Virus record (IMG/VR): IMGVR_UViG_3300046517_000746
DNA from: an uncultured virus (IMG/VR IMGVR_UViG_3300046517_000746)
Lineage: Duplodnaviria > Heunggongvirae > Uroviricota > Caudoviricetes
DNA: 64,000 nt
Direction: 5' to 3' (one strand)
Positions 1 through 64,000 of the stretch are shown here, one piece after another; the stretch's first letter is position 1, and every line of letters starts with the position of its first letter. The translations under genes and the position numbers were made by a program. Under the pieces are notes generated by a model. The model was not told where the DNA came from and searched no databases. It was given only the letters and a program-made list of their open reading frames with translations.

Positions 1-1715
1 TCGACCAGACCATTGGCGGCCTCAGTCCGCAGCAATTGACTTTTGTGAATATGACGATCTTTGGCCATCAGCAGGCCGATGTTGGTATCAGTATCGTACC
101 GGATGGCGGTGGCGGTTCACAAGGCTCCAATATTACTTTCCTCAATCCATTCATTGGTACCTGTAACCGTGCTGGCCTGCGCATCAATGGAAATAATGCG
201 CTGAATATCGACATGATTAGCGGTGACGTTCAGAACTGCCAGTATGATGGCATCCAGCAGCTTTCTGGTAGCATGAATGCCATCGGCTGTTCTTTTGAAA
301 ACCAATTATCCGATTTCTTTACCTCGCCACAACGTACTCAACTAGCAAATATGGGCAGGGATATATTGGCCAATGGCCCGGGCGGCGTTGCCAATGCTTC
401 CTATGTGGCCAATATCCGCAGCGAGGCGAATATCGGCGTGTATTCTGACACTGGTCCTGGGGTTTATGTTGCTAATTATGGAGTGCAACAAGTTGATCTT
501 TCAAATCCTGGTTACAACCCTAGCTCCAATTACCAACTCGGAGATTGTATTGTTCCTGACACCAATAATACCAAGGGCCGCGCATTCATGTGCGTGGACA
601 CGGGTGGTGAAAGCATATGGCGGCAATGTGATGATGCCGGTAGTAGCGGCGATATCATAGCGGTCAAGGGAAGCCCAGGGTGGACCGTCAATCAATGGGT
701 AGGTTTTAAGCTTCGCTTCCGGTTTGGCTCCAATGGTTTTACATCCAATCCAGGTTTAATTACCTCAAATACTGCTAACACCATTACACTGGCCGGGTCA
801 GGATTAGGAAATAGTGCCCGTGATGATAGCATGATCCTTATTCAGGGCCTTACTGGGGGAAGTCCACCCAATTGGGATGCCGCTACAGATGGCAATTACG
901 TTCCCCCCGGTCAGACAGGTCAGGGCTTCTTTGCCAACGTAGGGACGAGCACTGTCAATGTTGGTCCTGTCATCTATGGCGGCGTCAGCGTTGGTGATTA
1001 TATTTTGGTGCGCGACGCCACTCTTGTGGGTTGCTTCAACGGTGTCTTTCCACAATTTCCCTTCTCGTTGATTTCTAAAGTTATTACCAAGACGGGCGGC
1101 ACTACGCTCACCGTTACACAGCCGGTGTACTTTGGAAATAGTAGTGGCTTCGGCACTGACGGATACTTCGGCACCGCTGTTGTTGACGGTGCCGTGCGCT
1201 GGCTGGAACTGCCATTTGCCGCGTTTCAAGGCTGCAAGCCACTTGTCCATGCCAACTGCGGGAGTGGCATCGTGCGGAATTGCCAGCACGTCGAGATGCT
1301 TGAATGTAAAAGGACCGACGCGATACAAATAAGTAATATTAATCTCAACAATCCTTTGGCTAACGAATCAGTAAATCTTTCTGGTGGACCAAATTATGAA
1401 CAATTGCAAACAACATTGCCAATATCCTCGCCGCTCGATCTGACCAAATATACCTTTGCAACCGATGTACTTTCATTCACTCCCGCGAACAACCAGACCC
1501 TTAATTTTCCCGACCCGTCTATTGGTGGTTTCTATCAACAATTGACTTTGATTTTCTTAACTTCAGGCATCACCAGCTTCACGATCACCTTTGGCACTAA
1601 TGCCCTGAGCACTGGCACGTTGGCGACGGGTGCGGTCAGCGGAAAACGTTTCGTTGTTCGCTTCGTGAGCGATGGCGCAAAATGGATCGAAATTCAACGT
1701 ACGGGAGCATTATAA
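1..1715 (+). CDS. 3' part of tailspike/receptor-binding protein (allele 1; 5'-truncated at window edge)
   Basis: Open frame from the window start. Near-identical to the C-terminal ~560 aa of 48908..51670; Asn/Gly/Thr-rich beta-helix-like sequence. Confidence 0.75.
   Translation, partial: DQTIGGLSPQQLTFVNMTIFGHQQADVGISIVPDGGGGSQGSNITFLNPFIGTCNRAGLRINGNNALNIDMISGDVQNCQYDGIQQLSGSMNAIGCSFENQLSDFFTSPQRTQLANMGRDILANGPGGVANASYVANIRSEANIGVYSDTGPGVYVANYGVQQVDLSNPGYNPSSNYQLGDCIVPDTNNTKGRAFMCVDTGGESIWRQCDDAGSSGDIIAVKGSPGWTVNQWVGFKLRFRFGSNGFTSNPGLITSNTANTITLAGSGLGNSARDDSMILIQGLTGGSPPNWDAATDGNYVPPGQTGQGFFANVGTSTVNVGPVIYGGVSVGDYILVRDATLVGCFNGVFPQFPFSLISKVITKTGGTTLTVTQPVYFGNSSGFGTDGYFGTAVVDGAVRWLELPFAAFQGCKPLVHANCGSGIVRNCQHVEMLECKRTDAIQISNINLNNPLANESVNLSGGPNYEQLQTTLPISSPLDLTKYTFATDVLSFTPANNQTLNFPDPSIGGFYQQLTLIFLTSGITSFTITFGTNALSTGTLATGAVSGKRFVVRFVSDGAKWIEIQRTGAL
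1..1715 (+). repeat. Diverged direct repeat, copy 1 (copy 2 at 49962..51670)
   Basis: First 139 nt are identical to 49962 onward, followed by scattered substitutions and two single-codon indels (1715 vs 1709 nt). Confidence 0.95.
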
Positions 1716-2149
1716 TGCTTGGCTTTACACCACTTGCAGGTGGCCCACTAGCGTTCGGGCCGTTAGGGCCTATTGGTGGCGGCGGTGGCGGTGCTATGAA
1801 TGCACAGTTTCGCCTTTTAATGGATCATTTCTTACCTAACACTTGTGGAGGGGCTTTCTATCCTGCTGGTTCTGTTATCACTGTAGGTATTGATGTACCA
1901 GTCGATTGGGTACCAACCCAAGCTGTTGATCCACTGAACCAGTTAGCTATAGAAGCCTTCTGGAACAACGGCCCCGTCAACCGTGGCGGCTCAGAGCCTT
2001 GGCGGGATCAACAACCCTGGGGCCCACAGAACGGTCGCTTCGTCGGCTCTTTTGTCTCCGCTCCACTGGTCTATTGGGCACCGAGCGGAGGCAACACATA
2101 CACTCTAACCGGGGCCGGAGCATCCCTCGGACCCAAGGCCGCAACATAG
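1715..2149 (+). CDS. Hypothetical protein, probably virion-associated
   Basis: ATG overlaps the upstream TAA (TAATG); starts MLGFTPLAGGPLA. Confidence 0.6.
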   Translation: MLGFTPLAGGPLAFGPLGPIGGGGGGAMNAQFRLLMDHFLPNTCGGAFYPAGSVITVGIDVPVDWVPTQAVDPLNQLAIEAFWNNGPVNRGGSEPWRDQQPWGPQNGRFVGSFVSAPLVYWAPSGGNTYTLTGAGASLGPKAAT

Positions 2150-2158
2150 GAGATCTAA

Positions 2159-2320
2159 ATGCCAAGCAAATCCCCAAAGCAAGCTCGCTTCATGGCGATG
2201 GTTGCACACAATCCTTCCGCTGCGAAGCGGGTAGGCGTTCCGCAATCTGTAGGCAAAGAATTCAACACCGCAGACGCCAAGACCGGCATCCTTAGAAAGA
2301 AGAAGAAACAAAATGGCTGA
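2159..2320 (+). CDS. Small basic phage protein (MPSKSPKQARFMAMVAHNP..., 53 aa)
   Basis: AGGAG SD before ATG at 2159; below the ORF-track cutoff; the N-terminus resembles a common small phage protein family. Confidence 0.7.
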   Translation: MPSKSPKQARFMAMVAHNPSAAKRVGVPQSVGKEFNTADAKTGILRKKKKQNG

Positions 2321-2681
2321 CCATTCAGAACATCTTCTCGAACGTATTGCTCGGGAGTTGAAGACAATTCGTGAGTCTGTAATCCAAGCAGTCAACCACG
2401 AAGTAGAAGCCGAAGGTGAAATCCCTGAGAAGATGCGTCGCTTCGTCACCTACATGCATGATATCCACGACATATCCTACATGTACGAAGAACGAGGCCA
2501 CGCCTGTCCGCAACACATTCTCCGTGAAATGGAGCGCTGCGACGATCGCTTTCGGCAGCTGATAAAGGAACTCCATCTCGATGGTGGTACCTTTGAAAAG
2601 GTCCGTCGTGAGATGGCTGCTGATCCCGAAAACCGTTGGGATCATACGAGGCTCTTATACGCACGAAAGGAAAGCCAATGA
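2313..2681 (+). CDS. Hypothetical protein
   Basis: 122-aa ORF coupled to both neighbours. Confidence 0.7.
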   Translation: MADHSEHLLERIARELKTIRESVIQAVNHEVEAEGEIPEKMRRFVTYMHDIHDISYMYEERGHACPQHILREMERCDDRFRQLIKELHLDGGTFEKVRREMAADPENRWDHTRLLYARKESQ

Positions 2682-2878
2682 AGCAAGGCAGAGCAAACTT
2701 AGACGTGAAGGCGGACCGAAAGGTCGAACCAATCCCCCATGCTGTCTCAGTCTGTGCGGTTAGTGGGCTAGGACAGTCGATCAATTACAAGAGTGAACAA
2801 ATCTACCAAGGCCGTGGGCTTAAAGCCCCTATGGCTGGAGAAGAAAGCCACCCCTGCGGATCACAAGGCAAACACTAG
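2678..2878 (+). CDS. Small hypothetical protein ending in GSQGKH
   Basis: ATGA overlap with upstream stop; AAGGA SD. Confidence 0.65.
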   Translation: MKQGRANLDVKADRKVEPIPHAVSVCAVSGLGQSINYKSEQIYQGRGLKAPMAGEESHPCGSQGKH

Positions 2879-2887
2879 GAGAGAACA

Positions 2888-3202
2888 ATGGCGGAACGAG
2901 ACATACTGAAGCTGCTCTCAGTCCTGCACCAGACGAGCGGCTACCCAGTCTTTAAACCTCTCTACGACAGAGCCATGAAGACGCTTACGGAAATGGCTGT
3001 GGAGGAGAAGAAGGTCCTGGATGAAGAGGCAAAGAAGGAAGCCGCTGAGAAGCTTGAAGAGGAAGGCAAGATAGCGGCAGCTAAGGCAGCAGAGGCGAAG
3101 CTGAAAGAGGTAGAGGCACACGAAGCTAAGGAGAAGGAAGAAGCTGAGATAAAGGCCTCGGCTAAGAAAGTAATAGCCGAAAGACCTGAGGAGAGGCGCT
3201 GA
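2888..3202 (+). CDS. Glu/Lys/Ala-rich coiled-coil hypothetical protein
   Basis: AGGAG SD; EAK-rich C-terminal half. Confidence 0.7.
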   Translation: MAERDILKLLSVLHQTSGYPVFKPLYDRAMKTLTEMAVEEKKVLDEEAKKEAAEKLEEEGKIAAAKAAEAKLKEVEAHEAKEKEEAEIKASAKKVIAERPEERR

Positions 3203-3483
3203 TGGCAAGAGATATTCTCAATGAATTCGGTCCGGATCACCACGCTGCTACGCATAGCCCGGGCAGTAGTGGCCTTACCACTGATGGTGGGAAGCCTTAC
3301 TGCAAGCCTGGTGATTATTCGCCTCCTGCTGGCCCTATTCATCAAGGTGGTGAAGGCCCAGGACTTCGGGGAGGAGTGAACGCAGGCCACGATCAAAAGC
3401 TAACAGCAACCGGAGGGGCCGTTGGCTCTCCCGGGCTTCATGGAAGCAACCACGGTAACAAAGGTTCACAAGGGAGTCACTAA
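3202..3483 (+). CDS. Gly-rich disordered protein, paralog 1 (MARDILNEFGPD...)
   Basis: TGATG coupling; shares N-terminus and PGLxG...GSQ motifs with the next ORF. Confidence 0.7.
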   Translation: MARDILNEFGPDHHAATHSPGSSGLTTDGGKPYCKPGDYSPPAGPIHQGGEGPGLRGGVNAGHDQKLTATGGAVGSPGLHGSNHGNKGSQGSH

Positions 3484-3749
3484 TGGCAAGAGATATCCTC
3501 GATGACTTCGGTCCCGACTCTTCTGGTGCGCAGAAGGGTAGGGCCAAGAGCGGCGGCGTTAAGCAAGCCGAAGACGTGATGAACTACAAGATGCCGCAAG
3601 GCCCTACCTCAGTCAATAACCCCCAGACCCCAGGCCTCCACGGCAATGTCTATCCCTCAGGAAGCCAAACCGCCAGTACCCAAGGCGGCGAAGGTGGAAG
3701 CCCTGGAATTGGTGGTAAGTCTCCTAGCAAATCAGGATCACAACGATGA
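3483..3749 (+). CDS. Gly-rich disordered protein, paralog 2 (MARDILDDFGPD...)
   Basis: TAATG coupling; N-terminal nucleotide similarity to the 3202 ORF. Confidence 0.7.
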   Translation: MARDILDDFGPDSSGAQKGRAKSGGVKQAEDVMNYKMPQGPTSVNNPQTPGLHGNVYPSGSQTASTQGGEGGSPGIGGKSPSKSGSQR

Positions 3750-4831
3750 CCACTAACGTTGATATAGTCAACCGTGCGTTACAGATGATAGGTACACGGA
3801 CGACTGTAACAGCAACGGAATTGGCTAACCAAACAACCAACGAAGCCATTCAGGCTAGTATAGTCTTAACAACACTCCGTGACTCCACGCTGAGAATGGC
3901 ACCGTGGAACTGTGCGCAAGCCTTCGCCAACCTCACATACATCACCTCTTCTCAAGGAACGCCGGAGAACATGTCTTCGGGTACACAGCTTTGGCAAACC
4001 GGCCAGCCAGCGCCACCTTGGGCCTACGAGTACCAATATCCCCTCGATTGCCTAAAGCCCCTCTTCATCATCCCGCAGTTCCAATCCGGCTTCTCGGGTG
4101 GTGTTCCGATCACAACCGCAGTCACTGGTGGCGCAGCTGCCTTCTGGCAAGGGCCTCCGATCAAGTACAAAGTATCTATCGATAAGTTCTTTCCTGTAAC
4201 TGCTGCTGCCGTTGCGGCCGGAGGCTCGGGCTATGTGGTGGGGGACACGATTACGTTGGCCGTGGGGCCAAATACTGCGCTTCCTATTGGCGCTCCTGCT
4301 CAGCTTAGTGTGGCTACTATTGGGGGTGGTGGTGCTGTATCTTCTGTTCTCGTAGTCAACCAGATCTCAGGGGAGGCTACGCCGTTAGGTGGGAGCTACT
4401 TTGCCGTTCAAGCCAACCCTGTAGCGCAAGGCTCGACCTCTGGCGTTGGGACTGGCGCTACCTTCAACCTGACCTTCGGCCCTCGTGGCGATCAGCGAGT
4501 CATCCTCACCAACCAAGAATTCGCTACCCTCGCCTACGTTCGTCAGATCACAGATCCAAACGTAATGGATCCACTCTTTCAGGATGCTTGGGTTGCTATC
4601 CTCGCCGCTCGCCTCGTCATGGCCTTAACAGGTGACAAGCAAGTAGCGAATCTCAAGATCAATGAAGCCAACCAATCCATCACCGAAGCCCGCAAGGCCG
4701 ATGGTAACGAAGGTCTCACGATCAACGACATAACCCCTGATTGGATCCGCATCCGTGGTATCGGCTATTCGGATTACTCTTACACCCCTAACGTAGACTT
4801 CAATTGGGGTTCATTGTGGTCGAGCTTCTAA
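3746..4831 (+). CDS. Tail tubular protein A/adaptor (T7 gp11-like) with inserted beta-domain
   Basis: DIVNRALQMIG...WNCA...WAYEYQYPLDCL...YVRQITDPNVMDPLF pattern; lies just before tube B. Confidence 0.8.
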   Translation: MTTNVDIVNRALQMIGTRTTVTATELANQTTNEAIQASIVLTTLRDSTLRMAPWNCAQAFANLTYITSSQGTPENMSSGTQLWQTGQPAPPWAYEYQYPLDCLKPLFIIPQFQSGFSGGVPITTAVTGGAAAFWQGPPIKYKVSIDKFFPVTAAAVAAGGSGYVVGDTITLAVGPNTALPIGAPAQLSVATIGGGGAVSSVLVVNQISGEATPLGGSYFAVQANPVAQGSTSGVGTGATFNLTFGPRGDQRVILTNQEFATLAYVRQITDPNVMDPLFQDAWVAILAARLVMALTGDKQVANLKINEANQSITEARKADGNEGLTINDITPDWIRIRGIGYSDYSYTPNVDFNWGSLWSSF

Positions 4832-7639
4832 ATGGTACAATCAGTAATCCAAACCACCTTCCATGCAGGTGAGTGGGCGCCAGCGCTTTATGCACGAGTT
4901 GATCTTGCAAAGTACAAGGCTGCTGCGGCGATTCTACGGAACTTCTTCGTCGACTACCGTGGCGGCGCTAGCTCACGTACAGGGACGAAGTATATTATCC
5001 AAGCTAAGGACTCCGCTAACAACGTTCGCTTGATTCCATTTCAAGCATCCCAAAACGTCGGATATATTCTAGAGTTTGGGAACCTTTATATTAGGTTCCA
5101 CTTCAACGGAGCCCCGATCCTTGAGACATCGATAGTCATTACTAACGTCTCTGGTAGCACAGTCACTGCCGTCAACACTTACGCAGTTGGCGATTGGGTT
5201 CTTATCAATGGCGTTGGTGGCGTTACGAATATCAACGGCAAGTATTTTATCGTTGCCTCCGCTACTGGCGCTAGCTTCACGGTAACGGATCTGGTTGGTG
5301 CAACGCCTTCCTTCAGTGGATATACTTCAGGTGGCACATCGGCGAGGATCTATACTCTTCCATCGCCCTACGCTTCCTCTGAGCTAGCAACTATCAAATT
5401 CACCCAAAACGTTGACAAGCTTATCCTCGTTCAGGTTGCGCATCCGCCTTATGTGCTTACACTCATTGCAGCAAATAACTGGACACTCAATTCAATCTTC
5501 TTCGGTTCCACTGTCAATCCACCTCTTGGCTTGGCAGCTGGTACCACAAACGCAGGCACTGGACGTTATGGTTGGCAAGTGACTGCTGTTGACGCCAATG
5601 GACAGGAGTCCCCACCAACCGCTGCGGTGTATAGCACGGTCAACATTACCGCTGGTCAGATAACAACAATCAATCTCACATGGACCCCCGTTACAGGCGC
5701 TATAGCCTACAACGTCTATCGCACTCCTGAGTCAACTGCTGCCAACCCACCAGCAGGCGTTGCCTATGGCCTTATCACAACCGTCACAGCTGCTAATGCA
5801 GATGACACATTCTTCAGCAACGTAGCGCAACTCTCAGCTGACTTCTCCATCAGCCCTCCGGTGGCGAAGAACCCATTCGTAGGCGATGGCGTTGCTAGTG
5901 TTACCGTCACAGCACAAGGTGCTTACACAACCGTCCCAGGAGTAACCTTCGCTGCCCCTCCCGCTGGAGGCGTTACCGCTACTGGTAATGCTGTTCTTGG
6001 AGTAATCTCCGCAACGGTCGTCTCCAGTGGTACTGGATTTGTAGTAGGTCAAACATTTAAGAATACAGGGTCTGCTCATGAAGCATTTACCGTCAGGGCG
6101 GAAACCGTTGATGGCGGTGGCGCTGTTCTAACTGTTAGTATAGTTAATCCTGCCTCGATCTCAGCAGGGACAACGCCAGGCAATCCTAGGACTTGTAGTA
6201 AAATCAGTGGTGGTGGAGGCTTTTCTATTGACGTAAATGCCATTTGGGGCGTTACTTCAGTCACCATAGGCCAAGCAGGTTCTGGATATCCCGTCGCACC
6301 TGCGATTACATTCTCAGCTGGTGCTGCTGCCGCTACGGCAATTGCGCAAAGCAACACAGCTGGAAATCCATCCGCTGTAGGCCTCTTTCAACAACGCTTG
6401 GTCCTTGCCGCAAAACCCTTGGCTGTTCAAACCTTCGATATGAGCCAACCGGGGAGCTACTATAACTTCAACATCAGCGTACCAATTCAAGCCTCCGACG
6501 CTATCACTGGCTCGTTGGTCTCTGGTGAACTTAATGAAATCAAATCCATGGTCTCGGTACCAACTGGCCTTATCCTTCTAACCGGTAAGTCTAATTGGCT
6601 TGTAAGTTCTGGTTCCGGAAACTCAGCCGTCTCCCCTATCGACATCGCAGCGCACGCCCACTCCTACAACGGCGCTTCTGATGTTCCACCAATTGTCGCT
6701 AACTTCGACGTTCTCTTCGTTCAAGCCAAGGGCTCCATCGTTCGAGATCTAACATTCAACTTCTACACCCAAATCTACACCGGCACTGACATCTCAGTCC
6801 TCTCCAGCCACCTATTCTACGGCCACACCATCCTCGAATGGGCATGGGCTGAGGAACCTTACAAGATCGTCCATGCCGTAAGAGACGATGGCGTGTTGCT
6901 CATGCTCACGTTCTTAAAGGAACAAGAACTTATCGGCTGGGCCCATAGCGACACAAACGGCTTGTTCAAATCCATAGCGACCGTAACCGAAGTAGTCGTC
7001 TTCGGTCGAGTAGATGCCACCTACGTCGTCGTAGAGAGGGTCATCAATGGAAACACTGTCAAATACATCGAACGATTTGCCGAACGTCTCTTCACCAACG
7101 GTGCAACCGACGCTTGGTGCGTTGACGCAGGGCTTCAATACAATGGAGCCCCTGTTACCTCTTTCTCTGGCGCTGAACACTTGGCTGGTGCTATTGTCAC
7201 CGGTCTTGCTGATGGGGCTGTCATACCACCTTTTATTATGTCGACAAGCGGAAACTTTACTCTCAGCACTCCAGCCTCCAAGGTCACCGTAGGGCTTCCA
7301 TTCGCAGCGCAGCTGAAGACCCTTCCACTCGATACCGGCGAACCGACGTCTCAAGGGAAGCGGAAGAGCATTGGTGGCGTTACTGTACGTGTTCAGGAGA
7401 CCCTTGGCTTGCGGATAGGGAAGGATTTCGTCTCTGCTATTCCAATGAAGGACCTTGTCCTTGGCAACGTAGGAAGTCAAACCAATCAAGTCGTTACCGG
7501 CCTTGTTACTGGCGACACACGTACGATCATCGATCCTTCCTGGGACGTACCGGGGCAGTATTGCATTGAGCAAACCAACCCACTCCCAGCTACTATCCTT
7601 GGTGTGATCCCGGAGATAGAAATCGGGGACACGAAATGA
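4832..7639 (+). CDS. Tail tubular protein B/nozzle (T7 gp12-like)
   Basis: QTTFHAGEWAPALYARVDLAKY N-terminus, NPSAVGLFQQRL motif, 935 aa; synteny. Confidence 0.85.
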   Translation: MVQSVIQTTFHAGEWAPALYARVDLAKYKAAAAILRNFFVDYRGGASSRTGTKYIIQAKDSANNVRLIPFQASQNVGYILEFGNLYIRFHFNGAPILETSIVITNVSGSTVTAVNTYAVGDWVLINGVGGVTNINGKYFIVASATGASFTVTDLVGATPSFSGYTSGGTSARIYTLPSPYASSELATIKFTQNVDKLILVQVAHPPYVLTLIAANNWTLNSIFFGSTVNPPLGLAAGTTNAGTGRYGWQVTAVDANGQESPPTAAVYSTVNITAGQITTINLTWTPVTGAIAYNVYRTPESTAANPPAGVAYGLITTVTAANADDTFFSNVAQLSADFSISPPVAKNPFVGDGVASVTVTAQGAYTTVPGVTFAAPPAGGVTATGNAVLGVISATVVSSGTGFVVGQTFKNTGSAHEAFTVRAETVDGGGAVLTVSIVNPASISAGTTPGNPRTCSKISGGGGFSIDVNAIWGVTSVTIGQAGSGYPVAPAITFSAGAAAATAIAQSNTAGNPSAVGLFQQRLVLAAKPLAVQTFDMSQPGSYYNFNISVPIQASDAITGSLVSGELNEIKSMVSVPTGLILLTGKSNWLVSSGSGNSAVSPIDIAAHAHSYNGASDVPPIVANFDVLFVQAKGSIVRDLTFNFYTQIYTGTDISVLSSHLFYGHTILEWAWAEEPYKIVHAVRDDGVLLMLTFLKEQELIGWAHSDTNGLFKSIATVTEVVVFGRVDATYVVVERVINGNTVKYIERFAERLFTNGATDAWCVDAGLQYNGAPVTSFSGAEHLAGAIVTGLADGAVIPPFIMSTSGNFTLSTPASKVTVGLPFAAQLKTLPLDTGEPTSQGKRKSIGGVTVRVQETLGLRIGKDFVSAIPMKDLVLGNVGSQTNQVVTGLVTGDTRTIIDPSWDVPGQYCIEQTNPLPATILGVIPEIEIGDTK

Positions 7640-8046
7640 ATGTGGTGATAGAACAGGCTCCTGGTTCGATTGCGCTAACTGCAATGCATAAGAGTCTTTC
7701 TAAGAAGGATAGGATAACGATGGCTGATTCTCTTAGGATCAGCAATACGATTTGGATTGGGAAGGTGGATGGAGAGTTAGCGTGTGTTTGGGGTGTGGTG
7801 CTGCCGACGATTATGTCTGATAGAGCTTACCTCTGGCTTTGGACAACGGAGAAGATAAAGGAACATCCATTTGTATTCGTTCGTCGAGCGCAGATTGTGG
7901 TTGCGGAATTACTCAAGGAATACAGCGTTGTTGTTGGTCATACTGTCGTAGGCGCAAGGAATAGCATCCGGTGGCTCAAATGGCTCGGGGCGAAGTTTGG
8001 TGAACCAGACGGGGACCTTATTCCATTTCAGATAGGGAGAAAGTAA
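7636..8046 (+). CDS. T7 gp13-like GNAT-fold virion assembly protein
   Basis: AYLWLWTT...NSIRWLKWLGAKF motif; lies after tube B. Confidence 0.7.
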   Translation: MNVVIEQAPGSIALTAMHKSLSKKDRITMADSLRISNTIWIGKVDGELACVWGVVLPTIMSDRAYLWLWTTEKIKEHPFVFVRRAQIVVAELLKEYSVVVGHTVVGARNSIRWLKWLGAKFGEPDGDLIPFQIGRK

Positions 8047-8595
8047 ATGGCGGATCCAATTACCTTGTTAGCGGTAGGTGCTACTATTGCGGGTGGTACG
8101 CTCGCCGCAGCAGGTCAGCTGCAAGGTGGCAAAGCCGGTTACGAGATGGGTAGGTTTCGTGAAGCGATTGCACGACAGAATGCACTATATGAGATCCAGA
8201 TTGGCGAACGTAGGGCTGGTGAGCTTGGTCTGAAACAGGCACAAAGGTCAATCATACCCGCTCAAGCCGCAGGCGGTCTTGATGTTAGGTCCGGCTCTGC
8301 TGTTGAGGTTCAGAAGAGTCAGTATGCAGTAAATCAGATAGAGCAACAAGATGTTCGTGCTGCTGCTGGTAGTAAAGCCCGTGCAGAGAATATTCAAGGT
8401 GACATCGATCTCGCCACAGGTAAGCAAATGAGGACCGCTAGCTACTACCAAGCAGGCGCTACCGTTCTAGGTACGGTTGGATCGGCCGCTGGTAAATGGT
8501 ATCAAGGACGTCAGTTGGGGATGTATGGCAGCGGAAGTGGCATCGATACTGGTGTGGGACTCAGTCCCTTTGGTGGAAGCAGTATGTTTAGTTAG
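8047..8595 (+). CDS. Internal virion/ejection protein (T7 gp14-like)
   Basis: Ala/Gly-rich hydrophobic N-terminus, QAAGGLDVRSGSA motif; synteny. Confidence 0.7.
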   Translation: MADPITLLAVGATIAGGTLAAAGQLQGGKAGYEMGRFREAIARQNALYEIQIGERRAGELGLKQAQRSIIPAQAAGGLDVRSGSAVEVQKSQYAVNQIEQQDVRAAAGSKARAENIQGDIDLATGKQMRTASYYQAGATVLGTVGSAAGKWYQGRQLGMYGSGSGIDTGVGLSPFGGSSMFS

Positions 8596-8602
8596 GTAAA
8601 AC

Positions 8603-10738
8603 ATGGCACAAGTTCCATATCAAGGCTATCCAGAACAGGGCGTTCAAGACGTTCCTTTAAAGGTTAGCACCACTACTGGTGCCTTTGGAGGTAGTATAGC
8701 CGAGGGCGTTTCTAGCGTTGGTAAGTCCATGCAGCACGTCGGTGACGAGCTTTGGGATCGTGCTCGTGAGATAAAGCAGCTTGAGAACAAAGCCATCAAT
8801 GATGAGGCCGCTGCACAGTATTCAACATACATCGGTGAGAAACACGCTAAGTACGAGACAAAGCAAGGCCAGGCGGCTGCTGAGGGCTTAGATGCACACG
8901 TTGCCGATATGAAGGCTGAACGGGAGCGGATGGAAGCTACGCTGCCTAATGAGACGGTCAAGAGGGAATTCAGAGGCACCACCCTCAATATGTATAGTTG
9001 GGGCGTTAGGCACGCTGCTGGTCATGCTGCTACGGAACAGAAGAAATGGGGCAAGCTCGCTGGTGACGCACGGAGTGATGCTGCTGAGCAACAGACGCTA
9101 CAAACTCCAGAAGATGATGATGCCTTCAATAAAGGTCTTAAGGTAGCCGAGGATGTAATAAGGGCCGATACTACTATCACTGACTTCGGCCCTGAGCATA
9201 CTGCCCATATGCTATTTAAGAAGAAGAGTGAGATGTGGGCCAATCGAGCGATGATGCTCTCTAACAATAACCAAGAAGCTGGCGCTGCTATGTTGCAGCG
9301 GATGAAGACAGACCAAGTTGTTGATCCTAGGGATTACGAGAAGGCAGAGAAGTATATACAGAACCAGGTCCATACCGTAGTGAGTAGGAATATCTCCGAG
9401 GCGGTTAATGGAGGCTTCGCCCCGTATATGGGGCAGAGTGAGATCATCAGAGCACAAGGGGTTGACTCGTCATTGGTTGAGGTTTTCAAGCAGGCTCAGA
9501 GAGACAATCCTGATCTTAGAATGACTATTGGTGGTCAAGGTGGTAAGCGTACACTAGAGGAACAAAAAGGAATTTTTGCACAGGGGCGTACTACTCCTGG
9601 GAAAATTGTTACCTGGACCCTCGATAGCGACCATGTCAAAGGCAGGGCCTTGGACGTTGTACCGAAGGACAAATCCACAACGCAAGAACAAATCACAGCC
9701 GCTATGCAAGCGGCTAGTGAGAAGTTAGGCATCCCTCTTGCTGTGGATGAGGCTCTTAAAGCCAAGGACCCCGATCATTACGCTCTTCCAAAGGAGTACG
9801 ATTCGACAAAATTCCAACGTCCTGCGGATGAGACCTCGGCATCTAAGCAACAGAGGGCGAGAGAGTATGTAAGAACTCAGTACCAAGACGATCCTAAGAT
9901 GATCTACTCAGTTGGCGATAGGGTAAGAGCGGATAACGATCGGCAGATTGTTGAACAACATAAAGAAGAGCAACAGAGATTTCTACGGGTGGCTGACTAT
10001 GTCTACGGTGTAGGGCCTGATGGGCAGAAGATAACAAATCAAGATCAGCTTGTCAATAACCCTGTGATGTTCGGAATCTATCAAGGCATGGAGGAGCCTG
10101 GGAGGAGAAGGATTGATAACATTATTAAGGCCAATGCCAAAGAACCCACTGCGGAGACTGCGGAGAAAGCTGTCGCAACGCAGAAGGTTCTTGACATGTC
10201 AACGGAACTTAGTGGGAGAAGAGAAGCATTTATGAAGATCGACCCTGCTGAGTTGTTAGATAAGGGAATAGTATCAACCAGTGGCATGAAGACGATAGCG
10301 GCTAAGCAGCGTGAGATACTTAATAACCAAGCCAAGGACAATCATCGCTTATCCACTGCAATGAGACTTTCTCACAACTACCTTAAAGCGAACAACATCA
10401 TCTCCGGCTCGGAGGAAGAAGCCTCATTCATGGGTGCTATGAATCAATGGCTACAGGAACCAGAACGGGAGAAGAAGGCTCCTAGAACGGATCAAGAGAT
10501 CCTCGATAAGGCCAAGCAGCTAACAGAGACCTATGGTGCTACCAGCCTTGGCTTGTTCTCAATCGGTGGAAGATTTGGATTTGTTCCACCGAAGGAGTTC
10601 ATTAACGACATCACACCTAAGTTCAAGACTGATCCTAGGAACGTAACAAAGCGAGATCCAAAGCCAGAAGAACTCTCTCGGTTCTGGGAATACTCCCAGT
10701 CTCATCCTAACTGGCGTAAGGAGTTAGGTTATGAGTAG
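8603..10738 (+). CDS. Internal virion/ejection protein (gp15 position) containing an M15-family peptidase domain
   Basis: Helical protein with internal RTLEEQ...AQGRTTPGKIVTWTLDSDHVKGRALD...DPDH (SxH-x6-D, DxxH zinc motif). Confidence 0.75.
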   Translation: MAQVPYQGYPEQGVQDVPLKVSTTTGAFGGSIAEGVSSVGKSMQHVGDELWDRAREIKQLENKAINDEAAAQYSTYIGEKHAKYETKQGQAAAEGLDAHVADMKAERERMEATLPNETVKREFRGTTLNMYSWGVRHAAGHAATEQKKWGKLAGDARSDAAEQQTLQTPEDDDAFNKGLKVAEDVIRADTTITDFGPEHTAHMLFKKKSEMWANRAMMLSNNNQEAGAAMLQRMKTDQVVDPRDYEKAEKYIQNQVHTVVSRNISEAVNGGFAPYMGQSEIIRAQGVDSSLVEVFKQAQRDNPDLRMTIGGQGGKRTLEEQKGIFAQGRTTPGKIVTWTLDSDHVKGRALDVVPKDKSTTQEQITAAMQAASEKLGIPLAVDEALKAKDPDHYALPKEYDSTKFQRPADETSASKQQRAREYVRTQYQDDPKMIYSVGDRVRADNDRQIVEQHKEEQQRFLRVADYVYGVGPDGQKITNQDQLVNNPVMFGIYQGMEEPGRRRIDNIIKANAKEPTAETAEKAVATQKVLDMSTELSGRREAFMKIDPAELLDKGIVSTSGMKTIAAKQREILNNQAKDNHRLSTAMRLSHNYLKANNIISGSEEEASFMGAMNQWLQEPEREKKAPRTDQEILDKAKQLTETYGATSLGLFSIGGRFGFVPPKEFINDITPKFKTDPRNVTKRDPKPEELSRFWEYSQSHPNWRKELGYE

Positions 10739-13700
10739 CATGTTCGACAGTGTTTTTAGCACTGATGAAAAGCCTCCTGATGACATGTTCTCATCTGTCC
10801 TAAGCCAATCGGCACAGCAATCCGACGCAAGGCTTAAGACGATAGATCTCGATCCAGCTGCTGCATCGAAGGCGGCTATCACAGCTAGGGATTTGAACGT
10901 CAGTCCGAATGCTGTAGCGCAAGATCCAGACCACTTCAATAAGGTTCATGATACATCCATCGCTTCATCGATAGTCCAGGGCAGTCAGTACCTCAGAGAC
11001 TACGTCAATGCCCATCCGCTATCGGCCAGCATCTCAGCGGATGATTGGCCGATGCTACATCAGTTCGTTAAGTCCGCGGAGAAGTTTAGCCCTTCGGAAT
11101 TCGGTGCTCAGGTACGCAAGTTCGAAGAAGCCACTGGTCCTATTGCTGGTGGGGAGATCTTAGGGTCATTTGTTAAGACCTTCTTCTCGACCATGTGGGA
11201 TCACAAGGTTGGTGAGTGGCGCAATCGTGATCCCAGGTTCATGGAGTATGATCGATTTGGTGGATGGGCTCTTCTTGGTGTGCCGATTGAGGCCGCTGGG
11301 GCTGTTCTCGACTCTGGTATGAAAGCCCTTGATGCTAGCTCCACCGAGTTCGGTAAGCAGATGGGTTGGGATGACCAGACAGTTGAGCAGTTTAAAAGAA
11401 ATTTTATGGGCTTCGTCGAGTACAAGGTAATAGAGCCCTCGCATACGCTTCATCTATCTGAACAGAATACTATCAGGCTTCAAGCGGATCAGTTCAAGAA
11501 GGTCATCCAGCCCTATCTAGAGAAGGGAGAACCTATCCCTGTTGGTACGCATCCTATTACGGATAAGATTGCGGTGGAGCAGGCGAAGCTGGATGCGGAT
11601 AACCTAGCAGAGGCACTGAAGGACGCCGCTAAGTCAGAGACCCTTAAGCTTGATCCGGATCACTTCTCGGATAACCTCGCAGATAAGATAGTTAAGGACG
11701 TAGACGTTGGCATTACCGCCGAGTCGCTTAGAAAGACCTTTGGTGAGAACCTCCCTGAATGGATAGAGGGAGCAGAGGATCGGATCATCCATGCTGAGAA
11801 ATCCAATGGAGATCTTCAAGTCCCATTGAAGGACGTGCTTGCGCATCCGGATGATATGAAGGATCTAGTGCCCAGCACTAGGGTGCGTCCTAACGCCATG
11901 ACCCTAGAGGAGTCCAAGCTTCACTCGGAACAAGAGACAGCGAGGAAGGAGGTTCCGGAGCATTTGAGTTCTGGTGATGCTACTGTTGATATGCTTAGGA
12001 AGGAGGCTGGGTTAGAGCCGACGTTTGATGATCAGAGATTGCAGAAGCTAAGGCTTGTACGCGAGGCAGTCGATCAAGAACTCGAAGCCTTTGATCGGGA
12101 ATTTCCTGAAGTTGGGCACCATTACTTTGATATAAACGATGCCCAAGATACTAAAGTTGGAAGGATTTCTCTTCAAGAACAAGAAGGCGGTAAGCATCTA
12201 CATATTGATTGGATTGGTGAAGCAGGAAACGCTTTCTTATCACGCCCAAATGCCTTTGGTCCTCGTGTTGTTCGTGATTTATTAGCACAGCTTAGACAAG
12301 AATTCCCTGAAGCAGAGACTATTGGTGGAATGAGAGTCTCTGGCGCTAGAGAGGTAGCTGAAGCCCCAGAGCGTGGTGTTAAAGTCAGACTCGACATGGC
12401 CACTAACGCTGAGCTCGAGAAGTTCATTAGTAACTTCAGACTTGGAATGTTACCCTTTCCAAAGGGCTCTATCCTTACTCCTACGAAGCATCTGGAAGGT
12501 GGAAAGGCCTATGAGTCCTTGGCTAAGTTCAGGCTTAGTAGTGGTATAGATGCACTACCCCCTGAAGCCTTAAGGGAGGTTCCAGAAGCTCTTCGTACAC
12601 TGTTTGCAGGTAAGATAAAGCAGTTAGCTGGCGATACTATGGTACACGTTATCTCTAGCTCGGACTTCGATTACATACATCCCGGTGGGGCTCATGCCTT
12701 CTATAGTGCTACTAATCATAAGATAATAATACGAGATACAGCAGCTGCATTGAGCCCTTCAGCCTATGCACATATGTTACTACATGAAGGTGGTCATGCT
12801 GCTACTTACAGGGCTATGCTCACTCATCCTGAGTTGATGGAGAAGCTTGAAAGCCTACGCCTCTTTATTAAAGATAGAATAGACCGCTTAGGAGATGATC
12901 GAGTCTCAGGAGTTATGTCTTATGGTCTCTCTAAGTCTTGGGAGCTACTGGCTGAATCGTGGTCTAATAAACACTTCCAAGAAATCCTTGCTGGTATCCA
13001 GCTAGACTCACACATGAGGCAATTCCTAGATCTTCCACCTAAGTCCAAGACCTTATGGGATGCGGTTAGAGAGATAATAAGTCAGGCCATTGAGAAGGTA
13101 CTTGGTAAGAGACTGGATGATACTGCCCTCGATGCTATCCTGAGCTTCGGTAAGGACTTCGAGAAGATCCACGCTGTGGAAGGGGAAGGGTTAAGGGTGC
13201 GCGGTGGGGCAAAATGGGAGGCGTTCTTTAAAACCACGGCCGATCCAGCCTTAGCTCGACCGGAGATGGCCAAGCGTCCAGAGAAGCGTCCATTAACAAA
13301 AGAAACGGTCTCTAAGTATGAGGAGGCTACGAAAGCGTTTTACAAGCAACGTGATGAAATTCAAAGTCGTGGTCAAGAGCGAAGTCAGCAAGCTGCTGAG
13401 GCCCGTGAAGCAGGGGATATAGAGGGTAGTCGTAGATTAGCAGGTGAAGCAGAGAAGCTTAGGGAGCAATGGGCTAGTATGGAGGCTCCTAAGATAGAGG
13501 ATTTCATTGAGCCTGTACCGAGTGAGAAGGAAGCAAAGCCAGGTGAAAAGCCCTTCACCCCAGCGCCAGTTGGTTTCACTCAGAAGATGCATGACAACTA
13601 CCTCAAGGCACTCGACCAACTCGCAGATGGAGCCAACGAAGCCAAGCGCAAGGCTTACATGGATAACGCAAGGAAGCAGGAAACCTCGCTTTGGAAAGAC

Positions 13701-16700
13701 GAGAAGAAGGCGGTTCGTGAAGACGTGGCAGCGCAGTTGAATAACCATCCTGTCTTCAAGCTCGACGAGATGCTCCGTGGTGGGACGAAGGTCCTGACTG
13801 AAGGGCTGACGGATGCTCAGATAGCGGCGTTGCCTAAGAAGAACGTTACAGGATACAAACGTCAAGGTGGGGTATCGATTGATGACCTTGCTAAGGTTCT
13901 AGATGTAAGCTCTGGCAATAAGCTGATGATCGACTACATGGCAATGCTCGATGAACGCAATGCCTCAGGACACAAGTACAAGGAGTACCTCAACCGAAAG
14001 ATCGACGCAGAGACCGAACGGCAGATGGAGTTGCAGCATGGGGACCTGAGCCAGCGGATTACCGAACGTGCGTTGGATCATATCTTCTCTGAGGAACAGG
14101 AGCGGATACTATCTGAGGAGACGTTGCGCTACGCTATGAAGGCGGGGAAGAAACCAATACCTAGGGAACAGATAAAGGCTGAGATCCAACAGGACCTTAG
14201 CGCTGAGTTCATTAAGGATATCAAGTCCAAAGACTTCATGGCCAACGGTGCTAGGGAAGCTAGGTTGGCGGAGGAGTATGGTATCAAAGGAGATCCTGCC
14301 AAGGCCTTTCAACATGCGCAGAATAGAGAGTACGCCTATTACAAGGCTCGGTTGGCAAGAGAGTATGAGAAGGAGAAGGCTCAGCTTGATAAGAAGTTGA
14401 AGGTGTTGAAGGAGAGGGAGCTACAGAAGACTATCTCGCAGGAATACCTTAACGCTGCCCATACGATTATGATGAAGCTGAACATCCCAGTTGATCGGCT
14501 CCCAGAGGATCTAGTCAAGGAGATGCAAGGCATAGGGCAGAAGGGTCTTGCTGATTGGGTTACCCAGAAGGAAAAGGATCTAGCTGTTGAGGGGATTAAG
14601 TTTGATATACCTGACTTCCTGCTCGATCCTGACTTCAAGACAAACTACAAGGACCTAACCCTGTGGGAATTCAATGGCGTTAAGCAAGGCATCGACCTTC
14701 TAGATCACCTTGGGAGGGAGGAGAAGAAGGCTAAGTTCGAGGGGCAGAAGGTGGTGCTTGAGGATCTTGTTGGTAGGATGAAGGAGCAGATAGAGAAGAA
14801 GTTCTCATTCAGGGACGAGCCAGCGACTAAGGGGAAGATGTCCGGACTTGGGGATCTATACAAATCTGCGTTAGCTGCTTCAACAGGAATGGAGACGGTG
14901 TTCTTTAGGTTTGATGGGAGGGATTTCAATGGGCTCTTTACCAAGACATTTACTTACCCCGGTGCTGAGGCAGCAAATTACCTAGCTCGATTGGAGCGTG
15001 AGTTCGGTGCGGAATATGAGAAGTTAGGTGAGATCCCAAACATGAAGCAGCTTCTCGATTCACCATTGAGACAGGCAAATGGTAGGCCATTGAAGAACTT
15101 CACTAGGGCTAATCTTCACGCTATCATTTCCAATATGGGAAACGATTACAACTGGAGAGTCTTCACAGAGGGATGGAGAGTTGATCCCAAGGTCCTTTGG
15201 GATTGGGTTATTGAGAACTCGACCAAGGAGGATTTCGATAGAGCCCATGCGCTATCAAAGATCTTTGGCAAGGCCAAGGGAATGTCTGATGTGGTGTATC
15301 GAAACCTATATGAGATAGCTCCAGAGAACATTCCAGTACGGCCATTTGAAGCACATGGAAAGCAATACCCTGGTTGGTACCATCCTATCATTCGTGATCC
15401 ACTTAGAAGTAAGCTCGACCTATTAAAGACAGCCGATCCGTTAGAGCAAGGGCCTACGTCTTACTGGCCCTCTCCACCGAATTCATATGTTAAGCGTCGG
15501 ACCGGAGCTATTGATGTATTGTCTCTGACCTATGATATGATTCCATTGGAGCTAAACAAAATCCTCAACGACGTTGCAATGCGGGACTTCATATATAACT
15601 CCAGGAAGATTATCCGTAATGGCGAATTCCGTACGCTTATTAAGGACCATTACGGCATGGAGTATATACAAGAGATGGATGCATGGCTTGCGCGAGCCGC
15701 TGGACAGAATTCATACAACTCCAAAGCCATGGCAATAGCAGCACATTACTCAAATGAGATACGAAGGAACGTTGTCACAACACATATTGCCTTTGGTATT
15801 GGCACCGTACAAAAGCACGGTGCCACTGCATCCATTATGTCAGCTAGAGAGCTAGGGCCAAACACTCTCTTTGGTGCCGCTAAGATAGCTAAGCTCGGCG
15901 GAGAGATTGGGGCTAACTGGATTTATCATGCGGTTACAGATCTATTCGGGAAGGACCCATATCTAGGTGAGACGTTGTCGAAATGGATTGATGATAACTT
16001 CGAAGAGATCCAACGGCGTGAGCGGAATTTTCTAGATTCAGTAACGGACTATCATAAGAAGTATGAGGATAAATCTAGCATACGTAACCTAATTGCCTAT
16101 TGGGGTTCTAAGGCAGTTGCGTTCTCAGATAAAATCTCTGCTAAGCCTTTGGTTCTAGGGGCGTATAGAAAGGCATTGCAGGAAACGGGCGATCATGGAT
16201 ATGCGGTGAGCGTAGCTAGCTTCGCTGTTCGTCGTGCGCATGGATCGACAGCGGTTACTAGCCTGCCTAGGATTGTTACAGGCAGTGGCATCATTGAGCC
16301 CTGGATGACTACGTTGTATACCTTCCTTGGTGCTAACATGCAACGACGGATAGAGATTGCGCATGATGTCAATGACATGTACAAGCTTGGTCGAGAAGGA
16401 GAGTTGAAGGCCGCTGCTAAGGCACTGCCTGGGATAGTTGACTCGTTCATGGCGAATGTGATCTGGGTTGGGGTTGTTGAAGAATTCGTTACGCATCAGT
16501 TCACTGACGATCATCGAAGTGGTCTTCAGCGAACGCTATCGTTCTTCTTTCATACCCTAACGAATGCCACTATTGGTCTGAAGGATTTCGTGTGGGGTAT
16601 AACGCATGGCAAGGATCCACAGCTGGGCCTAACCGGTGCGCCGCTGTCGGAGCTCCATGAATTGATAAGGGACTTCGGAAAGCCAGGGGGTCCGATGTCT

Positions 16701-16895
16701 AAGCAAAACGCTGGGAAGTTTGTTGAGGATGCGATATCAGTAGCGGGCGACTTGACAGGCGTAGGACCAAAGCCAGTTGGTCGTGCGATGCATTATGGGA
16801 TCGACGTTCTTAACCGACAACAGAGACCCCACGGTGGTAGTGATCTTTATCGTGGAATATTCTCAGGTAAGCAACAGCCACATGTGACAAGGTAA
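10731..16895 (+). CDS. Giant internal virion/ejection protein (gp16 position, 2054 aa) with zincin-like HExxH domain
   Basis: Size and position; LLHEGGH at ~12777-12797 with downstream ELLAE. Confidence 0.75.
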   Translation: MSSMFDSVFSTDEKPPDDMFSSVLSQSAQQSDARLKTIDLDPAAASKAAITARDLNVSPNAVAQDPDHFNKVHDTSIASSIVQGSQYLRDYVNAHPLSASISADDWPMLHQFVKSAEKFSPSEFGAQVRKFEEATGPIAGGEILGSFVKTFFSTMWDHKVGEWRNRDPRFMEYDRFGGWALLGVPIEAAGAVLDSGMKALDASSTEFGKQMGWDDQTVEQFKRNFMGFVEYKVIEPSHTLHLSEQNTIRLQADQFKKVIQPYLEKGEPIPVGTHPITDKIAVEQAKLDADNLAEALKDAAKSETLKLDPDHFSDNLADKIVKDVDVGITAESLRKTFGENLPEWIEGAEDRIIHAEKSNGDLQVPLKDVLAHPDDMKDLVPSTRVRPNAMTLEESKLHSEQETARKEVPEHLSSGDATVDMLRKEAGLEPTFDDQRLQKLRLVREAVDQELEAFDREFPEVGHHYFDINDAQDTKVGRISLQEQEGGKHLHIDWIGEAGNAFLSRPNAFGPRVVRDLLAQLRQEFPEAETIGGMRVSGAREVAEAPERGVKVRLDMATNAELEKFISNFRLGMLPFPKGSILTPTKHLEGGKAYESLAKFRLSSGIDALPPEALREVPEALRTLFAGKIKQLAGDTMVHVISSSDFDYIHPGGAHAFYSATNHKIIIRDTAAALSPSAYAHMLLHEGGHAATYRAMLTHPELMEKLESLRLFIKDRIDRLGDDRVSGVMSYGLSKSWELLAESWSNKHFQEILAGIQLDSHMRQFLDLPPKSKTLWDAVREIISQAIEKVLGKRLDDTALDAILSFGKDFEKIHAVEGEGLRVRGGAKWEAFFKTTADPALARPEMAKRPEKRPLTKETVSKYEEATKAFYKQRDEIQSRGQERSQQAAEAREAGDIEGSRRLAGEAEKLREQWASMEAPKIEDFIEPVPSEKEAKPGEKPFTPAPVGFTQKMHDNYLKALDQLADGANEAKRKAYMDNARKQETSLWKDEKKAVREDVAAQLNNHPVFKLDEMLRGGTKVLTEGLTDAQIAALPKKNVTGYKRQGGVSIDDLAKVLDVSSGNKLMIDYMAMLDERNASGHKYKEYLNRKIDAETERQMELQHGDLSQRITERALDHIFSEEQERILSEETLRYAMKAGKKPIPREQIKAEIQQDLSAEFIKDIKSKDFMANGAREARLAEEYGIKGDPAKAFQHAQNREYAYYKARLAREYEKEKAQLDKKLKVLKERELQKTISQEYLNAAHTIMMKLNIPVDRLPEDLVKEMQGIGQKGLADWVTQKEKDLAVEGIKFDIPDFLLDPDFKTNYKDLTLWEFNGVKQGIDLLDHLGREEKKAKFEGQKVVLEDLVGRMKEQIEKKFSFRDEPATKGKMSGLGDLYKSALAASTGMETVFFRFDGRDFNGLFTKTFTYPGAEAANYLARLEREFGAEYEKLGEIPNMKQLLDSPLRQANGRPLKNFTRANLHAIISNMGNDYNWRVFTEGWRVDPKVLWDWVIENSTKEDFDRAHALSKIFGKAKGMSDVVYRNLYEIAPENIPVRPFEAHGKQYPGWYHPIIRDPLRSKLDLLKTADPLEQGPTSYWPSPPNSYVKRRTGAIDVLSLTYDMIPLELNKILNDVAMRDFIYNSRKIIRNGEFRTLIKDHYGMEYIQEMDAWLARAAGQNSYNSKAMAIAAHYSNEIRRNVVTTHIAFGIGTVQKHGATASIMSARELGPNTLFGAAKIAKLGGEIGANWIYHAVTDLFGKDPYLGETLSKWIDDNFEEIQRRERNFLDSVTDYHKKYEDKSSIRNLIAYWGSKAVAFSDKISAKPLVLGAYRKALQETGDHGYAVSVASFAVRRAHGSTAVTSLPRIVTGSGIIEPWMTTLYTFLGANMQRRIEIAHDVNDMYKLGREGELKAAAKALPGIVDSFMANVIWVGVVEEFVTHQFTDDHRSGLQRTLSFFFHTLTNATIGLKDFVWGITHGKDPQLGLTGAPLSELHELIRDFGKPGGPMSKQNAGKFVEDAISVAGDLTGVGPKPVGRAMHYGIDVLNRQQRPHGGSDLYRGIFSGKQQPHVTR

Positions 16896-16932
16896 CTAAG
16901 GGGCCGGGGGGCCTCAAGAAGGAGAAACGTAG

Positions 16933-17271
16933 ATGTCTGTCGTACCCGTTACTATCAATGGAGTAGCTTATCCAAAGAACAAGAAAGACCCACCGTTCCC
17001 GGTGACCATCGTCGGGCAGGCGTGGATCAGTGGTCTTGTGGTTGGCGGTGGCCCGTCACCTGGAGGTCCCGGTGATCCACCTCTCACTATCTGGGGCGAT
17101 ATCGGTGACTATATCGACGCTGGCTTCCCTGGACCACAGCCGCCAGCGGAGATCCCAACGACTCCGACTGAGCCAAAGCCACCACCGGCAGGTGGCGGAT
17201 GGGGCTGGTCGCCTGATTATGGTTGGGGATACTTCCCACCCCCAGGCTCTGCAACACCAAAGAAGAAATAG
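16933..17271 (+). CDS. Pro/Gly-rich hypothetical protein
   Basis: AAGGAG SD; ends in GGGWGWSPDYGWGYFP. Confidence 0.7.
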   Translation: MSVVPVTINGVAYPKNKKDPPFPVTIVGQAWISGLVVGGGPSPGGPGDPPLTIWGDIGDYIDAGFPGPQPPAEIPTTPTEPKPPPAGGGWGWSPDYGWGYFPPPGSATPKKK

Positions 17272-17280
17272 GAGAATGAA

Positions 17281-18234
17281 ATGAATCTGCGTGGTAAGGT
17301 AAGTTGGTTCGGTGGCCCTGATGATACGGGCGTTGATCCAGATGAGGGGCTTGCCTTCATCGCAGAGGTTGAGCAACAACCGAGTATCTTCCTGCCGGAA
17401 CAGCCGCCGGGTACGACTGGATTAGCTCGGCGGCTGGATCCTGATAAGTACTACATAGCTTGTAGGTGGGACTATGATGAAACCCCTGCCTTCATGCTGA
17501 TAGAGGAGATGGCCTTGGTCCGTGCGCCAAAGACAGGGCGTTCATTCAAGGCCTATCCAGCGGATTGGGGGCCGCATCAGGACACAGGAAGGATTGCGGA
17601 TATCTCTCCAGGGTTAATGCATGCGCTTGGGATTAAGACTGACGATGATGTGGAGGTTACGTTCCCTGTCAAGTCAAAGATAGAGGAGGACGAGATGTCA
17701 TATGAGTCTGTTGTTATTTCATCCGGTCATGGCTATTATGTGCGCGGCGCCAGCGGCGTCCTTGATGAAGTGGATGAAGCTCGATTAGTTGTGGACCGTG
17801 TAGCGGAGTTGCTCGATGCTAGAGGCGTTGAAGTTAAAACCTTCCACGACAATACTAGCAGGGATCAGACAACGAACCTCCATACTATCGTTGACTTCCA
17901 CAACAAGCAAGAACGTGACCTCGATGTCAGCGTCCACTTCAACGCCTACGAGAATACCGACAAGCCAATGGGAACTGAGTGCCTCTACATCAGTCAGCAA
18001 GCGCTTGCAAGTGAGATCGCCAACGCCATCTCTGCCTGTGGTTTTATCAACCGCGGAGACAAGAAGCGGACGGACCTTTACTTCCTCAACCAAACCGAGA
18101 TGCCTTCCATCCTAATCGAGGTGTGCTTCGTTGACTCAACGGCTGATGCTGCTATCTATGATAGTAAGTTCGACCAGATCTGTGAGGCTATAGCGACAGT
18201 CCTTGGGGGAAAGGAAAGGGTAATTGGTGTGTGA
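17281..18234 (+). CDS. Endolysin: N-terminal DPBB/RlpA-like domain plus N-acetylmuramoyl-L-alanine amidase (Amidase_3)
   Basis: VVISSGHG, E, VSVHFNA and PSILIEVCFVD amidase zinc motifs; N-terminal DWGP...GRIADISPG. Confidence 0.85.
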   Translation: MNLRGKVSWFGGPDDTGVDPDEGLAFIAEVEQQPSIFLPEQPPGTTGLARRLDPDKYYIACRWDYDETPAFMLIEEMALVRAPKTGRSFKAYPADWGPHQDTGRIADISPGLMHALGIKTDDDVEVTFPVKSKIEEDEMSYESVVISSGHGYYVRGASGVLDEVDEARLVVDRVAELLDARGVEVKTFHDNTSRDQTTNLHTIVDFHNKQERDLDVSVHFNAYENTDKPMGTECLYISQQALASEIANAISACGFINRGDKKRTDLYFLNQTEMPSILIEVCFVDSTADAAIYDSKFDQICEAIATVLGGKERVIGV

Positions 18235-18450
18235 ATGCGCAATGTTCTGTTCTCCCTTATCCTGCTCACGTCGATAGATGGAAAGCCGATCTGGGTTGAG
18301 AGCACAGCGGTGGTTGTCATCCGTGCGCAGTCGCATGAGTGTGCATCAGGACACGGTGCGGTGATTAGGGTTGGGAGTAACGCCTTATGTGTTAGGGAGA
18401 CACCGGATGAGATACGTGAGAAGGTAAGATTAAATGAGCCTAAGTTTTAG
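18235..18450 (+). CDS. Small hypothetical protein (weak FlbD/SwrD-like pattern)
   Basis: LTSIDGKPIWV...VRETPDEI. Confidence 0.55.
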   Translation: MRNVLFSLILLTSIDGKPIWVESTAVVVIRAQSHECASGHGAVIRVGSNALCVRETPDEIREKVRLNEPKF

Positions 18451-19681
18451 GCAGCGCAATAAACCGTCGAAGCCCGGTGGACTTATCAACACCTATCGAC
18501 TTGATAAGGCCAGCGTTCTCCATAAGCTTGATGGCGTTAGTGCAGCTATGGATAGGGATGCGCTCCTTGGCGAAGTTCATGACCTGATGTTCGTGAAGAC
18601 CTTTCGTTCCACCCCCTACGAGTATGAAGTGGTAGATTTCGTCCATCGCTTTTGCATCCGCAAGGTTGCCTCCGGCTTTGAAGATCTCAGGCATAAAGAT
18701 TTCTGCCTCTATTAACCATTCCATTGCACGGTTGAAGTCTTCCATCGTTAGGAGAAGGCTATCGCCTTTGTCAGCGGAGGAGATCATGCAGAGCTTGAGT
18801 AGGTGGGTTGAGCGCCGGGTGTTGTAATGCAATAGCTTCGGGTGCGTCGGGATGGGAAGCTGCCCTGTGGTCCTCCATCTATTCATAGCTTCTTTGAAGT
18901 CTTCCGTTATAGCAAAGGCACCATGAAGTAGGTGTATCCTAGCGATGTCAGATAGCATATCCACTGGTAGCTTGCGTTCACGGATAGCAAAGAGATCCCC
19001 TATGATCCGCTCGTCAGAGAAGATCATTATGATCCTAGAGGTCAGCCCCTGATCCCATGCACCCTCTGGCATGAACTTCATCAGGTTCGAGGGGGTAGTG
19101 CCTGAGAGGATGGAGAGTTGTGGGTTCTTGATCTTGATCTTGATGTCCTTTCCTCTTCTCCGCTGGCCGTATGGAACGACTACGTCGTAGAAGGTAGTGA
19201 GGCCACCGATAAGTTCTGGATCAAACGTGTGCATGAAAGCTGTTAGCTCATCGGCGTAGATTGATAGAGAGTAGAAGTCCTCCGGTACCATGCTATCATT
19301 CATCACCGTTCGCTTGGCCTCCAGCATACTATCCACTAGCGCCGCCATTGTCATTGAGGTTGGCGCTATGTGAAAGTCAGGGAGGTCGTTGACAAAGCTT
19401 CGGGCTTTCATTATCGTTCTGGTCTTCCCTACCCCTGGGTGCCCGACCAAGAAGACATATAGATTAGGATAAAGATATCCATCAGTCCAAAGATGAACCT
19501 TCTGCTCTAGCACAGCGCCAATAGTAGAGATCGCCGCCCACTTGCGGTAGATGGGTGCTGACTCTATACCTGCTGAGTTCTCAATAAAACTCTCTATCCA
19601 AGATTGACACTTCCGGAGTGCGCCTCCGTTGATCACCCTGGACATAGGCCTTGAGACCATCTGGATTTTTCTGTCCATCAA
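18440..19681 (-). CDS. DUF3987/YfjI-type P-loop ATPase (putative replicative helicase)
   Basis: YPNLYVFLVGHPGVGKT Walker A, SIYADE Walker B, GLTSRI; follows the polymerase. Start codon uncertain. Confidence 0.75.
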   Translation of the reverse strand: MMDRKIQMVSRPMSRVINGGALRKCQSWIESFIENSAGIESAPIYRKWAAISTIGAVLEQKVHLWTDGYLYPNLYVFLVGHPGVGKTRTIMKARSFVNDLPDFHIAPTSMTMAALVDSMLEAKRTVMNDSMVPEDFYSLSIYADELTAFMHTFDPELIGGLTTFYDVVVPYGQRRRGKDIKIKIKNPQLSILSGTTPSNLMKFMPEGAWDQGLTSRIIMIFSDERIIGDLFAIRERKLPVDMLSDIARIHLLHGAFAITEDFKEAMNRWRTTGQLPIPTHPKLLHYNTRRSTHLLKLCMISSADKGDSLLLTMEDFNRAMEWLIEAEIFMPEIFKAGGNLADAKAMDEIYHFILVGGGTKGLHEHQVMNFAKERIPIHSCTNAIKLMENAGLIKSIGVDKSTGLRRFIALPKT

Positions 19682-21068
19682 ACTTCCCCCAATTCCAGCC
19701 TACCTTGCAGTCGTAAGGGATTAGGAATTCCCTTCCGTGACTTAGTTGGATTGGGTACCTCAACTGCTTGAGGACTTTAGGTATGATTTCATCTTCCTCT
19801 TCTTCCGGGTATTGGATTAAGATAGCATCGTGGATTTGCATTAGGAGTTCCGCATCATGATGTAACCAAACATTAAGCATGCCGTGGTTAAGTATATCAG
19901 CAAGGCTCCCTTGAGGATCATAAGCGATTGCTTCTCGTAGAGTAGAGTCATCATCACGCCTACCAAAAAACCAACGCTTGCGACCGAGGAGGCTGATAAT
20001 AAATCCCACAGATCGGAGTTTATGTTCAACATCTTGGTGCCACCTTAGGTGTGCAGGGAAGGCCTTGAAGTATAGCGGCTGAAACTCCTCGATAGCACGT
20101 CGGTCAACCTTCGCCTGTTGTGAGAGAGTAGTAGCCTTGCCTCCGTAGTTTGTACCATGTCCGATTTTCTTGCACATGAACCGACGATCGTAATGTCGGT
20201 AATAAGGTAGCTCTGCGAACGTACGATCCTTAGCAAGATCGTTCGTCCACGGGAGCCCGGGCCAACATATCTTGGCAACAGTAGTGTGTAGATCACCAGT
20301 TTCACAAGCATCCAGATAGCTTGCATCCTCGAATAGGTTCCACTCGATTGCTCCAACAACACGGCTCTCTCCTTGTTCTGCATCTAGGTACGCCATCTTC
20401 ATCCCTTTATCTGCGACGAAGACACTACGTAGGATTTCTTCAATGTTCTGGAGATTAGTTCCAGTTCCAAACTCGCTGAATGAAGAGCTAAAGCGACCTG
20501 TAGTGGTTCCGGCGATGTTATACGATGTTCGCATTCTACCGTCAGGGTCAATCTCGGTTTTGAGCATTGAGATTTTCTTACCAAGCTCTCGTAGCGCTTT
20601 GATATGTGTGACAATTGGTTTGGCAATGAGGTAGGACTCCAGTCGTTCAAGAGCATCTCTATTGACTGTTGGCCTCCCTTGCCTAGTGATGGGTGGAATT
20701 TTAAGTTTATCATAGAACAACTCCATAAGGTTAGGGTTGCTACGCCAGTTGAAGTGATCCATCCCCACGCCTTCGAACACCAAGCGCTCGAGATTGCGTT
20801 CGAGGAGATCGATCTTACGATAGTAGGCTTCAATAACTTCTGCCTTGCGAAATTTATCGATCTTCACCCCACGCAATCTCATATCCAAGACCGGACCTTG
20901 GAGTTTTCTGGAAAAAGTGTAGGTTTTTAAGGTATGATAGTCTAATTGAGGAAGAAGAGCATCGAGGACCTCGGAAGTGATGCAGCAATCGAGGCCGTTG
21001 TAGATCCAATCCCTCTCTGTTGGTGGGACAGAGAGGGGGTCGAGGTTGTGGGTTTCGATGACTTTCAT
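19581..21068 (-). CDS. polA: Family A DNA polymerase (ExoIII plus polymerase domain; C-terminal half of a split enzyme)
   Basis: YNGLD ExoIII, TTTGRFSS, motif A DAEQGESR, motif B RFMCKKIGHGTNYG, motif C QIHDA. Confidence 0.92.
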   Translation of the reverse strand: MKVIETHNLDPLSVPPTERDWIYNGLDCCITSEVLDALLPQLDYHTLKTYTFSRKLQGPVLDMRLRGVKIDKFRKAEVIEAYYRKIDLLERNLERLVFEGVGMDHFNWRSNPNLMELFYDKLKIPPITRQGRPTVNRDALERLESYLIAKPIVTHIKALRELGKKISMLKTEIDPDGRMRTSYNIAGTTTGRFSSSFSEFGTGTNLQNIEEILRSVFVADKGMKMAYLDAEQGESRVVGAIEWNLFEDASYLDACETGDLHTTVAKICWPGLPWTNDLAKDRTFAELPYYRHYDRRFMCKKIGHGTNYGGKATTLSQQAKVDRRAIEEFQPLYFKAFPAHLRWHQDVEHKLRSVGFIISLLGRKRWFFGRRDDDSTLREAIAYDPQGSLADILNHGMLNVWLHHDAELLMQIHDAILIQYPEEEEDEIIPKVLKQLRYPIQLSHGREFLIPYDCKVGWNWGKFDGQKNPDGLKAYVQGDQRRRTPEVSILDREFY

Positions 21069-21631
21069 CGTTTTGCTGTGCGTCCGTACCACCTTCTTGC
21101 ATCACGGAACCCACTCTCGGTCGGAGTGGCATAGGCCCCAGGCTCTTCACCAGCGCGCCTTTCTTTACTCTCAGCACGTAACTCTGCCATCTCTTCAGAT
21201 TGTGAACACTCTATGGATCGGTTCCACCTTGGCGGCTTGTATGTGATATCCAAAGGCATTAGCTTTAAGAGTTCTTTCTTGCCTTTCTTTATATCATCGT
21301 TTATCCTAGCTACCTTCTTTCCATCGCTGGGCAACTCATATCTAATAGCAACGTCGATATTGTCTGTGAAGATAACCTTTAGGAGTGAGTTGGTGGTTTG
21401 TGTAGCGTAGACTCCAGGTAACCGCCCTACACCATTATCTTGTATGCATTTACTTAGATGGCCAGCCGTACCACCCTTACCCTGTGATCCCCAAACATCT
21501 TGTTTATCAAGATGTGCTGTAAGTTCTTCTGTAGCATCTATCACTTGTACTTTCCGTTTTTCTCGTGTGCGTGGATCAAGAATTTGCTCGAAGAAGTGTG
21601 GAACGTTCTTAAGATAACGTGGCTTTCTCAT
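21065..21631 (-). CDS. Hypothetical protein between the two polymerase halves
   Basis: GGAG SD; stop overlaps the polymerase ATG (ATGA). Confidence 0.65.
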   Translation of the reverse strand: MRKPRYLKNVPHFFEQILDPRTREKRKVQVIDATEELTAHLDKQDVWGSQGKGGTAGHLSKCIQDNGVGRLPGVYATQTTNSLLKVIFTDNIDVAIRYELPSDGKKVARINDDIKKGKKELLKLMPLDITYKPPRWNRSIECSQSEEMAELRAESKERRAGEEPGAYATPTESGFRDARRWYGRTAKR

Positions 21632-21646
21632 CGTAGTCTCCCTTGG

Positions 21647-22663
21647 TTAATCGTCACTCTTGATTGTCGCTACTCGTCTCATTTGCTTCCAATTCCCTTC
21701 ATCAGTGTAGACACTCCCAAGAAAGCCGAGCGACTTTAAGCTCTCCGGCTGTAAAGCATGATGAAGAAGCATAGTGTCATGTTCCGCTCCCCATACCTTC
21801 ATCCCTACCGATCTTCTGATGAAGGCAATGTCATAGAGGCCGTTCTGGAACGTCTTACGTATTGACTTGTCTTCGAGAATATCTTTGACAAACTTCCAAG
21901 CTCTTTGCTCACTCTCTGCATTTCTCCAGAAATTCTTTCCCAATCGTCTGCCATCAACAAAGGGGACGACGAGTGCAATTCTAGGATTGGGGGCGAAACC
22001 AATGCACGTAATTTGGTTTCCAGCTGTTTCAATATCAACAGAGCATCTTCCACAACCATTAATGTAGCGTCGTTTGAACTCATGGAGGTCCTCTATCGTT
22101 GGTTGGATCCAGATGGTTCGTTCTGGTCTTCGGATGTCAGGGAAGAGTGCTTCTCGCTTTGCCTTGAGGAAGTCCATGATAACCGTTGGTCGCAGTCCCC
22201 ATTGACGAATGACAGCAGCGGGATGGAAGGTGGGAAGGACCTTATATCCAGTTGCTGTATGAGTAGAGAGTTGAGTCGTGCCACGTATTGCAGATATTCC
22301 TGTCTTACCCAACATGGCCCAAACAGCAGTATTGCCCAAGGCAATGATGATATTAGGGTTAACTTTAACAACCTCTTCCCCCAGCCTCTCCAATTCCGGG
22401 ATGTATTGTGCTTGGACATACTTCCCCTTCCCTAAGCTTGGAAAGCCTCTAATAGCTTCTTCCTTTGGTCCACAGAGAGCTTCAATCTTATTATCCGCTG
22501 GCCGCAGGTTGAATACATTAGTAAGGAAGCAGTTCGCCCTTTCAATTCCAGCCTCGTCCAGCATCCGAGTGAGTAGGTACCCTGAGGGACCAACAAATGG
22601 TGCTCTTTCGATCTCTTCTCTTTCTCCGTAGGCTTCACCGATGATGAATATGGCATTTTTCAT
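21647..22663 (-). CDS. Uracil-DNA glycosylase (family 4-like) fused to ExoI/ExoII of a 3'-5' exonuclease (N-terminal half of split PolA)
   Basis: IIGEAYG, PFVGPSG, TNV, ALG and TFHPAA UDG motifs; SVDIET ExoI; FQNGLYD ExoII; HDTMLLHH. Confidence 0.88.
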   Translation of the reverse strand: MKNAIFIIGEAYGEREEIERAPFVGPSGYLLTRMLDEAGIERANCFLTNVFNLRPADNKIEALCGPKEEAIRGFPSLGKGKYVQAQYIPELERLGEEVVKVNPNIIIALGNTAVWAMLGKTGISAIRGTTQLSTHTATGYKVLPTFHPAAVIRQWGLRPTVIMDFLKAKREALFPDIRRPERTIWIQPTIEDLHEFKRRYINGCGRCSVDIETAGNQITCIGFAPNPRIALVVPFVDGRRLGKNFWRNAESEQRAWKFVKDILEDKSIRKTFQNGLYDIAFIRRSVGMKVWGAEHDTMLLHHALQPESLKSLGFLGSVYTDEGNWKQMRRVATIKSDD

Positions 22664-22681
22664 ACTTTCTCCTAGTTATTA

Positions 22682-22752
22682 GCAGCCGGGGCCAGGGTTG
22701 GTGGTGGGTGGGCATGACCCCGGCTGCCTTAGGCTACAGGAGGACCCTGTAG
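22682..22752 (-). terminator. Two hairpins between the SSB-like gene and UDG-exo
   Basis: GCAGCCGGGG...CCCCGGCTGC and GCTACAGG-AGGAC-CCTGTAGC stems. Confidence 0.4.
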
Positions 22753-22754
22753 CT

Positions 22755-23225
22755 TTAGTCTTCTGCGACAGGTGCCGTCGAAGTTAGTTGGGCAAAGATA
22801 CCCGTACCATCCTGCGACGGAACGTGTTTGAGTGTAGCGAGGACCTGACGGTTCTGCGCTTCACCTATCAATTGACGGATCTTCTTCTTTCCTTCTGTGA
22901 TTTGAAGGTCGTTGATGAGAAAGTCCTTCAATCTGTAGAGAGAGTCTTCAGTAAGGTAGAAGGTCGCACGGATGCGCTTATCAGCTAGTGCCTTGACACT
23001 TCCGTCACCGCTGGTAAGGGCAGTTTGAAGATCGTTTTCATTCACGTCATCAAGTGCAGCCATGGGCTTCAAAGAGTACTCGATGAACTTCGTACCCTTC
23101 TTAGAGGACTCACCTTCTCTATATTGCCCATCAACAACACATTGATACGTCCCTGGAGGTAGCGGCTTGGGGCGTTCAACTTCTGAAGACGGTTTATCGA
23201 GGATTGAGCTAAACGTGTCGGCCAT
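22755..23225 (-). CDS. DUF669-like single-stranded DNA-binding protein
   Basis: KPLPPGTY...SSKKGT...FYLTEDSLYRLKDFL; follows the Sak4-like ATPase; GGAG SD before ATG 23225. Confidence 0.6.
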   Translation of the reverse strand: MADTFSSILDKPSSEVERPKPLPPGTYQCVVDGQYREGESSKKGTKFIEYSLKPMAALDDVNENDLQTALTSGDGSVKALADKRIRATFYLTEDSLYRLKDFLINDLQITEGKKKIRQLIGEAQNRQVLATLKHVPSQDGTGIFAQLTSTAPVAED

Positions 23226-23226
23226 G

Positions 23227-24141
23227 TTATATTCTCCGTTTGAGTGTGTATGGTGATTTGGGTGTGATTGTGTGTATGTGTGGGGGTTTGGCTGGCGAGG
23301 CCGGAAGTGCCAATTCTCCTTGTGGTTGTTCACGAAGACAGGAAAAGAAATCCGCAAGGCCGGTTGCGATTGGGTAGGAGGGTTGCATTGCGAAAGGCCT
23401 TGGGTTCTTGAGGTCAATCATTGCCGTTGCGACGGTTTGAATAGTGCGCTTGCCGCCTGACGAAGTTTGACAAAGGGCCACGCTATTAAAGTAGCGAGGT
23501 ATCTGTGGAGAGAGCGCCGACCCAACTGCTGTTGGGTAACCTTTCTTCGTACCGTCGGGGTTGTCCACATACCGAACATGGGAGATCACTATCACGTTGG
23601 TTTTGAAGCTTTCCGAAGTAACGAGCGCCAAGACGCTCTCGATAGCATCCTGGGCGTCCTTGTAGACCGCACGGATGTCGAACTGTCCTGAAGTTTTACT
23701 CCTCGGTGTGAGAGGCTCGCGGAAATCAAAGGCAGCATCGCTGAGAAAGGTGAGGGAGTCGATGACAAGAATACAATCCTTGCCCCATTCGGCCGGTACT
23801 CCCAGATCCGTTTCGGTGCCTTCTTCATCCTTATATCTCCATCTATCCAGCATATTCAGGGCTTTGATAAAGGCGGAGGGCATCCCGTCAATGATTGGAC
23901 CAAGCGGCGACGCCTTTCGCTTATCACGGAGAGTTCTAAACTCAACATTTTCAATTCTCTCCGGACATTCCTTGAGGACATATTGCTTGAGAGTCTCGAG
24001 TCCATTGTCCATATCGATAATGCGTAGCTTATATCCCGCCGCAACGAGACTAGCAAGCGCTCCCGTTTTTCCAGAGCCGCTATCTCCTTCGATAAGAAGT
24101 TTTGTGAATTCATTGGATTGGTGGTGGGCTAGGGTTGGCAT
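23227..24141 (-). CDS. AAA_24/Sak4-like ATPase (single-strand annealing recombinase)
   Basis: KLLIEGDSGSGKT, IIDMDNG, LVIDSLT, VIVISH. Confidence 0.8.
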   Translation of the reverse strand: MPTLAHHQSNEFTKLLIEGDSGSGKTGALASLVAAGYKLRIIDMDNGLETLKQYVLKECPERIENVEFRTLRDKRKASPLGPIIDGMPSAFIKALNMLDRWRYKDEEGTETDLGVPAEWGKDCILVIDSLTFLSDAAFDFREPLTPRSKTSGQFDIRAVYKDAQDAIESVLALVTSESFKTNVIVISHVRYVDNPDGTKKGYPTAVGSALSPQIPRYFNSVALCQTSSGGKRTIQTVATAMIDLKNPRPFAMQPSYPIATGLADFFSCLREQPQGELALPASPAKPPHIHTITPKSPYTLKRRI

Positions 24142-24322
24142 AAAGGATCTCCGTGTATAAGGTGAGGATATCTCCGGCTCTAACGTCGGCGAAGGGTGGG
24201 AGTAAGACAGTCATAGTGGTTGACCCTCCTAAGGCGATCTTCATTTGCGACTCAGTGCGCTCTGTTACTCGGTACTTGCCAAGTTGGAGGACTAAACGCC
24301 TCTGATGCGGAGGGGGTTCCAC
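24110..24322 (-). CDS. Hypothetical protein
   Basis: 70-aa ORF filling the gap between nuclease and ATPase. Confidence 0.5.
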   Translation of the reverse strand: MEPPPHQRRLVLQLGKYRVTERTESQMKIALGGSTTMTVLLPPFADVRAGDILTLYTEILYANPSPPPIQ

Positions 24323-25344
24323 CGTTCACCTTTTTCAAATGCTGATTTGAGGAATTGCTCTCTAACCGAAGGTGATTTAGAGCAGATATCCCTGAACCTA
24401 CAACCACCGTACTTATCACAAGCCGTGTCGTTCATCGGCCAGTAATCGGCCTCTGCATAACTCTCTGCAAGGTTGAACCAGTATTCGAGGTCCTTGACGT
24501 ACTCGTCGAGTTGGTCGGAAGTACGGTAAGTAAAGCCACGAACATAGCGGCTACTATCAGCAAGAACTTGAGCGGCGTCGATAATAACCCCCTTGATTGG
24601 CGAGCCGAGGATGACCTTGGAAGCCAGGGTGTAGAGGGACATTTGATTGTTGGGCTCGAAGGAATTGAAATAATAAGCCGAAGGTGTCGTGGTGGTGGTC
24701 TTCCGATCCATGACAAATAGGCTGTCCATGTACTCCACAACTCTGTCCAAGTGACCACAGAGTATGTATGGTTGAGTACTTTCCTCAGTTACCGTTGCAC
24801 CAGGAACATTACGACTAATCCTTGGTCCCCAATCCAAATCAAACTGAAACGACAGTTCTACTGCCGGTCTCCCGTCATTGAGAATGACAGTTTTAGCTGG
24901 GTCGTTCTCGAACTGATCGAGGTACCATACCACTGTTCTAATGAGAGCTTCTCTTGTCTTAAGCTTCTCTCCGCGAGTGCCGTCATCGTCCGGAGGTGTG
25001 TAATCAACTGTTCGTAGGAGGAGGGCTCGAACTGTATCACGAACTGCGTTATCATGGTCGGTTCCTTCTGCTTTTGATCTGTCGTAGTCTTCCAAGGCTT
25101 TGTGGTATTCGGTTCCAAACCGAAGGTGGATACTCTCTCCTCGACCTGTCCAGCCCTCTATCATGATGTATTGGTAGAGCCGTGGGCAGGTTTTGAGATA
25201 GCCGATGGAGGTGCTGTCCCAGGCGTATTGGATGTTGGTTCCTTGGAGGAACGGGGATGGGTCCTTGGTGAATTCGGTGTTCTCGTCTATTACGACAGGG
25301 TGAAGTCCTGAGGCTTCTAGGTGGTCTATGAGGCTCATTACCAA
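24292..25344 (-). CDS. PD-(D/E)xK exonuclease (Cas4/RecB-like)
   Basis: CPRLY, GHLDRV...VMDRKT, QMSLY, C-terminal C-x5-C-x5-C. Confidence 0.85.
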   Translation of the reverse strand: MVMSLIDHLEASGLHPVVIDENTEFTKDPSPFLQGTNIQYAWDSTSIGYLKTCPRLYQYIMIEGWTGRGESIHLRFGTEYHKALEDYDRSKAEGTDHDNAVRDTVRALLLRTVDYTPPDDDGTRGEKLKTREALIRTVVWYLDQFENDPAKTVILNDGRPAVELSFQFDLDWGPRISRNVPGATVTEESTQPYILCGHLDRVVEYMDSLFVMDRKTTTTTPSAYYFNSFEPNNQMSLYTLASKVILGSPIKGVIIDAAQVLADSSRYVRGFTYRTSDQLDEYVKDLEYWFNLAESYAEADYWPMNDTACDKYGGCRFRDICSKSPSVREQFLKSAFEKGERWNPLRIRGV

Positions 25345-25568
25345 CTCCTTCTCTTTGAGGGTGGCTCTGATGGTGCTTCAACTCTCTTTGTCAGTCCAAG
25401 AGCCGCAAGGTCGAGTGTTTTCTTTGGCCCCTCAGCCTTCTTCGGCTTGATCCCTTTCTCAATCATCCCTCTCTGCTTGCGCATGTAGGCGATGATATCA
25501 TCGATGTTCCTATCCGTCATATCTGTTGCGTCGATTATTTCCCAATAGGCGTCAATCTCTTCGCTCAT
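25338..25568 (-). CDS. Hypothetical protein
   Basis: Coupled ORF. Confidence 0.6.
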   Translation of the reverse strand: MSEEIDAYWEIIDATDMTDRNIDDIIAYMRKQRGMIEKGIKPKKAEGPKKTLDLAALGLTKRVEAPSEPPSKRRSW

Positions 25569-25713
25569 TGATTTGGTCCTTTCTCAACCATTCTCTGATC
25601 TTATCTCTAACTATCTCACTCCACCCCCAACCGTAGCGTTTTTTCAAGATATGATAATCTTTCTCGTAGAGGTTGATGGTGGTACGTGCTAGAGGTTCGT
25701 CTGATTTTTGCAC
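25552..25713 (-). CDS. Ribbon-helix-helix-like small DNA-binding protein
   Basis: RTTINLYEKDYHILKK...WSEIVRDKI pattern; start codon uncertain. Confidence 0.5.
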   Translation of the reverse strand: MQKSDEPLARTTINLYEKDYHILKKRYGWGWSEIVRDKIREWLRKDQINERRD

Positions 25714-25717
25714 AGCG

Positions 25718-25945
25718 CTAGTCCATGTTTGTCTGTTTCTTACAGAGGAATATCTCATCTTCCTTTGGAGGTTGGAAGAGGATAACGCTCTCCAACTCTT
25801 CCTCACCAAACTCTTGTCTAACACGATAGAGGTTGTTGACAAACCAACGCCTCTCGCCTTCTGTTATCACAACAGCTATGCCAATCTCTGCTTCCATCGC
25901 ACGGCGCCAGATAGCGAGGAGGATGTCGTCGGAAGGTTGCGACAT
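25718..25945 (-). CDS. Hypothetical protein
   Basis: ORF with AGGAG SD. Confidence 0.6.
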   Translation of the reverse strand: MSQPSDDILLAIWRRAMEAEIGIAVVITEGERRWFVNNLYRVRQEFGEEELESVILFQPPKEDEIFLCKKQTNMD

Positions 25946-25949
25946 TGAG

Positions 25950-26360
25950 CTAGTAGCTCCTTCTCTTGATTGGCTCAGTTACAACGACTTCACTTACCTC
26001 CATTGGAGGGTGGCTATTTCCAACGTCTTCGGGACTGATTGGCTCTACCTCGAAGTTCTGTGCATTGCGCTGTTCGAGATAGAGGTAGGCGTGTCCCTTG
26101 ACTTGCTTTAGGCGACAGACGATCTTATCGTAGATGGATTGGCCGTGCATGGGGTGGCCCTCGTCGTAGGCGTCCCTATTCTCCTCACGGTCGATCTTTC
26201 TTGCTTGATGTACCCTTGCTCGTAGGTGGGTAGCGGCCTCAAGAGAAGGCATCCTAATCCTAGCGCCTAGCTCTTGGCCAAGTGCCTTATCGAGGATGTC
26301 GTACTCTACTTGATACGAGACTCTGTGTGTTGGGAATGTCATTGTTCTCCTTTCTACCAC
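25950..26360 (-). CDS. Hypothetical protein
   Basis: ORF in the - strand operon. Confidence 0.6.
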   Translation of the reverse strand: MVERRTMTFPTHRVSYQVEYDILDKALGQELGARIRMPSLEAATHLRARVHQARKIDREENRDAYDEGHPMHGQSIYDKIVCRLKQVKGHAYLYLEQRNAQNFEVEPISPEDVGNSHPPMEVSEVVVTEPIKRRSY

Positions 26361-27775
26361 TCGATATCGAGGGAATTAACTTCAAAGAGCCGTTCCTTCG
26401 CCCGAGTGGTGATGACATAGCGCAGGTTAAGCTCTTGTTCATCTTCGCCGATAAGCCACGGATCTAAATGATAAACGGTATCAAATTCTAGACCCTTGGC
26501 CTTATGGCCTGTTAGAAGTCGGATTTCTCCTTTTTGTGCGAATAGGTGCTCAGCATAGCTAACGGCCTGTCCTAACGTCTCACCGAAGCTAGCGAAGACA
26601 ATCATGCAATCCGCTATGTCGTTAGCGGTTGTGGATTTCTTCGACATCTTCTCATTGCGCCAGTTAGCGATTAGCTCAACAAGGACCATCCTACTGGTGT
26701 TGCTATCACCAAGCTTCTTCATTATCCCCACTATCTTAGGTCCAATGTCAGAACCAGCAACAGAAACGCTACGCTTAGCGCGAAGAAGACGTAGTCCCAG
26801 CTTAAATAACGGCGCATTGTTTCTACAAATAATAGCAGCATCATCAGGTATAGTCTCCTGACGGAGCTTCTTAACAACTTCAACGTATCCTCCTGGCTTT
26901 ATCCATTTGAAATGCGGGACCCGCCACTTCGCCGCTTCGACGACCGCTTGCGGGCAGCGGAACGAGATCGAGAGGTCGCACTCGACCATATTGAACTTTG
27001 CCTTAAGGGCCGCCATACCACCTTGCATCGCCCCTCTGAAACCATAAATTGATTGCCAAGGGTCCCCAACTGCCATAATGCGGTTGACAACGAGTTTATC
27101 CAACATTGCGTGGTTAGTTGGGTTGAGGTCTTGCGTTTCGTCCACCTTGACAAGCGGGAAACTAGGGTACGTGCCTCCGAAGAGGGCGGGCATGTAAATT
27201 TGATCGTTAAAGTCAATGTACCCCTTATAAGCTTGCTGGATTGAGGTAAATAAGGCCTCATCGGTAAGCTCTGCAACCAGGTCATCTGGCTCTTGTTCAA
27301 GGGCGGCATGGAAGTCCTCGCGGGTTATTAATCTTCTTGCGTTGGGGAACTTTCCTTCAGGAACGTACCCAAGCGCCTTGGCTCTAGCGACTGCATCAAT
27401 AACGTCCCAGAAACAGTCCCATAGGGCTGGCTGGGCTGTCCTTGGCGCTTCTTTAATGAACGTCGCCAGGTTCTCTTGCGTTTTCTTTCCATTAACCGTA
27501 AGCTTACTAGCACATGCTTGAGCCCATATTCTATGTCCGAGAGAATTGAATGTCCTAACGAGTGTCGTAGACGGAAACTTCTCCGTAGCCTCTTTTGCAA
27601 CTCTTTTGTTAAAGCAGAGGTAGAGAATTGGCTCAGGGCCAATGACTCCTTGGATGAGTTCGAGGGTTGTTGTTTTGCCAGTGCCTGCAAGAGCGTTGAT
27701 AAGGAGGTTGTCATGGGAGTTCTTTACCTTTGAGAGGATTTCGAGTTGCTCAATGGTGGGCTTGGGGAGGGTCAT
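26354..27775 (-). CDS. UvrD/Rep-like superfamily 1 helicase
   Basis: ALAGTGKTT, VDETQD, VGDPWQSIYGFRGA, SFRCP, TGHKAKGLEFD, YVITTRA. Confidence 0.92.
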   Translation of the reverse strand: MTLPKPTIEQLEILSKVKNSHDNLLINALAGTGKTTTLELIQGVIGPEPILYLCFNKRVAKEATEKFPSTTLVRTFNSLGHRIWAQACASKLTVNGKKTQENLATFIKEAPRTAQPALWDCFWDVIDAVARAKALGYVPEGKFPNARRLITREDFHAALEQEPDDLVAELTDEALFTSIQQAYKGYIDFNDQIYMPALFGGTYPSFPLVKVDETQDLNPTNHAMLDKLVVNRIMAVGDPWQSIYGFRGAMQGGMAALKAKFNMVECDLSISFRCPQAVVEAAKWRVPHFKWIKPGGYVEVVKKLRQETIPDDAAIICRNNAPLFKLGLRLLRAKRSVSVAGSDIGPKIVGIMKKLGDSNTSRMVLVELIANWRNEKMSKKSTTANDIADCMIVFASFGETLGQAVSYAEHLFAQKGEIRLLTGHKAKGLEFDTVYHLDPWLIGEDEQELNLRYVITTRAKERLFEVNSLDIEW

Positions 27776-27993
27776 TGGAGACGACCCATTGCGAGGGAGG
27801 TTAGTTTCATTTGCATTTCCTTCAGCATGTCACTGACCTTCAGCCATTGACGAGCTACGGCGTTGTGGTCGTTGGCGTTGTGAAGGTGGCCTAGCATAGC
27901 GGCTTGCTCCTGGGCTTGGATGAGGTGTTCCATTAGCTTGGAGTAGCACTCACCTTCGGTGGGTATCGACATCATTTGGTATCCCGTATCCAC
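27772..27993 (-). CDS. Hypothetical protein
   Basis: Coupled to the helicase start. Confidence 0.55.
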   Translation of the reverse strand: MDTGYQMMSIPTEGECYSKLMEHLIQAQEQAAMLGHLHNANDHNAVARQWLKVSDMLKEMQMKLTSLAMGRLQ

Positions 27994-28160
27994 TCATGTA
28001 GAAGCCATGCGCAGGTGATTAGAGTTGCGAGTATTGCGATCGTATCTAGGCTCATGGCTCGTCCTTCAATGCACGAATAGAAGCGGTGAACTAGCAATAA
28101 TAATTGCCAGTAAAATCCCGCCAATCCGAAAAACCCACCAGTCTAGTTTTTGGGTTGGGG

Positions 28161-28583
28161 TCATGGCTTGTCCTTCAATGCAAAAATAGTAATAGCTGCC
28201 TTACGTAGCTGCTGAGAAGCTAAACGCGTTCCGTAATCCTGACGAGTCCATGCCTCCATTTCGTCAGCCATTCCGCTCACCACCTGTGCACAGCAGTCGA
28301 TGGTTTGTAAAAAGGTAATCTCGCGCTCCTGTCTGATCCTTTCCGAAAATGGCACCACCCCCGCAGCGGCACGGCAAGTGTCGCAAATTGTCGTTGGGTC
28401 ACGCCTTTGATGCTCGCAGGGAGCGATAGCGGAGCAACAACCGGGCGCTAGTCCCAGCCCCGCAGCGGCGGTGAGGGCGGCTTTGGCCAATTGTTGTGAG
28501 CCCTTAGCAACACCGCGCGCCTGTTGAACGCATAAAATAGCTTCCGCCGCCGCATCTATCTGTGCTTGTGTTGGTTCGCTCAT
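28161..28583 (-). CDS. Hypothetical protein with Cys cluster
   Basis: CCSAIAPCEHQRRDPTTICDTC; GGAGG SD. Confidence 0.55.
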   Translation of the reverse strand: MSEPTQAQIDAAAEAILCVQQARGVAKGSQQLAKAALTAAAGLGLAPGCCSAIAPCEHQRRDPTTICDTCRAAAGVVPFSERIRQEREITFLQTIDCCAQVVSGMADEMEAWTRQDYGTRLASQQLRKAAITIFALKDKP

Positions 28584-28900
28584 GTTCCCTCCGACGCAAG
28601 CCGCTCCACTGTCCTAAGCGACTCCCTATGTGCCTTAGGTGCGTAAGCTTCTGGCCCAGCAGGCAATGGCTGAGTCATCGACGGTGGTGGGAGCGGGGGT
28701 TGGTTTAGGGTTTGCAATACTAGCTGAAAGCGCCCTAAGATGAGGGTCATGTCCTGCTCCGTCAACTCGCCTGATGAGATCCCTAATGTTGACTTCAGGA
28801 ACAGGTGATTGCTTATTTCCCTTGCGAGTGCAAGCTTGTAGTACTTTGCGTCCGGCCTTTGTAGTTCCTTGATAAGTCCAAATAGCGCAGTGTTTGACAT
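28580..28900 (-). CDS. Hypothetical protein
   Basis: AAGGAG SD; overlaps the tail of the 28635 ORF. Confidence 0.5.
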   Translation of the reverse strand: MSNTALFGLIKELQRPDAKYYKLALAREISNHLFLKSTLGISSGELTEQDMTLILGRFQLVLQTLNQPPLPPPSMTQPLPAGPEAYAPKAHRESLRTVERLASEGT

Positions 28901-29366
28901 AGTGGATGCTCCTTGTGAAGATTAACCAACTAACTAATATGGCAGAAAAAGCGCCGCCGAACACAGCTATTAGTCCTATATTCGACGGCGAGTTTAGAGA
29001 GGGAAGGGGGTCTCCCCTCTCAACTGGGAGAGTAGGTGATGCTTCAGCGTCAGGTACTATCTCAATCAGCTTTACCTTCAGCGGCTGATGGGTGTCGTAC
29101 CACGGATCGCTCTTTGTTTCTGCAACAGGCTTTGCCTCCTCTGCTTGAGCAATGTAAGCCCGCTTGTCTATGAAGGGCTTGGTGTTAGGGATTGGCTTGA
29201 TCTGATAGCGCCTACCGCCTTGTCGGTTGTCCCAACAGTGATCTTCTCCATGCCAGTAGAGGTGGGTTGTCGGCCACCTATCCCTGGCTTCACCTTTACT
29301 TAAGCAGGTTGGTGAGGCGTAGGCGGTGGAAGATAAGAGAATAGATAGTGCTAAGATCCTTTTCAC
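28635..29366 (-). CDS. Predicted exported/membrane protein
   Basis: Signal-peptide-like MKRILALSILLSSTAYA; hydrophobic segment IGLIAVFGGAFSAILVSWLIF. Confidence 0.55.
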   Translation of the reverse strand: MKRILALSILLSSTAYASPTCLSKGEARDRWPTTHLYWHGEDHCWDNRQGGRRYQIKPIPNTKPFIDKRAYIAQAEEAKPVAETKSDPWYDTHQPLKVKLIEIVPDAEASPTLPVERGDPLPSLNSPSNIGLIAVFGGAFSAILVSWLIFTRSIHYVKHCAIWTYQGTTKAGRKVLQACTRKGNKQSPVPEVNIRDLIRRVDGAGHDPHLRALSASIANPKPTPAPTTVDDSAIACWARSLRT

Positions 29367-29689
29367 CAGCCTCTCCTAATTGTTGGTTTCTCTGGCTCAA
29401 TCAGCCCAAGCTTCGCAAGCAGGTCACGACCGTTGGTCTTGGAGCCCTTGCCTTTGGGTGCTGCGGAGACTTCGTAATGCTCAGGGAGGTCAGGGGGCAT
29501 AGGTGGAACAGGACCTGCCCAATCAAATGCATCTTCTAGTAGCGTTTCCCAATATGGATACGCTCTATGCCCTGAGGTTGGAATGATCCACCAATCCTCA
29601 TGACCTATTTCCATCTTTATCGCTACGTCAAAGGCTGGCTTGCCCCTGACTTTATGACAGATCAAATAAGGTTGTTCCATCACCACCAA
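29363..29689 (-). CDS. Hypothetical protein
   Basis: YLICHKVRGKPAFDVA...WWIIPTSGHRAYPYW. Confidence 0.6.
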   Translation of the reverse strand: MVVMEQPYLICHKVRGKPAFDVAIKMEIGHEDWWIIPTSGHRAYPYWETLLEDAFDWAGPVPPMPPDLPEHYEVSAAPKGKGSKTNGRDLLAKLGLIEPEKPTIRRGW

Positions 29690-29792
29690 TTCCTTCTCTT
29701 AGGCGCTTCGACCTTCACAGCCTCGACCTTCTTCACTGGAGCCTTGGGTTGCTTCAGCTTCCTTCGCCGCAGCTGTTGTCGAAGGCATTTCC

Positions 29793-30131
29793 TCATTTCC
29801 CTAGCATCTTGAGCTTCCTCAAGACATCCCTAGCCTGCGCCCTCTGCTCCTCCGTGGTTGAAGGAACAGGTTTCTTTATCCTTGGATGTGTGATACGTGC
29901 TATATGCCCAGCGGGTGCGGACCCTTTGGGCGAAGAGTAGGTTGAAGGTGGCGCTTTCTGTCGTGCGGTACGCAAGACATGTAAGGCCTTGGAAAGGCCA
30001 CCTTCAGTAAATGCAAACTTGGCTATGTATGGGATGCTGTCCTTGACAGGGAGTTCAACGTAGATCCAATTTTCATCGGACCACATTGTAACAGCATAGA
30101 CAGGTCGTGCCTCTGATGCGCCGGTTGTCAT
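29793..30131 (-). CDS. Hypothetical protein
   Basis: Coupled ORF. Confidence 0.6.
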   Translation of the reverse strand: MTTGASEARPVYAVTMWSDENWIYVELPVKDSIPYIAKFAFTEGGLSKALHVLRTARQKAPPSTYSSPKGSAPAGHIARITHPRIKKPVPSTTEEQRAQARDVLRKLKMLGK

Positions 30132-30376
30132 GGGTTCAACTCATAATGTTGGTCGTTTTCTAGATCATAGAAGTCGTTATCATCTATCATTCCTGTTTCG
30201 CGAAACCTGCGCATCATAGCCATGTGCTTGCATGGCTTCTGCGCTGGACATTCACAGCCTTGGTCAGAGACGAGATAGGACGCAACGACATTGAAGTCGT
30301 CATCCCATTTCGTAATCCGAAGCCCTTGCGACGTGGTGAAGCAGTTATAGACGGTCATGGAAGATCTCCCTTGCAA
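30128..30376 (-). CDS. SWIM zinc-finger-like protein
   Basis: CECP...CKH. Confidence 0.6.
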   Translation of the reverse strand: MQGRSSMTVYNCFTTSQGLRITKWDDDFNVVASYLVSDQGCECPAQKPCKHMAMMRRFRETGMIDDNDFYDLENDQHYELNP

Positions 30377-30388
30377 GACTTCCTGATT

Positions 30389-30646
30389 TTAGGTTCTTTT
30401 CGACTCGATTAGATTACTTATAAAGTTAGGTGGTAGCTTTGCCTTTCCTTTTGGAGTTTTAATATATTCTTGGTGCTGATGAACAGCCTTAATAGCCTTA
30501 GCTATACCTGCGCTATCGAAGGTAAAGATTACCGTCTTACCCCTTGGACAATAACCCGCTACTGGTGGTAGCCTTAATGCTATTGTTCCGTCCTCACGCA
30601 CGTTTAGGTAGGCACCCCATGATGAGCCATTGAAAGATGTTGTCAT
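30389..30646 (-). CDS. Hypothetical early protein
   Basis: GGAG SD before ATG 30646, just downstream of the promoter at 30669-30697. Confidence 0.55.
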   Translation of the reverse strand: MTTSFNGSSWGAYLNVREDGTIALRLPPVAGYCPRGKTVIFTFDSAGIAKAIKAVHQHQEYIKTPKGKAKLPPNFISNLIESKRT

Positions 30647-30668
30647 TACAATTCTCCATTCTGTCACT

Positions 30669-30697
30669 ATCCTACCACAGTTTGAACAAAAAGTCAA
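30669..30697 (-). promoter_or_regulatory. Sigma70-type promoter (leftward)
   Basis: TTGACT-17 nt-TAGGAT with extended TG and upstream A-tract. Confidence 0.7.
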
Positions 30698-30794
30698 GAA
30701 CTAATTTTTCTCCTAAGCCCTGTTTCCCTAGTGAGGCCCTACAGTTCGCAGGTTGGAGATGAGAGAAATATTACGCAATTATGACAGAAAGAGA

Positions 30795-30819
30795 AGGCTG
30801 GAGTGATTAGCTCCAGCCT
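30795..30819 (-). terminator. Hairpin/terminator
   Basis: AGGCTGGAG stem, followed on the - strand by TCTCTTTCT. Confidence 0.55.
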
Positions 30820-30872
30820 AGGGATGTGGGGTCCTGTGGATATGGGGTCCTGCGAGTAGGGCCAAGAGGCCT

Positions 30873-31103
30873 CTACCATCCTGGACAATTGATATGGGCA
30901 CGTTCCCATAGTATCTTCTTCTTCCTGCCGATCTTGTAGACGTTCTTATGGTGCTTCTCACCCTTGTGTATGACTCCCTTGCAGCAAGAGCATTGGTAGT
31001 TCCTCTTAGCGATTGGCCTTGTGTTGCTAATCCAATGAACGCTTTGATCTTCATTCTTCTCGACAGGATCATGGATTTTGTAGTCGCTCATGTTATTCTC
31101 CAT
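30873..31103 (-). CDS. Small zinc-finger-like protein
   Basis: AKRNYQCSCCKGVIHKGE...HINC. Confidence 0.55.
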   Translation of the reverse strand: MENNMSDYKIHDPVEKNEDQSVHWISNTRPIAKRNYQCSCCKGVIHKGEKHHKNVYKIGRKKKILWERAHINCPGW

Positions 31104-31112
31104 GGAAAGAGT

Positions 31113-31140
31113 AGGGCCATAGCGTGATTGCTATGGCCCT
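31113..31140 (-). terminator. Hairpin/terminator
   Basis: Perfect 11-bp stem AGGGCCATAGC/GCTATGGCCCT just after a stop codon. Confidence 0.55.
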
Positions 31141-31147
31141 GAGAGGC

Positions 31148-31804
31148 TTAGGCAAGCTTAGCGTCTTTTGTCCACCATGCTTCGTGGGATTGCTCTTCGA
31201 TAGGCTTTAGCTCCTCAAGGGTATGCTCCTTAACAGCAGGCTCACCCTCCCACCTTGATGTAGGAGTAGGCTCGGGCTCAGGCACAACAGGCTCAGGGGT
31301 AGGAGCAGGCTCTGGCCTTGCAGGCTCTTGGAAGCCAAACATAGCTTCGAAGTGGCCTTTGATAGCATCCATCTTCTTTGAGAGTGTAGTGTGAGCCTCT
31401 TGAAGTTCCAAGAGCTTGAATTGCGCATCGTCTCGTTCCTTGGTGATCTCAGAGATACGGTCGTTAAGGCGAACATTAGCAGTGTTCATAGCATCGTTCT
31501 CACGCTTGACTACCACTAATTCGTTAGCCTTATGTCTTTGATCGTCCTCGGCTTGATATTGCGCTGTCCTTGCAGCGTCACGATCTTGCCGAAGCCTTGT
31601 GATCTGATCGTCTTGATTAGCGATTGTATTCCGATAGTGTGTGACTTGGCCCTTGAGAGTATCCAAGTCATTCTTCAGTGTCTCTACGTCCTTGGCTAGA
31701 GAGGTGGCATCAACTAGGGCGTTAAGAGCACGATCGAAGATTTCCCTAACTTTGCCCATTTCCTGGTCCTCGGCTTGAGGGGTTGCGAGTGATACGTCAG
31801 ACAT
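31148..31804 (-). CDS. Coiled-coil protein with PE/PT-rich tail
   Basis: Heptad-rich sequence; AAGGA SD. Confidence 0.7.
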   Translation of the reverse strand: MSDVSLATPQAEDQEMGKVREIFDRALNALVDATSLAKDVETLKNDLDTLKGQVTHYRNTIANQDDQITRLRQDRDAARTAQYQAEDDQRHKANELVVVKRENDAMNTANVRLNDRISEITKERDDAQFKLLELQEAHTTLSKKMDAIKGHFEAMFGFQEPARPEPAPTPEPVVPEPEPTPTSRWEGEPAVKEHTLEELKPIEEQSHEAWWTKDAKLA

Positions 31805-31832
31805 CGTATTGTTCCTTCTGTGTTGGAGGATA

Positions 31833-31860
31833 GGGTGGAGAGCCTAGGTTCTCTCCACCC
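31833..31860 (-). terminator. Hairpin
   Basis: GGGTGGAGAG/CTCTCCACCC 10-bp stem after a stop codon. Confidence 0.5.
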
Positions 31861-31876
31861 TTATTAACGATTGTTG

Positions 31877-32491
31877 TTAGGCGTGAACTGGCGGACGGGG
31901 CTTTGCAGTTAGTCCCGCCTGCTTGGCAGAGAGTTGTCCGCTCTTGGCCTTCTTTGCCTCAGCGGCCTTGACCTTCTTATCGCTGATAGAGATCAGCGAC
32001 ATGATCCCGGTAGCAACGGGCTTGGCCTTCCTTTCATCCACGTTCTTCGTGGCCTGTTCGAGATAGGAGGGATATTCCTCAATCAAGGCGTTGGCAGCCT
32101 TGGTGATCTCACTTGCTTCGTAGTGGCTGATCTTGCCACCATCGGCTTTGATTGCGTCTTTGACCGCCTGCCTTGCCAATCGTCGAGCCTCGGTCATGTA
32201 AGCGCCTTGACCGGTCTTCTTTGCCTTTCCACCTGTGATACGGATCTCGCCTTTCTTGCAGGCTTCCCAATTCTTCTCAGCGATTGCCATCGCCGCTGCC
32301 TTGCGTTCCTCTTCATCAGGATAGGTATCGGCCGTTATCTTCGTCTGTCCACGACCGAACACAGCCTTAAACCCTTGCATCAGTACCTCTTGGTACGACA
32401 CACCAGGCATTGCATCTATATCTTCCTTGGTGACGGTGATAAACCCGCCCTTCGCTTTCGCTACTGGAACAATAATATCAGTGCTTGCCAT
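31877..32491 (-). CDS. Lys/Ala-rich hypothetical protein
   Basis: AAAGGAG SD before ATG 32491. Confidence 0.7.
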   Translation of the reverse strand: MASTDIIVPVAKAKGGFITVTKEDIDAMPGVSYQEVLMQGFKAVFGRGQTKITADTYPDEEERKAAAMAIAEKNWEACKKGEIRITGGKAKKTGQGAYMTEARRLARQAVKDAIKADGGKISHYEASEITKAANALIEEYPSYLEQATKNVDERKAKPVATGIMSLISISDKKVKAAEAKKAKSGQLSAKQAGLTAKPRPPVHA

Positions 32492-32598
32492 GAGAGATTC
32501 TCCTTTCAATGGCCGGAGTAGCAGGATTGCTATCCGAACTAGCACAGTTGATGTGATGTTGATGCGATTGTCCGTTGACTGTGCTAGGGCTGATAGCG

Positions 32599-32751
32599 TT
32601 ATTGTCTTCCTTTGGCTATGACGAGCACTACTGAGGTCCACGTTGGATACTGTGCTTGCACACCTTCAAATATCTCATCAAGACTAGTACCTGGGAGTTG
32701 ATTACCCTCCCATCCCTTACCATCAGGAAGGTTGACGGTGATATGGATCAT
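32599..32751 (-). CDS. Small hypothetical protein (50 aa)
   Basis: AAGGA SD; MIHITVNLPDGKGW...; downstream of the 32781-32816 promoter. Confidence 0.5.
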   Translation of the reverse strand: MIHITVNLPDGKGWEGNQLPGTSLDEIFEGVQAQYPTWTSVVLVIAKGRQ

Positions 32752-32780
32752 GGTCCTTGGTCCTTTCAGCTTACCTCATG

Positions 32781-32816
32781 AGCTTGACATATTTCGCTCG
32801 TAAAGTCAAGCACTAT
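32781..32816 (-). promoter_or_regulatory. Sigma70-type promoter (leftward), near-identical to the rightward promoter at 34687
   Basis: ATAGTGCTTGACTTTACGAGCGAAATATG, 27/29 identical to 34687-34715. Confidence 0.65.
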
Positions 32817-32905
32817 CTTTCCTCCTGAGCGAGAGAGTAGCACGGTCAACGGTCGAAATGCTATAGGGACTATCTAACGACCGTGCTACTATTGCTTGAG
32901 GGGAG

Positions 32906-33082
32906 TTATTTTCTTTGACTGCGCTCTCTCCTGTTCACGTATTCAACATCAGTTTCACTAGTTGGATCATGGTGTTCCTTGGTGCATCGTTGCGCTGGCC
33001 ATCTAGGCGTTAACAGCGCAATGTGCGATCTCAAGTTTCTCATTGTGGGGAATGTCTCTCCGCATACACACTTGTGTTTCAT
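32906..33082 (-). CDS. Small protein with C2H2-like zinc-finger pattern (58 aa)
   Basis: GGAGG SD; KCVCGETFPTMRNLRSH. Confidence 0.5.
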   Translation of the reverse strand: MKHKCVCGETFPTMRNLRSHIALLTPRWPAQRCTKEHHDPTSETDVEYVNRRERSQRK

Positions 33083-33083
33083 C

Positions 33084-33278
33084 TTAGTCCTCCGTCTTTG
33101 ACTGCGCTATCTCATACCCTACGAATATCCTACTGTTCGGGTACGAGTCCTTGGTCTCTTGCGCTAACCTTCTCGCCCTATCCTCGGTATCAACCGTATA
33201 CACTGTCTTAATTCCGTTAGGCAAGATGCGAAACACTGCCCAACGTGGGAGTGTATGAGCCGTTGACTGCGCTATCAC
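33084..33278 (-). CDS. Hypothetical early protein
   Basis: AGGAGG SD. Confidence 0.55.
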   Translation of the reverse strand: MIAQSTAHTLPRWAVFRILPNGIKTVYTVDTEDRARRLAQETKDSYPNSRIFVGYEIAQSKTED

Positions 33279-33938
33279 TTCGCCCTCCTATTGTTTGGCC
33301 TATCAGTGGCCTATCAGGACAGCCAAGAGGCTGCTATCATAGCCTTATGGATGCGACTGCGCTAGAACTGATACACCACAAGCCACCATGTCGTTACCCA
33401 CATCACCACGCAAAGCGACAACGCCACGCTAATCACAAGTGCTGTTAAGCTCTGGTCGTCAAGCATCGATATTCTCCCTTGGTTGGTAGGTTGCTGGTAA
33501 GTCATTGACTGCGCTATGCTTGCCTCTGTCCATTGACTGCGCTATTGCGCTACCCTAATCATCCCCTAGTGAGGCCCTTGTGTACCTCTCATAGCCTGAT
33601 AGGACAATCGAGCACATATCCCACTTGAAGCAGGTCCATGCCCTGTCCCTTCTTCTATGCTGAATATATATATGTGTGTAGACTAAGACAGAGAAAGTTG
33701 GGCCACATGTGGGATATGCCTTCGCAAGTCCTATCAGCCTATCAGAGCAACACAAGAGCGCCACTAGGGCGCTACTAGGGCCACGATCGGACGTCGATAG
33801 GGGCGCAATCGGCTTAAGGCGGCCGCCAGATGCGGCGCTAGGGCGGGAGGCTAGCACCCTAGCGGGCACTATCGCCTGACGCACTGGCGGCCTTCCTAAG
33901 ACGAAACAGAACATAACGTGAACCCCTGAGACGTGAAA

Positions 33939-33966
33939 ATGGCCGGACCATTGCTGATCCGGCCAT
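33939..33966 (-). terminator. Intrinsic terminator
   Basis: ATGGCCGGA/TCCGGCCAT stem followed by T-run on the - strand. Confidence 0.6.
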
Positions 33967-33977
33967 GACTGTGCTAA

Positions 33978-34232
33978 CTATTCGGCTTTGACCGACAACA
34001 GGCTATCGTTGGCTTCAATAAAGTCTTTAATCTGCTCGACCATATCGAATAGCTTGAGCCACTGTGACTTATACAGCGTGACGGGCCAACGGCCCATGCC
34101 GTAGACGCTGACCGCACCCTTGGTACTGACTTTGATATTAGACTTGCCGTTAGCCTTTAGCTTTGCGTTCTCAGCCATTAACTGCGCAACGAATACCTCA
34201 AGCTCTTCCCGTGTGGGCTGTGGTGTGGTCAT
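33978..34232 (-). CDS. Conserved-looking small phage protein
   Basis: KVSTKGAVSVYGMGRWPVTLYKSQW; GGAGG SD. Confidence 0.7.
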   Translation of the reverse strand: MTTPQPTREELEVFVAQLMAENAKLKANGKSNIKVSTKGAVSVYGMGRWPVTLYKSQWLKLFDMVEQIKDFIEANDSLLSVKAE

Positions 34233-34234
34233 AA

Positions 34235-34423
34235 TCAATCCTCCATAACTTGTTCGCAACGCCATTCGGCAACAGTCCAGACACGGCCATTAAAATCAAT
34301 ATCAAACATCCGTGTTCCATCCGGCAGCCTGCCCGGATATGTGAATACAACCTTAAACGTACGATTACCCTCTGCGTTGTATCCGCATGCCCTAAGCCAT
34401 TCTGCCTTGACTGTGATCCGCAT
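34235..34423 (-). CDS. Hypothetical protein (first gene of the leftward arm)
   Basis: AGGAGG SD. Confidence 0.6.
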   Translation of the reverse strand: MRITVKAEWLRACGYNAEGNRTFKVVFTYPGRLPDGTRMFDIDFNGRVWTVAEWRCEQVMED

Positions 34424-34686
34424 GACTTGCCCTCCTGCGCTCTGGGCGGGATGCCCTCACGCCCAAGCATCATGCGCCCCGATTGTGTCCCCAATGCGGC
34501 GACATTTGGGTCATTTCAAGGTCCTTTCGTGTCAACCCTGCGGCTTTTTTACGCCAACATTGCGGCCGCAAGGCCCCCGGGGCCAAAATTCCCGCCTCCC
34601 ACGCGCCGCAATCCCCATCCGCAAATTGTGTGGGTCCCTCCAACATATGATAATGCCCCTCTCCGCGTGGTATGATAGTAAAAAAT

Positions 34687-34722
34687 ATAGTGCTTGACTT
34701 TTCGTGCGAAATATGGTAGGAT
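34687..34722 (+). promoter_or_regulatory. Sigma70-type promoter (rightward, packaging/structural arm)
   Basis: TTGACT (34694)-17 nt-TAGGAT (34717); extended TG; A-tract upstream. Confidence 0.75.
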
Positions 34723-34749
34723 GGTGGGGTAGAATGAGGAAGTGTGGGT

Positions 34750-35343
34750 ATGCTGCATCGGGGAAGGTTTGCCCGGGATAGGGCGGTGAGAGAGGTGAGG
34801 GAGCTTGGGAGGGAGGACCTGGAGGTTCTTCGACAGGTTCGGCCTCCGCCAACGGTTCAGCGGTTCAGGGACAGCCATCATCGGGTGGCCCGACTCTTGG
34901 CGTTCGGGATGACGGTAACGGAAGTTGCTGAAGCTACCGGGTACAGCATGAATCGGGTAATGCAGCTGAAGCAAGTCCCAGCCTTCCAACAACTCACTTC
35001 CGACTACCGTACCGGTGTTGTTGATGAAGAATACCGAAAGACGGTCAAAGACTACAACACCCTCGTGATGGATGATCAACTCAAGGCGGAGCGGATGATC
35101 GCTGATCGCCTCGATAAGGCTGATGAAGAGGAAGACGAGCCGCTACCGCTGCGTGACCTCATCTCCATCTCCCGTCGCCAAGACCGTAACACCAACATCC
35201 AAGTCAACATCGGCGACTTCGGACAGCAACTCGATCGTGCTGCGAAGATCAGCAACAAGGTTCTAGAATCTGTAGCGCAGTCGGAGAGGGAGCCATTACC
35301 AGAGCCATTACCCCTACCTTCTCCCAGGAGAAAACTAGCTTAG
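34750..35343 (+). CDS. HTH protein, probable terminase small subunit
   Basis: HHRVARLLAFGMTVTEVAEATGYSMNRV helix-turn-helix; directly upstream of TerL. Confidence 0.6.
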   Translation: MLHRGRFARDRAVREVRELGREDLEVLRQVRPPPTVQRFRDSHHRVARLLAFGMTVTEVAEATGYSMNRVMQLKQVPAFQQLTSDYRTGVVDEEYRKTVKDYNTLVMDDQLKAERMIADRLDKADEEEDEPLPLRDLISISRRQDRNTNIQVNIGDFGQQLDRAAKISNKVLESVAQSEREPLPEPLPLPSPRRKLA

Positions 35344-35509
35344 AGGCCACTGGCCGTTCGTTTGGACCCGGAGATGTTTGGATTAGGAAGCCCTACTTCC
35401 CTCGCTCGCTGGCGTTCCTTGGCGCAGGGTTTGAGCTCTGAGGTAGGTGGGGCTTCCACCTTTAGCGCAGTCGACGGATTGCTGCATTGATTGCTTTGGA
35501 GTACGCAAT

Positions 35510-36997
35510 GTGGAGAAGCAGCTAGTTGATTGGCTGGCTTCGGTTTCCGCTAACCCATTAGCGTTTGTAATGGGCGCCTTCCCTTGGGGAGTGGTGGATA
35601 CTCGTCTCGAACACGAAAGCGGACCTGAACAATGGCAAATGGAGATCCTCGAACTCATTCGCCTTGGCCTTCCAATCGATTCAGCAATTCAGTTGGCCGT
35701 GGCGTCAGGCCACGGAGTAGGCAAGACCGCCCTAGTCGCCTGGATCATCCTCTGGGGCCTAACAACTATGTCCGATACCAAGGGCGTGGTCACAGCTAAC
35801 ACCGAGACCCAGCTAAAGACCAAGACCTGGGCCGAACTCGGCAAGTGGTTCCACATGTTTGTGGGCAACTCCTACTTCAAGCTCACCGCTACCGCTATCT
35901 TCCAACCAGAACGTGAACGGACCTGGCGCATCGACATGGTTCCGTGGTCCGAACGCAACACCGAGGCCTTCGCAGGACTACATAACAAAGGGAAGCGCAT
36001 AATCCTTCTGATGGACGAGGGTTCGGCGATCCCAAATGTAATCTACGAAGTCTCGGAAGGGGCACTCACGGATAAAGACACCCAGATCATCTGGTGCGTC
36101 TTTGGCAACCCAACCCGAAACACTGGCCGCTTCCGTGAGTGCTTTCCTGGCCAACTCCACTCCAAGCATTGGAAGACCTTCCAAGTCGACTCCCGCACCG
36201 TCCGCTTCACCAACAAGGAACAAATCAACAAGTGGATCGAGGCCTACGGCGAAGATAGCGACTTCGTTCGCATCCGTGTCCGCGGCACCTTCCCCCGTAC
36301 CGGCGAGCAAGAATTCATCTCCGCTACCGATGTCGAGAACGCAATGGGCCGAGATCCCTCTTCCGAACTCACCGACCCTCTAGTAATAGGAGTCGACGTT
36401 GCAAGATACGGATCAAACGAAAGCGTTATCTACTTCCGCAAAGGTCGAGACGCACAGAGTATTCCGCCCATCCGACTTCGGGGAGTATCCACAGTTGAAC
36501 TCGCAGGGAAGGTATCAGAACTTTACTTTAAGTACCATGTGGACGCTATTTTTATTGACGGCGGTGGTGTTGGCGGTGGTGTTGTGGACAATGTGAGAGC
36601 TCTTCATCTTTTCTGCTACGACATTCAATTCGGCTCCAAGCCTTCCGGCTTTGGCTTCATGCAAGGGGTCGAAGGCGAGAAGTACGCCAACAAACGCGCT
36701 GAGATGTGGGGGTCGCTTCGTGCTTGGCTGAAGACTGGTTCTGTCCCCCAGGATCCTGACCTCCGAGCACAACTAGTTGCCCCCACATACACCTACAACC
36801 TTCGTAACGAAATCCAACTCGAGCGCAAGGAAGACATGACCAAACGTGGCCTCGAATCCCCCGACATCGCCGATGCCCTTGCCCTCACCTTCGCTATGCC
36901 AGTTGCCAAACACATCCACGCTGGCCGAGACGGCCCACAGAAACCGCTGATCGAATGGGAATACAACCCATTCTCCGAAGAAAGAATGTCCGCATGA
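35510..36997 (+). CDS. terL: Terminase large subunit
   Basis: ASGHGVGKT, LLMDEGS, GNPTR, IGVDVARYG, SPDIADAL. Confidence 0.95.
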   Translation: MEKQLVDWLASVSANPLAFVMGAFPWGVVDTRLEHESGPEQWQMEILELIRLGLPIDSAIQLAVASGHGVGKTALVAWIILWGLTTMSDTKGVVTANTETQLKTKTWAELGKWFHMFVGNSYFKLTATAIFQPERERTWRIDMVPWSERNTEAFAGLHNKGKRIILLMDEGSAIPNVIYEVSEGALTDKDTQIIWCVFGNPTRNTGRFRECFPGQLHSKHWKTFQVDSRTVRFTNKEQINKWIEAYGEDSDFVRIRVRGTFPRTGEQEFISATDVENAMGRDPSSELTDPLVIGVDVARYGSNESVIYFRKGRDAQSIPPIRLRGVSTVELAGKVSELYFKYHVDAIFIDGGGVGGGVVDNVRALHLFCYDIQFGSKPSGFGFMQGVEGEKYANKRAEMWGSLRAWLKTGSVPQDPDLRAQLVAPTYTYNLRNEIQLERKEDMTKRGLESPDIADALALTFAMPVAKHIHAGRDGPQKPLIEWEYNPFSEERMSA

Positions 36998-37191
36998 GCC
37001 AAATCTTCTCAAAAGGCCAGGCAATGCCAGCCACCCCTGAGCCACCACCCGTTCCACCTCTTGCGCTACAGTCAGACAAACGTCCACAGAAGAAACCACA
37101 GCAACCCTCCTTCCTCGCCGATACAACTACCCCAGGCGGAATAGTCGGCGCACCCTCAGGCGCTGGGGGCAAAACTCTCTTAGGTCAATAG
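36994..37191 (+). CDS. Small Pro-rich pre-portal protein
   Basis: ATGA coupling; ends in KTLLGQ, as expected for pre-portal genes in this phage type. Confidence 0.6.
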   Translation: MSQIFSKGQAMPATPEPPPVPPLALQSDKRPQKKPQQPSFLADTTTPGGIVGAPSGAGGKTLLGQ

Positions 37192-37221
37192 CACAGTCAA
37201 CGCCAACAGGACCCCCATTCA

Positions 37222-37416
37222 ATGCCAGTCGTTCCCTTCTCCCCTTCCGCCGCCCCTGGGATCCCGGATGATCTCAAACCTTCCCAATCCCACCTCTTGA
37301 TGGCAGCTGCGCAAATGCACGAGGCGGGACAACTCGGCCCTACGGAAGAATCAAAGAACCCAATCGTCCAGAAGGACAAGTCCACGAGTGCCAAGCGTAC
37401 CCGAAGCCGACCTTAA
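37222..37416 (+). CDS. Hypothetical protein
   Basis: Short ORF before the portal. Confidence 0.4.
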   Translation: MPVVPFSPSAAPGIPDDLKPSQSHLLMAAAQMHEAGQLGPTEESKNPIVQKDKSTSAKRTRSRP

Positions 37417-39121
37417 GCTCCGACGCCACGTCGAGGGCCGCCTTACCGGCCTCCGTGTCAATCGCTACTCTTGGTGGACCCATGCCCGTGAACTAGCCGA
37501 CTACATCCTCCCTCGGAGGTACAAATGGCTTATAACCCCGAATCAAATGGCCCGTGGCTCGCCTATCAATCAACATATCCTGGACTCCACCGGCACTTTA
37601 GCAGCAAGGAACTTAGCGTCGGGACTTATATCTGGCGTATCGAGCCCCACGAGGCCTTGGATCAAATTGAAAATCAATCGTATCGACTCGACCCAAACCT
37701 CACCGGTCAGTTTATGGCTTGCTGAGTGTGAACGCCTTCTAATGCTCATCTTCTCCGAGAGCAACTTCTACAACTCCATCGCCACATTATATTTTGATCT
37801 GGTCGTCTTCGGCACTGGCGTTATGCTCATCTACGAAGACTTCGAGAACGTAATCCACTGCTACAACCCCTGCTTCGGCGAATACTACATCGACCTCGAT
37901 GGGCAATACCGTCCTTGCGTCTTTTATCGTGAATTCACCATCACCGTCTCAGGTGTTGTTGACGAATTCGGCTTCGAGAACTGCTCCCCTGCCGTCCAGG
38001 CCCTCTATAAAGACGGTGGCTCCTCCCTTACTCGAGAACTGGTCGTAGCCCACGCCCTCGAACCCAACGTCGGCAAGATCGACTATGGCGTTAACAAAAG
38101 GTTCAAATACCGTGAGTGCTATTGGGAATGGGGCGGTTCTGCTTCCCCACAAGGCGGCGCTAGCTACGCCCAAGGCTTCCTACGCAAACGAGGCTATCAT
38201 GAACAACCTAACATTGCCGTTCGGTGGGACCTTGTATCTAATGACGCCTACGGACGATCCCCAGGTATGGATGCTCTTCCAGATATCAAACAGCTTCAAC
38301 AGGAGGTCCGTCGGAAAGCACAAGCTATCGACAAATCCGTCAACCCGCCTATGGAAGCAGACATCCAACTCAAGAACCAACCAGCCTCTCTCCTTCCCGG
38401 AGGCATAACCTACACCGCCGGTCTCTCCCAAACCGGCAACCCTGGCTTCCGTTCCGTCTACGGCAACTGGAAACCAGGTATCCAAGAAATCTCCCAAGAT
38501 CTCCAAGAGATCCGAGACAGAATAAAAAGGGTATTCTTCAACGATGTCCTCCAAACCGCATCCCAGTACGAAACCCGTTCCAACGTCACCGCCGTTGAGT
38601 GGGACATGCGAAAATCTGAGTCCTTGGTCATGCTCGGACCAGTACTTCAGAGAATTTATGACGAGGGCCTTAAGCCTGTGGTCGAACGAGTCTTTGCTAT
38701 CGCAGCCCGAGCAGGAATTCTACCACCTGCTCCTCAACAGTTCCAAGGAGCCGCTATTAACATAGAATTCATCTCCATGCTCGCCGTTGCGCAATCCGCT
38801 GCCTCCACCGCAGGGATAGAGCGCCTTCTCCAGATCGCAGGCGGCCTCGTTGGCGTCGATCCTGCCGTTATGGACAACATCGACATCGATTTCTGCCTCG
38901 ACAAGTACTCCTCTCTGATGAACAACGACCCACGCATCATCCGCTCACCAGAAGAGCTCCAACAAATCCGTGCCCAACGTCAACAGCAACAACAAGCGCA
39001 GCAAGCGCAGCAACAAGCCGAAATGGCAGAGAAATACGCTGCAAGCGCTAAGAACCTCAGCGCCACCGACGTTGGGGGAGGACAAAACGCCCTACAAGCA
39101 ATAACAGGAGGTCCGCAATGA
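37388..39121 (+). CDS. Portal (head-to-tail connector, T7 gp8/BPP-1 type)
   Basis: ILDSTGTLAARNLASGL...RW...YGRSPGMDALPDIKQLQ...TAVE...MLGPVLQR. Confidence 0.92.
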   Translation: MPSVPEADLKLRRHVEGRLTGLRVNRYSWWTHARELADYILPRRYKWLITPNQMARGSPINQHILDSTGTLAARNLASGLISGVSSPTRPWIKLKINRIDSTQTSPVSLWLAECERLLMLIFSESNFYNSIATLYFDLVVFGTGVMLIYEDFENVIHCYNPCFGEYYIDLDGQYRPCVFYREFTITVSGVVDEFGFENCSPAVQALYKDGGSSLTRELVVAHALEPNVGKIDYGVNKRFKYRECYWEWGGSASPQGGASYAQGFLRKRGYHEQPNIAVRWDLVSNDAYGRSPGMDALPDIKQLQQEVRRKAQAIDKSVNPPMEADIQLKNQPASLLPGGITYTAGLSQTGNPGFRSVYGNWKPGIQEISQDLQEIRDRIKRVFFNDVLQTASQYETRSNVTAVEWDMRKSESLVMLGPVLQRIYDEGLKPVVERVFAIAARAGILPPAPQQFQGAAINIEFISMLAVAQSAASTAGIERLLQIAGGLVGVDPAVMDNIDIDFCLDKYSSLMNNDPRIIRSPEELQQIRAQRQQQQQAQQAQQQAEMAEKYAASAKNLSATDVGGGQNALQAITGGPQ

Positions 39122-39288
39122 CAATAGGTCTGATCTTTTGGGTTATCATGCTACTATGGATCCTCGGTTGGGTAGGTAGCATCTACGCACCTGGCCAATA
39201 CCCCTACGCCCACGCCACCACCCTAATGCTCTTCATTCTTCTCTTTCTTCTTGGCTGGCACGCTTTCGGCTTCATAATACGAGCATGA
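39118..39288 (+). CDS. Small two-TM membrane protein (holin candidate)
   Basis: MTIGLIFWVIMLLWILGW...LMLFILLFLLGWHAFGFII; GGAGG SD; coupled on both sides. Confidence 0.6.
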   Translation: MTIGLIFWVIMLLWILGWVGSIYAPGQYPYAHATTLMLFILLFLLGWHAFGFIIRA

Positions 39289-39698
39289 GCTACAACGCAG
39301 CTGAACGAAAGGACGTTCGTCGTGCAGAGAAAGATGCAAAACTCGCCGAACAACAACGACGAGAAGTCATTGTGGGACTCATGTCTGCCATACCCGGTAG
39401 GAGATGGGTGTTGGAGACTCTTGAGTCGTGTCACATATTCCGCACCAGCTACAACCGAGACCCCACAACCATGGCCTTCATGGAAGGCCAGCGAGACATC
39501 GGCCTCCGCCTCCTCAACGACATCATGGCCTCCTGTCCAGACGACTACATCCTAATGATGAGGGAATCAAATGAGCGACGTAGCACTAGCGAACGAACCA
39601 GAGATCCGAACGCCAACGGGCGAGATCAAGGATCAGACCTCGACCCCTCCATCTACGGAGACGAAGCCTCCTCCGGAGACGAAGCCACCAGAGACTAA
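39285..39698 (+). CDS. BPP-1 Bbp19-like protein
   Basis: GRRWV...MAFMEGQRDIGL. Confidence 0.7.
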   Translation: MSYNAAERKDVRRAEKDAKLAEQQRREVIVGLMSAIPGRRWVLETLESCHIFRTSYNRDPTTMAFMEGQRDIGLRLLNDIMASCPDDYILMMRESNERRSTSERTRDPNANGRDQGSDLDPSIYGDEASSGDEATRD

Positions 39699-40257
39699 GC
39701 CACCCGAAGACAAGTCCTCTCTTCTTAACAAAGACGTTAAGAAAGAACCCGCCTCCGGCGCTCCAGAGAAGTACGAAACCTTCAAAGTCCCCGAAGGCCA
39801 CGAGATCTCCGAGGACACCTCGAAGGAAATCAACTCCCTCTTCAAAGACCTAAACCTTTCCCAAGACCAAGGACAGAAGCTCATCGACTACTACACCAAA
39901 ACCAACCAAGAAGCCTTCGACGCCCCATTCAAGGCATGGGAAGACGTTCAAGAGAGATGGATCAACGAAGTAAAGCTCGATCCAGAGATGGGCCATAAGC
40001 TCCCTGAGATCAAAGCCACCATTGGCAAAGCCATCGACGGCCTAAACGATCCCAAGCTCGGCACGGCCTTCCGTGAAGCAATGGACTTCACCGGCGCTGG
40101 TAACAACCCCGCCTTCATCAAGGCCTTCTGGCGCCTTGCGCAATCCGTTACCGAAGGCGGCCACGTTGCTGGCGGTGGCCCTTCCCGCTTTGGCCAATCC
40201 ATCCCAGGCCAAGAGAAACCAACCATTGCCCAAGCCCTTTACCCGAAACTACCCTGA
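39571..40257 (+). CDS. Capsid scaffolding protein
   Basis: APEKYETFKVPEG...LNLSQDQGQKLID...GAGNNPAFIKAF; lies before the MCP. Confidence 0.75.
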   Translation: MSDVALANEPEIRTPTGEIKDQTSTPPSTETKPPPETKPPETKPPEDKSSLLNKDVKKEPASGAPEKYETFKVPEGHEISEDTSKEINSLFKDLNLSQDQGQKLIDYYTKTNQEAFDAPFKAWEDVQERWINEVKLDPEMGHKLPEIKATIGKAIDGLNDPKLGTAFREAMDFTGAGNNPAFIKAFWRLAQSVTEGGHVAGGGPSRFGQSIPGQEKPTIAQALYPKLP

Positions 40258-40341
40258 ACCCAGCCTCAGAGAGGACGAACCGCAAAGCGCAGATGGGAGA
40301 AGGATCGCAACCGTGAACTTAACCAGATAGGAGAGCCATAA

Positions 40342-41385
40342 ATGGCTACCTTAGGCGCAACGGCCCTAACTTATGCGGACTGGGCCAAACGGATGGGAGA
40401 TGACTACAGAGTCGCTGCGATCATCGAACTCCTCTCTCAGACCAACGAAATCCTCGACGATATGCTAGTCGTCGAAGGCAACTTGCCGACCGGACACAAA
40501 ACGACCGTCCGCACCGGCTTACCACAAGCAACTTGGCGCTTGCTGAACCAAGGCGTTCCAAATGCCAAGTCAACCACCGCTCAAATCGTTGACACCTGCG
40601 GCAACCTCGAAACCTACGCCGTAATCGACAAGGACATCGCTGACCTCAACGGCAACACCGCTGAGTTCCGCCTTTCCGAAGTCAAGGCCTTCCTCGAGGG
40701 CATGTCTCAGCAAGTGGCGACGACTCTGATCTACGGCAACCAGTTCACTAACCCAGAACGCTTCACTGGCCTTGCCCCACGCTACTCGACCGTAACCGCT
40801 GCGAACTCACAAACCGCTGCGAACGTACTCGACGCTGGCGGCACTGCTTCAGTGAACACTTCCCTCTGGATTGGCGTATGGGGTTCCGACACCCTCCACG
40901 CTACATTCCCAAAGGGCAAGATCACCGGCCTCCAACACCGGGACATGGGTGAGTGGCCAGTTCTCGACTCTGCTGGCAACACCTACCAAGCCTATCGAGA
41001 CCACTTCAAGTGGGAGATCGGTCTGGTCCTCCGTGACTGGCGTTACGTTGCACGAGTCTCCAACATTGACGTAACCCTCCTAACTGGCGTTAGCGCCGCG
41101 AACCTAATCAACCTCCTGGTCCGTGCCCTCTACCGCCTGCCTACCGCTCCAGTCTCTGCTTCCGCTGTCCAGACCTCCGACTCTCCAGAAGTCCGAGCAA
41201 ACATGGGCCGCACGGTTATCTACTGCAACCGTGTCCTTCGCACTTACCTCGACCTACAAGCGATGAACAAGACCAACGTGCTCCTCCGTATCGAGGAGTT
41301 CGACGGTAAGCCTGTCACAACCTTCCGAGGCATCCCCGTTCGGACCTGTGACGCAATTCTCAACAATGAAGCCCGGGTGGTGTAA
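40342..41385 (+). CDS. Major capsid protein (BPP-1 Bbp17-like), phage A
   Basis: IIELLSQTNEILDD...TTVRTGLP...FRGIPVRTCDAILNNEARV. Confidence 0.92.
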   Translation: MATLGATALTYADWAKRMGDDYRVAAIIELLSQTNEILDDMLVVEGNLPTGHKTTVRTGLPQATWRLLNQGVPNAKSTTAQIVDTCGNLETYAVIDKDIADLNGNTAEFRLSEVKAFLEGMSQQVATTLIYGNQFTNPERFTGLAPRYSTVTAANSQTAANVLDAGGTASVNTSLWIGVWGSDTLHATFPKGKITGLQHRDMGEWPVLDSAGNTYQAYRDHFKWEIGLVLRDWRYVARVSNIDVTLLTGVSAANLINLLVRALYRLPTAPVSASAVQTSDSPEVRANMGRTVIYCNRVLRTYLDLQAMNKTNVLLRIEEFDGKPVTTFRGIPVRTCDAILNNEARVV

Positions 41386-41386
41386 C

Positions 41387-41944
41387 ATGATCCTAGATGC
41401 ATCTCTCCAATTCACCGGCTTCCCGGCTACCGGCGGCATTGTCGTCACCGGGACCAACTTCGACCTGCCCACTACCGGCACGCAGGTCTCCTCCAACGTC
41501 ATCGACCTCCATATGCTTGGCATCCCGGTTCTAGCGAACCTTCAAGGTGCCCGAGACATGGGTATCGGTGACAGCCCTGCCTTGAAGATGCTAGTCCAAG
41601 TAACCACCGCCGTTACTGGCGGGACCAGCCTTCAAGTCATGCTCCAAGGGGCCCCTGACAACGGCGCTGGTATCCCAGGCACCTACGTTACTTGGTGGAC
41701 CTCGCCCGTCTACGCCGAGGCCTCCCTAACCGCTGGCGCCCGCCTGTACGACATGGACTTCCCACGTCCACCGGCAGGCGTCGGCATCCCTCGCTTCGTT
41801 CGCCTCCAATACGTCAGCGCAGGTACTCACTCCGCTGGTGCCGTTGGTGGATGGGTTGTACTCGATCGCATGGATCAGATGTACAACGCATTGAACAACG
41901 CAGTGATGGGCGGCTACCCGCCTGGCATCGTCATTGCTAACTAA
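41387..41944 (+). CDS. Capsid cement/decoration protein (Bbp16-like)
   Basis: MILDASLQF...SSNVIDL...RDMGIG...RFVRLQY; directly after the MCP. Confidence 0.75.
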   Translation: MILDASLQFTGFPATGGIVVTGTNFDLPTTGTQVSSNVIDLHMLGIPVLANLQGARDMGIGDSPALKMLVQVTTAVTGGTSLQVMLQGAPDNGAGIPGTYVTWWTSPVYAEASLTAGARLYDMDFPRPPAGVGIPRFVRLQYVSAGTHSAGAVGGWVVLDRMDQMYNALNNAVMGGYPPGIVIAN

Positions 41945-41955
41945 GGAGGAACCTC

Positions 41956-42162
41956 ATGCCAAACTACATCGTGGTTGATAACGACCTCCGACAAGATGTC
42001 GTCACCTCAACCAAAGCCTCTGGCCCGCAGCAGCACAAGATCGTGGTTGGCGCCCTCAATGGCCAGCTAATCTATGGCTACTCCGGCCAGGTCACCGGTA
42101 CTACCACCTTCTACGTCGTTGACCTCGGCCCTAACGTTGGCGAAGGGATAAGTGCGACATGA
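41956..42162 (+). CDS. Hypothetical protein
   Basis: AAGGAGG SD. Confidence 0.6.
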   Translation: MPNYIVVDNDLRQDVVTSTKASGPQQHKIVVGALNGQLIYGYSGQVTGTTTFYVVDLGPNVGEGISAT

Positions 42163-42566
42163 GGAACCTCAGAACACTCTGGATCGTGGGGGCCGCACTG
42201 GCCCTCACTTTCCCCGCTTCCGCGCAACCTGTCCTTATCCCAGGGACCACCGCTTCCGCCGCTATCACTGGAACCGTTGCAGCCTCCACTCGCATCGTCA
42301 CCGGCGTTGCAGGGAAGTCGATCTCCGTCACGTCAGTTGGCCTCGTTCCAGTTGCCACCGCAGCTGTTACCTTCACAACTGGCACTGGCGCTAACTGTGG
42401 TACTAACACAGCTAACGTCACCGGCGTTCTAACTTTCGCCGCGGGCCAAGTCCTGACCCTCGGCGATGGCTATGGCGCTATTTGGGTCCTGCCCGTCGGT
42501 TCCGATCTGTGCATTACGATCGCAACAGCGGTAGCGCCTGGATCTATCTCTTGGGGCATCTTCTAG
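42159..42566 (+). CDS. Hypothetical protein with signal-peptide-like N-terminus
   Basis: MRNLRTLWIVGAALALTFPASA. Confidence 0.6.
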   Translation: MRNLRTLWIVGAALALTFPASAQPVLIPGTTASAAITGTVAASTRIVTGVAGKSISVTSVGLVPVATAAVTFTTGTGANCGTNTANVTGVLTFAAGQVLTLGDGYGAIWVLPVGSDLCITIATAVAPGSISWGIF

Positions 42567-42576
42567 GGAGGCAACA

Positions 42577-43002
42577 ATGAAACGCTTAGCACTGTCTATT
42601 CCCTTCTTCTTCCTGGCATCCTTCGCCCTCGCGCAAACCGCCGTCCAAACCATCCCTGGCGATGCGGGGCCGATCAAGTTCGATATGGGCGGCAATGCCA
42701 CTCTTTCCGTCAAGAGGATGGTCAACGCCGGAACAGCGCCTGCCCTTTCCGCCTGCGGTGGCGCTGGCCTAGCTATCGTTGGCAACGACTTTGCTGGAAC
42801 CGTCTCCGTTGGCGCTACCCCCACAACCACTTGCACTATCACCTTCAACAACCCCTACACTAGCGCCCCGGCCTGCAACCTCACCTGGCCTACCGGCAAC
42901 CTCGCTGCTATGTCATGGACGAGCAGCACAACGGCGATTGTCGTAACGCAAACCTCAACCGCCAGCAACACAATCAACTACGTCTGCTTCACCAAACAAT
43001 AG
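42577..43002 (+). CDS. Hypothetical protein with signal-peptide-like N-terminus
   Basis: MKRLALSIPFFFLASFALA; Thr/Cys-rich beta domain. Confidence 0.6.
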   Translation: MKRLALSIPFFFLASFALAQTAVQTIPGDAGPIKFDMGGNATLSVKRMVNAGTAPALSACGGAGLAIVGNDFAGTVSVGATPTTTCTITFNNPYTSAPACNLTWPTGNLAAMSWTSSTTAIVVTQTSTASNTINYVCFTKQ

Positions 43003-43011
43003 GAGGCCCTT

Positions 43012-43542
43012 ATGGCTCGATGGCGCTTAACCGCTTCTCACTACCTCCACACCGTCCCGCCGACCGAGTGGGAGTATAAGGAAACCGACCGAAACACCGG
43101 CCGTCAGAACAGGATGGTCAGTAAGGTCCCGATGCTCCTCGATATCAAGGACCCGGCAGGCTTCAACTACCCAGAGCTTGGCGATATCATCGTAACCGAT
43201 GGGCACAACCCCGAGCGGAGGGATATTCAATTCGAAGGCCCTCCAACCATTGACATGGAGCCGATCGACGATGAGGCGAGGAAGATCACCCAAAGCTACA
43301 TCGACTCCGGTGCTTGGAGGAAGCCTACAGATAACGAACCGCATGGTGAAGGACTTATCAAGAGGTTTATGGAAGAGATAGCTAAGGCTCAATCGACTGG
43401 ACCCATCTCTGCTAGCGCAGTCGGAGCCAAGGAGTTTGCCGATCTCCAAGAGCAAGTCAAAGCCTTGATGGACCAGAACGCAAAGCTCCAAGAGGTCGCT
43501 AGCGCAGTCAACGACCCTCCATCTTCTAGAAGGGGCCTTTAA
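43012..43542 (+). CDS. Hypothetical protein
   Basis: AGGAGG SD. Confidence 0.65.
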   Translation: MARWRLTASHYLHTVPPTEWEYKETDRNTGRQNRMVSKVPMLLDIKDPAGFNYPELGDIIVTDGHNPERRDIQFEGPPTIDMEPIDDEARKITQSYIDSGAWRKPTDNEPHGEGLIKRFMEEIAKAQSTGPISASAVGAKEFADLQEQVKALMDQNAKLQEVASAVNDPPSSRRGL

Positions 43543-46500
43543 ATGGCCGACCTTGATCAATCACCAGCGGTACCGTATGAGTTTCTGTCCCAGGGCCCGA
43601 CCTTTGGATGGACGAAGCTCTTCAATCCACCAACCACCGGTGGAGGAGGGAGTGGTACGCCTGGAGGGATTGATCAGCAGATTCAATTCAATAACGCCGG
43701 GATCTTCGGCGGCCTGACCAATGCTCAAGTAACCTCTCGCATCGCAGTGTTCACTTCCCTGCTTGCCGGTGCTACTCCAGCTTCCGGCGGCGGGGTAGTC
43801 AACTTCCTCCGTGCTGATGGCTCTTGGCAACAGCCGATCACCGACAGCAACAAAGGCGACATCACCGTCTCTGGCGGCGCCACGACTTGGACAATCAACA
43901 ACCAAGCCGTCACCTACGCCAAGATGCAGCAAGCCACTACCGCTCGCTTCCTCGGTCGCATCACCGCTGGCACTGGCGTTATTGAAGAAGTAACCGGCAC
44001 GCAAGCCACTACCCTCCTTGACCTATTCACAACCTCTCTGAAGGGCCTCGCCCCCGCTTCCGGTGGCGGAACTGTTAACTTCCTTCGTGCCGACGGCACT
44101 TGGGCCCCTCCACCTTCTGGAGGTGGAACCAGCATCGCAATCGGTACCAGCACCGTCACTGGCGGCGTCACTACCCGCATCCTCTTCGACAACGCAGGCC
44201 TAGTTGGCGAATACGCTATCAGCGGCACCGGCGCTGTGGCGATGACAACGTCGCCAGTCCTCACAACCCCGAACCTCGACACCCCTTCTTCCGTCACCTT
44301 GACGAACGCCACCGGCCTCCCTGTCACTACCGGCATCTCTGGCCTCGGCGCTAACGTCGCAGCGTTCCTCGCCACCCCGAGTTCCGCTAACCTTATCGCA
44401 GCGATGACGAACGAGACAGGGACAGGCGCTCTTGTCTTCGCCACTTCCCCTACCCTAGTCACGCCGTTATTAGGAACTCCCACTTCCGGCCTCCTAACCA
44501 ACTGCACTGGCCTCCTCGCCACCGGCGGCGGCACCGGCCAGCAAGTCTACGTCAAAGGCGACATCCTCGTCAGTCCCGGCGCTAACACCCTCAACAAGCT
44601 CCCTGTCGGCACTGACACCTTCGTCCTAACCGCTGATTCCGCCCAAACCAATGGCATTAGGTGGGCAGCCTCATCCGGAGGCGCCGCCGCTATTGCAGTT
44701 GGCACTAGCACAGTCACAGGTGGCACGAGCACCAGAATTCTGTTCGATAACGTCGGCATCGTTGGCGAATACACCATCAGCGGCACTGGCAACGTCGCTA
44801 TGACTACCTCCCCTGCCTTCACCACGCCCGCCCTCGGCACGCCAACAGCCGGAGTCCTTACTAGCTGCACCGGCCTTCCCCTTTCCACTGGCGTTACTGG
44901 TAACCTCTCAGTCAACAATCTCAACTCCGGTACCGGTGCCTCTAACACCACCTTCTGGCGGGGAGACGGAACGTGGGCAGCGCCTGTCGCCGTCGTCGCC
45001 ATTGCCTCCACCACAATCACCAGTGGCGTTACCACTCGGGTCCTATTCGACAACGCCGGGGTTGTAGGTGAATACGTTATAAGTGGAACTGGCAACGTGG
45101 CCATGACCACATCACCGAGCTTCACAACTCCGCTTCTAGGAACGCCAACGTCAGGTACATTAACGAACTGCACAGGCCTCCCTCTGACTACCGGCGTTAC
45201 CGGCAATCTTCCCGTCACCAACCTCAACTCTGGCACCCTCGCTTCCTCGACCACCTTCTGGCGTGGTGATGGCACTTGGGCAACCCCTGCCTCTGGCGGC
45301 ACACCTGGAGGCACAACCACCCAAGTTCAATTCAACGACTCCTCTGCCTTCGGTGGCGACGCAGGCTTCATCTACGACAAGACCTTGGACATCGCCACCC
45401 TCGCAGGCGCCCTTGTCTCCCCGATCGTCGCAGGCGGAACAGGTGCAGCTTCCTCGTTGATCTTGGAAAGTACCAGCGGTTCGGGCACAACCGACCTTAT
45501 CCAATTCAAAACCGCACTCCAAGTCGAGCGCATGCGGATCAACAGCCTGGGCAACATCAACGTCGGTAGTGGCGCAAGCAACACCACCTTCGATGGCACT
45601 ACCCCGATCTTCGAGGTCGATAACAATAGCGCCTCCACCAGTTGGAGCATCGCCGCTCGGCGCTATGGCGCTAACGCCGACGCTCTCTCCCTGGTCTTCT
45701 CCAAGACCCGAGGCACCTCCGGCCCTAACGCCCACGCCGCAGTCGTCAACAACGACATCCTTGCCTCGATGGACATCTACGGCGACGACGGTACCGCCTT
45801 CAACTTCGTCGCTCAATGGAAGGTTGAAGTAGATGGCACCGTCGCCGCTGGCTCCGTTCCCTCTCGGATAAAGTGGCTTACCAGCACCGGCACTGGCGCT
45901 ACCCAACGCCTTCTCATCGACAAGGCCGGTAACATCGTCCCCGGCACCGCTGCCCTTGCTACTACCGCAACCGATACCTTCGTCTATCAAAACACCTGCG
46001 CCGGTCCACCAACAGGCATCCCCGCTTCCACCTACACCGGTCGTGTCCCGACAGTCATTGACAGTACCAACAACCGCGCTTATGCCTACATCTCCGGCTC
46101 TTGGACCAATCTCACTGGCTCTGGTGGTGGTGGAACCCCTGGTGGTGCTTCACTCACTCTCCAATACAACGCCGCTGGCACCTTCGGCGGAATGTCGGGT
46201 ACGTCCTGGGATAACACCAACCGATCACTGACAATGACCGGCGCTACGGTTACGGCCAGTAATCCTGTCTTGAGCATGACGCAGACGTGGAATAACGCCG
46301 CTGTTGCGTTCACCGCACTTGATATAAACGTCACCAACACAGCATCCAATTCCGGCCTGAACGCTCTCATAAATCTAAGAGTTGGTGGTACTAGTCAGCT
46401 AACCGTAAACGAGTTTGGCACTATGTTTGCCTTAGGCGGAATTGTCTCTGGCAGCACGACCAATACAGGTCCGATTGATGTAGGCGCAGCTAGGACCTCT

Positions 46501-48318
46501 CTTGGAATTGCCTCAAACTATACCCTGGGCTGGTCAGCCTCGTCCAATAACGGCTCAGCGGTACCCGATACGATTCTACGCCGTGCAGCAGCCGCAACAT
46601 TGCAAATGGGAGCAGCTGATGCTGCCGCTCCTGTTGCGCAAACTCTGCAAGTGCAATCTGTTGTAACCGGCACATCGAACACCGCCGGTGTGGATTGGAC
46701 TTTTAACGGCTCGAAGAGCACTGGCTCTGCCGCTGGAGGCAAGATAATCTTCTTTCAATCCCCCGCTGGTGGGGCGGGAAGCACTCCAAATGCAGCAACG
46801 ACAAAGTTTCAGCTTCCTCTCACTATGGGCAGCAATACCAATGTCCTCCAGACTGATGGCACTGGCATTACAAGCTGGGTAGCGGCGGGTGGTGGCGGTG
46901 GATCGCCAGGTGGCTCTACGCTTCAGCTTCAATACAACAACGCCGGTGCCTTTGGCGGCATGGCGGGGTCGAGTTGGGACAGTACCAACCAAGCACTGAC
47001 CCTTGCTAGTGTTGCCAATCCTGCTGCATCGACGCTGACATTGACCGGCGGCACGGCACTGACCACCTCGCAGCCCGTGCTAAACATGACGCAGACGTGG
47101 AATAATGCTGCGACGACATTCACTGGAATGAAATTTGTTATTACGAATACGGCTTCAAATTCTGTATCGAAATATTGGGATTTTACCGTTGGCGCACTCA
47201 GTATCTTCTATGCAGATCCGTCCAACGGCATTACAATGGACGTTTCCCAGGTGCGGAACCCGTCGGGAACCTGGTTCCTATTAAGTACTGGCATTCAAAT
47301 CGCTGCAACCAATGAATATCGGTGGTCATCGCGCGGAATTTTGACTTCTCCTGCTATAGGAACGGTGCAGTTTGGTTCAGCAGACGCCGCCGCACCCATC
47401 GCACAGACCCTTCAGGTTCAATCCGTGGTGGCTGGAACATCGAACACCGCTGGCGCCGGCTGGATCTTCGCCGGAAGTAAGGGAACGGGTGCGGCCATTG
47501 GTGGTGATATCGTCTTCGCCACCGCTCCCGCAGGCACTGCGGGGACATCACAGAATGCCGTTACGGAACGATTGCGCATTCCGGCTAATGCGGGTGCTGT
47601 AGTTGCAGTAACGGGGGGTATGACGCTAAGCGGGAGTATCATATCGGCCTTTTCTGGTAATTCTTTCGTTCAAGTTAATAATACAGGCGGAAAAGCTGCG
47701 GTGCTCGCTGCTGGTTCAGCGGGGTCGGTTTTTGATTTCGATAATACTGGCTTCTTCGCCATCATGTCGGACACAAAAGCTAATTTGCCAAATCTAGCTG
47801 GTACTATCTTAATCAATGTTTCAGGTGACGGAAAAGGCGTTTCATTTATTAACACCGCTGCCCTCGGATGGTCTTCTACTGGTGATGCCAGCGGGACTAA
47901 GGATACGTTTCTAACGCGTGCTGCGGCGGCCACGCTTCAGCAAGGTGCGGCAGATGCCGCCGCACCCGTAGCACAGACCCTGCAAGTTCAATCCGTAGTC
48001 GCCGGAACAAGCAATACAGCTGGCGTCCTTTGGTCGCATAATGGAAGTAAAGGCACCGGCACAGGTGCAGGAGGCGATATCGCCTTCTCCACCGCCCCCG
48101 CAGGCACTACCGGCACCTCCCAGAACTCCGTGGCCGAAGTCCTCCGCATCCTCGCCGCAGGCAACATCAAATTCTCCAACGCCGCCAACTTCTCCGCCAA
48201 CGGCTCAGTCGCAACCGTTCTCGGCTCCCTTGGTCCGACAGGCGCCAACACCACCGTCCAGAAGTGGCTCACCTTCCAAGATAACGCCGGTACCACTCGC
48301 TATGTCCCATGCTTTTAA
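43543..48318 (+). CDS. Long modular tail fibre-like protein (1591 aa)
   Basis: Thr/Gly/Ala/Ser-rich with several repeated modules. Confidence 0.75.
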
Positions 48319-48329
48319 AGGAGATCTAA

Positions 48330-48587
48330 ATGGCTACCATCGCAGCTACCGTTACGGAAACATCGTTCGCCACCGCTAGCAAAACCTACACTCTTGCTGA
48401 CGCAGATATGGATGCAGCTATCGCCGCTTATCAGTCCGCCGCCAACACCTCAATCAACGGCACGGCCAACCGCAACCAAGTGTTGAACTACATGTTCGAC
48501 ACGCTAATTAAGTCCTCTATCCAGTCTGCGGTGCAGAGCCACCTAACCACCCCCGCTGTCACTCCACCGCCGATCGTTATCTCTTAA
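48330..48587 (+). CDS. Hypothetical protein (fibre-associated)
   Basis: AAGGAG SD. Confidence 0.6.
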   Translation: MATIAATVTETSFATASKTYTLADADMDAAIAAYQSAANTSINGTANRNQVLNYMFDTLIKSSIQSAVQSHLTTPAVTPPPIVIS

Positions 48588-48596
48588 GGAGCCGCT

Positions 48597-48911
48597 ATGA
48601 AAGTCGACTTCTCCTCCCCCATCAATGGCCTCGATAACAAACCCGTCAAGGAAGCCAACGGCTCCGGTGGGTCTATGGAAATAACCATGAGCAGCATCTG
48701 CTGTTCCGTCCTTCTCACCCAAGACACCGAAGAAGCCGCCGCTACTGGTGAAGAGAAGGTCAAGCGCTTCAAGATCGCTGAGAAGGTCTATTCCGGCGGC
48801 GAGCAAGACCTTTCCGCTGAAGATATCGTCCTGCTTAAGCGCCTGATCGGAAAGTTCTATGGCCCTCTCGTCGTTGCGCGTGCCTATGACATTCTGGAAC
48901 CTAAAACATGA
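48597..48911 (+). CDS. Putative tail-fibre assembly/chaperone-type protein
   Basis: GEEKVKRFKIA...LSAEDIVLLKRLIGKFYGPLVV; position. Confidence 0.55.
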   Translation: MKVDFSSPINGLDNKPVKEANGSGGSMEITMSSICCSVLLTQDTEEAAATGEEKVKRFKIAEKVYSGGEQDLSAEDIVLLKRLIGKFYGPLVVARAYDILEPKT

Positions 48912-51670
48912 CAATAGCTACCTCATCCTTTTACAACAGGGTGCTGTTCCAAGCGGGGAGTACCGGAACAGTCGACTTCACTATTGGGTCGACAGTCACC
49001 GGTTACTCCACTCCATCCATGCGAGGCATTCCAGATGGTACGAACGTTAGCTACACCGCTCAAAGTGCTGACCTGTCACAGTGGGAAACAGGAGTTGGAA
49101 AGTTCCTTGGAGGGAAGATTACCCGAGCGATAGTTCGTGAGAGCTCTAGCGCTAACGCTAAGGTTTCATTCTCCACCACGCCAATTGTCTGGATTGATCA
49201 GCACGCACAGGACATAGTTGTACCCTATGTTTCCCCAAAGAGCTTTGGTGCCTTTGGAGATGGGAGTAGTCATCCAATCACGCTAACTGATATTGCCAAC
49301 CATCCAGGGTGGATTGGTCCATACAAGCAGTTACCATTGACGACCTATCCGGTTGGCACCGAATGGGACGTAGTCGGGATGCAAGAGGCCATCTACGCCG
49401 CCTTTGCATCAACGTCGACACCGGGGAATGTCATTTGGAATCGTTTCAGTGGTAATACCAATACCAACATCAGGTTGTGGATTCCAACCGGGCTCTATCA
49501 GATTAATCGTCAGTTATGGATTGCTGCCGATGGCTTCAATATTCAAGCCGACAACCGGCTGTCCACCCAACTGGTATGGAATGGATACAATAAACTCAGT
49601 GGCAGTAACAATAATGCCTTCGTGTGCAATTCGCACACGAACACGACACTCGATGGAATATCCGCTGCGGATATCGCACAACTTCATGTTGGAATGTCAG
49701 TCCGTGATGCCACCATCAATCAGACCACCGGATCAATTCCGTGGCCCACCAAGATTACGGCTATAAATGTCGGCGCTGGATCGGTCACACTCACTAATCC
49801 CACAACGTCGTCAGTCACCGGGCTAAATGTTTTTGTCTTTTCGTCTTTCATCCGTATGGACTCCATCAGCTACGGCTACATGGCGAATGTCGCATTAAGC
49901 TGTAGTGGTATGCTGCCAAGAGGTGGGATTAGTGGCGAAGGCGATCCGGCAATGTTGGTCGTCGACCAGACCATTGGCGGCCTCAGTCCGCAGCAATTGA
50001 CTTTTGTGAATATGACGATCTTTGGCCATCAGCAGGCCGATGTTGGTATCAGTATCGTACCGGATGGCGGTGGCGGTTCACAAGGCTCCAATATTACTTT
50101 TCTCAATCCATTCATTGGTACCTGTAACCGTGCTGGCCTGCGCATCAATGGAAATAATGCGCTGAATGTCGACATGATTAGCGGTGACGTTCAGCACTGC
50201 CCGTATGATGGCATTCAGCAGCTCGCCGGTAGCATGAATGCCATTGGCTGTTCTTTTGAAAACCAATTATCCGATTTCTTTACCTCGCCACAACGTAATC
50301 AACTAGCAAATATGGGAAGGGATATACTGGCCAATGGCCCGGGCGGCATTACCAATGCTTCCTATGTGGCCAATATCCGCAGCGAGGCGAATATCGGCGT
50401 GTATTCTGACACTGGTCCTGGGGTTTATGTTGCTAATTATGGAGTGGCACAACTCGATATTGGCACCAATTACTCTCCGAACGCCAATTACCAGCTTGGA
50501 GATTGTTTTCTTCCTGTCACCAATAATACCAAGGGCCGCGTCTTCATGTGCGTGGACACGGGTGGTGAAAACATATGGCGGCAATGTGATGACGCCGGTA
50601 GTAGTGGCGATATCATAGCGGTCAAGGGAAGCCCAGGATGGACCGTCAATCAATGGGTAGGTTTTGCGCTTCGCTTCCGGTTTGGCTCCAATGGTTTTAC
50701 ATCCAATCCAGGCTTAATTACCTCGAATACTGCTAACACCATTACACTGACCGGGTTAGGATTAGGAAATAGTGCCCGTGATGATAGCACGATCCTTATC
50801 CAGGGCCTTACTGGGGCAAGTCCACCAAATTGGGATGCCACTGCAGATGGCAATTACGTCCCACCCGGTGCGTCCGGCCAAGGCTTCTTTGCCAATGTGG
50901 GGACGAGCACCGTCAATGTTGGTCCTGCCATCTATAGCAGCATCAGCGTTGGTGATTATATTTTGGTTCGCGACGCCACTCTTGTGGGTTGCTTCAATGG
51001 TGTCTTTCCACAATTTCCCTTCCCGTTGATTTCCAAAGTTATTACCAAGACGGGCGGCGCTACGCTCACCGTTACACAGCCGGTGTACTTTGGAAATAGT
51101 AGTGGCATTGGCACTGACGGATACTTCGGCACCGCCGTTGTTGACGGTGCCGTGCGCTGGCTGGAACTGCCATTTGCTGCATTTCAGGGCTGCAGGCCAC
51201 TTGTGCATGCCAACTCCGGGAATGGCATTGTGCGGAATTGCCAGAATATTGAGATGCTTCAAAGTGTTAGGACCGACACAATACAAATAAGTAATAATTT
51301 CAACAATCCTGTGGCCAACGAATCAGTAAATCTTTCTGGTGGACCGAATTATGAACAATTGCAAACAACATTGCCAATATCCTCGCCGCTCGATCTGACC
51401 AAATATACCCTTGCAACCGATGTACTTTCATTCACTCCCGCAAATAACCAGACCCTTAATTTTTCCGACCCGTCTATTGGTGGTTTCTATCAACAATTGA
51501 CTTTGATTTTCTTAACTTCAGGCACCACCAGCTTCACGATCACCTTTGGCACTAATGCCCTGAGCACTGGCACGTTGGCAACGGGTGCGGTCAGCGGAAA
51601 ACGCTTCGTTGTTCGCTTCGTGAGCGACGGTGCAAAATGGATCGAAGTCTCGCGTACGGGAGCGCTGTAG
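48908..51670 (+). CDS. Tailspike/receptor-binding protein (pectate-lyase-like beta-helix), allele 2
   Basis: N-terminal attachment domain (NRVLF...TGT...QWETG), SPKSFGAFGDG, LWIPTGLYQI. Confidence 0.8.
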   Translation: MTIATSSFYNRVLFQAGSTGTVDFTIGSTVTGYSTPSMRGIPDGTNVSYTAQSADLSQWETGVGKFLGGKITRAIVRESSSANAKVSFSTTPIVWIDQHAQDIVVPYVSPKSFGAFGDGSSHPITLTDIANHPGWIGPYKQLPLTTYPVGTEWDVVGMQEAIYAAFASTSTPGNVIWNRFSGNTNTNIRLWIPTGLYQINRQLWIAADGFNIQADNRLSTQLVWNGYNKLSGSNNNAFVCNSHTNTTLDGISAADIAQLHVGMSVRDATINQTTGSIPWPTKITAINVGAGSVTLTNPTTSSVTGLNVFVFSSFIRMDSISYGYMANVALSCSGMLPRGGISGEGDPAMLVVDQTIGGLSPQQLTFVNMTIFGHQQADVGISIVPDGGGGSQGSNITFLNPFIGTCNRAGLRINGNNALNVDMISGDVQHCPYDGIQQLAGSMNAIGCSFENQLSDFFTSPQRNQLANMGRDILANGPGGITNASYVANIRSEANIGVYSDTGPGVYVANYGVAQLDIGTNYSPNANYQLGDCFLPVTNNTKGRVFMCVDTGGENIWRQCDDAGSSGDIIAVKGSPGWTVNQWVGFALRFRFGSNGFTSNPGLITSNTANTITLTGLGLGNSARDDSTILIQGLTGASPPNWDATADGNYVPPGASGQGFFANVGTSTVNVGPAIYSSISVGDYILVRDATLVGCFNGVFPQFPFPLISKVITKTGGATLTVTQPVYFGNSSGIGTDGYFGTAVVDGAVRWLELPFAAFQGCRPLVHANSGNGIVRNCQNIEMLQSVRTDTIQISNNFNNPVANESVNLSGGPNYEQLQTTLPISSPLDLTKYTLATDVLSFTPANNQTLNFSDPSIGGFYQQLTLIFLTSGTTSFTITFGTNALSTGTLATGAVSGKRFVVRFVSDGAKWIEVSRTGAL
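49962..51670 (+). repeat. Diverged direct repeat, copy 2
   Basis: Aligns to 1..1715. Confidence 0.95.
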
Positions 51671-51838
51671 ATGCTGCGGGCGCTCACCGACGGCAATGGC
51701 AATGCCTATTACTCTGGCGGCAAGATGCTGGTGGTGCAGACCACTGAGCCGGAGCCGGACACCGTGATCGCGGCAGGCAATCAATACGTGCCGCTCAACG
51801 CCTTCATCACGCGCACGATCGTGCGCAAGACCAGATAA
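51671..51838 (+). CDS. Small hypothetical protein (first gene of the phage B segment)
   Basis: ATG directly after the tailspike TAG; 55 aa. Confidence 0.45.
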   Translation: MLRALTDGNGNAYYSGGKMLVVQTTEPEPDTVIAAGNQYVPLNAFITRTIVRKTR

Positions 51839-51848
51839 CCCAAATTTA

Positions 51849-51920
51849 CGTCAGCCGCACGAAACGCGGCAGCGTCAGACCCACGAAACGGGACAGCGCC
51901 GGCACCCAGCGAGATGGGCG
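51849..51920 (+). repeat. Three tandem 24-nt stem-loop units upstream of the scaffold gene
   Basis: CGTCAGCCGCACGAAACGCGGCAG / CGTCAGACCCACGAAACGGGACAG / CGCCGGCACCCAGCGAGATGGGCG. Confidence 0.7.
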
Positions 51921-51935
51921 CATCAGGAGAAACCT

Positions 51936-52853
51936 ATGGCTGATCCAGAACAGGTAGAAGTCGAGCAGAGCGTCGTAGAAACTGAAAACGAACTGCTGAA
52001 GAGCGCGTTCGAACCGAAGGATGAGGCGAAAGCCTCCCCGGAAGCACCCGCGCAGGAAGCGCCGCCCGAGCCTCCGAAGGAGGGCAGGGCGCGTGATCCC
52101 GAAACAGGCCGTTTCGCTACCAAGGGACCTGCGTCTGCAGAACCCGCAGCAGGCGCAGAACCTCCCAAGGTGGAAGACGAGATCCTGCCATCATGGCGAG
52201 CTCGCGAGATCAACGAGGAAAGACGTCAGGTCCAGGCCGAGTTGGAGCGGATGCGGGTCGAACATGCCCGTATGCAGGCGCATATGGCGCAACTCCAGCG
52301 CGCACAGGCCCCGGTGCAGGAAGTGCCAATTCCCGATCCGATTATCGACACGCCCGGTTTCTACAACCGGGTACGTGATGATATGCGGCGGGAGTTCTCG
52401 CAGCAGCAAGCCGCTGACCGTCTCAACATGAACCTCGAAATGACGCATATGCGTCACGGCGAGAAATTCGAGAAGGCCTACGAGGCGGTGCTGATGCAGG
52501 CGCAACGCGGTGACCAAAGACTCGTGGCCCACTTCACCTCGCAGCCCAATCCGGGCGAGGCGATGGTGCGTTGGTACACGCAGAACGAAGTCATGCGCGA
52601 GGTCGGCAACGACATCCCCGCGTTTCGGCAGAAGACAAGAGACGAACTGCTCAAGGATCCTGAATTTCTGGCGCAGGCGTTCGAGGCGCATCGCCGCTTC
52701 GCTACCGGCGGAAGTCAGCCGCAAAACACTGTAGTCAGACTGCCGCCTTCATTATCGAAAGCGACCGGCACTTCGGAAGTGTCGGATACGCGCACCGATG
52801 GTTCGGAGGCGGCGCTGTTTGCCTACGCCATGCAACCAAAACAGCGGCGCTGA
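51936..52853 (+). CDS. Scaffolding protein, phage B
   Basis: RARDPETGRFA, PSWRAREINEERR, LPPSLS; lies before the MCP. Confidence 0.75.
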   Translation: MADPEQVEVEQSVVETENELLKSAFEPKDEAKASPEAPAQEAPPEPPKEGRARDPETGRFATKGPASAEPAAGAEPPKVEDEILPSWRAREINEERRQVQAELERMRVEHARMQAHMAQLQRAQAPVQEVPIPDPIIDTPGFYNRVRDDMRREFSQQQAADRLNMNLEMTHMRHGEKFEKAYEAVLMQAQRGDQRLVAHFTSQPNPGEAMVRWYTQNEVMREVGNDIPAFRQKTRDELLKDPEFLAQAFEAHRRFATGGSQPQNTVVRLPPSLSKATGTSEVSDTRTDGSEAALFAYAMQPKQRR

Positions 52854-52878
52854 AATTTCAGCGCCGGAGGACTGAACA

Positions 52879-54030
52879 ATGGCGCTCACTACCATTCAGG
52901 CTAACAATAAACTCATCGTATTTCGCGAGGAGATCATTCGCGAATTCGTGCGGCAGAATATGTTTAGCCCGTACATGGGCTCGGGGATGACATCGATCAT
53001 CCGCGTGCTCAACGATCTCAAATCCGGCGGCGAGCAGGTTAACGTCCCGCTCGTCAATTCATTGCGTGCGGCGGCGATCGGTAGCGGCACCCTGACCGGT
53101 GCGGAAGAGGCGATCGACAATTACGGCTTCAGGATGTGGATCGACTGGGCCCGTAACGCCGTAAAGACCAGTCGGCTGGAAGACCACCGCGATAGTGCGG
53201 ACATCTTCGATATCGCCCGTCCGCTGCTGAGCGACTGGGGCAAGGAGCTGATCAAGAACGAGATCGTCGACGCGCTATTGTCGATCCCGCTCGAGGTGCC
53301 TCCTGCAGGCTTGGGTACTTCGGCAGGCCAACGGGTCAATGGCGTCGGCTGGAACGCGGCCTCGGCGGCGCAGCGCAATGCGTGGACGGCAAACAATGTC
53401 GACCGTGTGTTGTTCGGTGCAACGATCTCCAACTACAGCGCGACATGGGCAACTGCAGCCGCCAACGTCGACAACACCACCGACAAATTGACTGCAGCCT
53501 CACTGCGGTTGATGAAGCGTCGGGCGATGGCGGCGGTACCGCGTATTCGTCCATACCTGGACAATGATGGGTATGATTACTGGATCTGCTTCGTGGATCC
53601 CAACCAGTTCCGCGACCTGTCCAACGATCAGACCGTCGTCAATGCCAATATGTATGCAAGACCGCGGGAGGGCCGTTTTAAAGAAAACCCGCTATTCGGC
53701 GATGGCGATATTCTCTTTGACGGGATCATCGTCCGCCAAGTGCCGGAATTGCTCACGCGCATCCCGGCAGTCTTCTCGACGGCGGGTACCGGCGCAACGG
53801 TGCAGATCAACATGGCGCACCTGTGCGGACAATCTGCGCTCGCCCAGTTCTACGGGCAATTGCCGCGCCCGACCCAACTCGAAGTTACCGACTATGGCTT
53901 CAACCGCGGCGTCGGCATCGAGATGGCCTACGGCATCAGCAAGGTTGCCAAGGATACCCCAGGCACCGGTATCGTGTTCAAGGACTGGGGCGTGTTCTCC
54001 GGGTTCTTTGCTTCGGTCAACGATACGTGA
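52879..54030 (+). CDS. Major capsid protein (N4 gp56/DUF4043 family), phage B
   Basis: FVRQNMFSPYMG...GGEQVNVPLV...IDWARNAV...NPLF...DYGF. Confidence 0.85.
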   Translation: MALTTIQANNKLIVFREEIIREFVRQNMFSPYMGSGMTSIIRVLNDLKSGGEQVNVPLVNSLRAAAIGSGTLTGAEEAIDNYGFRMWIDWARNAVKTSRLEDHRDSADIFDIARPLLSDWGKELIKNEIVDALLSIPLEVPPAGLGTSAGQRVNGVGWNAASAAQRNAWTANNVDRVLFGATISNYSATWATAAANVDNTTDKLTAASLRLMKRRAMAAVPRIRPYLDNDGYDYWICFVDPNQFRDLSNDQTVVNANMYARPREGRFKENPLFGDGDILFDGIIVRQVPELLTRIPAVFSTAGTGATVQINMAHLCGQSALAQFYGQLPRPTQLEVTDYGFNRGVGIEMAYGISKVAKDTPGTGIVFKDWGVFSGFFASVNDT

Positions 54031-54146
54031 TGCATAACTAAAATTGCGCTACTACTGAACCGGTGGGCGGTATCGGGCCTTAACCTTACCAACGTGGCTC
54101 GCTCCTCAGCAGCCCTCGACGCCGCCCATCGTTTTAAGGAGACGCC

Positions 54147-54497
54147 ATGGTGAAAATTGTCTGGAAGGGTGAAGACACCGGGGATACGCCAGGTCCGAGT
54201 TTCAATATTTGGAATGGCATCAAGACGCCGAAAGGTGTCGCGGTCGAAATCACCGATCCGCACATGATCGCCAAGGCGCGCGTAAACAAATTCTATCAGG
54301 TCATCGAGGAGGCAAGTCAACATGAAGAAGCAAAAGTCGAAGAGCCGGCCAAAGTCGAAGAGCAAGCCGAGCAAGTCAAAGAAACGGATTACCGCAAAAG
54401 CGAAAAAACCAGCGGCTACTCGCCGGTCAAGAAAAAGAGCAGAAAAAGAACCAAGCCAGCAACAGTTGCAGGCGGAATTCCCGCGCCCGACGCATGA
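54147..54497 (+). CDS. Hypothetical protein
   Basis: AAGGAG SD. Confidence 0.65.
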   Translation: MVKIVWKGEDTGDTPGPSFNIWNGIKTPKGVAVEITDPHMIAKARVNKFYQVIEEASQHEEAKVEEPAKVEEQAEQVKETDYRKSEKTSGYSPVKKKSRKRTKPATVAGGIPAPDA

Positions 54498-54514
54498 CCA
54501 GGTGATTGTCCCGC

Positions 54515-54877
54515 ATGACCACTAGAACCCGCCGCGATCTGGTCAACGCGGCACTGGCCAACCTTGGTATCCTGGCGGCTGGGCAACAACCCGATGCCGA
54601 GGACTTCGAGGCGGTGGACGATCATTTCGAGCCGCTGATCGCGTGGCTCGAGGCGGCACAGATCATCGATCTCGACAACACCATCGATGCGATCCCCGAT
54701 GAATGGTTCAGCCCGCTGGCGGTGCTCTTAGCCGACGATGCAGCGCTGGAATTCGGCCTGCCTGGTGTGCCGGCGCCGCCGAATTCACCATCGCCCGTCG
54801 CGGTTGCGATCGATGCGCTACGATTGGCAACCTACGCGCGGCCGACGTACGAAGTCCAGCGCACCGATTACTTTTAA
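54515..54877 (+). CDS. Head-tail adaptor (P22 gp4-like)
   Basis: TRRDLVNAALANLGILAAGQ...; position. Confidence 0.65.
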   Translation: MTTRTRRDLVNAALANLGILAAGQQPDAEDFEAVDDHFEPLIAWLEAAQIIDLDNTIDAIPDEWFSPLAVLLADDAALEFGLPGVPAPPNSPSPVAVAIDALRLATYARPTYEVQRTDYF

Positions 54878-54888
54878 GGAGATACGTC

Positions 54889-55269
54889 ATGGCAGACTAC
54901 GGCGGATTGGGCGGTGGAAACTCTTTGCGCGATGCGCTCAACGCGCTTTATCCGATGACTGGCTTGGGCAACTACTCAACACAATTCCCTCCCCAAACAG
55001 GATCGCCGATGCCCTCAGGGCCGGTGCCTATGCCGCCACCGCGACCACAGATGCCGCCGCAACTCCCGCCGGGCGCTCTTGGGATGGCGGCGCCTGGAGT
55101 GGGCCCGCCTCCGGGCCTGCCACCGGGAGTGGGGATGGGTCCACCGCCAGGAGCACCTCCGGGCTATGGGCCCATCCCCGGTTCGCCGCAGATGGCGGGC
55201 GGACGCTTCAGCGGTGTGCGACCGGGCATAGGGCCTGATTTCGCGGCGCAGCTCGGGCTACGCCGGTAG
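54889..55269 (+). CDS. Pro/Gly/Met-rich low-complexity protein
   Basis: AAGGAG SD before ATG 54889. Confidence 0.55.
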   Translation: MADYGGLGGGNSLRDALNALYPMTGLGNYSTQFPPQTGSPMPSGPVPMPPPRPQMPPQLPPGALGMAAPGVGPPPGLPPGVGMGPPPGAPPGYGPIPGSPQMAGGRFSGVRPGIGPDFAAQLGLRR

Positions 55270-55276
55270 TTCTGAC

Positions 55277-56716
55277 ATGCCAGAAGCCGCGATCCCATTC
55301 CCGCTCAATTCGGCTCCTGGCAAAAATACCCACGACAGTGCTGGCCGATTGATCAATTGCTACGCCGAGAACCTGATTGCCGGGGCGCGTGCGAACACGG
55401 TATGGCGGCGCGCGCCGGGGCTGACCTCATTCAAGCTTGCTACCGCTACAGGCTGGCGCGGTGGCATCGTAGTCGGCTCACTGCTCTATGCCGCATTCAC
55501 CGGCTCGGGCGGTCGCGTGTCGAGCTTCACGTCGGGCGGCAGCGAGACGGTGCTGGGTACGCTCGGCGGCACCAAGAAAATATTCTGGGCAAGAAACAAC
55601 AAGATCCCGCCGGATGTCGTGCTGGTCGACCCTGACAACGGTGCCTTCCAGGTAACGACGGCGCCTACCGTGATCAATTATCCCGACCTTGATGTTGGGA
55701 CGCCAAATTCAGTCTGCTTTCTCGACGGCTACTTCTTCTTCACCCGCGGAGATGGCACCTGCATCGCCTCAGCCATCAATGACACTGCGGTCAATCCGCT
55801 CGATTTCGTCCGCGTGCATGGCAACCCCGGCGGCCTCTTGCGCGCTATCCCATTCGGCGAACTCTACCTGTTCGGATCGACCACCATTGAGCCGTGGCAA
55901 AACACCGCCAATCCGACAGCGTTTCCATTCACCCGCGTCAAGGTGATCCCGCGCGGGCTACTCAGTCGTTATGCGGTGACCGGCTGGGAGCCCGGTTTCG
56001 GCAAGGGTATTATTTTTGTCGGCGATGATCGCAAGGTCTACGCGCTCAACGGTTATACGCCGGTGCCGATATCGACGCCCGATGTCGATCGCGCGATCAC
56101 TACGTTCATCGATGGCGGGGGACTGGCGGACGATATCGAGATGTTTCCCTATGTCGCCAGTGGGAACTCGTATGTCGTGCTGCGCATGCCGTCCTCGACA
56201 TGGACATTGGATGTCAATTCGGTGCGTTGGCATGAGCGCACTTCCTATCTGCAGTTCACCTGGCGGGCCTTCAACTCGGTCTTTACGTTCGGCAAGTGGC
56301 TTGCCGGTGATGCATTGAGCGCCAACATCCTCGAGATCACCGAGGGGGTGCAGACCGAGCTCGGTCAGGATATTCCGTTTGATATCTATTCGGGTCCGGT
56401 GACGGCGTTTCCCAATCGTCTAAGGGTGTCGCAGGTGACAATCGACATCGCACGCGGCGTCGGGCGGGCGATCGGTCCCGATCCGATCCAGACCGATCCC
56501 AAGATCTACATTAGTTGGACCGACGATGGCGGGATGAATTGGTCGACGCCTATTCAGCGCAAACTGGGCCGGCAGGCGACGTCATTCTTTCCGGTGCGGG
56601 TCAACCGTGTCGGACAGACCAAGGATCAGGGGAGACGCTTTCGGATACAAGTGTTTGATCCGGTCGATGTCGAATTGACCGGCGGCAAGATGTCGGCCGA
56701 GGTCAGGAACTACTGA
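55277..56716 (+). CDS. Packaged-DNA stabilisation/tail hub protein (P22 gp10-like)
   Basis: RLINCYAE...RAPGL...FLDGYF...ISTPDVD...WHER...SWTDDGG. Confidence 0.85.
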   Translation: MPEAAIPFPLNSAPGKNTHDSAGRLINCYAENLIAGARANTVWRRAPGLTSFKLATATGWRGGIVVGSLLYAAFTGSGGRVSSFTSGGSETVLGTLGGTKKIFWARNNKIPPDVVLVDPDNGAFQVTTAPTVINYPDLDVGTPNSVCFLDGYFFFTRGDGTCIASAINDTAVNPLDFVRVHGNPGGLLRAIPFGELYLFGSTTIEPWQNTANPTAFPFTRVKVIPRGLLSRYAVTGWEPGFGKGIIFVGDDRKVYALNGYTPVPISTPDVDRAITTFIDGGGLADDIEMFPYVASGNSYVVLRMPSSTWTLDVNSVRWHERTSYLQFTWRAFNSVFTFGKWLAGDALSANILEITEGVQTELGQDIPFDIYSGPVTAFPNRLRVSQVTIDIARGVGRAIGPDPIQTDPKIYISWTDDGGMNWSTPIQRKLGRQATSFFPVRVNRVGQTKDQGRRFRIQVFDPVDVELTGGKMSAEVRNY

Positions 56717-56997
56717 TGGCCCTGCTGCCGCCGCCTGACATCAGCGTTGCCTATGTCAGCAAAGACAGCGGCGTGCCTAGCCGGGAATTCTATAACTGGA
56801 TCAGATCGATTTACGAGATCGTCCGCGGTGCGGCGCCGGTTGGTGCCGCGTCTGCTCTTGCATCACCCACAGGCCGGTCAGGCTCGCGTGCCTTCGTGAC
56901 CGACGCGACGGCAACGACGTTCGCCAGTATCGTTACCGGCGGCGGGTCTAATTATGTCCCGGTCTACTGCGACGGAGTAAACTGGAGGATCGGCTGA
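56716..56997 (+). CDS. Small tail accessory protein
   Basis: TGATG coupling; GSRAFVTDAT...VPVYCDGVNWRIG. Confidence 0.6.
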   Translation: MALLPPPDISVAYVSKDSGVPSREFYNWIRSIYEIVRGAAPVGAASALASPTGRSGSRAFVTDATATTFASIVTGGGSNYVPVYCDGVNWRIG

Positions 56998-57231
56998 GTG
57001 TTCACCTTTACACCCGCGGTACCGGCAAATTTGCACAAGTTTCTGGCGGCGGTCCTGCAACCATGGATCGATCGCAAGGATCATTCGCGCTTCCGGCTCG
57101 ATACGATCCGCTACGGATTGGTCAGTTTCGAACGCACGCCATGGCCGCTACAACCGCATGATGAGACGATGGTCGGCCCCGCGGGCGAACAGGATCTTGC
57201 GGCGCTGCAGGCGTTCTCGGCCGTCTTTTAA
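56998..57231 (+). CDS. Hypothetical protein
   Basis: GTG directly after the upstream stop. Confidence 0.45.
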   Translation: MFTFTPAVPANLHKFLAAVLQPWIDRKDHSRFRLDTIRYGLVSFERTPWPLQPHDETMVGPAGEQDLAALQAFSAVF

Positions 57232-57253
57232 CCATCAGAAATAGGAGGCTGTC

Positions 57254-58015
57254 ACGGGCTTCTTCCAAGATTTATTTGGCACATCTGGCGATGCCAGTAA
57301 GGCCGCGCAGCAGAAAGTAGCAGGTCTACAGGCGGGTTACGGTCAAGCGACCGATCTCTACGGTCAGGGCCGTAATACGCTGACAGATTATTTTGGGCAG
57401 GCCCAAGGGGCAGCGCAACCGCTATACAATCTCGGCCTCGGGGGCGCTGGAGCTTATGCCGACATCACCGGGGCGGCCGGCCAGGCCGGACAGGATCGCG
57501 CCCGCGCGCTGTTCATGACCGATCCGGGATATCAGTTTGCCCGTGATCAGGCACTGCAGGCGACAGAACGGCAAAGCGGTACCGGCGGCGGACAATATTC
57601 TGGCAATGTGTTGAGTGCATTGGAAGACCGCGCCTCTGGGCTCGCGCAGCAGCAATATGGAAACTATGTTCAGCGGCTGGCACCGTTCCTCGGCTACTCG
57701 CTAGGCGCCGGTGGACAGCTAGAGGGCATCCAAACCGGATTGGGCACTGGTCTAGCCTCGAGCCTCAGCAATCAGGGCAATCTTGCCTACAACACACAGG
57801 CCGGCATCGGCAGTGCGGAAGCAGCGGGCACGCTCGGCGATGCGGCGGCTCGGCAGGCGGGCATCAACAATATCCTTAAACTTGGTGGCCTTGCGGTGAG
57901 TGCATTCACCGGGCTGCCTACCGGCACGTTTGGCGGCGGCGGCGGTGGCGGAAACCAAGTCAGTAATTCCGATCCGTATGGCCTCGGCAATTACAACTAC
58001 AATTTCGGGTTCTAG
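57254..58015 (+). CDS. Ejection/DNA-transfer protein (P22 gp7-like), apparent ACG start
   Basis: AGGAGG SD then ACG GGC TTC TTC; frame open into TDPGYQF...SGN...QQYGNY. Confidence 0.7.
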   Translation, partial: TGFFQDLFGTSGDASKAAQQKVAGLQAGYGQATDLYGQGRNTLTDYFGQAQGAAQPLYNLGLGGAGAYADITGAAGQAGQDRARALFMTDPGYQFARDQALQATERQSGTGGGQYSGNVLSALEDRASGLAQQQYGNYVQRLAPFLGYSLGAGGQLEGIQTGLGTGLASSLSNQGNLAYNTQAGIGSAEAAGTLGDAAARQAGINNILKLGGLAVSAFTGLPTGTFGGGGGGGNQVSNSDPYGLGNYNYNFGF

Positions 58016-58027
58016 GAGGCTGATTTC

Positions 58028-59707
58028 ATGGTCGGCTTTACCGTTCCGATAGCGACCAATCTATTCGGCAATATAGACCCCGAGATTGCCAAGGGTGTGC
58101 CCGTTCCCGATATCAATAATCTGGTGCAGTCGTACAAGGCCGGCAGCGACCTGATCCAGCAATATCAGTTGCAGAATCTGTTTCGGGGCGGTCTACCGCG
58201 CGATCCGATTACGGGTGACTTTGACTATAAGCAAATTGCCGATCAACTTGCACGGGCCACTGGAGCCGGCGCGATCCCGCAATTGGCTGCCTTGCGCGCT
58301 GGAGATATCCAGCAGGAAACCGGGAGAGCAATCGACCGGCTCGCGCCCAAAGTATTTTCCCCTGTCGAACAGCAACCGCAAACGCAGCAACCGGCCCCGG
58401 TAAGTCTCAATAGGACGCCAGGCGCACCTGCTGCGTCATATGCGGCAACAGAAGATCAATCCGGCGGTGGTGAGCGGCGCTTACGCCCAGATCAGCTGGG
58501 CAATTTGGGCGAAGTCACTGGGGTTCAGTATGGGCCAGTTACTGGGCCGAATACCGCCACTCCCTTTGCCGGTGAGCCGCAACCCGGTCCCGGCTATCCA
58601 GAGCAGTTCAGACAGACAACTCAACCGGGACCTCCCACCGGGAGTTTCCAAGTAGCGCAGGCGCAGCCGCAAAGACAGCCAGCACAGGCGCAAACACCGC
58701 AGGCACAACCGCCACCACCAGATCGACCACTGGTACCGGAGGGTGCCCCAGGCTTCTTTACCTTGGAAAATGCCAAGGCCTACGAAGATCGTGCCGCGCA
58801 AGTCGAATGGGCGGCTACACGGATAGGGGCCGATAAAGACTTTGCCGAAGCATCGAAACGACTGGGCGACCGCGCGCAGCAACTCTCTGGCGTGGCGAAA
58901 CAAATTCGCGAGCAGATCGGCAAGCGGGAGGAACTGACGCCGACAATGAAAGAGGGCCTCGCTGCCGGGCTCAGTAACCCGATGGAATACGAGGGCAGAA
59001 AAACCGCGCAGGATCTGCAGATCAAGGCTGGCGATGCTGCATACAAAGGCATTCAGGCAGCATCCTCGCAATATGGCCGAGATCTGAAACCCTATCTTGA
59101 TTTGTCACGTTCGATCCTGAGTGACCCAAGGATGTATTCCGGCATTGGCGGCGAAGCCTCGCTGAACTGGAACCGCGTCAAGGCAGTGATGGGTGATAGA
59201 ACTGGCGCCATGCTTCAGGAGGGCCTGCAAAAAGTAACGGCGCAGACCGTTCTCGGCCTGATCAACACGCAACGTGATCAGTTGATGGAGGCTGGCGGCA
59301 ACAGCGGAAGGATATTCTCGTCCCAAGTTGATCTCGTGCAAAAGGCGGCGCCGACGCTATCCACTACGCTGGGGGGAAATCGCTTCCTCGTTGAGGTGGC
59401 TTCACGCATAGGCGAACTGCAGAACAAGGTCGCCGACATGGCCCGCAATTATAAGACAACGCATCCGCTCGGGCTTGATGCGGGCTTTGATCAGCGGGTC
59501 GCTGACTATCTCAAGGGCAATCCGATCTTTAGCAATCAGGAGCGCAGTGATCCGGCTATCCTTGGTGCTCCTACCGTGCCGTCGACCATTGCCGGAAACA
59601 GGGCGAGCATCCAACAGTGGGGCAACGCATTGGGCCTGCAACAAGGTAATGCTATCCGCTTTCCTGATGGTCAGGTACGCGGCTTTACTCTTCAACCTCC
59701 GCAGTGA
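58028..59707 (+). CDS. Ejection protein (P22 gp20 position)
   Basis: Gln/Pro-rich linker, helical C-terminus; synteny. Confidence 0.6.
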   Translation: MVGFTVPIATNLFGNIDPEIAKGVPVPDINNLVQSYKAGSDLIQQYQLQNLFRGGLPRDPITGDFDYKQIADQLARATGAGAIPQLAALRAGDIQQETGRAIDRLAPKVFSPVEQQPQTQQPAPVSLNRTPGAPAASYAATEDQSGGGERRLRPDQLGNLGEVTGVQYGPVTGPNTATPFAGEPQPGPGYPEQFRQTTQPGPPTGSFQVAQAQPQRQPAQAQTPQAQPPPPDRPLVPEGAPGFFTLENAKAYEDRAAQVEWAATRIGADKDFAEASKRLGDRAQQLSGVAKQIREQIGKREELTPTMKEGLAAGLSNPMEYEGRKTAQDLQIKAGDAAYKGIQAASSQYGRDLKPYLDLSRSILSDPRMYSGIGGEASLNWNRVKAVMGDRTGAMLQEGLQKVTAQTVLGLINTQRDQLMEAGGNSGRIFSSQVDLVQKAAPTLSTTLGGNRFLVEVASRIGELQNKVADMARNYKTTHPLGLDAGFDQRVADYLKGNPIFSNQERSDPAILGAPTVPSTIAGNRASIQQWGNALGLQQGNAIRFPDGQVRGFTLQPPQ

Positions 59708-59713
59708 GCATAG

Positions 59714-61270
59714 ATGCCGGAAATCAATTCCGTGGTTGATCAATTTCCGGCCTACTCGCCGGAGAAGAAACAGGATCTTCCGGCGGACCTGTCAGTCGCA
59801 TCTGAGTTTCCAGAATATAAGGGCGGCCCTCCTCCTGCGGAACCAGCAGCCAAGATGCCTTTAACGCTCTGGGAAGCACGCGGTGAGTTGGCGGGAAAGG
59901 TGCGCGAGGCGGCGCCTTCGCTCTATAGCTCAACCTATGAAAATCCGATGTTGGGAGCGGAGCAGCAAACCGTGCCGCATCCAGAGCGATATGGCGAACC
60001 GCTCTCGAACAAACTATTTGTCAGCGACAGCGGGGAAGTTTCGTTTCAAGACAAGAACGGCGACATCGTCCCGACCGATCGTAGTAAGCATGTCTTTTTG
60101 CGCGGGCCTGATGGTCCGGCGGTCTATTCTCGCTCTGAGGCGACACGCGAAAGTCCTATCGAAGGCGCTTCGCGGGTGCTGTCACTCGGCTTGGGTGGCG
60201 CGAACGCGCCGACGACGGCGCGAGCGGTGGCGCAGACCGCGCCGGTAGCCGAGGCCACGATTCCGAAACTGAGAGAGGCGGCGACTGCGGTCTACGAGGA
60301 TCCAGCGATCCGCGCCCGGCCGGTGGATGCGCAGGCCGTGAATGATGCTTTTACTAAGATCGCACCGCAACTGAAGAACTTCGACACGAGGGTCATTGAT
60401 CGTCTGCACGGAGAACTGAGCGACATTCCCCCGACCATCGGCGGCCTCAATACCGCCAGTGAGCGCCTCGGTGTGATCGCCGGGGAAACGGTCGGACCAG
60501 TTGGCAGTCAGAAAGGGACACCGGCTGCTGCGGCGGCACAGATCGTCAAGCAGAAGATCGATGAGGTGATGCGTACGGTCGCGCCGGAGTGGGCGGTTGC
60601 TGATAAAAATTATAATGCGGCTGAAGCGGCGCGCACGATCATTAACCGCGGTGATCTGGCAACGGTGCGTGCGCGCGGCGGCGATTTTGCCGAGAAAATG
60701 GGGCAGCAGGCGACGACGCTGCTCGCCAATCCGAAACTAACACGAGGCTTCCTACCCGATGAGTTGGATCAGCTCCGCGCCATCTCCGAAGGTCGCCTGC
60801 AAGGCGATAAACTTCGATCTGCTGCGGAGTGGATGACCGGCAAGTTGGCGTTGCTCGGTCCGGCTGCAGCGGGCCTGATCGGTTATGAACATTCCGGCGT
60901 GGCGACTGCACTCGGCGGTATGGTCGGAACTGCTGCGCTTGAGGGCTTGATAAATCGCTTCCTGGGGGGCTCCGGTAATCGTGCCGCGGCAGCGCAAGTC
61001 AATAACTTGGTGGCCAACATTCGTGCCCGCTCCCCTCTAGGACAGCAATTGGCGCAGAGTGCCGCAGATTGGACAACGGCGCAGCGCGCGCTGATGTCAT
61101 CACCGAATAACTACACACTGACAGCTCTAGCGCGATCATCGCGCGATCTGTCCAACGCATTAGGTTCGGTAGGCGTGAAAATCAGGCCAAACGAGCTTAT
61201 GCGCGTTGAGTCGCCCAGTCCAAGCCAGGCCGGCCAGGATCAGCAACAAATTCCACGGCCAGTACGCTAA
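59714..61270 (+). CDS. Ejection protein (P22 gp16 position)
   Basis: Ala-rich with hydrophobic C-terminal helices; synteny. Confidence 0.55.
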   Translation: MPEINSVVDQFPAYSPEKKQDLPADLSVASEFPEYKGGPPPAEPAAKMPLTLWEARGELAGKVREAAPSLYSSTYENPMLGAEQQTVPHPERYGEPLSNKLFVSDSGEVSFQDKNGDIVPTDRSKHVFLRGPDGPAVYSRSEATRESPIEGASRVLSLGLGGANAPTTARAVAQTAPVAEATIPKLREAATAVYEDPAIRARPVDAQAVNDAFTKIAPQLKNFDTRVIDRLHGELSDIPPTIGGLNTASERLGVIAGETVGPVGSQKGTPAAAAAQIVKQKIDEVMRTVAPEWAVADKNYNAAEAARTIINRGDLATVRARGGDFAEKMGQQATTLLANPKLTRGFLPDELDQLRAISEGRLQGDKLRSAAEWMTGKLALLGPAAAGLIGYEHSGVATALGGMVGTAALEGLINRFLGGSGNRAAAAQVNNLVANIRARSPLGQQLAQSAADWTTAQRALMSSPNNYTLTALARSSRDLSNALGSVGVKIRPNELMRVESPSPSQAGQDQQQIPRPVR

Positions 61271-61298
61271 CAACATCACGGCAGCAAGGTAGAGAACA

Positions 61299-62276
61299 AT
61301 GGCAGGCACGATTTTTGGCATTCCTCTATCACAGCGCGTCGATCTCAATGGCATACCTAGTGTGGGATGGAATTTATACCTATATCAAGCCAATACCTCG
61401 ACGCCGGTCAATAGTTATCAGGATACGGCACTTACGGTCCTTAATCCATGGCCGATCCAGGCCGATGCCTATGGCATGATGCGCCAATTTTGGCTGGCGG
61501 ACGGCTCCTACCGGGCGCGCGCCACCTCGGCTGATGGCTCGATCACCTACTTTGATCAGCAGGCGATCCTTGCCCTGGGTGCCTCCTCGGGCGCAGCGCC
61601 AAGCGGTGGCGTAGACGCCACTGCCATCTTCCAGACGGGGGACGTAATTTGGCAAGATAAGCAGGGCACGCGCAGCGGATGGGTACGCGACAATGGCCGC
61701 ACCATCGGCTCGGCAACATCCGGTTCCGCCGAGCGCGCCAATGCCGATTGTCAGCCGCTGTTCGAATTCCTCTGGAATAACTTCAGCAATACGTTCTGTC
61801 CGGTGATCACAGGGCGCGGCGTCTCATCGTTGTCTGACTGGACGGCCAACAAGCAGATCACCCTGCCTGATCATCGTGGCATGTACGCGGTCGGACTTGA
61901 CGACATGGGCAACAGCGCCGCCGGGCGTCTGACGCTGGCACCGATTATTTCTGGCGGGGTTACTACGGCGGGTTCGAGCATTGGCGAGAACGGACACATC
62001 ACCACGGTCGCCGAGATGCCGGCGCATGGGCATACGGCAACGTCTGCCGTCGTCGACCCCGGCCATGATCATACCGTCAAATATAATGGCGGCGCACACA
62101 CGGCAGGCGGCATCGGTGACGTTACCTCGATCAATGCGGCCGGTGGCAGCTCTGGTCAGTCGCTGACAAATACAACCAACATTTCTGTAAATACTACCGT
62201 CAATATCGCCGGGTCCGGTAATCAACACAACAACGTACCGCTATCGGTTCCGGGGACCTTCTTCAGAAAATTGTGA
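61299..62276 (+). CDS. Tail fibre with head-binding N-domain and tail-collar domain
   Basis: LYLYQANTSTP..YQD...NPWPIQADAYG; GWVRDNGRTIG...LPDHRG...H.H...HNN. Confidence 0.75.
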   Translation: MAGTIFGIPLSQRVDLNGIPSVGWNLYLYQANTSTPVNSYQDTALTVLNPWPIQADAYGMMRQFWLADGSYRARATSADGSITYFDQQAILALGASSGAAPSGGVDATAIFQTGDVIWQDKQGTRSGWVRDNGRTIGSATSGSAERANADCQPLFEFLWNNFSNTFCPVITGRGVSSLSDWTANKQITLPDHRGMYAVGLDDMGNSAAGRLTLAPIISGGVTTAGSSIGENGHITTVAEMPAHGHTATSAVVDPGHDHTVKYNGGAHTAGGIGDVTSINAAGGSSGQSLTNTTNISVNTTVNIAGSGNQHNNVPLSVPGTFFRKL

Positions 62277-62300
62277 GTTAACTCTAGCAAGGAGAATACA

Positions 62301-62741
62301 ATGTCTATTGCCGACGTTACGGAAACCAACATCCTCAAGTTGATCTTCAATGCCACGACATGGGCCAACGTGGCCATCAATGATACGACCACACCGATCA
62401 CCCAGATCGCGGTGGCACTGCATACCGCAGACCCTGGTGAGGCCGGTACGCAAACGACTAGCGAAAGTGCATACTCCGGCTACACGCGCATCAACGTCAA
62501 CCGCAATACTGGTGGATGGACGGTCGCCGGTACGACACCGACGGCGGCTTCCCCGGTTGCCAATATCGATTTTCCATCGAGCGGTGCGGCCGGCACGACC
62601 ATTACGTTCTTTTCGGCGGGTAAGACAGGCGGCGGCGCATCCGATATCTACTGGTCGGGAGTGGTATCGCCCTCCATCGCGATCGGTGCCTCCGGCGTCA
62701 TCCCGCGCCTGACTACCGCTTCGACGATCACGCTCGACTGA
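62301..62741 (+). CDS. Virion-associated conserved phage protein
   Basis: VALHTADPGEAG...YSGYTRI; AAGGAG SD. Confidence 0.65.
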   Translation: MSIADVTETNILKLIFNATTWANVAINDTTTPITQIAVALHTADPGEAGTQTTSESAYSGYTRINVNRNTGGWTVAGTTPTAASPVANIDFPSSGAAGTTITFFSAGKTGGGASDIYWSGVVSPSIAIGASGVIPRLTTASTITLD

Positions 62742-63238
62742 TGGAGCATGCCGCCGAGATGCGGCGTTGCCTGATCGAGTGCGATGTGGCTGCCGCACGT
62801 AAGTTGTGGCACCAGATCGCGCCCAAGGCGCCGGCCCCAAAGACCGACCATGATGCGCTCTGTACCATTCACTATGCCCGCACGATCTCGATCGTCGTCA
62901 ACCTGCGGCTGCGCGCCTATTCGCATCACTGGCTGACCGACCGGGGACTTCCATCTGGCTTGCCCGATGAATTGAAACGCAAGGCCGACCGGCTCTATCC
63001 GCATATTTCCGATGCGGTCGGGGTAGCGTGCAAGTCGCACTTCCCCGAGGTGGCCAATGCCGTGCAGGCGGCAATGAGCGAAGCGGTCATGGATTGCTAT
63101 GCCGAAAACCGGCGCGAGCCCAGCTACGTCAAGCCGATCATGATGGAACGCAGGGCGCGCGTGAAGAAGGCACTGCACGGAATTCTGAGCGGGAAGGCCA
63201 CGCAGGATCTGTTACGTCGTATCAAGGAACAGCCATGA
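62741..63238 (+). CDS. Hypothetical protein
   Basis: Coupled ORF; RLRAYSHHWL...SGLPD. Confidence 0.65.
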   Translation: MEHAAEMRRCLIECDVAAARKLWHQIAPKAPAPKTDHDALCTIHYARTISIVVNLRLRAYSHHWLTDRGLPSGLPDELKRKADRLYPHISDAVGVACKSHFPEVANAVQAAMSEAVMDCYAENRREPSYVKPIMMERRARVKKALHGILSGKATQDLLRRIKEQP

Positions 63239-64000
63239 CATTTGTTTTCAAGGACCGCGTCAGAGACATCGCTACGACAACCGGCACTGGCGTATTTACG
63301 GTGAGCGGCACCGCGCCGGTCCTGTACCGAACCTTCTCATCGGTGTGCTCGGTCAGCGATACGCTGCCGTATTTCATTGCACACCGGACTGCCGATGAAT
63401 GGGAAGTGGGGCAGGCGACATATTCGGCAGCCAATCAATTGACACGCACGACGGTTTTGTCATCGAGCAATGCCGGCGCGGCGGTTAGTTTTTCCGCTGG
63501 TACCAAGGATGTCGTGCTGTCGTTGATTGCCGACCCAACCACGATGCAGCAATGGGGAATAGGAGGAGGATCGCCGGGCGGCTCGACTACGCAGATCCAA
63601 TACAACAATGCCGGTACCTTTGCTGGAACGACCGGCTTCACTTGGGACGCGACCAACCAAGCCGTGGTGCATACGAGCATAGCTAATCCGGCCGTCTCTA
63701 CCATGACGCTGACCGGCGGCACGGCGCTAACCACCTCGCAGCCCGTGCTGAACATGACGCAGACATGGAATAATGCGGGTGTTTCTTTTGTTGGATTAAA
63801 GATTGCAATAACTCATACCGCCGCGACTAATGCTTCGCAGATTGCTTCATTCCAGATTGGATCAGCTAATTCGATAGGTATTGCAAAAGAAAAAGCCCTT
63901 GGGATTGGCGCAGTATTGGCCCCTGTTTTTGGCGTTAGTGGAGCGCTTAGTCAAGGATCAACAGACTTACGAATAGGGATAGGTGGCAATCTATTTTTTT
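63235..64000 (+). CDS. Tail fibre/spike, 3'-truncated at window edge
   Basis: MTFVFKDRVRDIATTTGTG...EWEVG N-domain, then modules shared with the 43543 fibre; open to the end of the window. Confidence 0.75.
   Translation, partial: MTFVFKDRVRDIATTTGTGVFTVSGTAPVLYRTFSSVCSVSDTLPYFIAHRTADEWEVGQATYSAANQLTRTTVLSSSNAGAAVSFSAGTKDVVLSLIADPTTMQQWGIGGGSPGGSTTQIQYNNAGTFAGTTGFTWDATNQAVVHTSIANPAVSTMTLTGGTALTTSQPVLNMTQTWNNAGVSFVGLKIAITHTAATNASQIASFQIGSANSIGIAKEKALGIGAVLAPVFGVSGALSQGSTDLRIGIGGNLFF

Follow-up and report, generated by a model that had tools for sequence, protein, structure and literature searches.

A phage family A DNA polymerase encoded in two genes, with a cut inside the exonuclease domain and variable inserts at the seam

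Introduction

How can a family A DNA polymerase operate when its proofreading residues are divided between two genes, and what is the unrelated open reading frame that occupies the break? The question is raised by a 64,000-nucleotide stretch of DNA from an uncultured member of the Caudoviricetes (IMG/VR record IMGVR_UViG_3300046517_000746), referred to here as the window, which appears to carry the replication module of a podovirus-like phage of roughly 50 kb from soil or rhizosphere. Its minus strand bears a 338-aa gene (22663..21647), the 188-aa ORF2 (21631..21065) and an open frame at 21092..19581. Split phage polymerases and split genes invaded by endonucleases are already known. The locus described here is quite probably a two-gene UDG-PolA derived from an ancient fission, whose halves assemble and whose seam serves as a cargo slot, ORF2 being a cargo and not an obligatory subunit.

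Organization of the divided polymerase

The N-half gene (338 aa, 21647..22663, minus strand) combines a UDG-like domain with the ExoI/ExoII part of the exonuclease. The family-4-type UDG-like domain (residues 5-157; 22193..22651, minus strand) matched PF03167 with an E-value of 3e-20 and 73.2 bits, above the cut-off of 24.3, and the scores of the gene with TIGR00758 (89.8 bits, cut-off 125.3) and with the archaeal type-4 UDG model (81.1, cut-off 250) fell below threshold. Its motifs are GEAYGE (22622-22639), PFVGPSG, TNVFNLRP and FHPAA (22214-22228), of which the first, with the consensus GEAWGE, contrasts with GEGPGE in the solved enzymes, and the HPA motif is retained. Profile matches to solved family 4 UDGs and UdgX begin at chain residue 36-67 of these structures, and therefore the N-terminal stretch of stand-alone UDGs is absent. 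The ExoI motif VDIETAG (D210, E212; 22019..22039, minus strand) and the ExoII motif QNGLYD (N274, D278; 21830..21847, minus strand) follow, with D210, I211, E212 and T213 in the former and Q273, N274, G275 and D278 in the latter invariant throughout alignment A5 of 36 sequences. DNA_pol_A_exo1 (PF01612) gave a partial match, N-half residues 248-315 on profile positions 57-123 of 173, and the 22.7 bits obtained with the N-half alone lie slightly below the cut-off of 23.6, as a partial domain would predict. The protein ends in the tail TIKSDD, followed by TAA.

The C-half gene (495 aa, 19581..21068, minus strand) holds ExoIII together with the thumb, palm and fingers of a family A polymerase, matching PF00476 with an E-value of 1.3e-38 (133.4 bits, cut-off 34.3) over profile positions 13-380 of 381. 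It covers positions 459-886 of the Pol I profile, and its own profile matched the Taq, Bst and Klenow structures with E-values of 1e-28 to 5e-31. Alignment with relatives placed its start at the ATG at 21068, with the conserved MKII, and not at the GTG at 21092. Y23, N24, G25 and D27 of the ExoIII motif YNGLD (Y23, D27; 20988..21002, minus strand) are invariant in the 36 sequences, and position 19 of the C-half profile A6 was aligned to residue 170 of the Klenow chain 1d9d_A. The polymerase motifs, which we take to be motif A, motif B and motif C, lie within 19824..20390 on the minus strand and read YLDAEQGESR (20361-20390), RFMCKKIGHGTNYGG (20139-20183) and QIHDA (19824-19838). Invariant C-half residues across the 36 sequences include D229, R296, K300, G303, H304, N307, G310, H413 and D414; the family A catalytic carboxylates and the Arg, Lys and Tyr-Gly region of motif B are thus conserved. 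The phage polymerase profile phrog_17 runs continuously across both genes, with positions 547-800 in the first and 809-1232 in the third, so that no stretch of the polymerase is missing.

The junctions are compact. Between the N-half and ORF2 lie TAA (21649-21647), AAGGGAG (21644-21638) and the ATG of ORF2 (21631), and at the other end ATGA joins the stop of ORF2 (21067-21065) to the polymerase ATG (21068); owing to this overlap translational coupling would be kept. The initial annotation, which had assigned UDG, ExoI and ExoII followed by a stop to the first gene, ExoIII to the N-terminus of a separate polymerase gene, and a ribosome-binding site of its own and coupling to the polymerase start to the 188-aa frame in between, agrees in all three points with the Pfam matches and motif coordinates, with YNGLD at residues 23-27 after the start at 21068, and with the AAGGGAG and ATGA elements. 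An assembly error, named there as a refutation, was ruled out by independent sequencing: positions 19400-22800 of the window are present exactly in an IMG/VR contig from another sample, and contigs from four further sequencing runs bridge both junctions with 0 differences.

Position and conservation of the cut

The DEDDy exonuclease domain is not contiguous in one polypeptide, being interrupted by the stop codon at 21649-21647 and taken up again at the start codon at 21068; its motifs are all present and invariant, ExoI and ExoII in the N-half and ExoIII in the C-half. The break was located between the WK motif and W-YNG by aligning the halves to the undivided enzymes of Microcystis phage Mel-JY34 and MW202489; the Pfam exonuclease domain of Mel-JY34 comprises residues 208-369, and the aligned break falls inside it.

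The survey of split-point conservation that had been proposed with the initial annotation was carried out on the 80 top-ranking stretches among at least 554 related ones in IMG/VR. The identical cut was kept in every close relative (86/86 examined, 41-100% identity in the first half), and four more distant relatives are fused. When 85 loci were compared, both halves were found in 81, split at the window's junction in 79 and fused in two, the fused loci being outgroups of 34-35% identity; seven further loci are split as well. The split is also present in Kuura, a cultured, plaque-forming Caulobacter phage, and in three genomes rated 99-100% complete by CheckV. Kuura, Mel-JY34 and the Manatee Spring phages are the nearest named relatives of the window's clade, which forms a separate podovirus group. 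Residues of ExoI, ExoII, ExoIII and the polymerase motifs are invariant among 36 sequences of ~50-80% identity, in which the mean column identity is 62%. Judged by these alignments, the split is old and conserved.

The restart is similarly maintained. ATG or GTG stands at the aligned C-half start in 68 of the 79 loci; of the other 11, seven have GCT or GCC there, directly preceded by an ATG codon, and the remaining four reflect offsets in the alignment, including Kuura, whose annotated start is TTG. Where no insert is present, the gap between the halves is -4, -1, 0, +1, +2, +4 or +6 nt, and because of this variation the frame relation between the halves is not conserved. The seam is usually a stop/start overlap of the form TAATG, ATGA or GTGA.

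Probable cooperation of the two halves

Since no catalytic residue varies in either half, a two-subunit enzyme is the best reading, namely a heterodimer whose exonuclease site would be built from both chains. The two genes may stem from an ancient fission of the 3'-5' exonuclease domain, in the loop immediately preceding the ExoIII helix; the N-half and the C-half would then be separate translation products that associate non-covalently, and D210, E212 and D278 of the former would combine with Y23 and D27 of the latter in the DEDDy site.

It is hardly credible that the halves have ceased to cooperate, leaving an exonuclease-deficient polymerase in the C-half and an independent UDG-like protein in the N-half, as the uniform invariance of the ExoI/ExoII and ExoIII residues in the 36 sequences would be unexpected for a dead exonuclease site; moreover, the two genes lie next to each other and are coupled throughout, and the exonuclease domain is described as needed for the stability of family A polymerases (PMC10201439). 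Rejoining of the halves, either as protein or as mRNA, by a group I intron, split inteins, translational bypass or frameshift is largely refuted and next to negligible in probability. Introns with endonuclease ORFs are reported as common in phage polymerase genes (PMC10580990), and the first gene (ORF1) and ORF2 share a reading frame, as calculated from the coordinates. However, a search of 20500-22300 against Rfam returned no family at threshold, the best matches (E 2-3) belonging to unrelated families, and insert-free relatives keep both stop and start across gaps of -4 to +6 nt in varying frame. Both the start codon and the MKII head are maintained; split inteins would need more than the ~12 residues of the non-homologous tail and the ~20 of the head, and Pfam gave neither a Hint nor an intein domain. 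No RNA sequencing run was found to carry the stretch. The splicing or bypass into a single polypeptide that the initial annotation had named as a refutation is at odds with the lack of an Rfam intron at threshold, the varying frame between the halves and the retained start codon.

The seam as a slot for inserts

As read from the aligned loci, the seam is hypervariable, and unrelated genes, HNH homing endonucleases among them, have repeatedly been gained and lost there. The gap is at most 6 nt in 26 of the 79 loci, 29 nt in one and 134-1010 nt in 52, and across these 52 loci 32 unrelated insert classes were distinguished. On a 60-tip tree (FastTree, 60 rows, 19 truncated loci left out), at least 33 changes of insert class and at least 14 changes of insert presence or absence were counted; different inserts stand beside near-identical polymerases, and the classes ins1, ins3, ins4, ins5, ins7 and ins9 recur on distant branches. 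HNH_3 exceeded the Pfam cut-off in the inserts of loci L009, L075, L035 and L073, and most seam inserts are small ORFs without a nuclease signature. These numbers strongly favour the earlier proposal that the break acts as an insertion site. ORF2 as the cause of the break was rejected: 26 of the 79 relatives are split without any insert, and therefore ORF2 did not create it.

The cassette in the window (21069..21646, minus strand) consists of a 15-nt leader with AAGGGAG and ORF2, fills a gap of 578 nt and is absent from the nearest relative L013; comparison with the L013 junction placed its ends exactly between the N-half stop and the C-half ATG. No target-site or flank duplication was found around the insert. 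Its GC content of 0.461 equals that of the flanks (0.469 and 0.470), so that a recent acquisition is not apparent from base composition.

ORF2 itself (188 aa, pI 9.56; 21065..21631, minus strand) is a member of a small unnamed phage family, with 19 real representatives among 1.84 billion proteins after removal of one spurious repeat protein. It had no match in Pfam, PHROG or NCBIfam and none in phage records, and a search of ORF2 and its relatives for nuclease domains in the three profile collections was likewise without a match. The fold is predicted confidently (pLDDT 83.3, pTM 0.76), and the model matched none of the solved structures (best E 0.31 with Foldseek against the PDB, best Z 2.7 with VIA-align). 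Its acidic residues D32 and D112 are conserved, and its C-terminal tail is basic. In L050 and L097 this seam holds relatives of ORF2 (30% and 38% identity, respectively), and the polymerases of these two loci are ~60-66% identical to that of the window; the family thus stands at this seam in 3/3 genomic contexts obtained, from three diverged phages. In the tree the window is sister to its nearest relatives L013 and L014 (81%), neither of which has an insert, and the sister of L050 is L051, with an insert of a different class. The 3/3 seam contexts fit a polymerase-associated accessory protein as well as a site-specific selfish gene.

Possible roles of ORF2

ORF2 would be one cargo at the seam, a cassette inserted with precision and supplied with a ribosome-binding site of its own, most likely selfish or accessory, basic and probably nucleic-acid-binding, and specialised for this position. 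Its participation as a polymerase subunit is unlikely. A third subunit or accessory factor, acting for example in processivity or assembly and encoded between the halves for a fixed proportion of the three products, could draw on the coupling of ORF2 to the polymerase start by the ATGA overlap, on its basic pI of 9.56, on the occurrence of its family at the same seam in three diverged phages, and on the extra DNA-binding subunit described for the split polymerase of PhiKZ (PMC13648687). The PhiKZ subunit, however, is not reported in that account as lying between the polymerase halves, and the seam is empty in 26 of 79 relatives, including the nearest at 81% identity. The same place is taken by 31 other unrelated insert classes, and the ORF2 family is patchy on the tree, with L013 and L014 insert-free and another class in L051. 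The third subunit suggested in the initial annotation is thus very unlikely, since in other relatives the seam is empty or holds an HNH endonuclease or a small ORF of unrelated sequence.

The cargo reading can also be sharpened, with ORF2 as a new site-specific homing endonuclease or mobility protein aimed at the insert-free seam; in this form it is rather unlikely but deserves more weight. Recognised HNH homing endonucleases sit at the same seam in other relatives, the same insert classes (ins1, ins3, ins4, ins5, ins7, ins9) appear on distant branches, and the ORF2 family, in spite of its patchiness, was at this seam in each of the three contexts; the conserved D32 and D112 and the basic C-terminal tail of ORF2 also speak for it. 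Against it, neither a nuclease family or fold in ORF2 nor a target-site or flank duplication was detected, and since most inserts are without nuclease signature, recombination between conserved flanks could move the cargo with no dedicated enzyme needed. As ORF2 has no recognisable nuclease motif or fold, the label of a selfish element is drawn solely from its distribution.

Returning to the two-gene enzyme with cargo at its seam, a more far-reaching form can be put forward tentatively, as a possibility still short of likely: the seam may be a dedicated, translationally coupled cargo slot that swaps genes between phages much faster than the polymerase evolves, and ORF2 may represent a new-fold family specialised for it, either as an unrecognised homing or mobility protein or as a modulator docking on the exposed termini of the split exonuclease.

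Comparison with known systems

The PolA of T7-like cyanophages of the S-SBP1 / S-TIP37 type resembles that of the window, as it is encoded by two adjacent genes after fission, carries proofreading residues in the N-terminal gene and is expected to reassemble from its halves (Czernecki et al. 2023, PMC10201439; PMC12695635). By these accounts it belongs to the T7-like subfamily, its cut separates the exonuclease domain from the polymerase domain, and the genes overlap with no insert, whereas in the window the cut is within the exonuclease domain (ExoI/ExoII versus ExoIII), the lineage is UDG-PolA and the seam holds variable cargo. Assignment of the window to the S-SBP1-like split (T7-like, cluster 5) was rejected, given the cut before ExoIII, the UDG-like domain and the grouping with UDG-PolAs.

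UDG-PolAs of the N4-like cluster 17, SPO1, SP-10 and SP-15 share the N-terminal family-4-type UDG before the exonuclease and polymerase domains, and are described as single polypeptides, unlike that of the window (PMC10201439). The window gene is linked to the polymerases of Bacillus SPO1-like phages by phrog_17 and tblastn, at 21-27% identity.

A small ORF of unknown function is also found between pieces of a family A polymerase in the OM43 phages MEP401 and MEP402 and in Vibrio phage VS-ABTNL-3, phages of ~43 kb, in which, unlike in the window, the polymerase domain itself is cut (PMC10580990). The cut of VS-ABTNL-3 was located after the NLQN motif, and the ORFs inserted in the three phages are unrelated to ORF2, which had no match in phage records. 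Another arrangement with an endonuclease gene between two halves is the fractured gene whose products are ligated by split-intein segments at the end of one half and the beginning of the other (Dassa et al. 2009, PMC2677866); the polymerase of the window was rejected as a case of this kind on account of its short tail and head and the lack of an intein domain in Pfam.

In Aeromonas phages 25 and 44RR the replicative polymerase, gene 43, is likewise divided into two genes, and the two proteins purify together and show activity (Edgell et al. 2010, PMC2988022). As in the window's clade, its seam differs between related phages, holding a seg homing endonuclease or an untranslated spacer, and the authors consider it possible that the gene was already divided when the endonuclease entered it (PMC2988022). 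It differs from the present case in belonging to family B and in being known from few phages versus more than 80 loci, and a turnover of dozens of insert classes is not part of that description (PMC2988022).

The split polymerase of PhiKZ is also of family B, with the cut in a palm insertion and the exonuclease site wholly in one chain, and the genes of gp82 and gp50, judged by their numbering, are not neighbours, unlike those of the window (PMC13648687). Its halves nevertheless form an experimentally stable 1:1 complex in which the polymerase site is contributed by both chains (PMC13648687), resembling the two-chain active site proposed here.

A polymerase gene in two halves

The polymerase region of the window spans 22663-19581 and consists of three ORFs, all on the minus strand and in the same orientation. 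The first gene (22663..21647, minus strand) encodes a 338-aa protein, here called the N-half, which matches the Pfam UDG family over residues 5-157 (E 3e-20) and also part of the Pfam Pol I-type 3'-5' exonuclease domain, with residues 248-315 aligned to profile positions 57-123 of 173. It is followed by the 188-aa ORF2 (21631..21065, minus strand) and by the gene of the 495-aa C-half (minus strand, from the ATG at 21068), which carries DNA_pol_A (Pfam, E 1.3e-38). The TAA of the N-half is separated from the ATG of ORF2 by ORF2's own 15-nt leader with AAGGGAG, and the ORF2 stop is shared with the ATG at 21068 in an ATGA overlap; it is this ATG, opening the peptide MKIIxT, and not the upstream GTG, that is the conserved C-half start in relatives. 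Because the match to the phage polymerase profile phrog_17 carries on from the N-half (positions 547-800) to the C-half (809-1232), the polymerase is complete though cut.

An exact copy of 19400-22800 is present in an IMG/VR contig of another sample, and both junctions are bridged by contigs of four further rhizosphere or soil runs, a possible source run having been left out, with 0 differences and 0 alternative joints. The split polymerase with an ORF between its halves was thus correctly observed in the initial annotation, and the assembly error named there as a way in which it could fail is contradicted by these independent contigs.

The cut falls inside the proofreading domain. ExoI (VDIETAG) and ExoII (QNGLYD) both lie in the N-half, and alignment with the fused polymerases of the Microcystis phage Mel-JY34 (810 aa) and a Manatee Spring phage (MW202489, 779 aa) placed the N-half end just past a conserved WK and the C-half beginning ~20 residues ahead of W-YNG-D. 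The Pfam exonuclease domain of Mel-JY34 covers residues 208-369, with the aligned cut point inside. A C-half profile built from 36 sequences matches the Klenow chain 1d9d_A from profile position 19 and chain residue 170 onward, and by this alignment YNGLD (Y23, D27) would fall on the Klenow ExoIII residues Tyr497 and Asp501. Since ExoI and ExoII are in the N-half, YNGLD is in the C-half and the aligned break is inside the exonuclease domain, the earlier description of a cut between ExoII and ExoIII is right.

Distribution of the split

The survey that had been proposed for split-point conservation covered the 80 best of at least 554 related IMG/VR stretches, the earlier loci and three GenBank phages, 85 loci in all, four of which end before the second half. 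Among the 81 loci with both halves, 79 are split at exactly the window's junction, being 49-100% identical to the window N-half (41% in the cultured Caulobacter phage Kuura), and the two fused loci are outgroups at 34-35% identity. Seven additional loci found later are all split too, and three relatives are genomes of 49-52 kb that are 99-100% complete. Judged from these comparisons, the split is ancestral and conserved. Kuura is described as a plaque-forming podovirus, and the split goes unmentioned in the accessible part of its paper; the Kuura record labels the N-half a hypothetical protein, illustrating how easily this half is overlooked in annotation.

Of the further outgroups, vir526 and a Desulfofustis phage are fused, and two others are cut elsewhere. 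In Vibrio phage vB_VspS_VS-ABTNL-3 (L092:2462-5596) the UDG-exo-pol gene is cut in the polymerase domain, after GLNLQNLP, and the gap between the pieces holds the 184-aa ORF PVS_28 of no known function. In the Manatee Spring phage MW202554 (L094) the polymerase is cut ~35 residues past ExoIII. The genes of this polymerase family have thus been broken on at least three occasions, each time at another position.

Two smaller observations concern such sites. The 151-nt gap between the polymerase pieces of MW202554 (L094:2987-3137) has one frame with a CxxC...C pattern (PVQNARGRH / CPKCEGQ type) and may be a decayed zinc-finger ORF. In IMGVR_UViG_3300010233_001711 (L012:740-960) an HNH-like ORF at the seam, the junction of the two halves, is accompanied by a second break ~20 residues past ExoIII, where stops and then a frame change precede YHTLATYNF, near the split point of MW202554; this could mark another weak spot in the gene or reflect an error of sequencing.

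Two chains, one putative exonuclease site

Across alignments of 36 sequences (mean column identity 62%), the N-half residues D210, E212, N274 and D278 show no variation, and neither do Y23, D27 and the residues of the polymerase motifs in the C-half. The aligned C-half start is ATG or GTG in 68 of 79 loci. In seven of the remaining 11 the codon is GCT or GCC and an ATG stands one codon further upstream; the last four are alignment offsets, among them Kuura, whose C-half start is annotated as TTG. By these features both halves are under constraint and would be made as separate translation products, and we infer that the N-half and C-half form a heterodimer with an exonuclease site built from both chains, a reading well supported by the comparative evidence.

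A single polypeptide could also arise by programmed frameshifting or bypass. This is disfavoured because the frame relation of the halves varies among insert-free loci, in which the stop-to-start distance is -4, -1, 0, +1, +2, +4 or +6 nt; a search of 20500-22300 against Rfam gave no family at threshold and two chance-level rows only. Joining of the halves by split inteins was rejected, as the unaligned tail (~12 residues) and head (~20 residues) are too short and no intein domain was found.

The C-terminal tail of the N-half, TIKRD[DE], is nearly invariant at 21650-21667 and at the same place in relatives, including loci with an insert after it. Its DNA, ATCAAGAGGGACGA, contains a Shine-Dalgarno-like AAGAGGGA lying 8-9 nt ahead of the downstream start, weakened in the window to AAGAGTGA. 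The tail may have two roles, making a protein contact and supplying the ribosome-binding site of whichever gene comes next.

Inserts at the seam

Compared with L013, the nearest relative (81% identity), which has the junction GACGACTAATGAAG and no cassette, the window carries an extra 578-nt cassette exactly between the N-half stop and the C-half start, with a GC of 0.461 equal to that of the flanks. The gap is ≤6 nt in 26 of the 79 split loci, 29 nt in one and 134-1010 nt in 52, whose inserts fell by tblastx clustering into 32 classes, 20 of them singletons. HNH_3 exceeds the Pfam cut-off in three classes (L009 with L075, L035, and L073) and is below it in the L012 insert, DUF3102 occurs in one insert, and the others match no family. 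On a FastTree tree of 60 concatenated polymerases, 19 truncated loci having been left out, insert class requires at least 33 changes and presence/absence at least 14; pairs at branch lengths ≤0.02 carry differing inserts, and six classes recur on distant branches. The proposal that the break acts as an insertion site is borne out by these figures, and the comparative evidence supports well a role of the seam as a cargo slot. Duplicated flanks were looked for at insert ends and none were found. The idea that inserts bring along a second copy of the N-half tail, placed directly ahead of the polymerase start, was discarded, as mean best identity was 0.442 against 0.453 at control positions and 0 of 43 loci stood out.

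ORF2 had no match in Pfam, PHROGs or NCBIfam, nor by tblastn against phage GenBank records. A word-indexed search of 5.8 billion clusters yielded two relatives (71% and 67% identity), and a profile search of 1.84 billion representatives yielded 20 matches at E ≤0.001, one of them spurious: P0012 (2117 aa), a low-complexity repeat protein, was removed. All family representatives looked up are metagenome singletons. No member was found in a first scan of JGI metagenome contigs, and a second one, with P0013, gave one spurious 42-residue match inside structural genes; alignment A8 against viral contigs and single-protein scans with P0022 and P0018 gave no match.

An AlphaFold model of ORF2 with 3 sequences was unusable (pLDDT 38.5), and the model with 22 sequences (pLDDT 83.3, pTM 0.76), predicting a mixed beta/alpha core and a basic helical tail, was used for fold searches. 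Foldseek against the PDB gave nothing at E ≤0.001, and VIA-align wide gave no solved relative, the best Z of 2.7, to a coronavirus nsp8 chain, being rejected as meaningless at such a level. BFVD returned three matches at E ≤0.001, all uncharacterised small phage proteins, and the ESM Atlas gave no lead (best feature score 0.88 with a low shared count; structure TM ≤0.35).

Members of the family also occupy this junction in L050 (30% identity, pairwise E 2e-8) and in L097 (38%, E 6e-32), whose polymerases are ~60-66% identical to the window's and placed elsewhere on the tree. The suggestion that ORF2 is a third polymerase subunit is unlikely, given the gap of at most 6 nt in a third of the split loci and the patchy occurrence of the family on the tree. 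Faithful to the site yet patchy, the family fits a selfish, site-specific element better than a subunit that the polymerase always needs; alternatively, ORF2 may be a dispensable factor associated with the polymerase.

Other features of the window

Downstream of the polymerase lies a DUF3987/primase-like gene (18440-19681, minus strand; phrog_14296, E 1e-40), whose longest open frame overlaps the polymerase 3' end by ~100 nt, as in L005; its true start is probably further downstream. A 2054-aa ORF (10731-16895, plus strand) after the internal virion protein genes matches only phage families of unknown function (phrog_9880, E 5e-81) and may be a giant ejection or internal protein.

Positions 1-64000 apparently contain DNA of more than one phage. 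The genes for tail, internal virion proteins, lysis and replication (~3.7-34 kb, GC ~0.50) are of the same ~50-kb phage type as those for terminase, portal and capsid (35-42 kb, GC 0.54-0.58): the terminase has 78% identity to its counterpart in a complete relative of 51.8 kb. From ~52 kb (GC ~0.60) there follow another capsid gene (phrog_334) and one gene each for head closure and tail, all absent from the ~50-kb relatives; adjacent prophages, a concatemer or a chimeric assembly are possible. The longest contig in ORF2's own cluster has 90,224 bases. A genome-contig scan yielded nothing beyond short MAG contigs and a single weak archaeal UDG match (L104), and gave no host assignment.

Significance and comparison with known systems

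The locus is a natural experiment on the degree to which a DEDDy proofreading domain can be divided without losing its function: four carboxylates and a tyrosine of one active site are invariant on two chains in a clade diverged to ~50% identity. The clade includes the culturable Kuura, in which the split-polymerase idea is testable. With 32 insert classes in 79 loci, the seam keeps a dense record, made by nature, of genes gained and lost at one defined position. This is of use in studies of the colonisation of phage genomes by small genes, free-standing endonucleases among them, and the seam also supplies candidates, the ORF2 family included, for unknown mobility or polymerase-modulating functions.

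In the literature covered, which includes few subscription journals, no report was found either of a break between ExoII and ExoIII in a family A polymerase or of comparable insert turnover at a polymerase seam. Phage polymerases encoded in two parts are already known, as are fragmented genes that an endonuclease has invaded. As far as the accessible text of the sources goes, the gene 43 of Aeromonas phages 25 and 44RR is split, with either a spacer or a seg endonuclease at the seam, the two halves are active and co-purify, and reviewers consider that the endonuclease may have entered a gene already split (PMC2988022); for the PhiKZ polymerase, a family B enzyme, a 1:1 complex is proven in which the two chains share the polymerase site (PMC13648687). 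The arrangement in VS-ABTNL-3 is similar to that reported for the OM43 phages MEP401 and MEP402, with a cut within the polymerase domain and an ORF of unknown function in the gap (PMC10580990). Czernecki et al. 2023 described UDG-PolA fusions and, in T7-like cyanophages, a fission that separates the exonuclease domain from the polymerase domain; they call this fission the first in family A (PMC10201439). Whereas that cut lies between domains, the one in the window lies inside a domain, and this one reported family A fission is thereby extended to an intra-domain cut in the UDG-PolA group.
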